DNA from: Folioceros fuciformis
Taxonomy: Eukaryota
Direction of reading: 5' to 3'
Assembly: GCA_049999805.1 (NCBI GenBank)
Contig: JBNGIO010006148.1
Coordinates: 1-64,000, forward strand
DNA: 64,000 nucleotides
A program made the position numbers and the translations under genes. Under the pieces are notes generated by a model. That model searched no databases, had not been told where the DNA came from, and worked only from the letters and a program-made list of their open reading frames with translations. Each line of letters opens with the position of its first letter. The stretch's first letter is position 1. Below are positions 1 to 64,000 of this stretch, piece after piece.

Positions 1-1534
1 CCACTTGGCTGGTCACGACAAAGAAGCCGCCGAAGGTCCGTATACGAAGAGCTCTAATTACTTGCAAGGGGAGGTAACATTTGCAGATCTGCCGGCCTTC
101 ATCGTCGCAGCAGGGCGGTGTTAGTGCCATAGGGCGGGGTAGTGCTTGTCATAGACGAAAGTGGAGCGGCTCGAGCGAGGCCTCACCTGATGCAAGTTGC
201 GTGCACGCCCGCAAACGTTTGCGGCTCCGACAGCGGACAAATCGTGGCATGCGAGAGGTTGCAACCTATTTGACATTGCCAGGCAAGCACGCACCAATGG
301 GGAGGCAGCGACAGATTCGGGACTCCACCTCACCTGCTCAAGTGCCTGGCGTGGCATGGAGATGGATGCTGTGGCCAGTCCGGACTGGGTGTAGGGACTG
401 CCGGATTAGGTATGCCAATCCGGGAGTGTGAACAGATTTTGTTACTGCTTACGGTGGCAGTTTCTTGAGCGAGTTGCGGTGGCCAATCTGCAGCTCCGAC
501 AGAGTTCAACTGGACTACCAAGTGTGCCAGCGATGGCGCGCCGCGAGGCTCTGTGTCGTAGCGTACCCGGCCATGGATTCAGATCTGGCAGTGCGCAGGC
601 TGGCCTGTGAGGGCGCTGTGAAAGATTTGAGCAGGTGCAAGCAGGTGGCTTGGATATTTCCATCTCCGCCAATGGCGTGGCCTCGAAAAGATCTGTTGTC
701 GTCCACGTGAGCTGGGACTAGGACAGCAGCAGCACCAATCGGAGGCAAGAAACAGATCCCGTGTGCATGTGCTGACGAAGGTAAAGAGATCCCGGCCATG
801 TGAAGAGATCCATGTCCGCCGTACGTCTACCATGTGAAAACCTATGCTGCTGTCAAATTTTTTTGCAACTGTCTTCGGTTTTTCCGAGCCAAATCTCTGA
901 AGCATGAATGATCATCTGCCAGGAACACATCGACATGTTCACACGCACCAGGCCAAATGGAATATCGGTTTACTCTTGGGAGCGACTCGAGCAGCTAAGG
1001 GGCACGGCAGATGTGTGCCTTTTCTGAAGTGATGCCTAGCATGCCGCATACACCGGGTTGCGCCTACATCCACCGTCAGGGGTTGTTCAGGGTTGGAGTC
1101 GGTGACCCAGGAATCTCCCTCCCCTCCTTCGCTTGCGGCTCTAAAAGTACCTTTGCTGTCCAGGGCTTGCCTGGTCCAGGGCTTTCGTGGTGCAGGCCCC
1201 AACACAATTATGTACAGTACACAATCCGTTGGCGAGGTGGAAGGGAATATGACCTACACACAGCTCCGTACGAAATCCGTTTTCAACAACGTACACAATC
1301 CGTGAGTGCAGAGTACTGGTCAGGGGGTACATGTGCAGGTGGCGGATTAATTTTAGAGCTGTTGTGCTCGGACTGGAAGGGAGCGTTGGATCGGATGACG
1401 TATGTATACGCAAGCCTGTCCCTGGGGAGTGGAGGATTATGTTTTGTTGACAGGGATACTCGCAAGCCTGAATTGCCTCAGTTATCTATACCGCTCGGGC
1501 ATTTGATAGGTACACCTGAGCCTGGAGCCTGTGT

Positions 1535-1670
1535 CCTGGGCAGGCATGACGCCAGCTGCCCCAAAGAGAAACCCTGGATACTGCCTGGGCAGGCATGGGA
1601 GTCCAGCTGCCCCCAAAGAGAAACCTGGGTCCTACCTGGGCAGGTACGACTCCAGCTGCCCCAAAGTGAA
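1535..1670. repeat. Three imperfect ~50-bp tandem repeats
   Basis: Unit CCTGGGCAGGYA..CCAGCTGCCCCAAAG.GAA starts at 1535, 1584 and 1635. Confidence 0.8.
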
Positions 1671-2457
1671 AAAAGAGAAGCACTGTATTGAGCTGGGGAA
1701 GGGAAGACTGGGAGACCGTGATTGGAAGTCGCGATGAGGTGGATTGGTCCGAGGAAGCCAATGGTGAGCTACGCCGCTATTGTAGCGGGGCAGCTGTGGG
1801 AAGGTATGACGTGGGGTGAGAGCGGCCATGATACCGAGTCGCCGAGCCACACGGCAGGGCGGGCGGAGTGAGGTATTGTTGGCAGTCGAGTTGGACTTGG
1901 GATGGATTATAGCAGGACGGTAGCGGGGCAAGCGGGGGGCCTCGGTATTGGCCCGCTGCTCCGCCTTGTTAGATGCCGGTAATCGCTGCGCTACGGCTCG
2001 CCATGAGCTGTGGGGGCCGTGCGCCGGATTAAGTACGTACGGTGGCTCACTTAGCCCTTACAGCCTTCAGCCGCCGAGCATTTTATGCACCTTCCTCTTC
2101 TCACTTGCTACCGCCAACGGGAGCGCTTCTGCCTCTTCTGCACCCCCGTAGTGGTGGGCACTTGTCGATTGGCGCTTGGCGGTGACGGCCAGAAGGCTTG
2201 CGCCGAGGCTCCTCCTGGTGGTTGCTAGTGTGGCGTGGTGTGGTGTGGGGGGTTTGGCTGGTGTGGGCGTGAAGGCGTGAAGGCGTGGGTGTCCTGTTGT
2301 GTCTGAAGATTCAGAAGAAGAAGAAGACGAGCAAGAAGGAGGAGGGTGAAGAGCGGAGAGGAAAGGCGGCAAGCCCTTGACGAGGGGAAGCAGCGGCACA
2401 GCGGGTGCAGACCTGGCTCTGGCCCCGGCCAAGGCCCAAGCCCAGACAGGCGCCCAG

Positions 2458-3390
2458 ATGCCAAACGCTTCCAATGGCACCTCGCCCTGCGCAGCTTGCA
2501 AGCTGCTGCGGCGGAGGTGCGCGCCCGAGTGCGTGTTCGCCCCGCACTTCCCCGCGGAGCAGCCGCACAAGTTCGCCATAGTGCACCGGGTGTTCGGGGC
2601 CAGCAACATTAACAAGATGCTGCAGGACCTGGCCGCTGAACAGCGCGCCGACGCTGTGAGCAGCCTGGTATACGAGGCGGAGGCCAGGTTCCGAGACCCC
2701 GTGTACGGCTGCGCGGGGGCCATCGCGTCGCTGCAGCAGCAGGTGGCGCAGCTGCAGGTGCAGCTGGCGCTCGCGCAGGCGGAGACGGTGTATGCCAGGA
2801 TGCAGCAGGCGCCTACGGTCACCAACGCCTCTCACCTCAGCGTCGGCTCCAACAAGGCGCCCGCCCTCCCTGTGGGCGTCGGGGTGGGGATGCTGGGGCT
2901 GGATCACGTCGGGCTGCAACGGGCGAACGTCGCCGCGCCGGATCTGGACCTGGCGCTCGATTGCGTCTCGCCGACGCCGTTTCCGATTGCCTGCAAGAAG
3001 GAGAAACCGACCATGGGGTACCGGGAGCTACCCGCGCCAGCCAGGGATTACGGACCTTACGCTCCGGCTACAGTGACTGCCGCCTCTACTGCCGACATCA
3101 TGTGCCTGCCCGATCACGCGTCCTCAGGTTCCAGGGACCACTCCAAGGACTCGGTCATGCTGCACCCTATCTCGCTCAGCGTGGTGCGCAACAATTTCAT
3201 GCTGCCTAACGATGCTTCGCCATTCTCTGTCGACTCTGTGATGGAGCTGGGGGATATGGACATGGACGCCTCCATCAACTCAATTAACCAGATGTCGCCT
3301 CCCACGCCGCCTGGCTCTCCGGACCTGCTCAGTCCTTTCTCCAAGCCCATGTTCCAAACCACTTTTGCTCTAGGCGCTAGCCTCTGGTGA
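2458..3390 (+). CDS. LBD: LOB-domain (LBD/ASL) transcription factor, class I, intronless
   Basis: SPCAACKLLRRRC (CX2CX6CX3C), FAIVHRVFGASN GAS block, DPVYGC, leucine-zipper-like LQQQVAQLQVQL. First in-frame ATG is at 2458; the ORF track starts at an upstream TTG. Confidence 0.95.
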   Translation: MPNASNGTSPCAACKLLRRRCAPECVFAPHFPAEQPHKFAIVHRVFGASNINKMLQDLAAEQRADAVSSLVYEAEARFRDPVYGCAGAIASLQQQVAQLQVQLALAQAETVYARMQQAPTVTNASHLSVGSNKAPALPVGVGVGMLGLDHVGLQRANVAAPDLDLALDCVSPTPFPIACKKEKPTMGYRELPAPARDYGPYAPATVTAASTADIMCLPDHASSGSRDHSKDSVMLHPISLSVVRNNFMLPNDASPFSVDSVMELGDMDMDASINSINQMSPPTPPGSPDLLSPFSKPMFQTTFALGASLW

Positions 3391-3423
3391 TGCTTTGCCT
3401 CTCCCGGTTCTCTCTCTCCTTTC

Positions 3424-3887
3424 TCCTTGTACAAATTCTTCTGCTTGCACCCATACAAACGGGTTTGCTGTACCACTACAATAAAAGCGTCAGGGGCTCC
3501 GCTATCCCCTTGTTCAACACATTCACGACTAAGCCCAAGTCTTCGCATCCGTTCCGACGAAGAGGATGATGATGTAATCCGTCACAATGTCGACAGCACG
3601 TGTTTGTTGTCAGCACCTTTCGAGAGTCAGCAAACCTTTCCTCAAAGATTTGCTTTCTCCTGTCTGAAAACCCTTGTCCAAATTCTTCTGGTTGCACCCA
3701 TGCACACGGCTTTGCTGTTAACACTACAAAAACAGCATGAGGAGCTCCGCCATTCCCTTGTTCAACACACACACACACCTATGCTCAAGTCTTCACATCC
3801 GTTCCGACGAAGAGGGTGATGATGTAATCCATCACAATGTCGACAGCAAGTGTTTATTGTCAGCACCTTTCGACCGTCAGCAAACCT
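3424..3887. repeat. Diverged tandem duplication of ~210 bp just after the LBD stop codon
   Basis: About 3424-3637 aligns with about 3672-3887; both contain CATCCGTTCCGACGAAGAGG.TGATGATGTAATCC.TCACAATGTCGACAGCA and TGTCAGCACCTTTCGA. Confidence 0.85.
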
Positions 3888-4060
3888 CACATCAGCGTAT
3901 GCTTACGACACCAGCTGACCTCTCCGTGATGCAATCCGTAACGCTTTACTGCCAATGCCTTGCTTGCAAAGCAGGGTAATGACGCTCCATAAACTTTGGA
4001 CAACACAAAACAAAACAAAATTCCAGGAGTTGGGCTGTGCGGCGCTGTGCGTCTATGGCA

Positions 4061-6409
4061 TCACGCGGCCTTTGTGTCCGGCAACTTTTGGGAAGGCGAT
4101 GACTTCACTCTCGAGTACGCAAACACCCCCGACAATGCCAACCCCGTCCCTGCGATTTCGCCAGGAGGACCCAACCCAATCAGTCAGGCAAATGTGGCGG
4201 GGAAGGGAAGGACGCAGCACAGCACATGGGTCACAGAGACTGCAGAATACCTAACGCATTGATTGGAGACACGGGAGTCTTGAAGAAAATAACTGATGTG
4301 ACGATGACAACCACCCGCTTCACACAGTTCCCCACCGAATGGGTTACAGGAGTAACCCTTTGTAGGATCATGTATGAAACCTGCGAGATCACTTATTACT
4401 CTTCCACACTCTTAGCTTGGCCAAATCTGCAGTCCGCACAAGTGACACAAAAGTGGCAGCAATGACTGTACCTGCTGGTATGAATGGAAGCAGATACCCG
4501 CAAGGAGTGCCCGTTTAGCCACAACTTTCACGTCCACGCCCTGTTCCCCATCAACATCCAAGACACTTTGTAAGATCCCAAATGCCTACCTGTTCCATTC
4601 AGCGGCTCGTCCACGAGAATACCACAACACCATTCAGGTCCCCTCTACCCACAATATCATGTTCAGTCTTACCGCTGATGCCAAAGCAGCAGGGGTAAAC
4701 TTGACTCCTTCCAGGAAAAGGGTGGCAGGTGTCAGCAGGAATAAGGATAGAATTGTTATCACCGAAAACAGATTGATGTTATCCAGAGAACCCTGCAATC
4801 ACCAGCCATCCAACGTAAATTCTCTGGCATGCTGTGCTTGCCCTCTGTAGCCTTTGCTGGATCGTTGTCGCTTCCGTGCCAGGAGAACAGACCAGTTCTT
4901 CACTGGATATAGCAGTGCATAAGCTCAGAGATCACACTTGGATCTCATAAGGCTTTGTACTGCTATGTTCACTTGCAACGAGGCAAAGTAGTTGGGGAAT
5001 GCATACCTCCTTTTTCACCATAAACTTCTTACTTAACACGTTTCGAGACTGAAAAGTCACATTCGATGCCATAGCACTCAGAAATCCGATCCTGCAGTTC
5101 CGTCATCATACATTCATTGCACTGAGCTCTAGATACCACTTAGCCACAGTTAGCCGGGCCCCCTTGAGAACTTGGAAACATCATACTAGCGGCTTACCAG
5201 TTGAATGATGCTTCGGTCAAGGATGCTAAGGCAACTCCACCAACTATTGGTACCAGGGTAGCAAGTACCAAAGGATCTGGGTTCTGGAAGCCAATGTCTG
5301 TCACGAGTCAGGACGCCGTGCGGAAGAATGTGACGACATGGCATGATCAACGAATGGAGATCAGAATCTGAAAGATTTCAAGCAGTGCAGACAAGCAAAA
5401 CTCCACAGCTCATGTTGACCGAACAACATGTGAGCTTCAGGTCGTTACAACACGGATTCAGGTAGTTAAAACTTACGGCACCCAAGAAAAGCGACGACAG
5501 CAGCACTGAGAAGAATGGCTCCATAGCCTTGATGGTGTGTGTAAAGGACACAGCAACTTTTCCAAGGCTCATGTTCGTGAAAAGGTTGCCCAGAGTATGG
5601 ACGAAAGCCAGGGGAAGAATTGCAAAAATCTGCAATTGGGAAAAGAAAGTGACAAAATCGACATGCGTCAAAACGAGTTGTGGAACAAGCGCCAATCCCC
5701 AACAGTAACCTCGGTGCATAAAAGAGCACTGAATGGCACAGACGAGCTGCACCTGCTCTTTCTTCAACGAGGGCCTCCTGTGAAGACCCAAAGTCCATGT
5801 CACCAAAACCATGGCTGTTCCGACAGCAAACTGAAGAGTCGTCATGGTAACGGGATATGGGAACACTTTCAGAACCTGCGAGGAAAACGCCCGCATTGTC
5901 TCAAATGCACCCAACAAGACTCAACTTTGGCTTCACAAACCTTCACCAAAGACGAGCATGACCCACACCTGCTTATTGTAGATGTTGAAGTAGATATTGA
6001 ACAGATACCACAGGCCGAAGAGGGATCCGAGCTGCACGGTCTTGATAAGCTCGGTGGGCCCAGCAACCTCACCCCCAATTCCAGTCTGGGCCTGGCTCTC
6101 CCCGTCTCCGGCAGCAGCAGCCGCCGCCACCACCACCACCACATTCCCAGCCTTGTGCTGCCTCGACCCGAGCTTGACGATCTTCAGCTGGGAGCAGCCT
6201 GGAAAGAGGGCAGAGAGGTTGCGCAATGACACGGCAGCTGCGCCCTTCCTGCCCAGAATCGAGACAGACAGCGAGCGCTGCTGGTCACACCCGAACGGGC
6301 CCGTATTGGGCAGCCGGGCCAAGAGCACGGGCCTAGTCCGGGATGCTTTCCCCAAGCCTGCAACTCCCACACATCCTGGAAAAACACCGACTCTCACCGC
6401 CGTGTCCAT
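4061..6409 (-). CDS. PPT: Plastid phosphoenolpyruvate/phosphate translocator (pPT family), ~9 exons
   Basis: Spliced peptides: transit-like N-terminus, [138 protein letters not shown]. Stop TGA at 4063-4061. Confidence 0.92.
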
Positions 6410-6903
6410 GGCCGCATCCAGACAGCGCCCTGAACACAGCAGGACACGCAGCCACAGGCAACCACACTAGCTCATGAGAGTCCGGCACTCTGTGCTCCAA
6501 TTCTTTCCCCACTCTCTGAAATCACACAGCACATACAGTGTTTCGCAGTAGGCGAACAAGAATGGTTCCCGAACAAGGATCTCAACGTCACGCCTGATGC
6601 CACAGCCTGTGCACTGTGCACCGTGCTCTCGCCGGTTCAAATGAGACGAAGGATTCGCGGAGCGAATGCCACTCGGCGGAAAACAAGGACTTGGAAGGTG
6701 GGAGTTTCTAAGCTTGATATTTTTGTTGTTTTACTTAGAAATTTTGTAAATGGCGAGTAGGTATAAAGCTCATTACGACTAAGAAGTTAGGTTTCTGTCC
6801 TTTCAGTCTGAGCCGAATTAGAAGTCGGAGTCGAGGCGTCGTCTCTCTGTGGGGCTTACGAACCTTAGGCCGCCGGGGCCGTCGCTGTAGGCAGGTCTGG
6901 GCG

Positions 6904-7694
6904 ATGAGGCTCGAGAAGTGCTGGTTTTGCTCTTCCACTGTCTATCCAGGGCATGGCATGATGTTCGTGCGGAACGATGCTAAGGTACGGCTGTTGGTTG
7001 AGCTTCGAAATTCTTGTCCTGGTATCGGATCGCCTGCCGCTCATCCTTGTTGTTGAATCCTCGGCGATGGCAGGTTTTCCGGTTTTGTCGATCGAAATGT
7101 CACAAGAACTTCAAGATGAAGAGGAATCCTCGGAAAGTGAAGTGGACCAAGGCTTACAGGAAGCTGCACAACAAGGATCTGGTTCAGGTGTGCGGATTGA
7201 AACTGCGGTTTCTGATTTGGGATAGGGTTTCAGCCTGTGGAGCCTGTTTGGCTGATTCTTGGAATTGGTCATGCAGGACACTACTTTTGAGCTGGAGCGG
7301 AGGAGGAATAGGCCGGAGAGATATGACAGGAACGTGTTGGAGAGCACCATGAAGGCGGTGAAGAAGATTACTGAAGTCCGGGAGAAACGGCAAGCGAAGT
7401 TCTGGGAGAACAGGTTTGTTTTCGCTTGTGTTTTTATCATGGAATTTTTATTCTCGCAACTCCTTTTTCAGCAGAAGTTCGATCTCTGCATGCTTTTGGG
7501 TATGCAGGATGAAGGGCAAGGCGGCAAAGGAAAGGAAAGAAGCAGCAGTGGAGTTGGAGCAGGGCATCCATTTGGTTAAGGCTCCTCTTGCTATGGCAGC
7601 AGAGCCTGGGCTGACCCTGCCAACCATCCCAGAAAAGATGAAGGTAAAGGTGCAGTATGGAAAAGACCAGGATGTCCGGCAAATGGAAAGCTGA
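6904..7694 (+). CDS. RLP24: Ribosome biogenesis protein RLP24 (RPL24-like), 4 exons
   Basis: [27 protein letters not shown] / [36 protein letters not shown] / [19 protein letters not shown] / C-terminal exon ending at 7694. Confidence 0.95.
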
Positions 7695-10149
7695 TTGCGA
7701 CTGAGAACTGTGCACTGCGGGACGGGAGAGTTCCGCTGAGCTGTTCCCTCGAGGTGGGGAAGCTGCCCCCGTTTTTACCTCGTGGATTGCTCAAGGCATG
7801 TCAAGACGATATCATCTTTTGTGACAGGGGTTGTCTTCCGTTCAACAAACTTTGGTCTTGCTGTCGAGGCTTTGACCAACACACCCTCGAATTTGCAATT
7901 GAAGCCTCCAATGTGGTGTTCGACAGATGGCTCAGATGAGACTCCGCGTTCATCTCACAGTTGACTAACGTCATAACCATTTTTGAGGGTCTTTCCTTTT
8001 TTTCCTTGCAATAGTGGGTTGTAATATTTTTTTTCATATGCCATTAAAGGATGTACACATGAATTAAGTTGGAGGTACGGGCTTTGAGAATATTCTTCAC
8101 GTGTTGTCCAATCCGATTATGTGAAATAGTTAGCTGGTTCTACACATCCAGTTGCGGTCAAAGTACCGGTCTAAGTTGAAAGAATGAAAGGAACCTGGAG
8201 CCCGCGGCACGCCATTTCATGGAGTTGGACAGCCGTTTTACTTAGGTGTTATCAACAGCGTTTTCTTTTAGCTCCTAGTACAGGTTTTTATGTTATTTAG
8301 TGTTCATGTAGTCCTGAACACAAGAAGGGTTTACATTATCACAACCAATGTACAATCAATGTGCTATTGTCATTTGTGGTTATAAGGCTAGTCAACAAAT
8401 GGAACAACTTTGCCTCAGCATGTTGTAATGGAGCAATTGTGAACTATGTCGACTCAACATATAATGTGGTCTATTAGGAACCATTGTGGATATGTACTAC
8501 CATATGAGCCAAACTAAGACTTGCCTCATATGGCCCCTACTTTTCTACTATAATGTGTACTTATTATCACGCGCATGTTATTCATACTACCATATTGCGA
8601 TGCACATAATGTATAGGCACCTTATATACATATATGTAACTAAGATATGCATCTAACAAGGGATTTCAAACTTCTCCAAAACGAGGTTGATATTGAAATG
8701 CAAACTTGTGCAAATCAGCTTTGATATAATATATGCACTAATTGGGAGACCCAATTGAGACTTGTGTCTACTTCTCCCACTACTACCCTACAAGTTTTTG
8801 GACACACCTTATAGGCCTTAGTTGAAATCTTAACAATGGCTACAGAAGCACGTTGTTCATCTCCTTACCTTGTGTGACGTGCACTTTTTGAAACCATGCC
8901 TTTGTTGTCACCTTTCATGGCACCTATAAGTTGAGGTCCATCTTGCTTACCATCTTCCTGTAGAGCACGTGGTGCACACTCCTAGTAACGAAGAAGCATA
9001 TGGCTTGTTTTGTTTTCTTCCCACATGGTGTCTTTGAGCCCTTCTTAAAGAAAGTAGTATACAAGCAAGGGGTCCTACACTACATTAGCCAATGCCCTCT
9101 ATAGAATGATGGACATCCTCTACCTAAAGACGCAACTATATAGTTGCTTCTTTTTAGTGTGCACAAAATCGCCTTGAACGCTCTGCACATGACAGAGGAA
9201 TTGCTTGTCTGTCAATAAGCTAGGCTGCTTCATACCCATTGTGGATGACAACAAGGAAACCACTTGATCCCCTTCCACCAAGGGAGCCACCTTCTCCCTT
9301 TCCAATGTGCTTTCTGGAATTAAGGCTGTGGCGAAGCGCTCTTGTCCTACATTATCAAGCCAGTGTTGGATATGGTTAGAACCATCAACCAAGCTTAATC
9401 TAACACCACTTGGTTGATGAAGCACCCTATTGCACACCATGCCTACATCAACAAGGCGCACACCCAGCCGAGTAATAGATGGATTCCTGCTTTTCTTCTC
9501 CCTCCACGCATGCCTCCAAGTAGCATGCTTGGCTTTCTTCAAAACAATTGCAGCGGAATAGTCATCCTCATTCATTCTTGACGGACCTGCTTCAGATTCT
9601 ACCACTAAGATGGCATTTCAAGGGTTGGAGGGATCAATATGTGGCACATTTTGTGCCATGGTGTTCGACAAAACTAGGTGCAATTGTCTCAAGTGTGGAG
9701 AATACATGGACAGGCATGAAGATGACAGACAACCCCGCCACCATCCAAGCTACAATTGTACAAAGTTTTGAAATTCCTACTTCAAAACACTCTTAAAACT
9801 TGAACATTCAAACTTTCACTACCACTTCCCAGGGGAACAAAAGTTCAGTTGCAATGTTCTATGTGCACCTAACTACTATGTTTTAAATTCAGACACAATG
9901 ACGAGTATAAATGGTGCTCACTTGATGTATCCTTTCTTATTGTGCCTACATGAGGGATGTTCTTTAATTAGCCAATGCACATATCTTACCCAGTAAGAGT
10001 GACAATTTCACTATAGACTTCTAGGTTGTGTAGTATATTCAAGAAAATCCCCATAAATGTTTAGAGGTATGTTGGAATATCTATAATTTTTTTTGAGATA
10101 ATTCATCCACATGTGCACATTATTGGGCGTTGCATCCGTCCCCACTTGA

Positions 10150-10720
10150 TGTGATACACTAAACCTTGTAGAGACTCTATACAAGAAAGGGGAAGACAGA
10201 TACTTACCTGGCAATTGTGATCGGCCTTGCACATACGTTGATAAACTTGGTGAAACCCTTGCCCATTGCCCCATGAATCTTTATGGCTTGGAGAATGAAT
10301 GTGTGGCAATCCTAACGTAGGAGAGTATTGATGAACTTCAGCTGTTGTGCAATCACACGTTTGGCCATGCATCTTGGAGCATTTATGATAACATGTTGAC
10401 ATTTAGTGTTTTAGATTGAATCAATGACAATCACATTTGCAACAAAAATCGGCTCCCTCCTTGTCAAAAATAAATTACTACAAAGGGAAACCTAATTAAA
10501 CAAGGTGTAGAGGTACTCCTTGAATGGGAAAAATTCAATTTCCCTAACAATGGATAACATGATGTCCTAGATGACATCATACTTAGCAATATGCTACCTG
10601 CCCTTAAGACATTGAGCCAAGTGCACCCTAGAGTTATTAAGAGGGTCCTCACAACTATACATTGAAAGGGAGGAGGCCAAAAGATGAACCAACCCCAATT
10701 AAAAATGCACTAAAGTTGTG
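10150..10720 (-). mobile_element. Degenerate 3' part of a non-LTR retrotransposon with CCHC knuckle and restriction-like endonuclease (REL)
   Basis: Minus-strand translation through stops: LGLVHLLASSLSMYSCEDPLNNSRVHLAQCLKGR*HIAKYDVI*DIMLSIVRE, then ANVIVIDS, then FILQAIKIHGAMGKGFTKFINVCA. This resembles the RLGL-CxC-H-C, HDxIRD, DVVxxD and FxPxAxExxG motif series. Recognised by eye only. Confidence 0.6.
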
Positions 10721-11570
10721 AATGTCACTACTGCCATGCAGAATGCTTGAACGCTAGGTTAGGCTAGTAGCGAAGCTCTGGCTCTCTTCCAAGCAACAGT
10801 GAAGTCGAGACCAAGTTCGCTTAGGAATTCAGAAATCCTACAAAAGGAGCCAACTACACCTAGTAACAATCCCTAAAAGCAACAGGAAGGAACGCTTGTT
10901 GCTTGGCCAAGTCACTAGTTGACCTATCAAAGGTACTTGGGCTAATGATGGCCCCCTAGACCTATATAAGTTATTTTTTAAAATTCCTTAAGCTCATCAA
11001 AAAAGTTAAGGAGGGAGCAATTGCATAAAGAAGGTACCATGATCGCCTCATAAGAAGGTATCCAAATTGCCCCGATATACAAAAGGAGAGAATCCCAAAT
11101 AGTAAGTGCGGGTCTCTAATGTAACAAAGGTCATCGATGTGCGCAAAAAATTGAGTTTGCCAAAGCCCCGTCCACCTATTTATAAATAAAGGATAGAGGC
11201 TCAAATGGAACACCCAAAACCTCAAGACCCTTTGGAGAGGTGAGAGGACTTCCTCTAGATAGTGAAAAAAAGGAACCATATAAGAAGACAACCAAATCCT
11301 ATGTGTACTTGTTTTGATTTTCAAACGGAGGCAAGTGAGGTTTGTAACGACGAAATCAATCACTACTTTAATCTTGTCCTAGCCTCAGAATATGGGTATC
11401 ATTTGCTACAAATGAATATTCATACCCCCACACTTCGAAGTTAATTGAAGATAAAGCCATGAAATGTGTAATAGCAAACAAATCTAAGGCAACTCTTTGA
11501 GGGTCCCTTTGTTTGGTACATATAATTGAGTCAAGCATTGAAACCCCTTCCACTGAGGGGCTAGTGAATG

Positions 11571-11587
11571 AAACCCTAAACCCTAAA
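11571..11587 (+). repeat. Short interstitial plant telomeric repeat (AAACCCT)2AAA
   Basis: Read directly from the sequence. Confidence 0.7.
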
Positions 11588-11949
11588 TCAAACACTAAGG
11601 ACTAAACATGAAATCAGACAAAATGCGAATAACGTGATACCCGCCAGATTACTACGTTCAATGATGGATTTGTATTTATGAACACTTGCAAATCCGCATA
11701 TAATGACACAATACATGATGTTTGCGCTGTTACGTGGCACATTTTTTCTGCATGTTAACACATCGCTGAAAATAAATGCACATAAATGTGGATACATGAT
11801 ACGAATTTCAAATGTTTGAATCCGGCGAAGCCTGAATTGACGGAATCCGATCGTTTTGATTAGACCTTATTCAAGAGTGACAATTCCCTCAAGATGAAGT
11901 ACTGAAGCCTTCAAAAGTTAGCACAGAAAGGGGCTTCACAGCCAAGCCC

Positions 11950-14900
11950 AATAATACGGCGTTTCTAGCCTGTTTAGTGATCGAGGTGAATGGATTATAG
12001 ATGGATGCTCAGGCAGCGGGAGTAGGGTTCTAGCAGCTCTCCTAGAGGGGCGTAATTGTATTGACATCGAACAGGAGCAACACCATACCATTTTCATCGA
12101 GCAAAGTGCATATGACTGGATACTAAGACACCAAAAGGGTTCGATGACAAACTTGATTTATTTTAGATGCCATTCGCCACCCTAGGCTCCTTCACACCAA
12201 CAAAAATCTACACTAGTATGAGCAATCTCAACCCACCTTATGCTCCTAGCCTTCCATCTATTTTCAGCTAGGGGCCTAGACATTGATGATGCCTAGCCTG
12301 TTTCCTCCTCTAGCCGTTGTGCAGGTAGCTCTTGTCCTCTCCTTGCAATTGTCCACCTAATCTTCTTGCTACTACCTCTTGGAATCCTGCAAGGGTGAGG
12401 TGTCAATGTCTTTAGCAAAAGGGCGCTTCACTCCCTTGGATGCCATTGGATGAGGCTGGATCACTTTGCAGAGAAAGATCCTTTGCCCTTGAGACTCTGA
12501 GACAATCGGCAGCATCAACTGGCTGTATTTCTTCAGGTCTTGACCTTCTCCTCCCAAATGCATAGGGTCCTGATCGGCACATGTACGCTTACTCTCTATC
12601 TGCACAATTTTGCCCTCTTTTGCCTCTCGCTCCTCTTCTCATTCTCTTTCCTCCTCCGCGGTAGGTCCTTCTTCCTCCTGCTGTCTACCTCCACTGTTCG
12701 TAGGCTTACTCCCTTCTCTCTCTATAGGTGGTTTGGTAGCAAGTCCTTCCTGCGGCGGTAGGTCTGCCTGATCAGCCAATGTTTCAGCGGCTTGTTGTGC
12801 CCATCTTCTTCCCTCTACTCAGGTACTTCCTCTCACTCAAAATCTTCTCCATCCATGTCACTATCTTCTTTCCATTCCGATATGGGAGGGATAGACTTTT
12901 TCAACTCAGCTCGATCATCATCATGAGGCTCAATGGCCTTCTTCTTGGCAATCTTCAACAGCTCCTGATTGGCCTTCAGCACCTTGCTGTGTAGGTGTAC
13001 CCTTTCTTCCTCCAAAGTCAACTCTAATTCCTCCAAGACGCTGCTGGTAGGCATTCCTCTCAAGGATCAATTTGCCTATTTTCAATTATAGGGCTACATT
13101 CTCTTCCTGTAAGAGACGAAGTTGGGTTAGCAAACCAAATTGGATGGTGTAGTCCACTCGGAACCTACGATTCCTGACAACCAACGTCTTGAGAATTTGG
13201 GAGGCATGTTGAAGTTTCAAGTTCTCCTTTTGCTGCTCCACCTCCTTAAATCTCAACTGATTCTTCTTCCTCTCCTGCTGTAGGTGAGAGTGATCTTCAA
13301 TTAATCGTTGAATTTTTGTGTCCTTGCTCTTGACTTCATTCTTGTGCTCCTCCAGCTAAGGCTCCAGGTTTTGTAGCTTTGACACCCTCTCTCGCAAGTT
13401 GGCCCTGTTCTGCAGCCTCTTCTCTTCCAAACCCACAACTTGCTAGCGTGCTTCTAGCAATTCAGATTAAGTGATGGCCTAAGAGTGGTTCAACTCAATG
13501 ATTTGGGCATGCATCTGAATTAGCAAGTCTTCCTGTTGTTGATTAACTTGCTTAAAATCTTCTCATTCCACCTCCGAATTGTTGAGGAATGCACGCAAAT
13601 AATAGGCTTCTTCCTCTCCCTCCGTCTTCAAATCCCAATGAGGAAACTTATAAATGGGGACCAACTTGTTGTTGACCTTACTGCTGAGGGTGGAGTGTCG
13701 GGGTCGAAGCTAACTTTCACAAACTCCTAAGCTTGTTCCTGCCTTTTGGTTGCCCTCCTCCGTTCTGTGTATGCACATTTAAGTGGGGTGGTATGTCCAT
13801 GGATGTGGCGGGATCTCAATTTGTAACGAGGACCGGTCTCATGCTCCTTAGGTTGCATTCCCTTATGAACACGTACAGCAAACAAAAGGTCAACTAGCTT
13901 GGCTAAGAGGGGAAAAGAAGGCAAACTAGCACTACGGTTAGGCTTGTTGCTAAGGCTAGAAAACCTTACAAGCCCATAACTGTGAAATGTTAAAGTCACA
14001 GTTGCAAAAAGGACCTGTAGGGAGTGAGTCTAAAAGATAAGCTAAGAGTTAGGGTACATGTAATGAAAGACTTGAAGTGCTAGAGTCCACAAGAGCCCTA
14101 GCCCCTATGCTGCAACAAGAGGGGTGTTGGCTGTAAATAGCCAACATTTCCTTATTGAAGCCCTAGATGACCAAATCCTCCAATAGATTTGTCTTAGCAA
14201 GGCAAACAATATGGTATGTGAATCAAAGGCAACCAACCTTTGTGGCGGACGCTATGAGCTTTGGAAGGCTAGGACAACTTGTTGCAAGTGGAATGCAATT
14301 GCTGCTGCTAGCATGATAGGGTGTGTTGGTGATGCCGTCTTGCTGTAGTTGCTTGGCCGCCCTCACTAATCTAAATCGCCCCTAGCTCTTGCATGTCAAG
14401 CTCTACATTGACATCAGTTGTTGAAGTGAAGAGATTGATGCCTCTTTCATGTATCAATCAGGGAGAAATGTGAGAGGCTGTGCATATTGCATAGCTATGA
14501 GCCTATAAATCACGCCATAGCCTACACCACAAGAAATTTTTTTGCTGAAAATATGCTCAGTTTGAACCCCTATCTCAAAAGAACATGACTTCTCAAGGTT
14601 CTCTTCTAGTGTCATAGCGCTGCAAGGCGCGTCTTCAACAACTAATAACTCCTACCTAGTTGTCTCTTTTGCCTAGCGCTAGCCATCATCTCCGCGATCC
14701 ACTCTCTTATTGAGTTGGCTCCATGCTCTTACATTAGCAACAGACTACTCCTTTCCATGACACCTTGTTGGGTCACCTAGGTTTTGGAATCTCCTCACAT
14801 TGGGCACCAAGGCTATACCAACAAGAAGTTGGAAAATAGGCAGCATGTGTTCTAACCTAACCTGCTCGAAAAACATCTAGCTAGTTATAAGCTAGTTTGC

Positions 14901-15950
14901 AAAATATCTAGTTTAGCTAGATTGATTCATCCTAGCATTAATTTGGAAAATTTATTTGTTGTCCTATACTACACAACATTGGATGAGGGCTTCTTACCTA
15001 ATCGGCCATCACCTTCATGACAAAGGTTTTATCTCAGGCGTTGAGGGCGGTTTTCCTTTATAGGTATCTTTTAGGCAAGTGAAGAACTCTTTACTAGTAG
15101 AGGCTTGTGAGTCTCTACCTCTTTTAACCTCCTTTTCTAAGGAAGGGTTGAGGGGTTTTTAGGCCTTCCTCGTGGAAAAGCGACATGACCAAGCACTAAG
15201 AGCCCTTTTTCAGAACTCATCCATTCGTAGATATTCTTGGGCTTGTATTCGCTCTTGTTCAGGTAAAAGAGTGGGCTCTTGGCTTTTGGCTCGACCTTGC
15301 ATCTAGGTGTTTTTAATTGCACTAACAACTTTAGCCATCGCAATGAGATTTTGCTTAGGTTTAGCCCACCCGTTGGCTGTTTCTCTTTCTACATGCAGTG
15401 CTGAGGTTGCCATTGTCGATACAAGGTCCCATATGGCACGTTGTCCCTTTACGGGGCACTACATTGCCACCCATGATGCAATTTGGCATGTTATGTTCTT
15501 AATGGCTTATTAATAGGGAATGTGAGTTTCTTCCATACATGGAGACGAGCCTGTTTTCATCCCCTTCCTTTTGAAACACATTGGGCCATGGGCAAGGAAT
15601 TGTCAACATTCATTAAGGAGTGCTCAAAGGCATATAGAGTAATAGGAATGATGTTCTTTCTCTTTCCTTTGTGGTGGTCTTCTTTTGATAAAGCGTATTC
15701 GTTGCTTTTTGCTTTGCAAAGAGCATTGGCCAATACGATGTTTAGAATAGCAACAAGCACAGGTCACAAGGCTTTTTCCGCATTGATGTTAAGTAGGTCT
15801 ACTGTTATTCCACATCATAACATTTTGGGAGCAAGAGGTAATTTTTGAGAATGATGTTCGAAGGGGCTAATATCCTTTTAGCTTTTGAGAAAGATGTTCA
15901 AAGAGGCCAATTAGTACCCTTTTTAGCCATGGGCCCTCCTTAGGTTGTTT
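11950..15950 (-). mobile_element. Decayed retroelement DNA, possibly Ty3/gypsy gag-protease plus a coiled-coil accessory ORF remnant
   Basis: AT-rich and CpG-poor, with broken E/K/R-rich reading frames at 12.4-13.7 kb and only faint knuckle-like and protease-like remnants at 14.2-15.5 kb. No LTRs or reverse transcriptase identified. Confidence 0.35.
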
Positions 15951-16609
15951 CTTTCGGGAGTGGATGGGACTTTTATCTTTATCAATAAATAAATAAATAA
16001 ATAAAAAGCTCTTTACTAATAATAATTAATATAAAAACATTAATAACTAGTTTGTCAGCGCACTAGATGCATAGGAAAACAGTTGGCTGGACGGGAGGAG
16101 GAAAACAGTTGGCTGGACGGAAGGACAACAAAAGTGCAGCTGAAACATGGAAGCGGCCAAGCCCATATGGCTAGGAAAGCTCTCCAAGGAAGTTGAAAAT
16201 GGAATAACATGAAAATAAAATATGTGTGTAGCAGCAAGGCAGTCGTAGGTCATTCGTGTGAGAGAGTCACGGCGGAGCCTTAGAGGTGGCGCGAAAAACC
16301 TCGTAAATGCTAGTGGCTCCACCTGTCTCGACTCTCGAGAGCGATGAGCTCAAAGATTCCTCGTACACGACGCAACGGGTCGCCCCATCAGGCCCACGCT
16401 GCGAGCAATTGCTTTGCCGCCTGCCGATTTCTCAGTGCTCGGCCGGCCCTCCGCAATGCCAGAATTTTGAAATTGGGCGCACCCAAGCGGTTGAGACGGG
16501 CTGTAGGCTCCCCGTACCCATATGTTGGTGTCTTCGTCGCCTCTGCCTCCAGCAACAGCGGGTCTGGATGGGTAGGCATTTGGTGTGAGTGAAGGTTGCA
16601 GCTGCAACA

Positions 16610-18193
16610 ATGGTGGTAAGGCTGATGATAGGCGGCAGGTCGCTCACAGATGAGGAAGTGCTCTTCCGGCACCAGTTGCTGAAGCTCATCCAGAAGGAGA
16701 AGCTGAAGCGCTCCCTGCACCGCACCTTCGTGCCGGGTAAGGTGTTCGGGAGCGGCGACAGCTTTAAGTTCGGTGCAGTGAGACCTGCTCCTGCGCTAGG
16801 GAATGCAGCAGCAGCAGGCACGCAGTTGGTGAGCAATCCACTCTACAATTCCGCGCAGTCTCCGCAGCGCGAGCCTGATTCCCGGCCAAATCTGTCATCG
16901 GCTGGCTCTGGAGGTGTTGGTCCTGTTGAGGAGGTTTGTGACACAGCCAGGACTGCGCCGCTTGAGCAGGGTGCTCTGAGGTCCAAGGCGGGGAGGACCT
17001 CGAGCTCCTTGTTGCAGCTGATGAAGCAGAGTCATGGATCTCTTAAGCAGCTTTTCAGCAAGGAAGGGATGGTGGAAGAGGGAGGAGGGGCGGACAAGGA
17101 CGGAGCTCTAGGCACGTTGAACGGCGGGAGAAGGAGCGGAAGGCGTGCCAGGAATATGAGCGGATCTTACCAGTTTGTGACCAAGGAGGAGGCGCTAGTG
17201 CTAGATGAGCTCCGGAAAGACGAGTATCGAGATGTCAAGGTGTCTCCGTCCGGCAAAAGCACGAGATTCTTCACATTGGAGGAGAGCGGCCGACTTGTGA
17301 GCGTTGTTTGCACGGATGATGCCAAGGATGGCAAGATTGCGTCCCCGGCACCAGGGAAGGTGCTGCTCCGCGGCAGCAGCCCGCAGAGATCTGGAAAAGT
17401 GAGTCCTGAGGTGAATGATACAGAAGCCGATTCTCCGGCGGTTAAAGCTGTTGCGGATGCCAATTTGCGCGAGGATGCTTCTCTAGGGGTCTCGAGCAAT
17501 TCTCCGAGAGTGTCAGAGGGGAAGGTATCGAGATTGGATTCTCCCCGGCGAGAGGAAAATGCATTCAACAAGCAGCTTTCCAACCCCGCGTCTCCTGTAA
17601 TGCTGTGCCTCCCCAACCTCAACCTCTACGGGGACGAAAATCTCACGGTAGCTTCAGAGTTTGCTGAGATTTCTCTTAAGTATGGTATTGTGTCGTCCAA
17701 AAGTCACAGGTACGTGGTCCAGGAAGAAAGCACACACTATGAGAGCGTGACGACAAAGGAGGTGGTATTGTCCAAGGAAGTTATCTTATCCAAGGAGGTG
17801 AGCATTTCGGGCGGCAGCAAGCTCGAGAGCCTCCGGGAACATGAGTCACCGGTGCTTGCTGGCGACAGAAAATCGAAGGGCTTGGTGTCCTCGCCCACAT
17901 CTAACGGTCCCGATCATAATGCTACGAACGGCGGCAGCAGCAGCGTGGGACATAAGGATCGCAACATGGTGGAACCTGACTCTAAGCGAAGCTCGGCAAA
18001 TGCTTCTGACTCAGTGGCAGAGAAGCAAGTTACTACTGACAAGCAGCAATCTGAGGGAACTTCAAGAAGCAAGAGCAGAGGACGCAGGAGGAAGAAGGGC
18101 TCCACGCGGGTAACCAAGTCCAAGCACAAGCCTTTCAAGAAACTCTTCACCAGCACCATCCTATGCAGATGTGATTTGGATAGCATCAGCTGA
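16610..18193 (+). CDS. Intronless ~527-aa Ser/Glu/Lys-rich protein of unknown function
   Basis: 1.58-kb uninterrupted ORF with gene-like GC content and ATG in ACAATGG context. Basic C-terminus ending ILCRCDLDSIS. No domain recognised. Confidence 0.7.
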   Translation: MVVRLMIGGRSLTDEEVLFRHQLLKLIQKEKLKRSLHRTFVPGKVFGSGDSFKFGAVRPAPALGNAAAAGTQLVSNPLYNSAQSPQREPDSRPNLSSAGSGGVGPVEEVCDTARTAPLEQGALRSKAGRTSSSLLQLMKQSHGSLKQLFSKEGMVEEGGGADKDGALGTLNGGRRSGRRARNMSGSYQFVTKEEALVLDELRKDEYRDVKVSPSGKSTRFFTLEESGRLVSVVCTDDAKDGKIASPAPGKVLLRGSSPQRSGKVSPEVNDTEADSPAVKAVADANLREDASLGVSSNSPRVSEGKVSRLDSPRREENAFNKQLSNPASPVMLCLPNLNLYGDENLTVASEFAEISLKYGIVSSKSHRYVVQEESTHYESVTTKEVVLSKEVILSKEVSISGGSKLESLREHESPVLAGDRKSKGLVSSPTSNGPDHNATNGGSSSVGHKDRNMVEPDSKRSSANASDSVAEKQVTTDKQQSEGTSRSKSRGRRRKKGSTRVTKSKHKPFKKLFTSTILCRCDLDSIS

Positions 18194-18603
18194 CGAGGTT
18201 GGTGGAACTCTTGTCGGTGTCGAATCTCGTTCGCAATCTCGCTTGCACACCTCTCCGACCACTTGTTTGATATTAAAACTTTATTTCTACTGTTTCTTCT
18301 TCTCTCGTTGAAGAAGTATGAACTACTGTGGGCATAAGAGGAAGGTATTCCGCTCTAAGCAGTTGGAAGTAGTCCAAGCCTACCGTGATTTGCAAGAACA
18401 TTACGTGGCCAAGGGCAGGCCACCTTTAACCTGGTGTCCTTTTCATCTGCTCCAGTTAGGAAGTGGTAAGAGGTGACAGTTTCAGATTGGTGCACATAGG
18501 TTGTAGCTTCTACCTCTTCCCTTGCCTTCTGCTCGTTCATCATCTAGGTTCACTGCTGTCGCAGTGCAATGCCTGTTCCTCGTTGAAAACACAAGTTATC
18601 TTA

Positions 18604-18760
18604 TACTTATTTCTGTCCAGAGTCTCGACTATGTTGTATGTACTTATTTCTGTCCAGAATCTCGGCCATCTTGTACTTCATTTCTGTCCAGAATCTCGGC
18701 TGTCTTGTACTCTTTGCTGTCCAGAATCTCAACCATCTCGTACTTCTTTCTGTCCAGAAT
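18604..18760. repeat. Five ~33-37-bp tandem repeats
   Basis: Core CTGTCCAGA recurs at 18613, 18650, 18684, 18717 and 18750, each preceded by TACT plus T-rich bases. Confidence 0.85.
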
Positions 18761-19622
18761 ATGCTCTATGGCATTATATACCCCTGAAGGAGGCCCCAAA
18801 GGCCGTCAGTACCCCCATAGGGTTCAACTGACCAAATCAAGGGGTCAGCGTTGGTGTGGTCGTGTTGCCACACCAATGGTGAGCCTTGGTGTGGCCGTGG
18901 CCGAGGCTATAACCAAACCGGAGGGCCTGAGCCTCTTGCGAAGTCTAAGGTCCTCCATGGCCCCGCGCGGGCTGAGGCCCCTCTTCTTGAGGCGGTCAGG
19001 GCTGAGGTCTCGAGCCTCATGGCCTTCCTTGCCTTGCCCCGCCCCTAAATTTTTTACCCTATGCCGCACCTCGAATACTGCTCGGCATGTCCACGATGGT
19101 TTCTCAGGCATCACAGGCGCCCTTGCCCGGCATTCATTCCCTTGCATGTCAATACCTTGAGCGGCAGATCTGGAGTAGCATTATGCAGCCACCGCCATGT
19201 GCTGGGCCGGCAATGTTCTTGCCCTGCCTTCCTCGCGACGCTAAAAGCTACCTGCTCGGTCCAACTTGGTCATGGAAGCCACTCGTGTTACGAGGGTTTG
19301 ATCCCTCGAGTTTGGCTCACGGAGACACGCACCCCGATTGGCTTAATCTAAAACTACGAAGAAACTGCAAAAACACAAGGGCAGATGAGAAATGAATAAC
19401 CACCCTTTATTGCGAAAGTGGCAACGGCTCTTCGGGGCTCACTTGATACGAAACCCTTGCACTTGCAAATAATAAGATATAACTTACTTTTTCATGGCAT
19501 CGCTGGCTATTGTTCCCAAGGGAAGACAGTTTCAAAACCTTGCTATGTAAGATTTTTACCAGTTTGCTACACAATAATATTAATAGTTAAGTAACAGCAC
19601 TCTCTGAGTGCTGTTACTCTCA

Positions 19623-21828
19623 CTAATACCCTGTATGAAAAGGCTTGAACTTGGTAAGATCTTGCAGCATCCCTTCCACTGATCCTATAGCAGCAGCAAG
19701 GCTAACCAACAAGCAAAGCAGGCTCAGAAGCTGGAGCCACATCCATTTGCTAGACCAGCGAGGGATCCCTCGCTTCACGATATACATCTCCAGAGGGAAG
19801 AAAACAGTCAAGGGCCAGAAAGTGAGTGCTCCGATGATTCCCATTACGTCGTTGAAGAAGGGAATCAACATGGAGATGAGTGTCAATGTGATTACGTATA
19901 TCGTCCTCCAAACTATCCGGAAGTAGTTGAAGTAATATTTCCCCATACCACAAGGAAGGCGCACAGCATGCTCCTTGTTCACAAAGTAGCTGGAAGGATA
20001 CTTCTTAGCCACAACGCTCTCCAAGAATGCGAAAAGGGGCTGACTGAAAACCTGTGATAGCAGCAAAAAGTGTCAACAATTGGTGCTTCACAAGAGAGGA
20101 ATTGCTGGGAAGGCAGAAGGGGAGAAGGGAATTTGTGCGTAAGGTGGAAAGTTACCTGGTACGCTCCCACCAGGTGCACCACAATACACGCATTGGCGAA
20201 GTCTACCAACCAGTAAGGATCGTAGAAACCGAATCCAGTCATAAGATTTCCAGGGGCATGCACTCCAAAGGCTGCATAGCCAACCAAGCCTACAGCCATG
20301 TAGAACAGGGTAGTCACAGTGGTGCCAATGGTGGTTGCCTTTTTCATCACCTTGTTCTCAGCTGGTTTGGACTTCAAAGTGTCCTGAGTTGTTCACATGT
20401 ACAATTGTATACATAATGTATGTCAGTTGCAGTATCGTGAAAAAGGGAAGACGAAAGCACATGCAACTGGGAGCTCGACAGGAATGGTGTACACACGCAC
20501 AGACCTGGATCTCAATAAGGATCATGGAGAAGGAGTACGCAAAAGCGATGTTTCCCAGCGCTTGGAAAATCTTCCATGTGGCCTGTGTCGGACTCAAGTT
20601 GTGTCCGAGGGAGATGGTTCCTTTCCCTCCATGTCCCGCTGCAAGGGTTTACGACAAGGGACACAGGCGAGAGTGAGATTCATGATCAACATAAGACACT
20701 TTGTCACGGATGCTCATCTTGCGTGCGTCGCAATTACCACAACGCTGGAAAGGATTTGAAAACTTACCAGCCACTCGTTCGACTGCAAGCCCGAGTCCGA
20801 CAGACGAATAAGAGAAGGACATCACAGCGGCAACATACGACAACCACCAGATGCTGCCAAAATCTGGAATTTGGGACAGAACAATCTGGACCAATCCGAA
20901 AATGATCATGTAGATGTTGTTGCTGACATGGCAAGGCGAGTTATGTCCGTGCGAATGGAAGCAGCCCGAGCGTTTAATGGCCCTGTAGATCGAGCCAAGA
21001 AGGAATGGTTAGCACTGTGAGTGAGTGGTGGGCGGGCTTGGGGAGGAGAGAGCTGTGCAGGTGTGCAGAACACTCACACCATGCTGATGGACGAGGTGAT
21101 TGTGTATCCAATGGACGTGCCCAGAAGATTCGCATACTGCACCAACCCGCACCAGAGGACTGCCCGCCCTCCTGCGAGTACATAGAGCGGGACAAAGTAT
21201 GTGAGGGTGCGCAGAAGAGGAATTACCCTGGGAGGCCGTCCGAGAAGTGTACGTCGGCTGTGTCCAGTCGGAGGGTGAGTGGTGACTCACCGAATGTAAG
21301 CTGGAAGAGCAGCAATCAAGCAAGAAAGCAGAGGACGTGGAACTCTTACCGAGATGGGTCCTGACGGCATCCATGTAAGTGTAGTTCCGCGCCCCGGTGA
21401 CAGGATCGGGATACCTGTAGCACTCCGTGAGCATGACGGACGTGAAATAGGTGATGAGCGCAAAGAACAACAGGATCACTGGACCGGCAATCCATCCCAG
21501 CTGCGCTATGCTCCATGCCAACGACAGAACTCCAGAGCCGATCACCGCTGTTATTACGTGCGCAGACGCCGTCCAGGTTGTTCCTGGTTGCGAGGAGCAC
21601 CACGGTGTCACAAGAAGGCGCTTCAGGGACGAGCGGGAATCAAGCTTTAAAACAAGAGAGCAGAAAGAAAAATGTTGCAAGGCAAGGCAAGGCAAGGCAA
21701 GGCAAAGCACCTGAGCGCTGCGGACGTCCATCGTCATCAAGAGGACCCTCGACTATGGATCCGTTGGCTCCCTTGGGGCCTTCGAATTCGAGGGCCTTGG
21801 GAACTTTCCACCCCGCTTCAGCCGCCAT
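19623..21828 (-). CDS. AAP: Amino acid permease (AAP family), multi-exon
   Basis: DDDGRPQRS / GTTWTASAHVITAVIGSGVLSLAWSIAQLGWIAGP, YPDPVTGARNYTYMDAVR, QIPDF, ALGNIAFAYSFSMILIEIQ, APGNLMTGFGFYDPYWLVDFAN, PFFNDVMGIIGALTFWPLTVFFP. Confidence 0.95.
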
Positions 21829-22890
21829 CGGATGCTCGCCTTGACCTCGGACGAATCGGCCACTGCGCACAAACAAAACATACATTCAAGGACACATGTG
21901 AGAGGCCGTAGCAGCGAGGCAGTGGAGGAGATCCGAGGAAAACAAGACAAGAGAAGCGGAGCAAAGCGCGATCTCAACGCCAGCCCGGCAACCTGTGGAT
22001 TCCTCTCCAGCTCGAGGCCCCCGAGGCGGCGAGGCGAGACACGGGACGTATCAAGCGGAATACAAAATTGTGTACATCAAGCAAGCCAGCCAGCCGCCTC
22101 GAACACTTGTACTTCATCCCCCCGACATCGCAAACCAATAGAAACCAAGCACAGAGACCCAAGAGCCCGACAAGGAGGTGAGGCGTCCAGCTCCCGCTGC
22201 ATGCATGGACAAAACGCAGAGACGTGGTCGAGCAGGAGGAAAAAGCACCGGGGCGGGCCAAGGCGAGCCGGGCCGGCGGAAGGTGCAGCGGGGGAGAAGG
22301 CAGGACGGACTCGGTGCCTCCCAAATTGTCCACCTACCTTCCAACCTCCAGCGGGGAAGAGCGCGAGCCCTGGAGACGAGGTGCGGTTACCACCACAAGC
22401 AAAGCGCGTGCACGCTAAGAGGAATTACGATCCAGCACCGCCGCAGCCAGCAGAACCAAAAATAACTAAGGCGAGCGGACACGGCAGAGGCGATAGCGCG
22501 CCGAATAATGCTCCCTGACAGTTGCGGTCTTCCCCGCTGGCCTACACTGCCAGCTGCCTCAGCTATGTCCCTCATTAATGCTGTCGGGCAGGGACAGAGC
22601 GCCGACTGAACGCCGATCCAGCTGACCGTAGCACGACGACGTTGACGGACTGACAAGTGGTGGGGGGGCAGGGATCAGGGAGTTCAGGCCACCGCCCCGG
22701 TCTCTGCCCATGGCCCCGCCTGTGTGCTTGTACAATATCGTATCGTATGCAGATGGAATCGGTCCTCACCTTGCCTACACAAGCAGTGCAACAACTTCGC
22801 ACTGCACGCCGATTCCCGCGTCTGCTCGATCTGTGCTGGTGAGCTCCAGAACGCAGAATTTTTCCACATTCCCACACCACACCAGGCACA

Positions 22891-23078
22891 TCCGCCCCGC
22901 TCCGCTCCGCCCTGCCCCGCTCCGCCCTGCCCNNNNNNNNNNNNNNNNNNNNNNNNNNNNNNNNNNNNNNNNNNNNNNNNNNNNNNNNNNNNNNNNNNNN
23001 NNNNNNNNNNNNNNNNNNNNNNNNNNNNNNNNCGCTCCGCCCTGCCCCGCTCCGCCCTGCCCTGCTCCGCCCCGCCCG
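22891..23078. repeat. GC-rich pentanucleotide-type microsatellite flanking a 100-N assembly gap (22933-23032)
   Basis: CCGCT/CCGCC/CTGCC units on both sides of the N run. Confidence 0.85.
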
Positions 23079-23988
23079 CTGGCTGCTGCCGCTGCCTGTC
23101 GCGTCTCCGATACCTCTAGGTGAAGACGGCAAAGCGGCCACCAGCTCGGGACGGGAAACTGGCGCGAACGCACACTCTACTTATGTCAATTACAACGACA
23201 GAATCATACTGCCCGATCGTACGCTCCCTACACTTGGCCACCACGCACCGAGCACTAGTCGTTCCACCTGTTCACCATGCCATGCAGCCTGCCTGAACTT
23301 GATCCACATTTTTATGTTTAATAATCCCTGATTTTCCTGTTTCCTCACCCAATGATGCCTACACCTTTGCCCTGATCCGTAGCGTAACTGTTAAGTCACA
23401 CTGTTACGGATCGTCACGAGTTAACGAAACGAAGGAAAAGGGTTCCGGTCAGTCCTGAATCCTCAACACCCTAACGCGATCTTCCGATGTCGCGGTCTGA
23501 AAATAAACAAGATCGTCCTCGAGTGGGTCCAGCATAGACCGAGGAACATGCAACGCGACAAACTTGAGCGGGGCCCGGGCCGGGGTCGCAAACCAACCGC
23601 CACCAGCTCGCGTGGCCCTCGCCCTCGTCCCCGCACCTGCCTGCTTACGTCTCCGCCAATCCACGACGCCGGGACGGGACGTGACGTCGCGACATCACCA
23701 TGGATGCACCGGCCCAAGATTTGAAGTCACGACTCGTCGCATCTCGCTCGTCTCGTAGTTGCATGCAACATGCACAGGCGGCGCCAATTCCTTTAATATC
23801 TACTCCCACCAGGCTTTGGAAGCCAGGAATGGAGGGTGAATGTTAGTTCATTAGAGCGAGACAGCAGCAGAGAAAGAGGAAAGGATTCACGTCTACAACG
23901 TTCCATCGCTAGTTAGCTAGCGTAGTATGTGTACAACAATGCTGGGGCCGTAGAGGCAAGGCCAAGCATGGTCTCCGCTCCCTCCCGT

Positions 23989-26614
23989 TCAGTAAGGCCT
24001 GTAGCGAGGTTCTAGCCTGGAGGAGCGATGCCCTGGCCCGCTGTCTCCAGCGGGAATCGGTCCTACGCCCCCGTAGCCACCCCACTGTATGCATGAACCA
24101 ACAGAGCAGGGATTGCATGTCAGTCTCAGCGTCAGCGAGGAGAAGCCCGAACTAGCCCTGGCTTCTGGCACACGTGTGCTTGGCAGAGGAAAAGGTTGGC
24201 AGCAACAGGACATACCCCACCCAAGTCAAGGCTGCCGGCAAGTCCGGCATAGGCGCCGCCAGGAAGAGCCCCGTTGCCGCCCCTCAGAGGACCTCCAGCA
24301 CCCCCGGAAGGGGGGCCAGAGCCATGTCCCCCGCCACCGAGGTAGGAGTGGTGCCCGCCGACATCGTCCTGAGGTGCAGCGCGATCCACGGCTATCTGAC
24401 ACACACGCACCACAGCCCACGCCCAAGTAATAAAGTTAAATCGAGCTTCAGCTGCAACTGCAATGCCCAACCCACACCTCAATGCCATGCAATGAAACCC
24501 CACCAACCTGATGTCCTAGAAGCTCGTGAGTTCGTAGCGAAACCCTCTCGGCAGCACCTTCGTCCGAAAACGTGACGAAGCCAAAACCTCTGTGGGACTG
24601 TTTTTTTGCATCCTGCATCAGCACCAGCACGCACCACACCATCCCATTCAAGACTGCGCTTGCGCTCCACACATTTCACCCAGGCACAACCTCCAGCATC
24701 CACGCACGGCACGCACCTTGGGTACATAAACATCTACAATGCGGCCAAAATTGTTGAAATAGCGTCGCAGGTCCTCTGCAGTTGCTTCTGGAGGAAGCCT
24801 GCCCACAAATATTTTAGTTCCCAATCCTCTTGGTGCCGGGAGGGGAGCAGACCCATAACCGCCTGCCCCTCCACCTGGAACTCCCATGCTTGGGCCTCCA
24901 AGCATGCTTCCGGGAGGTGGTGGATGCCACCCACCAGCCCCGAAAGCGGCACCCATGCCAGCAGCCCCCAAATCAGCACCCAGGGCTGCGGCACCTGCAT
25001 ACTCATAGCCCGCGAACGCTCCAAAAGAACCAAACCGTGCTGGATTGGTGTACACGCCATACGCACCATAAGGTCCTGGGAACCCTCTTCCCCAAAACTT
25101 CATGCTTTCTTCCTGCGGTCACCGACTGTGACTAATGATGGCAAAAGCACACAAAATCGGGCAGCAGCAACACACTCCCAATTGTTCAACGGAAACCACA
25201 CCTTCGGAGTCGCCCTGTCAACGGCAATCGTAGAACCTCCTAGTTCATGCGTTTCTGACATGAGCTTATCAACAGCATCTGCGGCACCACCACTTTCAGT
25301 TGAGTCCAGCCCCAAACACACTCACACTTCCCACGCGCCAATGACCTACTGACCCACACTAACTTATCCTCCATCACCTGAATTTTCGTAAGTAACAAAT
25401 CCAATTCCACGATGAGCTTTAGATCCTTGGTCCTGCCAGAAACATCCCCATGTTGTAGCACCATGCTCAGAGTGCACCAAGAAAAAAAAAAAAACCCACG
25501 ACAATAGGGCAGCAGCAGAAGAGCCTACCTTGGGCATGTATGCATCAGTGAGAGTTCCGTACTTTTCAAAGTACCTGAGGTGCAATGTATGTTCAAGACA
25601 AGCTGTCAAGGGCAGGAGCTACATGCATTCGTCAAGACAAGACATCCCTCAGCCCATTCTGCCAACAGTAGTTTACAACAAGCTTCAACTGTACCAGCTG
25701 CCAAGTTCCCACCCATACAACAACAAGCTTCCCCTCTCCAAGGAATTCTCTTCACAACATTCCGCCAAGCCAAACACTTGCCATAATGATAGGGCTAATC
25801 TTACGCTCTGAAGACATCATCAGTCACGCTAGGCGGAATCCTGGCTACAAATACGCGGGTGACCTTTTTCGAAGGCGGCTTCATGTCCTCCTGTAGAAAA
25901 AGCAAGGAACTTGGTGAGAGAGCTTGGAATGCCAGCTCAAGAGGACTAGTCCACGACGACAGATTCTCCAAGCCTTCGTTCCCGAGACAAGCTGCACACC
26001 CTATAAAGTACTCCTCCGCATCCATTTGAATCATAACACGGTAGCATATATCTGACAGGGCAGTGTGCCTCACCTTAGGTGTTGCCACCTTCACTTCCAA
26101 CATCCGGCCATTCAATGAGTGCTGACCTGCCACAGTTTTCTGCGACCAAAGCGCATGGATAATTTGATCGCTTGTGTGCAACACTAACATCTCAAGCATC
26201 CAGACGAAAGCAGAGGGAGAAGAGAGAAAGGGGGACTATACCTCAGCGTCTTCAGTGGCAGTAAAAGTGACGTAACCAAATCCACGAGACCGACCTGTTA
26301 TCCGGTCCTGTAGTGATCAATGGTTCAGAAAAGAGTAGTCGTGGTTAACCTGCAACCAGATCGTGACACCAAGCCCAGTCTTGGTCCTACCTTCATGACG
26401 ATAACGTCATCCAGTTCCCCATACTTGCTCATGTACTGCCGAAGTCCTTCCGTGTCGACATCCCATGGGATCCCCAACACCTGACAAATGGACAGCAAAA
26501 CCAAATCATCAAAGGGATACCGTGGATCATGTGAAATTGGCACTCAAATCGCTGGCCACAACAGAGGGAAGTTCCAAGTACCCGTACCACAAGCTTTCGG
26601 GAGCCAAGCGACAT
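23989..26614 (-). CDS. RNA-binding protein with four RRM-type domains (At4g36960-like), many exons
   Basis: RKLVVLGIPWDVDTEGLRQYMSKYG, DRITGRSRGFGYVTF, TRVFVARIP, HRGIGFVTY, TKIFVGRLP, HRGFGFVTF, and C-terminal RYRPY (PY-NLS-like). ATG at 26614 follows a likely 5'UTR acceptor near 26629; an alternative ATG is at 26650. Confidence 0.9.
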
Positions 26615-29600
26615 CTTCACATTCGGTCCTGAGGCGTTTGCCATGGGCATGGAAAGCAAACAAAAATGAGCACTTCACTCTTCTCAGCGTCGTCAAACCG
26701 TGATGCCTGCATGCACGGTCCAGCCTCTATTCTTTCTACTCTTCTCTCTACTTTTCTCTCTCTCTCACGCTTGCTCTTCCTCACTCTCTCGCTCTCCTCT
26801 TTCCTGCACAAACACGTCCTACATTCATGCTCTGCAGTTCCCGCCCCCGCTCCCAGCAAGAACAGGCTACACAGTGTCACCACTTGTCTCAAACAACTCG
26901 TAGACCTCCAACAGACAACTCGCTCTGTGTGGACAGCCGTGGGCCAAGAAAGAGCCAGCAAGCTCACTTTCATCCGTCCAGAAGCCATGGCCAAGGACGA
27001 CAACAGACGAGAGCGGTCCAGACACCAACACCTTGGAGACTCAAAGACATCCATCCTCACCTCCGAAGGACAGCAAAAAACAACCAACTCTGCTGCCTCC
27101 ACTTCTGACAGATCGGGAAACTGCGGCAGGGACAAAAAATACATCTGCACCCCACTCAACCACCCACACACACAGCCAAACAGAAATCCCAGCAAGAACC
27201 TCTTCAGCAGCAGCAGAATCAAGATCATGTCACATACAGCACAACAATCCACAACTTCCACGCATCTCCCCATTCCACTCTCACCCGACCACACACGAAA
27301 CCAACAAAGCCGCGGAGGCAAGCACCCCAAGATCCCCTTCATTCCATTCCTACTCCCCTGTCCTAACAAGCAGATTCAAAGCAGCTTCAGACACACTCAC
27401 AACAGACAAAGGCTCCCTGTACGCTCAGCTCCAGCCCCACCCCGGCCACCCCGCAACTCCCCCACCCCTCCCCCCGGACCCAGATCATCACACGTTACCC
27501 TCGTCACACTCGTCTGTCTGCCTGTCTGTCACCCTCGCCTTCCTTCCCTCACCCTCCTTCCTCCCCCAGCTCTCGTCACATGACACTCCTCACGCCTGCT
27601 GCGCTCTATCCCTCTGCCGGGCCGGTACAGGCCTGCCTCCAGCCTCGCAACAGTCTCACACGCTCCTTTTGTGCGTCCTCTTCCACCGGCCATGCATCAA
27701 CCACCGCTTCCTCCTTTCTGCTCTCCGACGCCCTGCTCCCTCCACCAATTTTGGTACTGCGAGGTTCTGCCAGCCAGCCAGCAAGCCAAGCGTCTGGTGG
27801 CCCCCTATACTCCAATTTCCTCCCACAGCTCCTCCTTCCTTGCTGTTGCGTGTTTGTGTGCCAGGACCCCGCACTCCTACCTCCCTCAGCTTCACTGCTA
27901 CGTGGTGTTCGCTAAGTTGTCTCGTGTCATCTTTCAGGCTCATACGTCACACTATATACCAAACTCCTTTTCAAACACTCATTACCCTAACAGCATCCTG
28001 GCTAATCCCTCGAAACATCCTCTAACTATCATCACCATCTATGCACCCAATTCAATTATTCAAAGAAGAATTTATCACAGTCTACTTGTGGGCAGACCCT
28101 CTTCAGTATAACCTAATTTAATCTAACCTAACCTAATTTAATTTAACCTAGTCTAACCTAACCTATTTGACTTTCTATATAGATTCTTGAAAATAATTAG
28201 ACTAATAAGATTCTTCTTAGATTTCTATGACTCCTTCATGTATCCTCATTACTAACATCTAGAATACATAGACCGTCAACCCTAAACCTAGGCCCTATCG
28301 TGTTTGCAGCTCAAAGTCATATAATAGAATAACTATACAGGCAAGAAAGAAAAAGACTCTACAAGTTAAATGTCTACTAGCTGTCCAACCACTAGCTGTG
28401 AAGTTTGCCAAAAGACCTATTACTTGCCATCAGCATGCACACTTACATATGCTAGCTTCTCCATGTCTTTGGACTAACTAACTATCTTCATACAATGCAA
28501 CCAAAGGCTCTTCTTCACCCACATTCCTCAAGTTTGTTTCCTCCAAGTCTTCGTCAACTTTTCACAATGAATTGGCACTTCGCAACACACCAAAAGAAAG
28601 CTCTTGATCACCAGCAATAGAGTCTTTGGCACCCACTAAATATCTTCACCATCACTACTTGAGTTCTTAAGATAGCTCACATTAACTATATCACGCCGGG
28701 ATGGGAGTGTAGTGGTCCTAATAAATGTGTGTGTACTTGTGTACCACATTATTTTCAGCCACACAGGGCACCATATGTCCTATTAGACAAGCAAGGGGCA
28801 CTAATTGTGTAGATTGACAAGCACTATGGTGCCTTGTGCTCAATCGCACCAGCCATGAGGAGGCTTAGGCATCGCACAGCACATGCGGTGTCGACTAGGG
28901 GCCCAGCGGTGAAGGCGGGGACTTAGACATTGCAGCTCGAGGCCGAGGGATGGGGGGCTTAGGAAGGGCCTTAAGCACTAGATGTTTAATGCCCACAAAT
29001 CGTGGTGCACATTCGATACTTGAGGCTACTAGGTCATAGTGAAGGCGGAAATGGGGTATGGCAACCCTCGACGCGTGCACGCAGCTAAGAACCTGGAGTA
29101 ACCGGCCTTGGTCTCGGCTAGTGCACGCAGCTAGGGAGTCGGAGTAATCGGCCTCGGCCTCACCTAAATAGCACTGTAGGATGTGTGGCGATGTTTGGAT
29201 TAGACGAAATGACATAATCTTGGGTATATCCACAAAAAATTAAGGAATTGTAGTTTGTGTTATAAACAACTGCATATAGCCAGGTTGAACAAGTGCATGA
29301 AGCAACAAACACTCCAAGTTGTTGAATCATAGAAGCAATTACTACTTTAATGCTCCTTGGGTTGTCCAAGCCATCCGCATTACATGCCTTCATAATATAA
29401 CAAGTTACTTTATCAAAGATGCAAAATGCTTCATAAAATGATAACTAACTACGTCAATCTTCTACGACAATACTTTTATCAAATCTATATGAAGTATGCT
29501 TACATTCAATTTTCTAGTGTTTCGCTAGCTAATTTTGTCACCCAATCACCTTAAGGTTTATCCCGCAATGTCAATTTCTTACATTCTGTAGAAACACATT

Positions 29601-29873
29601 TCAGGAAAGTTTTATTCCACTATGTCTTCGCTTCTACAAATATTTCGCCTCCATGTGTTATCTTATAAAAAAAAAGAAGAATGAAAAATCATAAGTTTGA
29701 CCTAATGATACATATTTATTATGCATACATACCTTGGTCAGGTTGTCCCTCTTATGTTTGGAGTAGATGAGACTTTCTATCTCTTTTCAATAATAGAAAA
29801 TAACCCTTATACATTATCTTCAATCAATAATGTGTGCCCTTGTAGTTCAAGATCAACTTGTATCTAAGTTTGT

Positions 29874-31886
29874 TCATTGGTTTGTTTCTTTTTTTTGTTT
29901 AAAATCCTCTCTTAATTGTGCAAACTTTTTAAAACACTGTACTTTAGACTTTCCCGGAATCATGTGTGAAATTTTTTCCCATCTTTGTTCAGTATCTTTT
30001 GGAAAAAATTTCAATGCTTTAATAAGCCCTAATTGCTCGGCCTCAGACCAAAGGTCTTGGTGACAAAGATTCAAAACGTCTGGTGCAATTGTTGCATCTG
30101 ATTGTGCATTGTATTGGTCGCTTAATTTTGCATCTGTGGTTGTGGGTAATTTTTTCTTTGCAACACCTTGTAGCTCATGGTTAAGTGGGCTGTCAGAACC
30201 ATTGTTCAAAGTATGATCTTGAGACGCTGATGTCTCAGTACCATTCTTGTTGTCTCTTGTTGAAAGGGGAGAATTAATTACTACACTTGTAGTTGATCTC
30301 TTTTGCAAAAACGAATCATACACTTTTGAGGTGCAAGGTTTTTGCATCAAAACTGTTTTGATTGCTCTAAGTATATCCTCTACTGGGCGGTTTGTTCCCA
30401 TGTATTCAGAAATCACTTCCCAACGCTGTGATGTTCCTTTAGGATACTTGGTAATTGCTTTTTGTAGTAAGGTGATTTCTTCTGCAGTCCAGTTATCTTG
30501 TTTCACCTCTTCAGATGAGGCACATGACTTCCCTACATCAGCATGCTTTGGATGGGTGATTGTCTTGGTAGAATTATCTTTCTTACTGTACCCTATATCT
30601 TCTTCCACAACACTGGGAATTTTTTCACTTGATATTTTTTGCAAGATTTGTAATTGCTCTTCATACTGTTTGGATTGTTCTAACTCATCATTAATAAATT
30701 TGAGTTGCGACATTTGTGATGTTCTACAAATGGTCTCTATCAAGTCATCGCATATTTCTAAGCAACCATTTTGTTGCAAGGAAACACTTGATATGATTGT
30801 TCGAAACCTGGACCTCTCTTTTCGAAGCAATTTTTTCTCTTTTTCTTTCAGTCTGCGCATCAATTGAGCTTCTTCAAGGCTTTTTCTCTCTTGATCTTCC
30901 TTTTCTTTCCTTTCTTGCTCTAGAGCCCTAGCTGCCTCCTCCTCTTTCACTCGCCGAATGTCTTCTCGAAGTCTCTTCTTATGTAGCTTCTGGTTTTTTT
31001 CTTCTTCTTTCCTCTTCAAGACTCGTGGATCCTTCTTGTGAGCCATGTCCACCAGTGCCCTTACTCTTATTGTTTCCTCCTTCTTGGCTTTTTCTCGAAG
31101 CTTTGCATTTTGCCTTTCCATCCATCGTCTGTGTTCTCTACCTTCTGCCTCTTCAAGATCAAACTCATCAACATGTGGAAATTCTCGCCAGCTTTTGAAA
31201 GAATACCAAAAGTTGTAAAATCCATCAACCTCATCCATAGCCGTGTCCTCTCCTCCAAGAACTGGTACAGGTTGGATACTCGACCACTTTCCATTTCGCA
31301 TGAACACAGGACCAAAGACATCAAAGAAGTCTTTAGAAGAACAGTGTGTGGGAATCTCATCGTCAAACTCATCACTCGAGTCATAAACTCGCCTTTTGCA
31401 AGGATCAATCAAGACCTCATAAGCTTCTTGAATAGCCTTAAAATATTGATCGATCTCCTCTTTTTTGGTGGTCCTAGCTTCCTCAGTCTTCTCTCGTAGT
31501 ATCAGAGCAGATTGTTTATCTGGATGGTATTTTAAAGCACATTCTCTGTAGGCTTTTCTGATCTGTTCTTCTGTGGCAAGAAATCTCAAATGCCCTATTC
31601 CTAGTAGGGCATAATGATCATGTTGATCACTCTTCAGAGAGATTTTTTTCCTTCCTCTCGATTGGTAATGATCATAAGTGTTTTGAGTAGAATCCTTGTT
31701 GTCTGAGACTGAATTTTCTGACCCATGGTTTTGATGATACACACCTAAGAGCTGACAGGCGATGGAATGAAATGCCAACCCGGCTGGTTCATACTTTGAG
31801 GATCTCACAGGCTCGGAATTACTAGCCACAACGCAGGGTAAGGCTCCCGAGGAGTTGTCAAGATTTGGAAGCAACAGTTGTTTCAT
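29874..31886 (-). CDS. ZRF1: DNAJC2/zuotin/ZRF1-like protein, AT-rich diverged copy, intronless
   Basis: EPAG motif, J-domain DHYALLG...KYHPDK, zuotin region FYNFWYSFKSWREF, two SANT/Myb domains. Intact 670-codon ORF. Confidence 0.93.
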   Translation of the reverse strand: MKQLLLPNLDNSSGALPCVVASNSEPVRSSKYEPAGLAFHSIACQLLGVYHQNHGSENSVSDNKDSTQNTYDHYQSRGRKKISLKSDQHDHYALLGIGHLRFLATEEQIRKAYRECALKYHPDKQSALILREKTEEARTTKKEEIDQYFKAIQEAYEVLIDPCKRRVYDSSDEFDDEIPTHCSSKDFFDVFGPVFMRNGKWSSIQPVPVLGGEDTAMDEVDGFYNFWYSFKSWREFPHVDEFDLEEAEGREHRRWMERQNAKLREKAKKEETIRVRALVDMAHKKDPRVLKRKEEEKNQKLHKKRLREDIRRVKEEEAARALEQERKEKEDQERKSLEEAQLMRRLKEKEKKLLRKERSRFRTIISSVSLQQNGCLEICDDLIETICRTSQMSQLKFINDELEQSKQYEEQLQILQKISSEKIPSVVEEDIGYSKKDNSTKTITHPKHADVGKSCASSEEVKQDNWTAEEITLLQKAITKYPKGTSQRWEVISEYMGTNRPVEDILRAIKTVLMQKPCTSKVYDSFLQKRSTTSVVINSPLSTRDNKNGTETSASQDHTLNNGSDSPLNHELQGVAKKKLPTTTDAKLSDQYNAQSDATIAPDVLNLCHQDLWSEAEQLGLIKALKFFPKDTEQRWEKISHMIPGKSKVQCFKKFAQLREDFKQKKETNQ

Positions 31887-32948
31887 TTTTACGAACGTAT
31901 CTTAACTGGACAACCCATACAAGTTTTCGCGACCAGTCCATTAAAGTGTTACCGGCAAGGAAGAACGGAAAAGGCCTACAGAGACTTGATCGTCGTTCAA
32001 CGAGGAGGAGAGGATCGGACGTCGCGCGGAGAATTTGCGGACACGCCGGGAAGGTAGCTGCCTACATTGTGTGGAGCGTCCAGTCGACGGGAGGAGAGGA
32101 GGAAGAGGGAAAGCTCCCCGGCGGAGAGCTTCACAACAGTGCAAACAGATGTAGCCACCGTGCGTGCAAAATTACTGGAGTCGCAAGCATGCGGGTCGCG
32201 TATCACTGTTTGTACCGAACCTCAAACAATCTCGAACGACCGCGAGAACAATTTCCTGCTTAGTTCGAACAACGTTTAGTGACTCAATTCGAGCTGTGAA
32301 GTGCGCAAATCAATACCAAGGTCCTTGATTGAAGACGACATCGGTCAAAAAGATCTCTAGGCGATGAAATTGCTTCCAGTAAATAGATTATTGGCGGATA
32401 TCAGGAACCACTTCATCACATAGGGAAGTACCCACGTTAACCAGACACCCGAACCGGTTCGCAGGCTGAGTACACTGCGGAAGAGTCCTCCGTAAGAAGC
32501 CATGTTTCCGACCCTGCATCAGGAAAGGAAAATGGGATTCAGAATGAAGGTTTTACGACAAAAACCACTGGAACCGTGGAATACTGCAACGCAAAGCAAG
32601 ACACTGTATTGCACAGATCAACTGACATCCCACTCCCCACAGGAGGGCGAACGTCCACGAGAGAGGAGAGAATTGCTAGGATCATCTAAGCACATGAGTG
32701 GTCTACACCCAAGTTCATGCTGTCAATTGTATATCCAAGAAGTGAAACTGAACTCACCGAGACTGCATCTATGCGGATTCTTCGCCGACTCCATTCCAAT
32801 GCCAGCAACTCAACAAAACTGACCTTGCTCAGATGCAGCTCCTTTGGGCCACCCTGAAGCCTTCCCCTGCCGATGACTGCCCCTACTCTAAAATATAGCT
32901 GCCCTGTAAGGTAAGAACTACATAGAACCAACCTTCAAGAAAAAAAAG

Positions 32949-34937
32949 TTAGGCTGTTGCCTTCTTGTACTTATCCCTCAACTCAGAATACTTCCTCATG
33001 CACTCTGTCTTTGTCTTCCCAGGGACCTCCACAGTGATTTTCTCCCACCTACGGTCAGTACCCTTGGGGAAATTCTTTGCGGCCACGACAAGAGCATGAG
33101 TCTGCATCTCCGACCATCCGTCATGATCCGCCACACCAATATTGCCCTGTTCGGACACCTCTACGGACGTCTTTCCATTAGAAGGACTCTTGGCGACACC
33201 ATTCTCAACTACTTTGACGTCTTTCTTAGAAGTCCCACTTCTTGTAGTCTCATTGTCAAGGTCATCCCTGGTAGAGAGTGGCGAATCAATTACAACACCT
33301 GAAATCTTCGGATTCGACCTAAATGAATCAAACGGTTTTGAAGAGTCCGGCTTCTGCTGTAAGCTAGTCTTCACAGCTCTGGTGATCTCCTCTGCTGATC
33401 GTCCAGTTCCTAGGTAGGTAGAAACCACCTCCCATCGCTGTGACGTTCCCTTCGGATATTTACCTACGGCCTTGCGCAACAGGTGTAACTCCTCCTTCGA
33501 CCAAGGCCTTTCCTTTTTCACCGCATTCGAAGCAGCAGCAGACGCCTTCTTCTCTGCGCAAACTTTGGGAGACTCTGAAATCGAAGGCACCTGTTTGACA
33601 TCACCTGCACCACCGCCATCACTGCGGCCCTGCTCGTGCACTGTGCGCCCATTTTCAAAAACAGGGTCTTTTCCCAGAAGAAGACGTGCCTGCTCAGCAA
33701 CATTGTTGCTCCCTTCCAGCCTTTCACAAAGCTGTCTCAATTGAGTTATTTCCAAACTCATACAGAGGTCCTCAACCATATCGTCCAAAATTCCGAGGTC
33801 TTTCCGGCCAACCAATCCAGCAGCAGCAGCGCGCAACCGAGCTCTCTCTTTCCTGACCAACTTCTTCTCCTTTTCCCTAATCTTCTTCAGGGCCGCCGCT
33901 TCTTCAGCTGCCTTCTTCTCTTCCTCCTCTTTCTTCCTCCTCTCCTCTTCTACAACCCTGGCGGCTTCCTCCTCCTTCTCTCGCCTAGCTTGATCCTTTG
34001 CCTGCTTCTTCCGCAACTTCTCAGCTTTCTCCTGTTCTTTCCTTCGCGAAACTCGAGGATCCTTCTTATACGCATTCTCCACCATTACCCTAATCCTACT
34101 GTTTTCTTCCTTCTTCGCCTTTTCCCGGAGCTTAGAGTTCTGCCTCTCCATCCATCTCCTATGCTCTCGATTCTCCGCTTGCTCAAGATCAAACTCATCT
34201 GCGTGAGGGAACTCCCGCCAACTTCTGAAACCCCACCAGAAGTCGTAGAAAGCATCAACCTCCTGCATGGAGGTATTGTCCTCTCCCAGAGGGGGTACTG
34301 GCTGTACAACCGACCACCGGCCATTCCTCATAAACACAGGTGAATAAACCTTGAAAAAATCCTCCGGAGCGCAGTCGTCAGGAATCTCGTCGTCGAACTC
34401 ATCAATGGAATCATACACCCTGCGTTTGGCAGGGTCAATGAGAACCTCATAGGCCTCTTGAATGGACTTGAAATGCTTATCAATCTCCTCCTTCTTGGCC
34501 TCCTTCCCCTCCTCTGTCTCCTCCGTCAGCAGGAGGGCGGCCTGCTTATCAGGATGATGCTTCAGCGCAGCTTCCCTGTAAGCTTTCCTGATTTGCTCCT
34601 CAGTAGCCAGGAACCGAACATGAGCTAGGCCCAGGAGAGCATAATGGTCCTGCTGATCACCCGCCGACCCAGACTTCTTCTTCCCCTTGGACTGGTAGGA
34701 GTCAACGGATGGAGACGAGGTCTTCTCCTTCTTGTCAGAGACCGCATCCTCCTCACTGTCGCCATCCAACTTGTCCAGTCCCAGCTGCCGAAGCGCGGCA
34801 GCATGGAAGGCGGCGCCAGCTGGCTCAAAGCCAGCAGCCTGAATTGGGAGGGAGTTGGAAGCTACATGCAGAGGAAGCCATTCAGCAAGATCTGTTGGAT
34901 AGGTCAAACAACGCAGCTGGTTCTTAGGAGCCAGCAT
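32949..34937 (-). CDS. ZRF1: DNAJC2/zuotin/ZRF1-like protein, GC-rich copy, intronless
   Basis: MLAPKNQLRCLTY start at ATG 34937, EPAGAAFH, DHYALLGL...KHHPDK, FYDFWWGFRSWREF, two SANT domains. Confidence 0.95.
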   Translation of the reverse strand: MLAPKNQLRCLTYPTDLAEWLPLHVASNSLPIQAAGFEPAGAAFHAAALRQLGLDKLDGDSEEDAVSDKKEKTSSPSVDSYQSKGKKKSGSAGDQQDHYALLGLAHVRFLATEEQIRKAYREAALKHHPDKQAALLLTEETEEGKEAKKEEIDKHFKSIQEAYEVLIDPAKRRVYDSIDEFDDEIPDDCAPEDFFKVYSPVFMRNGRWSVVQPVPPLGEDNTSMQEVDAFYDFWWGFRSWREFPHADEFDLEQAENREHRRWMERQNSKLREKAKKEENSRIRVMVENAYKKDPRVSRRKEQEKAEKLRKKQAKDQARREKEEEAARVVEEERRKKEEEEKKAAEEAAALKKIREKEKKLVRKERARLRAAAAGLVGRKDLGILDDMVEDLCMSLEITQLRQLCERLEGSNNVAEQARLLLGKDPVFENGRTVHEQGRSDGGGAGDVKQVPSISESPKVCAEKKASAAASNAVKKERPWSKEELHLLRKAVGKYPKGTSQRWEVVSTYLGTGRSAEEITRAVKTSLQQKPDSSKPFDSFRSNPKISGVVIDSPLSTRDDLDNETTRSGTSKKDVKVVENGVAKSPSNGKTSVEVSEQGNIGVADHDGWSEMQTHALVVAAKNFPKGTDRRWEKITVEVPGKTKTECMRKYSELRDKYKKATA

Positions 34938-35128
34938 GGCGACGCCTGTGGCCGTATCAATCGAGGCCGGCAACTCCAACACGATTGCACGACCAACCCT
35001 GTACAAATCCAGCCAACATGTTTAGCCGACAACCGTTCCCACAGGATGCTTGCCCGGCGCTCTGCAATTGCTATTCCTCAGCAACTCTCTTTCCGCCTGA
35101 CCGGTTCAAGGGTCTTCCCAAATAAACT

Positions 35129-35424
35129 AAACCCTAGGGCCTAAACCCTTCCGAGAGGATCGCCATAGCTGATTATGGAAACTTCATTGGAAGTCCCCTC
35201 TACTCGCGGGCCTTAAGACGGATCATTTCTCTGTATGTACATACGATTCGCTTGAATTTGTAGTACCGGACGTTTTAATTTTTTTTATAACATTTTCTTT
35301 CTCGATGAAGAAGTCCTTCTTTATGGTAGAAGTCCCTCGCGTGTAGTTCCCAAGAGTGGTAATCTCCTAAGATTTATCGCCAAAATGCAAGTGGACGATG
35401 AGAGAGAGGCTCGCACACGGCCCA
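35129..35424 (-). promoter_or_regulatory. Telo-box and site II (TCP) motifs upstream of the GC-rich ZRF1 copy
   Basis: AAACCCTA at 35129-35136, TAAACCCT at ~35142 and GGCCCA at 35419-35424, a combination typical of plant translation-machinery genes. Confidence 0.4.
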
Positions 35425-35678
35425 TTAGCGGCGTCCGAGTCCCATGAGGATGTACATATGGGCGTAACGGCAGCACGACCTACTGCGCTGCCGATCTATG
35501 TTCCGAATCTATATGTACAACGACAGATGGGAGCGTGAGGGGCTCCAGGACGCGGCCAATGTTAAAAGTACATGAAATGCGTAGCACACTTCGTATATAG
35601 GTCTTATGACGTTGCTCCCCAAGAAAGCACCAGGTGTCGTCTTCAAAGTGAGTTACCCGCGGACACGGGTGACAGGAA

Positions 35679-36901
35679 CTACAGGATTGTGCAGCATTGG
35701 TTCGCTTTTCTCGCCTGCTTGTAAAACATCTGCAGTCGCAGAGGTTCAGGGTGCGAGTCAAGGACTGAGTGCATCGGCCAGACGGGCTCAAACAGAGAAG
35801 ACGACTGCACTTCTACACCCCACCCCTGTAAGAGACAAGAGTTGCACCTGTGAAGCCATGCTCAGATCTGTGCTCTTGTCCACTAGTGTGTCAAGTTTCT
35901 CCCCGCGAGCGAGTACGCTGTCAATAGTTTTATGCTGCGAAAGAAGACGGGTTTCAGGCGGCCCTGCGAGAGCCTGTTCTGCAATTCCATTGTCAATTCC
36001 AACGCACCACAAAGAATTGTGCGACGTAACATACCAGGATGACTTTGGTCTCATCGAGATCCCTTTGAATTTTCAACAGCTTGTCGGCTTCTCCAGGGTC
36101 CTGTACGAGGACAGCCACGGTTAACACACTAGCTGCAGGAGTCCCTGCACTGCTCACATGCGCGATACAGTCCCTAGGTGCAGCAAAGCCCCTGGTCGGT
36201 GAAACAAAACCTGAAGTTACCTGAAACTTAGCAAGCGCATCGGGAAGATACGGCCAGGGTTCTTGGCTATCGCTGCGCACAGTTTGCCACGAATTCCCAA
36301 AAGTACTGTGATATTCATCCAGAACCTGATGAAGAGCAGTCATAGCACAGACAGACGTAAGGGCAAAGAAGAAGAAGAAGATCAAAGCACGGCGGGGAAG
36401 ATGAAAACCAGGCGAAGACACCAGCAACGCAGGAACGTCCAAATCCACCTTGTTGATCACAGAGAAGGCGCTCCGCATGGGATACTCTTTGTCCGTGAAC
36501 GCGAGTCCACAGAGCCCATTCCTGTTGTAACAATGCACCATATACTCTGAACAACCAGGCAATGTTCCCATGAGATCTGCACCTTCCTCAAGCACCCGAC
36601 ATGGAGCCTACGCTGCTTCCCACGGGCGAACAACAACTCCAAACCCTAATTCAACATTACACTCTCGCCTCAGGCAGAGAGCTGGGAAAGACAAATCCTC
36701 ACCATCCTGCTGCACAGACTGCCGCTGTCCTGCGGGCGTGCGACTCGCTATGGTCCGTCCCACGAACAAAATGAACTCCTTGGCGCTGGAGCGCTGGAAG
36801 TAGCCAAACTGGCTCACATCCGAAGCGTTGGCGAGAACAATCGGCTGCTCCGATCCCTGCCCCGGGGCGGATCTCAATACCAGGATGGCCGTCACCTTCA
36901 T
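35679..36901 (-). CDS. YKT6: Longin R-SNARE YKT6
   Basis: ANASDVSQFGYFQRSSAKEFILFVGRT, EYMVHCYNRNGLC, DPGEADKLLKIQRDLDETK, HKTIDSVLARGEKLDTLV, C-terminal CCTIL (palmitoylation/CaaX). Confidence 0.96.
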
Positions 36902-37353
36902 GGCCCCGCCCCTAGCTCACCCCAGCCCCGATCTCTCAAAGCCACCCCTGCTCCCGAGACTCGATCCTCCCGGCCTGCCCCAAACGCGACACGGAGCAAT
37001 CGCGGCTGCCACAGCATGCGCGTCGTTCCCAGCCCCAAAGCCAGACCATGGACAACCCTTGAGCGCATGTATCAACTTGCTGGAGAAGCAACAGCCTCCG
37101 CCGACGATCAGCTGCTACTTGAGCGTCACACTTCAGAAAGTCCATCTCCGCGGGCCGTCGCCTCATATGGGGCAGGATCCTGCTTCTCCGTTCCGGCCAT
37201 TTCGCATATCAAAACTTGCATTTAATTAAATTCATATACAATTCTTGGTTCCTTAGCTCAGCATGTTAGCAGCTTAGTTGACGAAGGGCAAGCATTCGGT
37301 CACTTACCGTCGGGCTAAACCTTGTACAGTTCAACGTCGGTTAGACGGGGCAG

Positions 37354-37435
37354 CCACGTCAATCTGCCACTCAGATCGCGCCATGTGTAATATTCGATGA
37401 CCAGCCAGTGAGGGGCAGCCGAGGTGGAAGTTTCG
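37354..37435. promoter_or_regulatory. UPRE-like (TGACGTGG on minus strand) and HSE-like (nGAAnnTTCn) elements
   Basis: CCACGTCA at 37354-37361 and gGAAgtTTCg at 37426-37435, upstream of an ER DnaJ gene. Confidence 0.4.
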
Positions 37436-37750
37436 ACGTCAATGTTCTTTTGTTCGTCCGCGAACCCGTTCCACACCGTCCAGGAGAGCTCGAGGTGCCG
37501 AGACCGCTTAGATATATGTGTTGCGACGCGACTGAATTGCGTTTAGCTGGTATCAGACGAGCGATGCGTAAGCCCGGGCTGCGACGCTGGGAGGCAGGCA
37601 TTGGGAAGGGATTGTGTCTGATCGGGGCTGGGACTCATTCCACGGGAAGAGGTGCGGCGGAAATGGCAGGCGGGATTTGATTTTGTTGGTGGCGAGGGAT
37701 TGCGGGTGCTGGAGCTGGAGTGGCTGGAGTTTGGAGCATTTTTGGACAGG

Positions 37751-40259
37751 ATGCGCGGCCCGGGGCAGGCGGGGAGGCAGCGCTGCGGACTGGCGTGGAG
37801 GCTGCTGGTGTGGTTCGTGCTGCTGCTGCTGCTGCTTGGCAGCTCCGGCGTGGTGGACGGCAAGGATTTGTACAAGGTAGAGGCGCCTTCGTGCGGCTGT
37901 AATTCAGTGTGTGCATGTTGAGGCCTCATTAGTGTGAGGAAAGATGCCGGGAGCGGTGTCAGGGGGACAGTTTATGCCGCGAGGATGCGGCTTGAAGGTC
38001 GTCGTTCGAGGGAGAGTGCGGCCGACCTCTTGCCGTGTTGGAGTCAGGGTTGTGTGCTTTCGCTGGGGAAGGTAGCAGGTGGCCTGATGCTTTGTAGCTG
38101 TGGATGCAGGTTTTAGGAGTTGATAAGCAGGCGAGCCAGGCTGATATTAAGAAAGCTTTTCACAAGTATGTTTCTCCGAACTGGCGTTTGTGCGTGCGCT
38201 TGGTTGGTCCTGACTTGCGAGCACGGTTTGATCTGGGACGCGTCGTCTGTGTCTCTTCGTGCGTGTGTACAGGCAGTCGCTGAAGTATCACCCTGACAAG
38301 AATCCTTCCAAAGACGCTCAAGTGAAGTTCACAGAAATTAGTAACGGTGAGAGATTTTGCTTGTCCTGGATGTCGTTCATGCAAGGCTGTCTGATATCCT
38401 CAGCTCCTGATACGCGAGTAGTGTTTGAAGGGGGAAGGGCCTTGTCGAAGGTAGTCATTGTGGAGAGTGCGCTGCATCCGTTGACATGATCGACTCTGCA
38501 CATAATTTATATGCAACTCGCATCTTGTTCTTGTGCAGCTTACGAGATCCTGTCAGACGAGGAGAAAAGAACCAATTATGACACGTATGGAGATGCAGAG
38601 GGCCCCAAAGGGCCAGGAGGTGGACCGTTTGGATGGCAGGGGCAGGGACATCAGGGTGGAAGACAGTATTTCTATCAGAGCTCCGAGCCAGTCTTTACGT
38701 TTTCTTACGATGGATCTGTTGGTGGGGATGGGAGTAATGTATTTGGGAGTATGTACGATTCATTTTTTGGGGGAGCAAGAGGTGGCAGTCGAGGGAACTA
38801 CCATTTTCAGGAACAAGGGGGTAGCAGATCCACCTTGTTTGACTCAATGGGCGGTGTAGATAAGCTTTCTGGTGCTAATATCAGGCAACAGGTCATAAAT
38901 AAAGGGAAGCTGGCATGGCTTGTACTATTCTATAACCCGAATAATCGAGACTTGCAGCCGGTGGCCTCTGTGTTGAAGGATGTCGTGGACGGTTTACGAG
39001 GTATGATCAAGGTGAGCTTTCCTTAAGGAATATCTAATGATGTACCTACTCTTCAAAAGCATGGTCTGAGTGGTGGGATTGACCAAGTTGTGGTTTCCCT
39101 ACCAGGTTGGTGTGATTGATTGTGCATCTCAACAACGTTTGTGCGACACAGAAGGTGCTCTGCCTCTCCAAGATGCGAAGGCATTCGTGTATCCGTATGG
39201 AGGCTCTGATCCGGTGCAATACAATGGTCCATGGACTGCAAAATCACTTAAGACCTTTGTCACGACACATCTTCCCAGGAAATCTACACGGCTTGACACA
39301 GAAAATTTTCTCCAGCGTTTCCCAGACCATCACGTCCTTGGTCGTGTGATATTGTTCACGAAAAAGAAAGAAACTCCAGCTATGTGGCGTGCCCTGAGCG
39401 GCATGTATGATAATCAAGTATCGTTTTTCGACCTACAGGTACCTCTCAAGTCTGTATACCCACCACAAGGTGCTGCAGGTTGATTAGATACGTTGAATTG
39501 GCTCATTGCTGAGTCTCTGCACAGGAGAATATGTAACCAGGATAACTTTGGTAAGGCTTGCAGGTCGAAGACGAGTTTGATCCCTTGGCCAAGAGGTTCG
39601 GTGTGACAGATTTCCCAGCAGTGGTGGGTGTATTCGCAAATGGGAAGGAGACATTGCTGGCTGGCAAGGCAGACCTAGAGGGTACCAAGACATTTCACAC
39701 TCTGGATGGCCTGATGAAGAAATTTAGGGACGTGAATAAGGAAGCTGGGCCTAGGCAGGGAGACTTGGAGACCGAAGTCCCCTTTCTGTCCAAGTCAAAT
39801 ATGGACTTCGTGTGTGGGGAGGACAGCCCCATTTGCATTTTTGCGGTGATTAAAAGTCTCAAACATGGCGGCGACCTTCAGAAGATTCTTACCGAGGTGA
39901 GCTACAGAGCATGATTGTTGTGGGGCTCAATGCTCTGATGGTCAGCCGTTGTTGAGTGCTCGCTGTATGTGATGCAGGTTTCTCGGAAAAGTCTGGTGAG
40001 GCAGTTAGACAGCAATGGAGGAAAGAAGTCTACGGTGTCCTATGGCCTCGTGGATGCGAGCAAACACTCATCTTTTCTCAAGGCGTTCGGCAATCCCAAG
40101 TCCGATGTTGTAATTGTCGCTTACAAACCCCGAAGGAAGAGATATGCCGTCCGCAAGGGAGTTTCGACGCTGGAGGAGGTGGAAAGCTTCGTCTCACAGG
40201 CGTTGGGAGGTGATTTGCACTTCGAAACATGTAAGAACGGTCCTGTTTTGTCGGTGTAG
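37751..40259 (+). CDS. ERdj3A: ER-lumen DnaJ protein with thioredoxin-like folds (ERdj3A/TMS1-like), 7 exons
   Basis: Signal peptide WFVLLLLLLGSS, KDLYK/VLGVDK, LKYHPDKN, AYEILSDEEKRTNYD, G/F-rich linker, WLVLFY and VGVIDC thioredoxin-like segments. Confidence 0.85.
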
Positions 40260-40698
40260 ATTCATCTCATCCGCGGAGTTTGAGGTATCCTGTACATTTA
40301 GCGGCATTCTCGGCAATTACGAAGGGTTTCCCTCATGAATTCAACACTATTTATCATTGCAAATCATGCATCCAGGTGAGAGGATGACATGATATTCATT
40401 GCGGCTACACTGTTTTCTCTCCAAGAGCGTTTAATATACATCATAACGAGGTAATATTTCGTTCACTCACTCGACTACTGTTATTTACATCCTACGCATC
40501 TATCATGTCACCCCGAGGTGGATGGATACCCGCTCGAAACCCGCTGCAAGGCCGAGGGTAATCGCGGAGACATCTATCCGACAAGTGGAGGAGAAAGATG
40601 CTGTCCGGCCTGCCAGGAGATCGCCGAGTAACTGATGGACGTGTGCCTGCTCATAAAGTGAGAGCGACCGTTCCTTTAGTCTAAGAAGTGCTAACAAA

Positions 40699-42827
40699 CT
40701 AATGCCCGCTCCCAGCAAACGGTTTCTCTGTCTGCCCAACCTGGTCCACTTTCCCATTATCCCGAGACTTGGCTCCATCTTCCAAAGAGGAGGCGACTTC
40801 TGCTCGTTCCGCTTGCTTGGCTGTGTCATAGGAGGCATGTAAGCCAAATAGGAAATAGTAGACGAGACAGATCCCTGTCCATACTCCAAATCTAATGAAG
40901 GACATGGTGTCGATGGTGCCCATAAGGAACACATTAAAAGCAATGGAGACAGAGGGAAACCAAGGTACTAAAGGAACCCCCCATACTCGAGGGCTTTTCA
41001 CCTGCGGCAGCGTCAATTGAAGACCCAAGGTTGCGAAAACCCAGAGACCGATAAAAAGGATGTAGAGATATTTCCATCCTTCAGCGGTAGCATAAAAGGC
41101 AGCAATGCCTATGTTGGAGCCGACAATGAGGAGAATGAAAGTCACTAGCAGGCTCAGTTGTATAGTGCTGCTTTCACCCTCTTTGTAATAACGCCTTACC
41201 AGAATTCCGATGGCAACAAGCATGAAGATGAAGAGTGTGCTGATAGATAGGAGATTGGCCAAGATGGACAGCTCTGTGAAGAAAGCCAATACACAAGTGG
41301 CCAAGACCATCACCACTGTGGCGTTGATTGGTGTTCGTGTCCTTTCATTCACCACAGCGAACCAGGGGGGTATCAAATGCGTCCGGGCTATGTGAGTCAG
41401 ATAACGTGCCTCCCCTACAGCACTGACCAGCAGGACTGTGGTCATGCCTTTCAACGCGCCTAGAGCCACCAGATACTTGGCCCATTTCCATCCAACACGA
41501 CTGCAAACGAGATGACCCAAAGCGAGGTTCTCATGCAAACTGACTGAGTGACTGACTACGGGTACCCCCTAGCTAATGATTGCGGAAAGCAGAGAAGCAG
41601 CAGCAAGAAGGAGAGTTGCGGGAAGAAACACATTACCTGAAGGCAATTGAGAATCCCGCATTAGGATCAATTTCCGTGTACGGAAGCATCCTGGTGAGTG
41701 TCAAAGCCATCAAGCAGTATAGGACGGTGACAATGGACATGGAGCCAACCAAGCCGATGGGCACATCCCTTGAAGGATTTCTTGTCTCTTCAGCCATAGT
41801 GGCCACTGCGTCGAACCCAATGTATGCGAAGTAGAGCACGGACGCTGCCTGAAATATAGAGCGACTGCCGAAAGGAACAAAAGGTTTCAAATTGTCTGAG
41901 TCACCATTGATCAATCCTGCAAGCAACAGAAGGTTCGACAGGGGTCAGCCCGTCAGTCACCTAGGTACTACCTGTTGGAAGGGAAGAGATTTGCGAGGAA
42001 CAAGGTGGCAAGAATACCAACAGCACAGCAGCGTAGCAGCAGCAGTACCTGCGACTATGACAAAAAGGATAATACCCATGTTCATAAAGGAAGATATCCA
42101 ATTGAGATAAGAAGTAACCTTGGTACTGTAAATAGCCACCAAGCCGGTGAGGATAAGTACCGTTACTGCTATGGGATCTAATAGATTATAGTTTTGTGCT
42201 AGGTTGGTGTGGATGACAATGCTGTCACAATCATGGTTGATAAGACTTGCAAAGTAGCAAGTCCAGGACCTTGACACTGCAGCTCCTGCAACTAGATACT
42301 CCAACACGATGTTCGCTGCTCCAATAAACGCTACAAAGTCCCCCAACTCCACCTTCAAGTACGCAAAAGAACCACCTGCAAGACCCACCAAACACAAGTA
42401 AGCAATATATGCGGACCAGCTTGGCAAAGACACAGGATGATTCCCCTCTTCAGAACTCACCAGCTGCAGGGATCTCAATGGCAAACTCAGTGTAGCAGAA
42501 AACAGAGAGCATGGCGGAGATTCCCGCTACAGCGTAGGACACGATAATCGCAGGACCAGCTGTCTGGTTCGCCTCCTGGCCCGTGAGCACGAAGATCCCA
42601 GATCCCACCACAGCCCCAATACTGAACCACAACAAGTCCCACCAGCCCAGCTGCTTCTTCATCGCATGCTTGCTCCTCTGTATGACCTCGCTAATCTCCT
42701 TCTGTTCATCGGCGCGGGCGAACACGCGGTCTTGAAACCGGCGCCTGGTGTTCACCAGAGCCTTTCCGTAGCTGCTCCAGCTCTGGAACGACTCTTCCGG
42801 CAGAAATTGCTCCTTCCACTTCCCCAT
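40699..42827 (-). CDS. CAT: Cationic amino acid transporter (CAT, APC family)
   Basis: FLPEESFQSWSSY, MKKQLGWWDLLWFSIGAVVGSGIFVLTG, FCYTEFAIEIPAAG, FAYIGFDAVATMAEE, WGVPLVPWFPSVSI. An additional upstream coding exon is not excluded. Confidence 0.93.
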
Positions 42828-43915
42828 GTCGACCCACAACCCTGCCTTCCCCTGGACCACCGACAGAAGCACACAGAAACGAAACGATCACACCGACAAG
42901 CTGAGCCTCAGCTCACCACCAATCGCCCTTCCCCATCAGAGACACACACATACCTCAACGGGAGAGGCAGCAAGAGCTGCAAAGAGCACAAACAAGCTCC
43001 TACGCTTTCCTTCACTCCCCGTTCATCCTTGAATAGAGCTCCCGCCCTACGCCCAGTAGACCTTCCTGCTCATGCAACCCAACAGCTCAGGCCCTGCCCC
43101 ACAGAATCCCGGACACGCAACACCACTGAGCCCGCTCCCGTTGGTTGCCATTCGGCACAGGCTCAACAAAGCAGGAAACGTGCTCAATCCAGACATGGTT
43201 GGCATCAATACATACACGACGTGAGATTCAGTTGGGTCCGGTGACCCTGCGCATAGAAGAGAGCTCCCGAATCGTAGAGATCGATATCCTCGATATCTTC
43301 TCGAGGTCGAGGAGCTCACTTCTCGATGCCAGGACAACTCAGGACTTCGGCCGGGCTTGAACTGTGCGCCAACCAACAAACAGCATTTAAAAATTCACCA
43401 CCTGGCTTCCAATAACCGGCAGCACAAACAACAGAAGAAGAAAGAGACTATTCCTCGACAACAATCCTCCGTCTGAACAGGGCTATTTTTAGCACCCGTG
43501 AAGGGGCCCGGGTGGCGGCCGGCACACCAGACATACGGATGTCGGTCACGAGACCTGAAACACATTGACCACCACCGCCCCCCACGCGTCCTGGATACCC
43601 GTTGCGTAGTCAAGCGGCAAAATTCTTCACACGTTGAGCAGGGTTGGAAGCAAACTGTTAGCAAGCTGGGCAGGTCAGGAAGTATTCTGTCATTAGCAGG
43701 CCGGACTTGCGGGACACAGCCGCAAAGAGCAACCAACATGTCTCCAGCTTGCTGAAAAAGGTGGGCGCATCCTGCTGGACCCTTGTAATTGGGCATGGGG
43801 CGCGGACATGGAGATGATGAAAACACTATTTGAGAATGGTATATCCTTTAGATTCATCATTTTACCTCACAAAGAGCGATGGGGGAAAGGGACAAAAGCT
43901 TCGGTACACTTGTAC

Positions 43916-46368
43916 TTAGATGTTGATGACATCATCATCGGCTTCGTCTCCCACTACCATGTCCTCATCCACCAGGTCATCTTCGTCCAGAGTGCCAGCC
44001 TCCACGGGCTTCTCTTTGGCGGTGTCCATAAGGTCTTTCACCGGTTCTGGGGTCGCCTTGATCGAGGCTGTCCTAACATGCTCCTCTGATTCATCGTCAT
44101 CTTCATCCTCGTCCTGCACACGGGGCGGCCAAGCTTAAGTCAGCACTCATGAGGCAGGCCATGAGGTCATCAGCTGTCATAAGCTCATCATCTGATCTGC
44201 ACAAAGTGCTGCCACGTGCTCGGGCAACTACACCGGGCTTGGCCCAAGCAAGAGGCAGCACAAAAGCTAAGCTCTCACATCTTTGTCACCGATGTCGACG
44301 GCGCCAGACATCCCATCGTCATGAATTCCATCCTACAGATCCAACATGGCAAGGTTAGCGTGCAAGAATAGCCATTTGACGGAAAGCATCATAGACCCCG
44401 CAATCATGAGACGTGACGTCTCATTCTGCGTGAGGTTTGTTCCAACCTCTTCATCTTGAGCTTTTTCAAGCTCCTGAATGCGTTGAAGCTCCTCCCTCGT
44501 GATCAACCTTCCTTCCTGCGTTGACACACAAAGCCAACGCAATCACTCCGCTTGCATTACAGGCAGAGGTGAATCACGCCACTCCAGCATCATCTCCCAA
44601 GCCAATATTCAGCAAAGGATGACAAAGCGTCTGTTCTCACTTGTCTGAGGAACTCGATTATGTGCGGCGTTGGTTCGTGGAAATTAGCTCCCCTGTAGTC
44701 AGCGACACAGTTTGGATCTTGCACGTAGTTGATCGTCGGGTACACAGGATCGCCTCCGTACACTGCATACAGGAAGGAAACAACAAACTTAGAGAAGGAC
44801 GAAGGGCTACAGGTAGGTGCGCAACTCCATGTAACGGAAGTTACCTTGCTTTTTTTCTGCATCGCTCATTCTCATTACTAAAGGATCCCGCCTTATTCGA
44901 ATGTCGGTGCCCATCATTATGCGATATTCCTCACGAGTTTGATAGCTAAACATCTCTAGCAGCTGGGTGGTCAAATTGTCGCCGGTTTCTTCTTCGCGCT
45001 TTTTCACAGCTTCAAGGGACGTGTCCCTTCTCCATGCTTTGACCCATTCTTGATAATAAGCCATGGCACCGATCCTATTCTTTCTCTCCTCCTCCGCCTG
45101 AAGTCTGCAGATGCCAAAGGTTCAGCCACTGGCTACATCCCAAGAGAAGAGAGAAGAAGGGCATACCGCTGCTCTTTGAAGACTCGCTTCCTTGCACGAG
45201 CAAGTGTTGCCTCGGCAATGGTTGGCTTGTCACCAAACAGTTTGATCTGCCCACTCTTAGCCATAGCAGATGCCATTACCTGTCGCATTCAAGAACGGGG
45301 TCAACCTGTCACCCAATCTGCTCAAGAGTGATGAAATTCTTCCTCCATGTCCTAACACATCCGCATTCCCAGAATCTGGTGTCCAAGCTTCTGCTCAAAA
45401 GTAACCCCAGGGCTCACGCTCCCACATCGACAAAGAAGAAAGTAAGCAACATATGCTCAAACAGATTTGAGGTCTGCACTACAGCAAACAAACCGGAGGC
45501 TTCATATTTTGAGGAAGAACACTCTCACAGTGTCAGAATCTCCCATACGCCTCTGCCATGCACTCCACGGTTCCTGCCCCGGTTCCGGTCGCCGCCAATT
45601 CCACCATAATTCATCATTCTTGAGTGGACTGTCGGGAGTAGGATGGATCAGGTCCTTCATCTGCTCTCCAAGCGAGCTCTTGTCACTTACGACGAGCTGG
45701 TAGTCTTCAGGTCGGGGGTCGCGATTTTCAACCGCCCCATACTCCGAGGCACCTTCTTTCGGTTCACCCGCACCCTGCCCTTCCTCTTCTTCCTCCTCTT
45801 CGTCATCGGAGTCTTCCAGGAAGGGATTCGGCCTTCTACCATGGGGCCCCACGGCCTCCGCAACCCCCGCACCCACCCCTACAGCTGCAACTTGAGCTAC
45901 CTCAGCTCCGGCGCGAGCCTCCTGGGCCTTCTGCTTCCTCCTGGACGTGCGGGTACGGCGCCCGTCGGACGATTCCGCGTCAGGTGTTCGCCTTCCCCGT
46001 CTGGGCACCGACCCCTCAGCAGCCCTCACCTCCCGCAACACTTCCTCCCCCCAATACTCCATCCGCGGTATCTTGGGCCGAAACCCGTACGTCGGGGCAG
46101 GCTCCCCGGACACCGGATCAATATAGCTGGTGTAAGGTGGAGCCGGGGCATCATCGTCGAGAAACAGCTCATCGTTGTCTGCGCACCTCACCACCAGCTG
46201 CCTCGCCTTCCCGCCTCCGCTCTGCAACACCCGCACCTTCCCTGACAGGATTCCGGAGCACCTGTGCTCTGCAAACCGCGAGGACAAGTTCCGACCCCTT
46301 CCCCCTTGCGTGTGCAGGGTCACAGGTGCCACAATGCGTGCAACCGGCACCCCTTGAAGACTCTGCAT
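43916..46368 (-). CDS. pTAC12: Plastid transcriptionally active chromosome protein 12 (HEMERA/PAP5)
   Basis: WWNWRRPEPGQEPWSAWQRR, EWVKAWRRDTS, EYRIMMGTDIRIRRDPLVMRM, YGGDPVYPTINYVQDP, FHEPTP, acidic tail, transit-like N-terminus. Confidence 0.93.
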
Positions 46369-47553
46369 CTTCTACCCTCCTCCTAGTGCGCTCTTCAAAT
46401 CCCACCCTCACTTGCCACCGACGATGCACACAAGCGCCCGAAAGCCGACATCCTTCCCACCCAGGCTTCCGCAAACCTCCCACCTGCCAAAACCCCCGTT
46501 AGGGCTTCACGACCATGTTTCCTGACTTACTAGGTCTCTAATATTCAGATGTCCCGTCCTATCCGTCCATGCTCGTTCAGCGCATTTATTGAGCTGGTGC
46601 AGACAAATTCGCTGTGCCCTGTGTCATCCTGCTTCCAAAGCCATTCCTTGTCACCGCATCAGCTATCCGAGGATTTCATCAACGTTCTTCGACTTCCAAG
46701 TTGTTCGGTCTGAACATATTTTTCATCCAAGGTGTTCAGGGATGTTCTGCGATTTGCAGGCGCCTTAGGCTTCGCTATTTCCAACATTTCATCCCCACTC
46801 CCCAGCTCCTCCCTTCTGGCAATTGAGCTTCTACACAATGCCCGTGCACAGCTGCAACGGCGTGCTTCGGGAAAGTTCAGCTGGGAGTACTTGAAACACG
46901 ATTTCCAATTCCAGGAAAACACGAACAACGAAGCATTAGGAAGCAACTCTGTACACTCCCTCAACCGCAAGCTGGCGGCCTCGTATCGAGGTAGTCTCCT
47001 TGGCCAACTGCAATCGTCGAAATCGCATAGCATGGTTCGGAGGGCACAGCCTTCGAACAAGCAACAACGATACGGATTGTTCGTAGCAGACACAACCAAC
47101 AGGTGAAGGAGCAGCCTGACACGTTCGAAACTTGAAAAACCCTGGCTAGGGCTTTTCTCCGTGATTCGTTTCATGACTTCTCTGCTGTCTAGGTTGTCTG
47201 TGACTACGTCGATAGCAATCCTTGCGATATTTGGTGGACGCCATGGAGCTCAGGATGAGGAGTGGGTAGGCACAGCAGGGAGGTAGTCGGGCTGTAGAGC
47301 AGGGGCAGATGGAAGTTGTCGGGGGATCCTCTAGGGAACATGGAGGCAGAGGAGCGGGGTTGGGACGAGAATAGGGGACAGACCATGTAGATATGGGGTT
47401 TGATCCGGGCTTGGCACCTGGTTGCAGTTTCTTTGACAGCACAGAGAAGTAGGCATGGTGGAAGCTTTCGGGGGCTGCGTATGAGGACGGGAGGGGTTCG
47501 GGGAGGCGAAGGATTGTCGGAGTTGGAAGGTTGCTGGAGTAAGACGTGCAAGC

Positions 47554-48956
47554 ATGGTTACAAAGAAATCTCAGTCGAAGGATGACGTCACGGATCTCAT
47601 TCAGCTGCAAAGTGCTCAGCTTTGGGAGGACATCAAGGTGAGCTGCCAAAGTGTTTGTGGCCGGTGGCGTCTTGGTGTTGCGGGTGTAGCATTAGGTTGG
47701 GTTGATTCCTCCCCCTTGTTCTGAGATCTCAGGTTTGCTGCCGGTGCTCAATTGAGCTTAACTTTGGCAATTTCGTATGCTGGAAAGGCCGGATTTCAAA
47801 GTCGGGCTTTTCGTGAATTTGCAAGCGGAGCGTTGTCGGGAGGCTTGTCCAAGACATTCGTTGCTCCGCTGGAAACCGTCAGGTAGCCACCGACATTGTT
47901 TGAGGAATCTTTTCAGCTGGCAATTCCTCACATGCGGCTCATTTGTGTGGTGGTGCAATGAGTAGGACACGGTTGATCGTGGGTGTTGGGCCACCGACCA
48001 TTAATGGTAACCTCAAAGATGTTCTCCGAGCCCAAGGCTGGCGCGGTCTTTGGGTTGGCAATGGCATAAATGCGTTTCGAACTGCACCTTGCCAGGCTGT
48101 AGAGCTGTGCACGTTTGAGACAACGAAGCGGGCTCTGACATGCTTGCAGGAGAGATGGGCAGTAGAAGGGCCCCCGCAAATCCGTTTTGTAGGTGAAAGG
48201 ATCAACATTCCTGTGAATTGGATCTCTGTACCGGCTGTTTCTGGTGCTGTTGCTGGTGTTGTGAGCACGCTTTCATGCTATCCTTTGGAAGTCCTTAAGG
48301 TGGGTGGTCCGGGTGCAAAGGTTTTCTGGTACTACCCGCAGTATTCCCTCCTTTGACTCAGACCTCTCCGTGTGTTACAGGACCGCTTCACGGTGCAGAC
48401 CGGGGCATTTCAAAGCATTTGGCATGCGTGTCACACGATTGTACGTCAAGAGGGAGCTGGTGCTCTTTACAGGGGTCTTGCACCCACCTTGATTGGTCTG
48501 GTCCCTTACAGTGCAGCTTACTACGCCCTATACGACTGTCTCAACATCACATACCGTAGCACAATAGACAAGACAAGTCTAGCACCCTGGGAAACTCTTA
48601 TCATCGGTGCTCTGGCAGGTAAGCTTACGTCTGTCAAACTGCTCTTATCATATCAGTCTCTCATCAACTGGTCGCTGAATATTCTGTACTGCCGTCTGTA
48701 ATGCGCAGGGCTGGGCTCCAGCGTTGCGACCTTCCCGCTAGAGGTGGCAAGGAAGAGGTTGATGGTGGGAAGGGTTGGCAGGGTTCCGGCGCGGGGGAAG
48801 CCAAATATGGTGACAGTGCTGCGAAGCATTCTGCAGGACGAAGGTGTGAGGGGCTGGTACAGAGGTGTGGGGGCCAGTTGTTTGAAAGTCATGCCCTCAT
48901 CTGGCCTCTCCTGGATGTTCTACGAAGGCTGTAAAGATGTGCTTCATGCCCAGTGA
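47554..48956 (+). CDS. Mitochondrial carrier family protein, BT1-like (At3g20240-like) adenine nucleotide transporter; start uncertain
   Basis: FREFASGALSGGLSKTFVAPLETVRTRLIVG, YPLEVLKDRFTV and FPLEVARKRLMVG are three PX[DE]XX[KR] carrier signatures; ends SCLKVMPSSGLSWMFYE. Confidence 0.88.
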
Positions 48957-49753
48957 TTAGGCCCCGGACCCACTTGAAGTGTTCCCTTCCCTACCCTCCC
49001 TTTCCAGAAGGCTATCTTGTAATTTCGTGTGGCACTTTTAGAGCTTCAAACAGTAGCGCTGGTGGTGACTTTGTCATGTAGGATTACTTGCGAGAGGCTC
49101 TATGTACTATAGTTGGATGTTGACTGGTCATTTTCCCGCTCTGGACACTTGGTGACTTCTTCGGAACAGCTCGGGATCTTGTGCCTGGGTTGACGCAGTT
49201 TGAAAATGTGAAACAAAGGTAAATAAGTAGCGCATAGAGAAATACATTTTGGTGCTTGTATATAGTCAGCTGCTGTACACCACAGGGGGGACTGGGTAGA
49301 CGAATGGAGACAAACGCATCAAACGCATTTGCCTACTTTACGCCATTGACCACGTTCCCCCTCAGTATCTAGCCCCATGACACGTTCATCGTATATTTGA
49401 TAGTTTATTATCCGAGAACAGGCCGTCGGTACGAGTTAACCGTGGTACCGCGTGTAGCTTGGAATGGACACTAGACAGCACTATTTCAAACTCAAGGGTA
49501 TGGAGATGAAATAGCAAATATCCAAGTATAACATTAACTTCTTTGTAAAATTACATATTCCCTCGTATAGGACTACTGCGCTATGCACGCGTTACCCAAG
49601 TTATACGGAAACTATATTCCCGGAACACACATCCCTCTTGATCAATATATTCTCAGTCGGTTGATATTACCCTCTCCCCATATGAAACAAATTTAGCAAA
49701 CAAATGTACATCTTACCCTGCACGCGCTGCTCTCCCGGATCACATCTTGATCT

Positions 49754-52700
49754 TCATGCTGAACAAGCGGCTTCAAGAGAAGTGCGAGCAAGCCACAACA
49801 ATCCTGGATCGTTTCTTCTTAAAACTAGAAATTCCGGAGAGGTCTCGCCTGCTCCTTCTTCGGACTCCCCATCAGTGAACCCCACGGCAGCAAGGAACTC
49901 CAGTGCACCTGCAAGGAGATTCGGATGATCATCGGAGTGCTTGTGGAATACTCGCGCAAGGACTATTCAACATCCAAAATTTCCTTGACGTCAGAACATA
50001 CCTTCGTACTGCCCAACTAGTTGCACGAAGGTAGGATTGGTCTGAGAAAAAATAAAACGAAGCATCCACAGTCAGAACGAGAACCATGTCAGGGCAACAC
50101 TGTATCCGAAGACATACTGACTCCAGTGTACCTAGCAATTTACATGGGGGCAGCAGCATGTCACCCGTTCACACCGACACAACACCAGCAGTCCAGTGGC
50201 CAGAAGCACGGGCAACACATTCAAAACTTGCACCAACCTTTCTGAGACGCCGAAACTTGCGGTCATTTGGATGCTCAGTGACGTTCCTGCGTCACCAGGT
50301 GAACCATGAGTGCTTCGCCAGCTTGATCATTTGCCACGTAAGAAGCAACATACACAAACCTTAGAATTCTTGACAGTGTCTGAGCCGACATGACCGCTCT
50401 TGATGCACCAGCTTGTTGTTTTAACCTCTCTAATGCCTCCGCAAGACGGAGGCTTGCTGCTGTCGTGACTTCCTGTATTCTCCTCAGCTCCATGCCATAT
50501 AAGTCAGCTTCAACAACAGTCATGCTGCTGTCATCAGGATCAGGCTCATGGCTTCGTTTTGATCCTGAAAGTCCTCCACCTGACTCCACTCTGTGGCTGA
50601 CGTCCATATTACCAGGGATAGATTCAGAGCCATCATGAGACTGAGGCTCTGAAACTCGCATCTCAGTGTCATCACGATCCGATTCCAGCCTCAACTTGAC
50701 AACAGCATCATCCGGACCAGGCTCGGACGCAAGCAGCTCAGTGTCATCAGGATCAGGTTCTAGTCTAAGCTTGGAAACAGCGTCATCCGGATCAGGTTCT
50801 AGTCTCAGTTTGGAAATAGCGTCATCCGGATCAGGTTCTAGTCTCAGCTTGGAAACAGCGTCATCCGGNNNNNNNNNNTCATCCGGATCAGGTTCTAGTC
50901 TCAGCTTGGAAACAGCGTCATCCGGATCAGGTTCTAGTCTCAGCTTGGAAACAGCGTCATCCGGATCAGGCTCAGACATCAGCAATTCACTATCCTCAGG
51001 ATAAGGTTCTAGTCTCAACTGAACAGGAGCCCTAGGCTCCAAAGCCTGCAGTCCGCTAGCATCAGGATCAGGCTCTGACCTTGACTTCGAATCAGCATCC
51101 TTGGGATCAGTAGCAAATCTGACCATTTCCACGTCGTCCGGATCAGGTTCTGACCTCAATAGTTCAGAGGAATCATTGGGATCAGTCTTAGATCTGACCA
51201 TTTCTACGTCGTCCGGATCAGGTTCTGACCTCAATTGTTCTGAGCAATCATCGGGATCAGGCTCTGACCGCAGTTGTTCCAAAGCATCATCAGGATCAGG
51301 CTCCACTCTCAGAGGTTGAAACGGAGACTGAGTGTTGATCTGAGTACGAGCGCCATCCTTTTCTTCCCGTACAGGCTCCAACCTGACATGCTCGGTCAGA
51401 TCCAGGATGCTATCAAAGTTATCTCCACCACCAACTGCCCCAAGCCCTTCACCTAGTACTGTCACTGTCTCTCCCTTTCCATGTTTCTGTCGGTAATCTG
51501 ACTCTTCCAGTCGCTCTTCCATGGGATAGTTCGTGTCTGCAGGTTCAGTCCAACCGAAGCCGGCAGATCTGTGCAAAGCAGCTCTAGCAGCAGCCTCTGA
51601 GGGGACTACAAATTGAGTAGATCTGTCGCCCCCTAAAATGTGAACCTTACTAGTTCCAGCAGCACCTGAATCGGAAGGCACTGGGTCATAGCCCTTACGA
51701 CCAGCCAGATTGTGACTGAAAGACCTTGTCCAGTCTAAAGCAATTGCTTCTTCATTGAGCTGTGAAGGAGTTGCAATACGACAGAACACCAACAATATAT
51801 GTAAGCAACCACTACAAATTGAGCGCAACGAGCAGGCACAGATGAAAGCTAATTATCTCAAGACAAAAACTTGCTTAGAGAATGATCGAGCTCGAATGCG
51901 ACACCTGTTTGTCCAGCGCATGAAAGTGCTCGTCATGTTCGTCATGTACCATGTGCGCCTGCATGGAAAGAGGCCCAAGTTACTGTACATGTCTTGCAAG
52001 AAACAAACTTTGAGAGTACACCATGGATGGACATAGGAAGGAACTCTACCAGCTCATGCAGAAGAGTCTTTTTGATACTTTCATACTTCCGGAACCCTTT
52101 CAAATCATCGGTCCGGAGTCGCAAAGATATTTCGTCTCCACGGTTCTTCACAGGACAACAGCTCTCAAATAAGTGTTGACTTGAAAATCCAGAAAAAAAC
52201 TTGTCACGACATCATTCACACTTGAACATCAAGCTCAGAGACCTAGATATCACACGACTAAAATTCGTGACCTCCCTCAGCGGCTTACTTTATTGAAGCC
52301 TAGTAGACATTTGGGACTGATTCCAACATAACCGACAGGGGCCAGCTCCGTCATGACTCCAACCGTCCACCGGTGCTGTTGCAGCAAGGAGAACGCCATC
52401 AGTTTCCTTCACATGAAACATGTTGAGGGCAAACCTAGCGGTGGCCGAGCAAGAACCGGAAATACCTTGTTCATAATGGCGACGATACCGTGATCACTGG
52501 CGAGCCTATGCATGATCTCCAACGCTTTTGACGGTGGCGGGTTCAACTGTAACCCAACTTTGGTACTCAGCAACGAGCAGGGGAATCACTTCCGCGAAAA
52601 CGGTAAAAGCAACAGAGAAATACCAACCTCTATGCCAGGAAGCTGTAAAGTACGGAAATCATTGAACACATAAGAACCCCTCGGGAGCGGATTCCCAGCG

Positions 52701-53166
52701 TGCCCATATTCCGACCGGCGTCTCGCCCTATCTTCCTCTTCCTTGAACCCAAGGGTCCTCTCTTTCTTGGACAAGGTTTCCATTTCAGAAATCTCTCTAG
52801 CAAGAGCGCCCATCATCCTTACCACTTGGCCCTTCACATCCACGCCAAATTGTTAGCTCTACACATTATTAGCATAAATTACGACGGTACAGGAAACCAG
52901 GTCCTTACTCCATGAAACCCTGCCCGCTCCAGAGACATGCTTGAATCCTGGTCCGAAAAAGGAGAAATTGCGGCAGTAGCAGCTCCTCTCTTCAACGAAG
53001 GCAAAATGAGCCTGATAGTGTGTGGCGCCACCCCGGTCAGTCCAAGCAACTGCTCCCCAAGATCCCTCGTTGTGCTACCCGCATCCACCTTCATCTGCAT
53101 CGTCTTATCCCTGAACACGACCACAAAATCCAACATCCTTTCGGTTTCCCCTTCCCCTTGCTCCAT
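49754..53166 (-). CDS. WSS1B: WLM-domain zinc metalloprotease with N-terminal ubiquitin-like and C-terminal PUB domain (WSS1-like)
   Basis: UBL-like N-terminus, NRGDEISLRLRTDDLKGFRKYESIKKTLLHEL/AHMVH (HExxH), EPDPDD repeats, PUB-like NVTEHPNDRKFRRLRK and RNDPGLLWLA. Contains a 10-N gap at 50869-50878. Confidence 0.9.
50640..51310 (-). repeat. Coding 39-bp (13-aa) tandem repeat EPDPDDAVSKLRL and variants
   Basis: Near-identical CAGCGTCATCCGGATCAGGTTCTAGTCTCAGCTTGGAAA units at about 50750-50970, with more degenerate flanking copies. Confidence 0.92.
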
Positions 53167-53879
53167 CCTCCCCCAGTCTGCTGTAGGGTCAGTTCTGCGA
53201 CAGAGTCCCATCACACAGAACTCAAATTAGTCCCCAAACACTTCCGTCTCGCGGGCTGGCTCAGCTACATCCCATTTTCCGGACACAGAGTAGCACAATC
53301 CAACAGAAATCAGCACCAACACCAACCACGTACATATGTAGCATTCGAACTTTCTCGGACACCAATCTTGTAACCAGTCGCTCAGAGAGACAATCGCTCG
53401 ATGTTCCTCGCGTGGAGTCGATGCCGTCGGCAATCAATTTATAGAAACCACCCGTAAGGAAGCACCACGCGCGCTTTCCTCAAACACCGGCCGGCCGGGC
53501 CGGAGCACATGGAAGCAGGCACAAGTGATTAACTAAAATGTAACGGGGAGAGAGAAATAAGAGAGAGAAACATAGATCGGGTGTGTATGCCGGTGGGCCG
53601 GTGGGCCGGTGAGGTGGGGGATGGCTCTTGTGGAGCGCGTTGAGAAGCACCCAACATTACTTTATCCGTGTCATTAGCTCACGCCCACTTCTTCGGCTTC
53701 GGTGGTAGTAGAATCTTTTTATTATTAAAAAAATCCCATCCTCTCCAAAAATAAGAAGGAACCATCCAAATCAAGGCAACAGACAAAAAAAGTAGCAGCC
53801 CATACCTAAAGCCCATACCTTCAGTACTAGTCTCAAAACTATGGACTACTTTCAAATGTCTTGATATGGAATGAGCAAT

Positions 53880-53946
53880 GCATACGAGTTGTTTAAAGAA
53901 GGCAACCACTAAGCATACGAGTTGTTTAAAGAAGGCAACCACTAAG
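53880..53946. repeat. Perfect 33-bp direct duplication
   Basis: GCATACGAGTTGTTTAAAGAAGGCAACCACTAA occurs at 53880 and 53913. Confidence 0.9.
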
Positions 53947-54130
53947 GAAAGAGGAAGACGTCATTCTTGTAACTATTTTACATCTTTGCACACTCTTGAA
54001 CCTTGAAAAGTTCTTTGCACATTGAGCACTTTGGTGGGAGGTTGATGACAATATGCTCACAAAGTGTTGTTACAACTATGTCAGTAACCCAAACTTGTTC
54101 CTCTTGTTTTCTTTACCAATACAAAAGGTT

Positions 54131-54307
54131 GGTAATGAGTGAAACGTGTGGTGCAAAGTATACCACTATATAGAACAAACCCATGTTGGCGGTGAGTGAA
54201 ACTTGTTGCGCAAAGTGAAAGTGTACCACGATCCAGAACATACCCACAAAAGGTAGTGAGTGAAACTTGTTTTGCAAAGTATACCACTACATGGAACAAA
54301 CCCACGT
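54131..54307. repeat. Three imperfect ~55-65-bp tandem repeats
   Basis: TGAGTGAAAC...GCAAAGT...TACCAC...GAACA.ACCCA occurs three times. Confidence 0.75.
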
Positions 54308-55620
54308 ATTTCTTAGCAATAGGCATCCAGATTGCGTCATGGGCACCTCCTCGAGACGGAGGACAAGTAGGCAGAGGGGGCCTACTTGACTGCATTACGT
54401 GACTGGAGTGACTTGGAAGCGAAGGAGTGACTTGGAAGCGAAGGAGGACAAGGCGTGGTGAAGGTGGAGAACATGGAGTAGAAGGCAACGCTGATGAGTA
54501 CAAGGCTGGAGTGAAGACCGACGAGACTGGCGTCTTCCTCCTTTTTAAGGCTTGGCTTCTGCACGGAAGTCTGAGTAGAAAATGTTTTGTCAGGTAGTGT
54601 AGCGGGCCCTGTCCGCAAGCGAAGGAGAGGGAGCAGTTTTGAGACTTCGCGGCAGAGTCAGTACCGTTTTCTCTGTCGACAGGTTGGCCTGAGCACAGAG
54701 GCACTCTGGATTGACTGAAAGATATGGCTTGTTTCAGTGTTTCCTGCCGGAGACGATTAGAGATGGGAGATTTCTCATGCAAGACCTTGAGATTAGGTCA
54801 GGTCGGAGATACAGTATTTCTCTTCCACACAGACGGTCTCATACATGGCAAACCAGGACAATCTGGTCTCCCAAGAGGGAGGACCAAAGGATTGCAAAGC
54901 TAATAGCCAGCAGCTGTGGCTTAGCACTGCCTGACTCAGCAGAGCAGATCAGAACAACTCTTCCCTACCGTCCCTTAGCTTCCAGGAGTGCAGCAATTCT
55001 TGGCTACTTTCAGTAAAGTCTTGTTAGGAAACTCAGGGAGACACCCTCCATGAGGCAAAGCTTGGAAAGAAGGAAAAGCGTTCCATCCCTTCTTGGTTAG
55101 GTACATGCATATTGTACACCCCTGAATACGTACATTGTACTATATTCGTGAATGGATTTTTTCCCAGCGTCAGCAAGATTCCTGCATCCAGCGGGCCCAG
55201 GCTTGGTTTCGCCGGCCTGGGGCGGGACCGTACTGGCACGATGGGACGAACGTTAGCGGCGAAACCCGTTTCGCCCATGAATCTCCAGGCGCCCGTGTTC
55301 ATCTCTTCAGACAAGGCGTCCACCGCCCCTGAGCATGGGCAGATCGGAGCGGGGTCGTGAAGTAGCCTGGCCTGCTTTTTGTCATCCGGCCCGGGGCGCG
55401 GGATCTGGAGGAGTGGAAGGGATCGTGCGTGCTTTTTGGGGTTAGCGGGAGAGTAAAGGGTTTGGATTTGGGTTGTGAAGGTGTCGGTGTTTGGAGGAGC
55501 TGTAGCTTGGTGTTGCGGAGAGCGGAATTTGAGGCTGGTGGAGTGCAGGGAGAGTGGAGGGTGGAGTCAGCTGCGTTGGGTTTTCCGTGACTGTATGATC
55601 GGCTGGCTGTGGGGTCTGAG

Positions 55621-58600
55621 ATGCCAAGGTCCGTGCAAATCATGAAAAGCACTGCTGAAGCGAGCAGGCCGTGTCAAGATTGTGAGGAGCTGCTGGCGGA
55701 GGTGTGGTGCGACAGTTGCGGTGCAGCTTTGTGCAGGGAATGTGACTTGCAATGTCATCAACCCAACGGGTTCGCGGGGTCGCATAGGAGAAATGTTTTA
55801 GTGAGCTTCGTGGCGAAGGAGTTTGGTGCTCAGGAGTCTTGGTCTGCGGTGTCGGATTATGACAAGGACGAGGCTTCGGTGAAGAGCAATCCTGGGGGTT
55901 TGTTCGGTACCGATTGTGCGGTTAGGGATGGGAAGGAGCAAGTACCGTCGGATGGCTCGTCTAGGCAAAATCGGAGGAGGAAGAAGAAGAGAAACTCGAG
56001 GCGTTCATCGCAGAGCTCGACTGCAGTAGCCCAGGGCGGTGGGGATCCGGAGCAGAATGAAAGCCTTTTGACAACGGACCTGAATCTGTCCAGAAGTGTT
56101 TCCTTCCCTCCGAATGGCGGGAAGTGTGCATTTGACGAGGACACGGCAAGGCGGAGTGCAGGGTTGGAGCATGAGGGCTCCAGCACATGTGATGAACAAT
56201 TTCTTTCCAGCTCCCCGGAAGCAATCAAGTTGATGCGCTCGTCCACGTTCCCGGTATGTCATCTGCCCCGGAGCTCTGCAATGTATCACCAGATCGAGTT
56301 CGATTTTCTTGTAGTGAACTTCCTTGTCAACTTCAGGGCTGGGTTGAGTTATGTGCAAGGCGGCTATGCTTATGATCCGCTCCTGTGAAGCTGCAGTCTC
56401 CTTTTCGACCCAGATCTGCCTTGCGAGGAGGTCATGAAGTCACTGGACTGGGTCCGAGGCCAAAGTTGCACGTGCAGTGGGCTCCTGGCGTGCAAGAGCC
56501 CGTCAGTTCAACAGTATCCCACACAGTGGGTCACAAGCCGCAAAGCTCCAGGACCAAGGATCATAGGAATCGCCATAATGGCAAGAACAGCCAAGGATAT
56601 GGGACAGGCAAGAGCGAGAAGAGGAAAAAGCGCAAGAACAAGAAGGAAGCAGATTCAAGGCAGTGTCAAGGAAGGTGCATGTCTGTTTGTTGGGCTTGCA
56701 CGGCTTGCAGCCCGTTGATGTATGATGCTCATCACTCCCTTGGCCCATCCTATCGTGCAGGGTCGAACTTGATTCTCACAGGGCTCCATCTGCAGCCGCA
56801 TCTGGTTCGGGGAAAGATGCTCTTAGTCTGGACCCAGAGAGTGGTGGGAGGCGCACAGCAGAAGAGGATGAAACAAAGCATGTTACATTCGAAGGAAAAG
56901 GAAGCTCTGAAGACCTCAGTGATCCTGGATGCGGTCCAGGGTGGAAGGGCTCCACGACGCAGGTTTTGACGCGGTCCGAGAAAGCAGGCGTCCTTACTGA
57001 GAAGGATTTTGTTTACAACGTAGCAGGAGGAGGCAATAACTCGGCAGAGAAATGTGGGGTTTCAAGCGAACAGAACTCAGGACAGGGGAAGCCTGGCGTC
57101 AGCAGCAGCCTACTCATGTTTCGGGAGCAATCCGTGGCAGAGGCAATGAAGTCTCTACAGTCACTGAGTGCAAGGAGGGTAGCACCTGAAGGTTGCACCA
57201 CAAGTCACTCGGAGGCTAATGGGTCATCGGATTACTACCAGAACGCTGTTGCATGTATGGTGCATGCAGCTCAGATGGTTGCTGAGGTCGGTTCTCGCTG
57301 AACACGTATCAGAGTAGGGTATCTGATGCAGGTTTGTCTTAGGTGGGTAGAGTAGACTGACGGTCCTTTTAAATGCAGAACAATACGTCGGGTGCTACGG
57401 TTGAATTTGAAGCTTCTGCACGGTTTTTCAGGTATGATCTGGCTCTATTTGTGTGTGAAGACGGTTCTTGGAGACGATTTCATCCTTTCTCATCTTGTTT
57501 TGTTCTTTCTTGTGCTTGAACCTTGCATGGTTTCAGGATGGCAGAAAAGACGGTAAGGATGGAGAACACGGCTGGATCAGAGGTTGTTGCCAAGCACTCT
57601 TTGAGAGGGCAAGTGATGGCGTGGGTGGCTATGGCTACCCTGTACGCGAAATCTGGTCAGACTTACAGGGCGGAAAGGTGTCACCTCTCCCTACTGCAAG
57701 CCTGTCAAGGAAGTGGGATGAAGCTTGAAGCAGGGATGTGCTTGCTTGATGAAGGTCAATGCCAGCTCAAGAGGGAGGAGTTCAAACGAGCCCATGCTTT
57801 CTTTGAGGTTGCAGCTTCACTCCTCGAGGCCGAGCTTCAATCAGAAGCTGGACAGCAGGACTTGAAACAGCGGTCGGAGTCCTATTATGCTCAGTTACGT
57901 GAAACTCTTGTAAAGGCTGGAAGGCTGGCGGGAGTGGCAGCTCTGAAATCGGACGACACAGATGTGGCAAAGAGGCATCTGCTGGGGGCTCTGGTTGCTG
58001 CGCGGAGACTGCACATGAAAGCTGAAGAGGCTCGTTGCTTGAGGTCAGCTTAGTTGTGTGGCGCTGATTGCTGTCGCCCAGCCCAATTTCATCGTCAAGC
58101 CTGCAATATTGACTGTGTTGCCTTTCTCAGGCTTCTGGCTGAACTGCAAGAAGGTACACAGCACTTGAGCAGCTTGCAGGCTGCAGCCGATGCGATGAGC
58201 GTCAGCAATATACCCTACGAGCACGCTGAAGCCCTCTTCTGTCTGGGCAGCTGCAAGGTAGGAAATGGGTGGGCTCCAGCTGAGATTTCATTTCTGCAGA
58301 TACAGCATTGGTCAAGCTAAGCATGGTTCTGATTTGCAATTCCGGTGGGTGATATAAGCATGCAGGTTAGTCTTCACCTCAGCACGCTGCACAGCACAAG
58401 CCAGGTACCCCGAGACAATGGGCTCATAGAGTCTGCGAAGTGTGACCTGGAGGAAGCTGTCGGGGTCCTGCAAGCTCCGCTGAATGCGGCATCTAGAGAT
58501 GATGCCGGTAATCCGGGTCAGGTACACGCAGCCCTGGAAGAAAATGGAGGTGACGATGCCAAAAGCCAGGAGCACAGGTTGGCCCTGTGCGACAGGCAGC

Positions 58601-58857
58601 AACTGTACTCCGCAATTGACATTCTCCTGGGAAGGCTGTATGAGGCTCTCGGACGGACCTGTGTTCTCATGGGTGAGTTTCTGGAAGCCAGGACGTATTT
58701 CGGGTTAGCTCTTCGAGATAAGGAGTGGGCCGCTACGTACCAAGATGCTGCCCGCCAAGTAGAGTCGCTGCTGGACACATTGCAATGGGAGGGGGATGCG
58801 AGGAGTTGTAGAAGTAGCTGGGGTGCCATGGTCACCTCCGTGGCCACGGGAGTATAG
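55621..58857 (+). CDS. B-box zinc-finger protein with a central disordered region and C-terminal TPR-like helical repeats (7 predicted exons)
   Basis: CQDCEELLAEVWCDSCGAALCRECDLQCH B-box. Phase-consistent GT-AG chain: 55621-56253, 56397-56674, 56761-57286, 57379-57431, 57537-58043, 58131-58257, 58366 (or 58405)-58857. Confidence 0.7.
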
Positions 58858-59302
58858 GCAAGTGATGCTCCCAACTTGTACATATCTTCGCAGCACGTAC
58901 ACCAGTGCTCTCATGTAGGGTAGCCCGCCCGATGGTAGGCCTAGATCGCCTAGATCGTCACTGTTGCAGAATGTATATAAATGTTGTCAAGTTGAGCTCC
59001 GAAACCCTAAATTTTCAATTCATTCCTTGCGCCAGCTGCCGATAGCGCGGCATGCACCAGCTTTGCAGCTTGCAGACATCGGAAGCCGGTCTGCATAAAA
59101 CAGACCCGGATGCCTACTCGCTTTCTACTACTGGATGCGGTGAGTGTGACAGGCTTCCGCAAGCAACTGTGGTGTGGTGTGGACAGCGCTGAGCAGAGAA
59201 CGGGCCGAAAAGCTCTTAATGGTTATAGCTTCCTGGAAGAAGCTTCTGTGATCCTTGACCATGAGAAGTACGGGCAATGTAAGCGTGTCCATAGCTGTAT
59301 AA

Positions 59303-59608
59303 TCAGATTCGCGGATGACTGTGAACACTCGATGTGTAGTTGGTGGGATTTTGGGCGACGGTGCCTGCCTTGGTGTGGAAGTTCACCGTCTGGATCTGGA
59401 GCCGGGTGGTGAAAGTTTGCTCAATCCATCCGGAGCCTCCCACGTGGGCTACCGCCAATTGAAAGTCGCTGATCAGCAGAAGGATGGCCACCAGCACTGT
59501 CAGCGGTATCGCCACTTCTAGTACTTCCGCTGCCTTAGATGTGCGTGAACGTTCACGCACGACCGAGGCTTGCAGGATCTGGGAGCTATCTTCATCCCCG
59601 GGACCCAT
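59303..59608 (-). CDS. Candidate 101-aa protein with one hydrophobic signal/anchor segment
   Basis: ATG-initiated ORF containing VAIPLTVLVAILLLISDFQLAVA, with a TATA-like element and W-boxes 120-200 bp upstream. Confidence 0.35.
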   Translation of the reverse strand: MGPGDEDSSQILQASVVRERSRTSKAAEVLEVAIPLTVLVAILLLISDFQLAVAHVGGSGWIEQTFTTRLQIQTVNFHTKAGTVAQNPTNYTSSVHSHPRI

Positions 59609-59729
59609 GGCTATCCCCTGCTACTGAGGCAGACGATTCGAAGGATGGACGAAGATGAGCAGAGAGACTACTGCAGTTGTGAATAGGAATGGCTGCTGCC
59701 GGTGATGAGGCAGGCAGCTCCGCCATGGC

Positions 59730-59809
59730 TATATAAATGCACTGTGCCTGCAATAAGCTTGATTGACTCCAGTCAAGGTAGCTCTCAAATTTTGGAGTCA
59801 GGCTTGACT
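59730..59809. promoter_or_regulatory. TATA-like box plus W-box (TTGACY) cluster
   Basis: TATATAAA at 59730-59737; TTGACT at 59763 and 59804; AGTCAA at 59771; AGTCA at 59796. Confidence 0.5.
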
Positions 59810-60358
59810 CCATTCAAGCAAGTACTCATGTAGAGCACTGCTTCCAAAAATTCATGAAGTCGCTCGGTCTGATTCTGAAGGTTGTACGTGGGCAGGGTAC
59901 CGGTCTGAAGATAGTGTGAACTGTTTTGTCTCTGGATTTCAGTCCATAGCCATTGTCAGTCTCTCGCTTTGTCTCGCTGATCAACACACCCCAATTTTGG
60001 ACCCTTTCTTTCTAAGAGATTTCGCCGTTACGTTATGTTACGTTACGTTAGGCTTTGGAGTTTGTGATAGTGTGAAAAAGAGGTGCCAGTTTGGACACCC
60101 TTGCGGAGCTGAAAATGAACGGTATTAATTTTAGAGGATGCCTTAATGAAAATGAATTCAGCGATGAGCTGACGCATGCTGTACGCGGAAGACCCCGCCG
60201 TGGAAAGTGGATGATCCAGATCGGGCTCGCATGCTTGGGTTGTCAAGTCGGCAATGTTGTTGGCAGGCAATGGAACCGACTCTCATCGCTGTTTTCGAGG
60301 ATATTGCGCCAAGTGAGGAGCAGTGGTGGTGGTTTGGGTGCATAGATGTGTGTGCGGC

Positions 60359-62893
60359 ATGATGCAAACGAGACGGGTCTCCGTTATCCCCATTGCGAAT
60401 TGGTGCAGGTGTTTCTCGACCCTGCGAGCGGAGACAAGCATACTGGGAAGCAGCCGAGGTGAATGATCCCCGCTCGGATCTGGAGTATGTTTCTCAGTGT
60501 TGAAGCGGTTCTGAACCTTACGCTGTTGTTTCGTGGTGTGATTCAGTTGAAGAAATTAAAGGGCATCTTCGTACGGAAGGTGTTGGTGCATCTCGTCCGC
60601 CGGGGTGGAAGAAGGTGGTGAGCGAATTGTTGTACGGGACAGGCACAGCAAGAGAGAAGTGTCATGACAGGTATGTTACTTGGACTCAGCCATGAGGTTT
60701 ACTTTGCTCTGATTTTACTGAGGTCCTGAATGCGTGATGTGTGACATTGCCCGTTGCCTGGATCTTTGCAACTAGTGAAGGGGTGATTCTTGGAGCGAAC
60801 TGTGCGAGGAGGGCCAGCTGGCTGGGGCCTTCCAGGCCTTGACCTGCGTTGAACATGAAGGGATGCATGTCTCCATAGACTTGTTGTATCGCCTTGTTAA
60901 GTGGTGCATTGCCAACCAGGATGTGGTGGCTGGCAGGCGTGTCCATTCTCTTGTCGTGAGTAGTGGATATGTGTCGAATGCATACCTTGCCAACCATATA
61001 ATCCGCATGTATGCTTCGTATGGCAGTTTACAGGAGGCGAGACAAGTGTTCATCCAACTGTCTGCACCTGACAGGTTTGTTTGGGGGTCTATCATTTCAG
61101 CGCATGTTGAGCATGGAGAAGCTAAGCAGGCTATACACTTGTACAATCAAATGCGATTATCTAAGGTCAAGCCAAATGATTATGTGTATGTGGCTACTCT
61201 CAAAGCGTGTGCCAATGTAGGTGATTTGGCCTCCGGCAGAGCAATACACACTGATGTCGTTGACAGTGGATACGACACGAACATATTTGTAGGGACTGCT
61301 CTTGTGGACATGTACACCAAATTGGGCATGGTAGAGGATGCTCGCAGAGTTTTTGACATGTTGCCAAACAAGAATGTGGTCACATGGAGTACTATAATAG
61401 CAGGGTATGTGCATCATGGGCAAGGTCAAGAAGCTCTTAATCTCCATGAAAGCATGCAACGGGACAAAGTGATACCAGATGTGGTGGCCTTTCTGTCTCT
61501 TCTGAAGGCGTGCACCTGTGTAGGAGCCATACAGAAGGGCAAGCAGATTCATGCGGAGATTCTGGATCAAAGGATGGAAAGTGACATCTCAATTGGGAGT
61601 ACATTAGTGGACATGTATGCAAAATCTGGGAATCTGGATGATGCTCGATCATTCTTTGACCGGATGTCCTCCAGGAACATTGTGACATGGAGTGCTTTGA
61701 TTTCAGGCTATGCCCATCATGAGCTTGGGAATGAAGCCCTCATTTTGTATGAGAAAATGCGAAGCATAGGCATGACTCCGGACAGGGTGACCTATGTCTG
61801 CACTCTGAAGGCATGTGCTAGCGTAGGGGCCATACACAAAGGCAAGGGAATTCATGCAGAGATCTTAGGGAGAGGACTGGAGGCTGATGTGTTTGTTGGA
61901 AATACCCTAGTGGACATGTATGGACGGAATGGATATCTGACAGATGCTCGCAACGTGTTTGATAGACTGCCCACTAAAGATGTGGTGACATGGAATGCTT
62001 TAATTAACAGCTACGGTCAACACAACAGCTGTGAAATGGCAACCCAATGTTTTGAGACGATGCGGCGACATGGAGTTGAGCCCAATGGTGCCACTTTTGC
62101 ATGTCTTCTCGTTGCCTGCAGTCATGCTTCTTTGGTGGATGAGGGTCAGAGAATTTTCGATATGATGGAGGAGAATTATGGCATTTCTCCTACAGTCGAA
62201 CATTATACCTGCATGGTGGATCTTCTTGGGCGGTCAGGACGCTTGGACGAGGCAGAAAGTCTATTGCAAACTATCCCACTTGAGAGTAGCAGTGTGGCTT
62301 GGATGTCTCTGCTCAGTGCCTGTAAAAGTCACGGAGATGTTGATCGAGGAAAGCGGTCTTTTGACAAATTTGTAGGACTGGAACCCAAGGATGCAGGGGC
62401 TTATGTACTTATGTCGAGTATCTATGCTAGTGCAGGGAGGTGGGACGATTTGAAGGAAATCGAAAGCGTCAGAAGGTGCACTGGTGCTTACAAGAAGGCT
62501 GCAAAGACATGGATCGAGGTTGACAATCAGGTGCACGAGTTTGTAGTCGGGGAAGACCGTGGCGATACAGCTTTGAGAATGAAGGGTTTACATGCGAGGC
62601 TGAAGGAGAGTGGGCATGTGCCCCAAACTGAGTTGGTGTTGAAGCCAATATCGGATCGGCAAAAGGAAGACGCCCTCTGTGGGCACGCTGAGAAGTTAGC
62701 TTTGGCGTATGGTCTTCTGAACACTCGAGAAGGCAAGACTTTGTTGGTGACAAAAAATCTCAGGATGTGCGACGATTGCCACAGTGGCACAAAAATACTT
62801 TCACGTGTAGAAAAGCGCGACATCATAGTTAGAGATTCATACCGAGTCCATCATTTTAAGGACGGATTCTGTACGTGCAAAGATTCGTTGTAG
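60359..62893 (+). CDS. PLS-class PPR protein with E1-E2 and DYW:KP-like domain, probably mitochondrial; candidate U-to-C RNA editing factor
   Basis: 14 PLS motifs, CGHAEKLALAYGLLNT, VTKNLRMCDDCH, ends CTCKDSL. Two upstream exons (60359-60458, 60547-60670) splice in frame to 60781 and encode MMQTRRVSVIPIANWCRCFST. Confidence 0.92.
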
Positions 62894-63183
62894 GCAAAAT
62901 TTCACACCCGCTGAACACATTTGATTCGGACGTGGGGAAGTCTCTGCCAGTTAGTTGTCGACGTAAGAACTCGAAAACAGGTACATGACGGTGAAGCCGG
63001 ACAAAACATGTACCAATGTGGCAAAGGTTTAGCTATCTCTTCAGTCCAAATTGGACTACTGCCGAGAGACCTGACTACATCCACCTAGAGCAGAAGCCGA
63101 GCTGTTCTCAAATGCCCCTGCCAGAATTCAAACGAAACCTCCTGCAGTTGCTATTTACAAAAACGACTTCAGACAAAGGAACT

Positions 63184-64000
63184 CTATGGCGTATAGTCAA
63201 AGGGCTCCGGTGGGGGAGGTTCACAGTCGTCTACGGCCATAGCAGTATCGGAGGAGGTGTCTGGAGGTGCTGGGGGCGCCCCTCCTGAGCTCGGCGCAGC
63301 AGCAGACACCGGCGAATCACTGGATACCAATTCAACAGGCTCTGATGGGTTCGTGTCTCTCAACATCACAAATCCTGAAGATGCCCTCTTCAAGGGCTGA
63401 TACCGACAGGCCTCTGGAAATCTGATGTATTTCTCTTGTGCGGGGACAACCCTGGCTGGGTTGTTGAGCACTTCAATAGCGGAATCAACATCTGCACCTT
63501 TCTTCTCAACACCTGTGTCCACCTGCACATAAAGAGGACGCAATGCATTATTTGCCCGAGCTCTCCTCAATCTCCTCAGCACTGGCTGGATAGGAACCAC
63601 AAACGCTACCTCCATTGCATCATCCTTCCCAGTTGTAGCGGCAGATTCCTCAGCAGATGCAGAAGAACTTTCCCCTGCCACTGCAGCTGCCGACGAGCCC
63701 TTAGCCTCAGGATGAGGAGATGAACTACCCTCCTGTGCCAATGCTTTGCTGGTTGCTGCCTTTGAATCGCTTTCTTTCTTTGCCCTCACTTTAGCCCTGG
63801 CTGATGTAGACAGCACTGCAGTTGGCAGCTTGATTGCTGAAGTAGTTGTCGGGGGTGCTGTAGATGGAGGATACCCAAACATAGCAGGGGGAGCCTCCGA
63901 GACGAACTTGAACTTTGGCATGCGAAGTTCCGAATTCAGGCCAATAAACGCCGTCGGCGCAAATGAGAGGCTGATGAAATATATCAGGGGGTACCAATAC
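63184..64000 (-). CDS. RPN2: 26S proteasome regulatory subunit RPN2, 3' end (truncated by the window edge)
   Basis: [62 protein letters not shown]. One intron at about 63524-63610. Confidence 0.93.

Follow-up and report, generated by a model that had tools for sequence, protein, structure and literature searches.

Is the PPR gene at positions 60359-62893 of the window, the 64,000-nucleotide stretch analysed here, a gene for an RNA-editing factor, and if so, in which direction would its product edit? The preliminary description of the locus had placed its C-terminal domain in the DYW:KP class and had proposed that the protein is a candidate U-to-C editing factor. The label agrees with the literature on this class, which is linked to U-to-C editing (PMC9478123, PMC11845758, PMC12548569). 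Our best explanation, to which we give a probability of about 0.7 as a whole, is that the locus is a single-copy, expressed gene of a land-plant nuclear genome, most likely that of a hornwort, and that its product is a candidate organellar U-to-C editing factor of the DYW:KP class.

Gene structure, splicing and expression

On the forward strand, a sequence-derived model gives a three-exon gene with an open spliced frame of 778 codons and with intron phases that are consistent across the three exons (Table 1). The ORF at 60839-62893 of the same strand, counted from an internal TTG, yields 684 residues. The preliminary description had added two small 5′ exons that lie outside the ORF track, and both are borne out by a spliced, mismatch-free contig (X3 record 15). 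The ATG of exon 1 is the first in-frame ATG downstream of an in-frame stop.

Table 1. Coordinates of the PPR gene, its introns and the motifs of its product within the window.
Feature	Coordinates	Strand	Evidence
5′ leader, minimum extent	60169..60358	+	Start of spliced contig X3 record 15
Coding exon 1, start codon and N-terminal region	60359..60458	+	Model; end confirmed by spliced contig
Intron 1, 88 nt, GT..AG	60459..60546	.	Absent from X3 record 15, present in DNA contig X1 record 1
Coding exon 2, 124 nt, linker without recognisable domain	60547..60670	+	Model and spliced contig
Intron 2, 110 nt, GT..AG	60671..60780	.	Model and spliced contig
Coding exon 3 and stop; entire PPR array, E1, E2 and DYW domain	60781..62893	+	ORF, Pfam, model
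PLS-type PPR array, contiguous	60875..62290	+	Motif parse; Pfam PPR matches
E1 (34 aa) and E2 (33 aa) PPR-like motifs	62291..62491	+	Pfam E_motif 4.3e-11; motif parse
DYW:KP-type deaminase-like domain, 133 aa	62492..62890	+	Pfam, alignment, tree, profiles, column tally
H65-A66-E67: zinc-binding His, catalytic Glu; Ala replaces canonical Ser	62684..62692	+	Domain numbering; column tally
Lys88 within KNLRMC	62753..62755	+	Domain numbering
C93-D-D-C96 zinc ligands	62768..62779	+	Domain numbering, column tally
C-terminal D-S-L and TAG stop	62882..62893	+	ORF translation

To check splicing, we aligned public contigs to positions 59800-63300 of the window. Contig X3 record 15, from a run that carries the label of the probable source organism, covers 60169-60456, 60545-60668 and 60779-61997 with 0 mismatches and omits 88 nt and 110 nt at the two modelled introns, with a 2-nt ambiguity in the placement of an 'AG', while the DNA contig X1 record 1 is continuous over 59800-61997. 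The runs X3, X4 and X14 were guessed to be RNA, and none of them is recorded as RNA; we take X3 as RNA-derived because both introns present in the DNA contig are missing from the X3 contig. The PPR gene is an expressed nuclear gene and is spliced as modelled.

Contigs of ~92% identity from two other organism labels (X14 and X4) skip the same two introns and are colinear with the window through exon 3, and are therefore expressed orthologues with the same introns in related species. Compared with exon 3 of the window, X14 record 9 has 179 differences in 2110 nt and X4 record 20 has 140 differences in 2105 nt; the alignments end at 62888 and 62878, respectively, with 146-147 unlike letters beyond. 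The N-terminal exons of X14 diverge more than its exon 3 does (27 differences in 203 nt, with 2 gaps, and 21 in 118 nt), and the replaced stretches within them show differences of 9 and 3 nt relative to the window on our reading of the joints. This is the pattern that a weakly constrained coding N-terminus would show.

The 5′ leader holds six upstream ATGs, at 60176, 60211, 60231, 60254, 60270 and 60346, which open short ORFs of 12-44 codons. They may limit translation, or the main start site may lie further downstream.

The exon 1 N-terminus is basic, rich in Ser/Thr and free of acidic residues to residue 24, and represents a putative organelle presequence. Specifically, the first 35 residues include 5 basic, 2 acidic and 8 Ser/Thr residues, with the first acidic residue at 25. 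The string R-C-F-S-T, quoted earlier from the spliced presequence, is indeed found there, as residues 17-21 of the spliced protein, and contains R-x-F/S-T, which we take to be a presequence cleavage motif. The preference for mitochondria over plastids that had been attached to it was overstated, its sole basis being this motif.

As for its surroundings, the window is land-plant nuclear DNA with spliced genes. It also carries a LOB-domain gene and a tandem pair of zuotin-like DnaJ/Myb genes, and an RPN2 proteasome-subunit gene, of which the window contains the 3′ end, is convergent with the PPR gene. A non-exhaustive scan that covered seven long ORFs revealed no further PPR gene.

Repeat array and predicted RNA target

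The product is a 778-residue PLS-class PPR protein with E1 and E2 motifs and a 133-residue DYW-type domain. Pfam matches on the ORF comprise PPR_2 (1.9e-68), PPR (3.5e-65), E_motif (4.3e-11) and DYW_deaminase (PF14432, 3.8e-34, ORF residues 592-683), all of them far too strong to be fortuitous. The motif parse resolves residues 107-578 of the spliced protein into an array of L1-S1, three P1-L1-S1 triplets and P2-L2-S2, in this order, with canonical motif lengths of 35/35/31 and 35/36/32 and zero gaps. A truncated P-like motif lies directly upstream of the array, which is preceded by ~106 N-terminal residues.

The residues at position 5 and at the last position of the P and S motifs form the pairs ND, GN, TN, SD, SN, SD, ND and NN, with T/S in S2, and the parse thereby reproduces all eight pairs given in the preliminary description. 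For the bases that correspond to these pairs, we assume the assignments of the PPR-code literature. Read in this way, with S2 placed opposite -4, the predicted target would consist of U(-16), a weak preference at -15, A(-13), G(-12), A(-10), G(-9), U(-7) and Y(-6). The motif, seven fixed bases and one pyrimidine, has a chance probability of ~3e-5 per position if equal base use is assumed, so that a dozen or more random matches are expected in a few hundred kb of organelle DNA, and the code alone cannot name the site. Hence the earlier target prediction holds as a reading of the code and fails as a means of identifying the site, the motif being too short.

Class and active site of the DYW-type domain

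DYW:KP domains are marked by a Lys-Pro pair that replaces Pro-Gly in the N-terminal box, by Ala or Cys that replaces Ser after the catalytic His, by a variable C-terminal triplet, and by loss of the xHP triplet, which gives 132-133 residues versus 136; they are described as confined to hornworts, lycophytes and ferns (PMC11845758, PMC9478123). For comparison, we collected 67 matches to the domain region, the best 150 of 2495 representatives (E<=1e-3) and the best 120 full-length matches, and extracted 200 full-length DYW domains, including that of the window, from the matches listed. Sorted by features, 45 domains (the window domain among them) have HAE and are devoid of both PG and HP, 73 have PG, HSE and HP, and the others are mixed.

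The domain motifs quoted in the preliminary description, namely KKAAKTWIEV, GHVP, CGHAEKLA, TLLVTKNLRMCDDCH and the terminal CTCKDSL, are all present in the ORF translation. The N-terminal box reads K-K-A-A-K-T-W-I-E, without Pro-Gly. At position 4 the box has A, shared by 41 of 44 KP-type rows, where 100 of the 113 PG-type rows have G, and at position 3 it has A instead of P. At the latter column, P occurs in just 32 of the 44 KP-type rows (A in 4, other residues in 8), and the Lys-Pro pair is thus a consensus and not an invariant feature. The Ala of HAE is shared with 43 of 44 KP-type rows, versus Ser in every one of the 113 PG-type rows. In the alignment, the window domain is gapped opposite the N-H-P or S-H-P of the PG-type rows, so that it spans 133 residues and xHP is absent. 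Altogether, the KP state is found at columns 4 (A), 42 (H), 63-64 (CG), 66 (A), 84-87 (LLVT), 92 (M) and 119 (V).

We then inferred a quick IQ-TREE tree from 117 rows and 137 columns, comprising each of the 87 rows that are not PG-type and 30 rows drawn at random from the 113 that are. The window row falls into a 49-row clade (SH-aLRT 93) to which all 45 HAE/no-xHP rows belong and which is itself nested in a 71-row clade (SH-aLRT 95) from which 29 of the 30 sampled PG-type rows are absent. Within the former, it belongs to a 35-row subclade (SH-aLRT 86) together with rows that end in DRH and GRP. Many forks of the tree are unsupported, and no starred branch of at most half the rows encloses the window row. 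Clustering with canonical DYW:PG domains, which had been named in advance as the outcome that would speak against a KP assignment, is not what the tree gives.

Scoring against class profiles, as the preliminary description had proposed, gives the window domain 220.1 bits with the profile of the 44 KP-type rows versus 165.6 bits with that of the 113 PG-type rows, a comparison that is partly circular in that the profiles are home-made and the groups are defined by the same features. The four hallmarks of canonical PPR-DYW:PG proteins, the PG box, HSE, xHP and the D-Y-W terminus, are all absent from the window domain; the named moss, liverwort, lycophyte (Diphasiastrum), Ginkgo and angiosperm rows possess all of them. 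The feature tally, the tree and the profile scores bear out the assignment proposed earlier: judged by its sequence, the domain is of the DYW:KP class and not of the PG class, with every sequence feature of the former but the literal Pro.

The active site of the domain is intact. The HxE and CxxC zinc ligands had been reported as intact, and H65, E67, C93 and C96 are present; the second zinc site is likewise kept (H97, H120, C127 and C129). By offset, H65, E67, K88, C93 and C96 are the counterparts of OTP86 residues H892, E894, K915, C920 and C923 (PMC7611903). Synthetic KP proteins require Lys88 for U-to-C activity (PMC11845758). Both zinc sites, Glu67 and Lys88 are invariant in all 44 KP-type rows, which argues for selection on catalysis.

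This invariance counts against the improbable reading in which the protein binds organellar RNA without editing it and instead helps to stabilise, process or translate the RNA, or provides the specificity for a catalytic domain that acts in trans. PPR proteins do serve many purposes other than editing, DYW and DYW:KP domains donated in trans have been proposed for ferns (PMC12548569), and no activity of a natural KP protein had been demonstrated as of PMC11845758. However, the window protein is full-length and has a domain of its own, and the orthologues under the two related labels are colinear with it through that domain.

Among known systems, the closest are those hornwort DYW:KP proteins that end in DRH or GRP, on which the designer proteins KP1-KP3 are based; both endings are described as hornwort variants (PMC9478123, citing Gerke et al. 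2020 and Gutmann et al. 2020), and the nearest relatives of the window domain end in one or the other. These proteins share with the window protein the PLS-E1-E2-DYW layout, Lys88, a domain of 133-134 residues, a K-K-x-A box without Gly, GHVP, CGHAEKLA, LLVTKNLRMC, V119 and the absence of xHP, with a domain identity of 58-70% among the matches listed. The window domain differs from them in Ala3, in K-T-W-I-E where most of them have K-A-C-I-E, in S116-Y117 instead of A-H, and in its D-S-L end. The fern DYW:KP proteins, from which designer KP6 was derived and of which that of Ceratopteris richardii (KP509_04G106200, P0041) is the only named KP-type row in the tree, also have HAE, Lys88 and a variable terminus and have neither PG nor xHP. 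Nevertheless, the fern type is only ~52% identical to the window in the domain, forms a separate 12-row clade (SH-aLRT 97), and has E64, R85 and aromatic ends (DIF, DMF), in contrast to G64 and L85 in the window. The separate position of the fern row, together with the DRH and GRP endings of the nearest relatives, makes a hornwort the most likely source of the gene, an indirect assignment in that the nearest matches bear no taxon label.

The canonical DYW:PG structures, OTP86 (7o4e), DYW1 (7w86) and a synthetic PPR-DYW protein (9kfx), share with the window domain the Pfam family PF14432, the HxE..CxxC arrangement, both zinc sites and the Lys. They differ in the PG pair, HSE, an xHP in the gating domain (which makes the domain 3-4 residues longer), F119, the D-Y-W end and C-to-U deamination. 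A PDB sequence search returned three distinct chains only (E 2.4e-38 to 1.1e-29), all PG-type by name or by alignment, the two with an alignment clearly so. In the protein collections, the best domain identity is 70% (best 150 of 2495 representatives) and the best full-length identity 54%, and no orthologue was found among the best 120 full-length matches.

Direction of editing and departures from the KP consensus

In the mechanism that we propose, the N-terminal 20-70 residues would direct import into mitochondria or plastids, and the P and S repeats, with S2 placed at -4, would read the motif from U(-16) to Y(-6). Four nucleotides 3′ of the base aligned with S2, the DYW:KP domain would then turn uridine into cytidine by a lysine-dependent amination, in which Lys88, within the zinc/glutamate active site, may form a transient crosslink to the base. 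In synthetic KP proteins, amination is reported to pass through a protein-RNA crosslink (PMC11332814, PMC11845758).

PMC11845758 states that, as of February 2025, no natural DYW:KP protein had a demonstrated activity or an assigned site, and that U-to-C editing had been demonstrated with consensus-designed KP proteins only. In the later open-access literature covered, no natural KP activity is reported. Designer KP6, which is based on fern sequences, has both activities and can be shifted either way by three substitutions (PMC11845758); editing direction in KP proteins is fragile. Separately, we considered reading the direction from KP6 positions 6, 64, 113, 116, 119 and 133, and rejected this approach because the hornwort-type majority already has G64, V113 and V119.

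The least unlikely of the alternatives is that the protein is an organellar editing factor whose domain acts in vivo as a C-to-U deaminase, or in both directions. The residues for deamination, His, Glu and two Cys, are all present, and the window protein has G64, V113 and the W-I-E of the canonical box; in KP6, which has both activities, E64G/L113V/F133H raise C-to-U editing (PMC11845758). G64 and V113, however, also prevail among the DRH/GRP-type relatives (32 and 33 of 44, respectively), and the hornwort-based designers KP2 and KP3 are reported as U-to-C editors (PMC11845758, PMC9478123). Furthermore, Lys88, which is a brake on C-to-U editing in KP proteins, is present, and the domain groups with KP-type and not with PG-type rows in the tree. 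We therefore regard a C-to-U or two-way activity as unlikely, and U-to-C editing as the preferred reading.

The D-S-L ending had been singled out as an atypical terminus. That the protein does not end in D-Y-W is evident from its sequence, and D-S-L occurs in 0 of the 44 sampled KP-type relatives. These 44 rows, however, have 29 different endings, including DSP, DSI, DSF, DKL and DDL, so that the terminus lies within the variability of the class and is uninformative; the significance once attached to it does not stand. The C-terminal triplet is described as highly variable in the DYW:KP class (PMC11845758). Further departures from the KP majority are T-W at positions 6-7, versus A-C, and S-Y at positions 116-117, versus A-H. 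The W of W-I-E is shared by 5 of the 44 KP-type rows and by 71 of the 113 PG-type rows.

Such departures could also mark a paralogue that is decaying or no longer functions, within a large family of rapid turnover, a reading that we consider very improbable. The family is very large in hornworts (PMC13386178, PMC12548569), this protein has lost the name-giving Pro and has an unusual terminus, upstream ATGs occur in the leader, and the protein collections offer no orthologue, with full-length identities of at most 54% among the best 120 matches listed. Decay is nonetheless at odds with 778 codons that are open over three exons and spliced in an RNA-type contig, with the ~92% identical contigs of two other labels that have the same introns, with X14 N-terminal indels that are multiples of three on our reading of the joints, and with catalytic residues that are all intact.

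The rows nearest to the window domain, among the matches listed, are P0001 (69% domain identity) and P0002 (64-66%). Both have the K-T-W-I-E box of the window and odd endings of their own. The three might represent a third sub-lineage of hornwort DYW:KP proteins next to DRH and GRP, with a possibly different catalytic balance, characterised by the K-T-W-I-E box and free-varying ends, with Pro absent in the window protein and in P0002. We find this proposal distinctly doubtful; the tree does not group the window, P0001 and P0002 as a clade. If it were true, natural two-way or C-to-U-leaning editing, for example, might be found in this sub-lineage, and the short-array protein would be a handy natural test case for the determinants of editing direction.

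DYW:KP-type PPR proteins are very abundant in hornworts (PMC12548569, PMC13386178), and the gene is an ordinary member of this large known family; nothing in its sequence sets it apart mechanistically. Its value is as a test object: a natural KP gene with confirmed exons, expression evidence, eight informative repeats and an intact active site.

Transcribed leader and 3′ neighbour of the PPR gene

The transcribed leader of the PPR gene contains six upstream ATGs (window 60176-60362), and the ORFs that start from them are 12-44 codons long. Of these upstream ORFs, two reach into the main start codon, and the one that begins at ATG 60346 overlaps the main start codon and stops just past the first splice junction. 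The six ATGs may exert translational control of the PPR gene; alternatively, the true transcription start may lie downstream of the one suggested by the contig.

On its other side, the PPR gene is convergent with the 3′ end of a gene for the proteasome subunit RPN2, with only 290 bp from stop codon to stop codon (window 62893-63184). Both genes are spanned by RNA-type contigs, namely record 18 of X3, the run with the same organism label as the probable source, and record 9 of X14 and record 20 of X4, two runs with other organism labels. Either the two genes produce transcripts that overlap in antisense at their 3′ ends, or the assemblies have fused the genes; both are possible readings.

Other genes and frames in the window

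The LOB-domain ORF identifies the window as land-plant nuclear DNA. The two zuotin-like ORFs are arranged in tandem and have an identical domain architecture, in what looks like a local gene duplication.

Genes and long frames accompanying the PPR gene
Feature	Position	Strand	Pfam or domain result
LOB (lateral organ boundaries) domain ORF	2350-3390	+	E 2.9e-41
Long stop-free frame, 534 aa	16589-18193	+	none at E<=0.001
Long stop-free frame, 373 aa	26904-28025	+	none at E<=0.001
Zuotin-like ORF, 675 aa, intron-poor	29874-31901	-	DnaJ + zuotin homology domain + Myb
Zuotin-like ORF, 690 aa, intron-poor	32949-35021	-	DnaJ + zuotin homology domain + Myb
Long stop-free frame, 525 aa	50275-51852	-	none at E<=0.001
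RPN2 gene, 3′ end	63184-63999	-	RPN2_C, 8.3e-42

Divergence of the PPR gene, and a mixed class of DYW domains

In X14 record 9, taken as an expressed orthologue, divergence from the window is 13-18% across the two N-terminal exons of the PPR gene (window 60230-60670) and only 8.5% in exon 3 (window 60779-62888). The alignment ends very close to the stop codon, a few bases away at most, and the C-terminal residues of the PPR protein may therefore differ between close species.

Among the extracted DYW domains, a mixed class (P0026, P0042, P0044, P0052, P0073, P0082, P0095, P0111 and others) still has the xHP triplet, together with a box that reads K-P-G or K-P-A, a catalytic motif of HCE, HSE or HAE, and ends other than DYW. 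In the tree, this class is positioned between the PG-type domains and the HAE domains devoid of xHP. PMC9478123 mentions a lycophyte type of 136 residues (KP4), to which the mixed class may belong.
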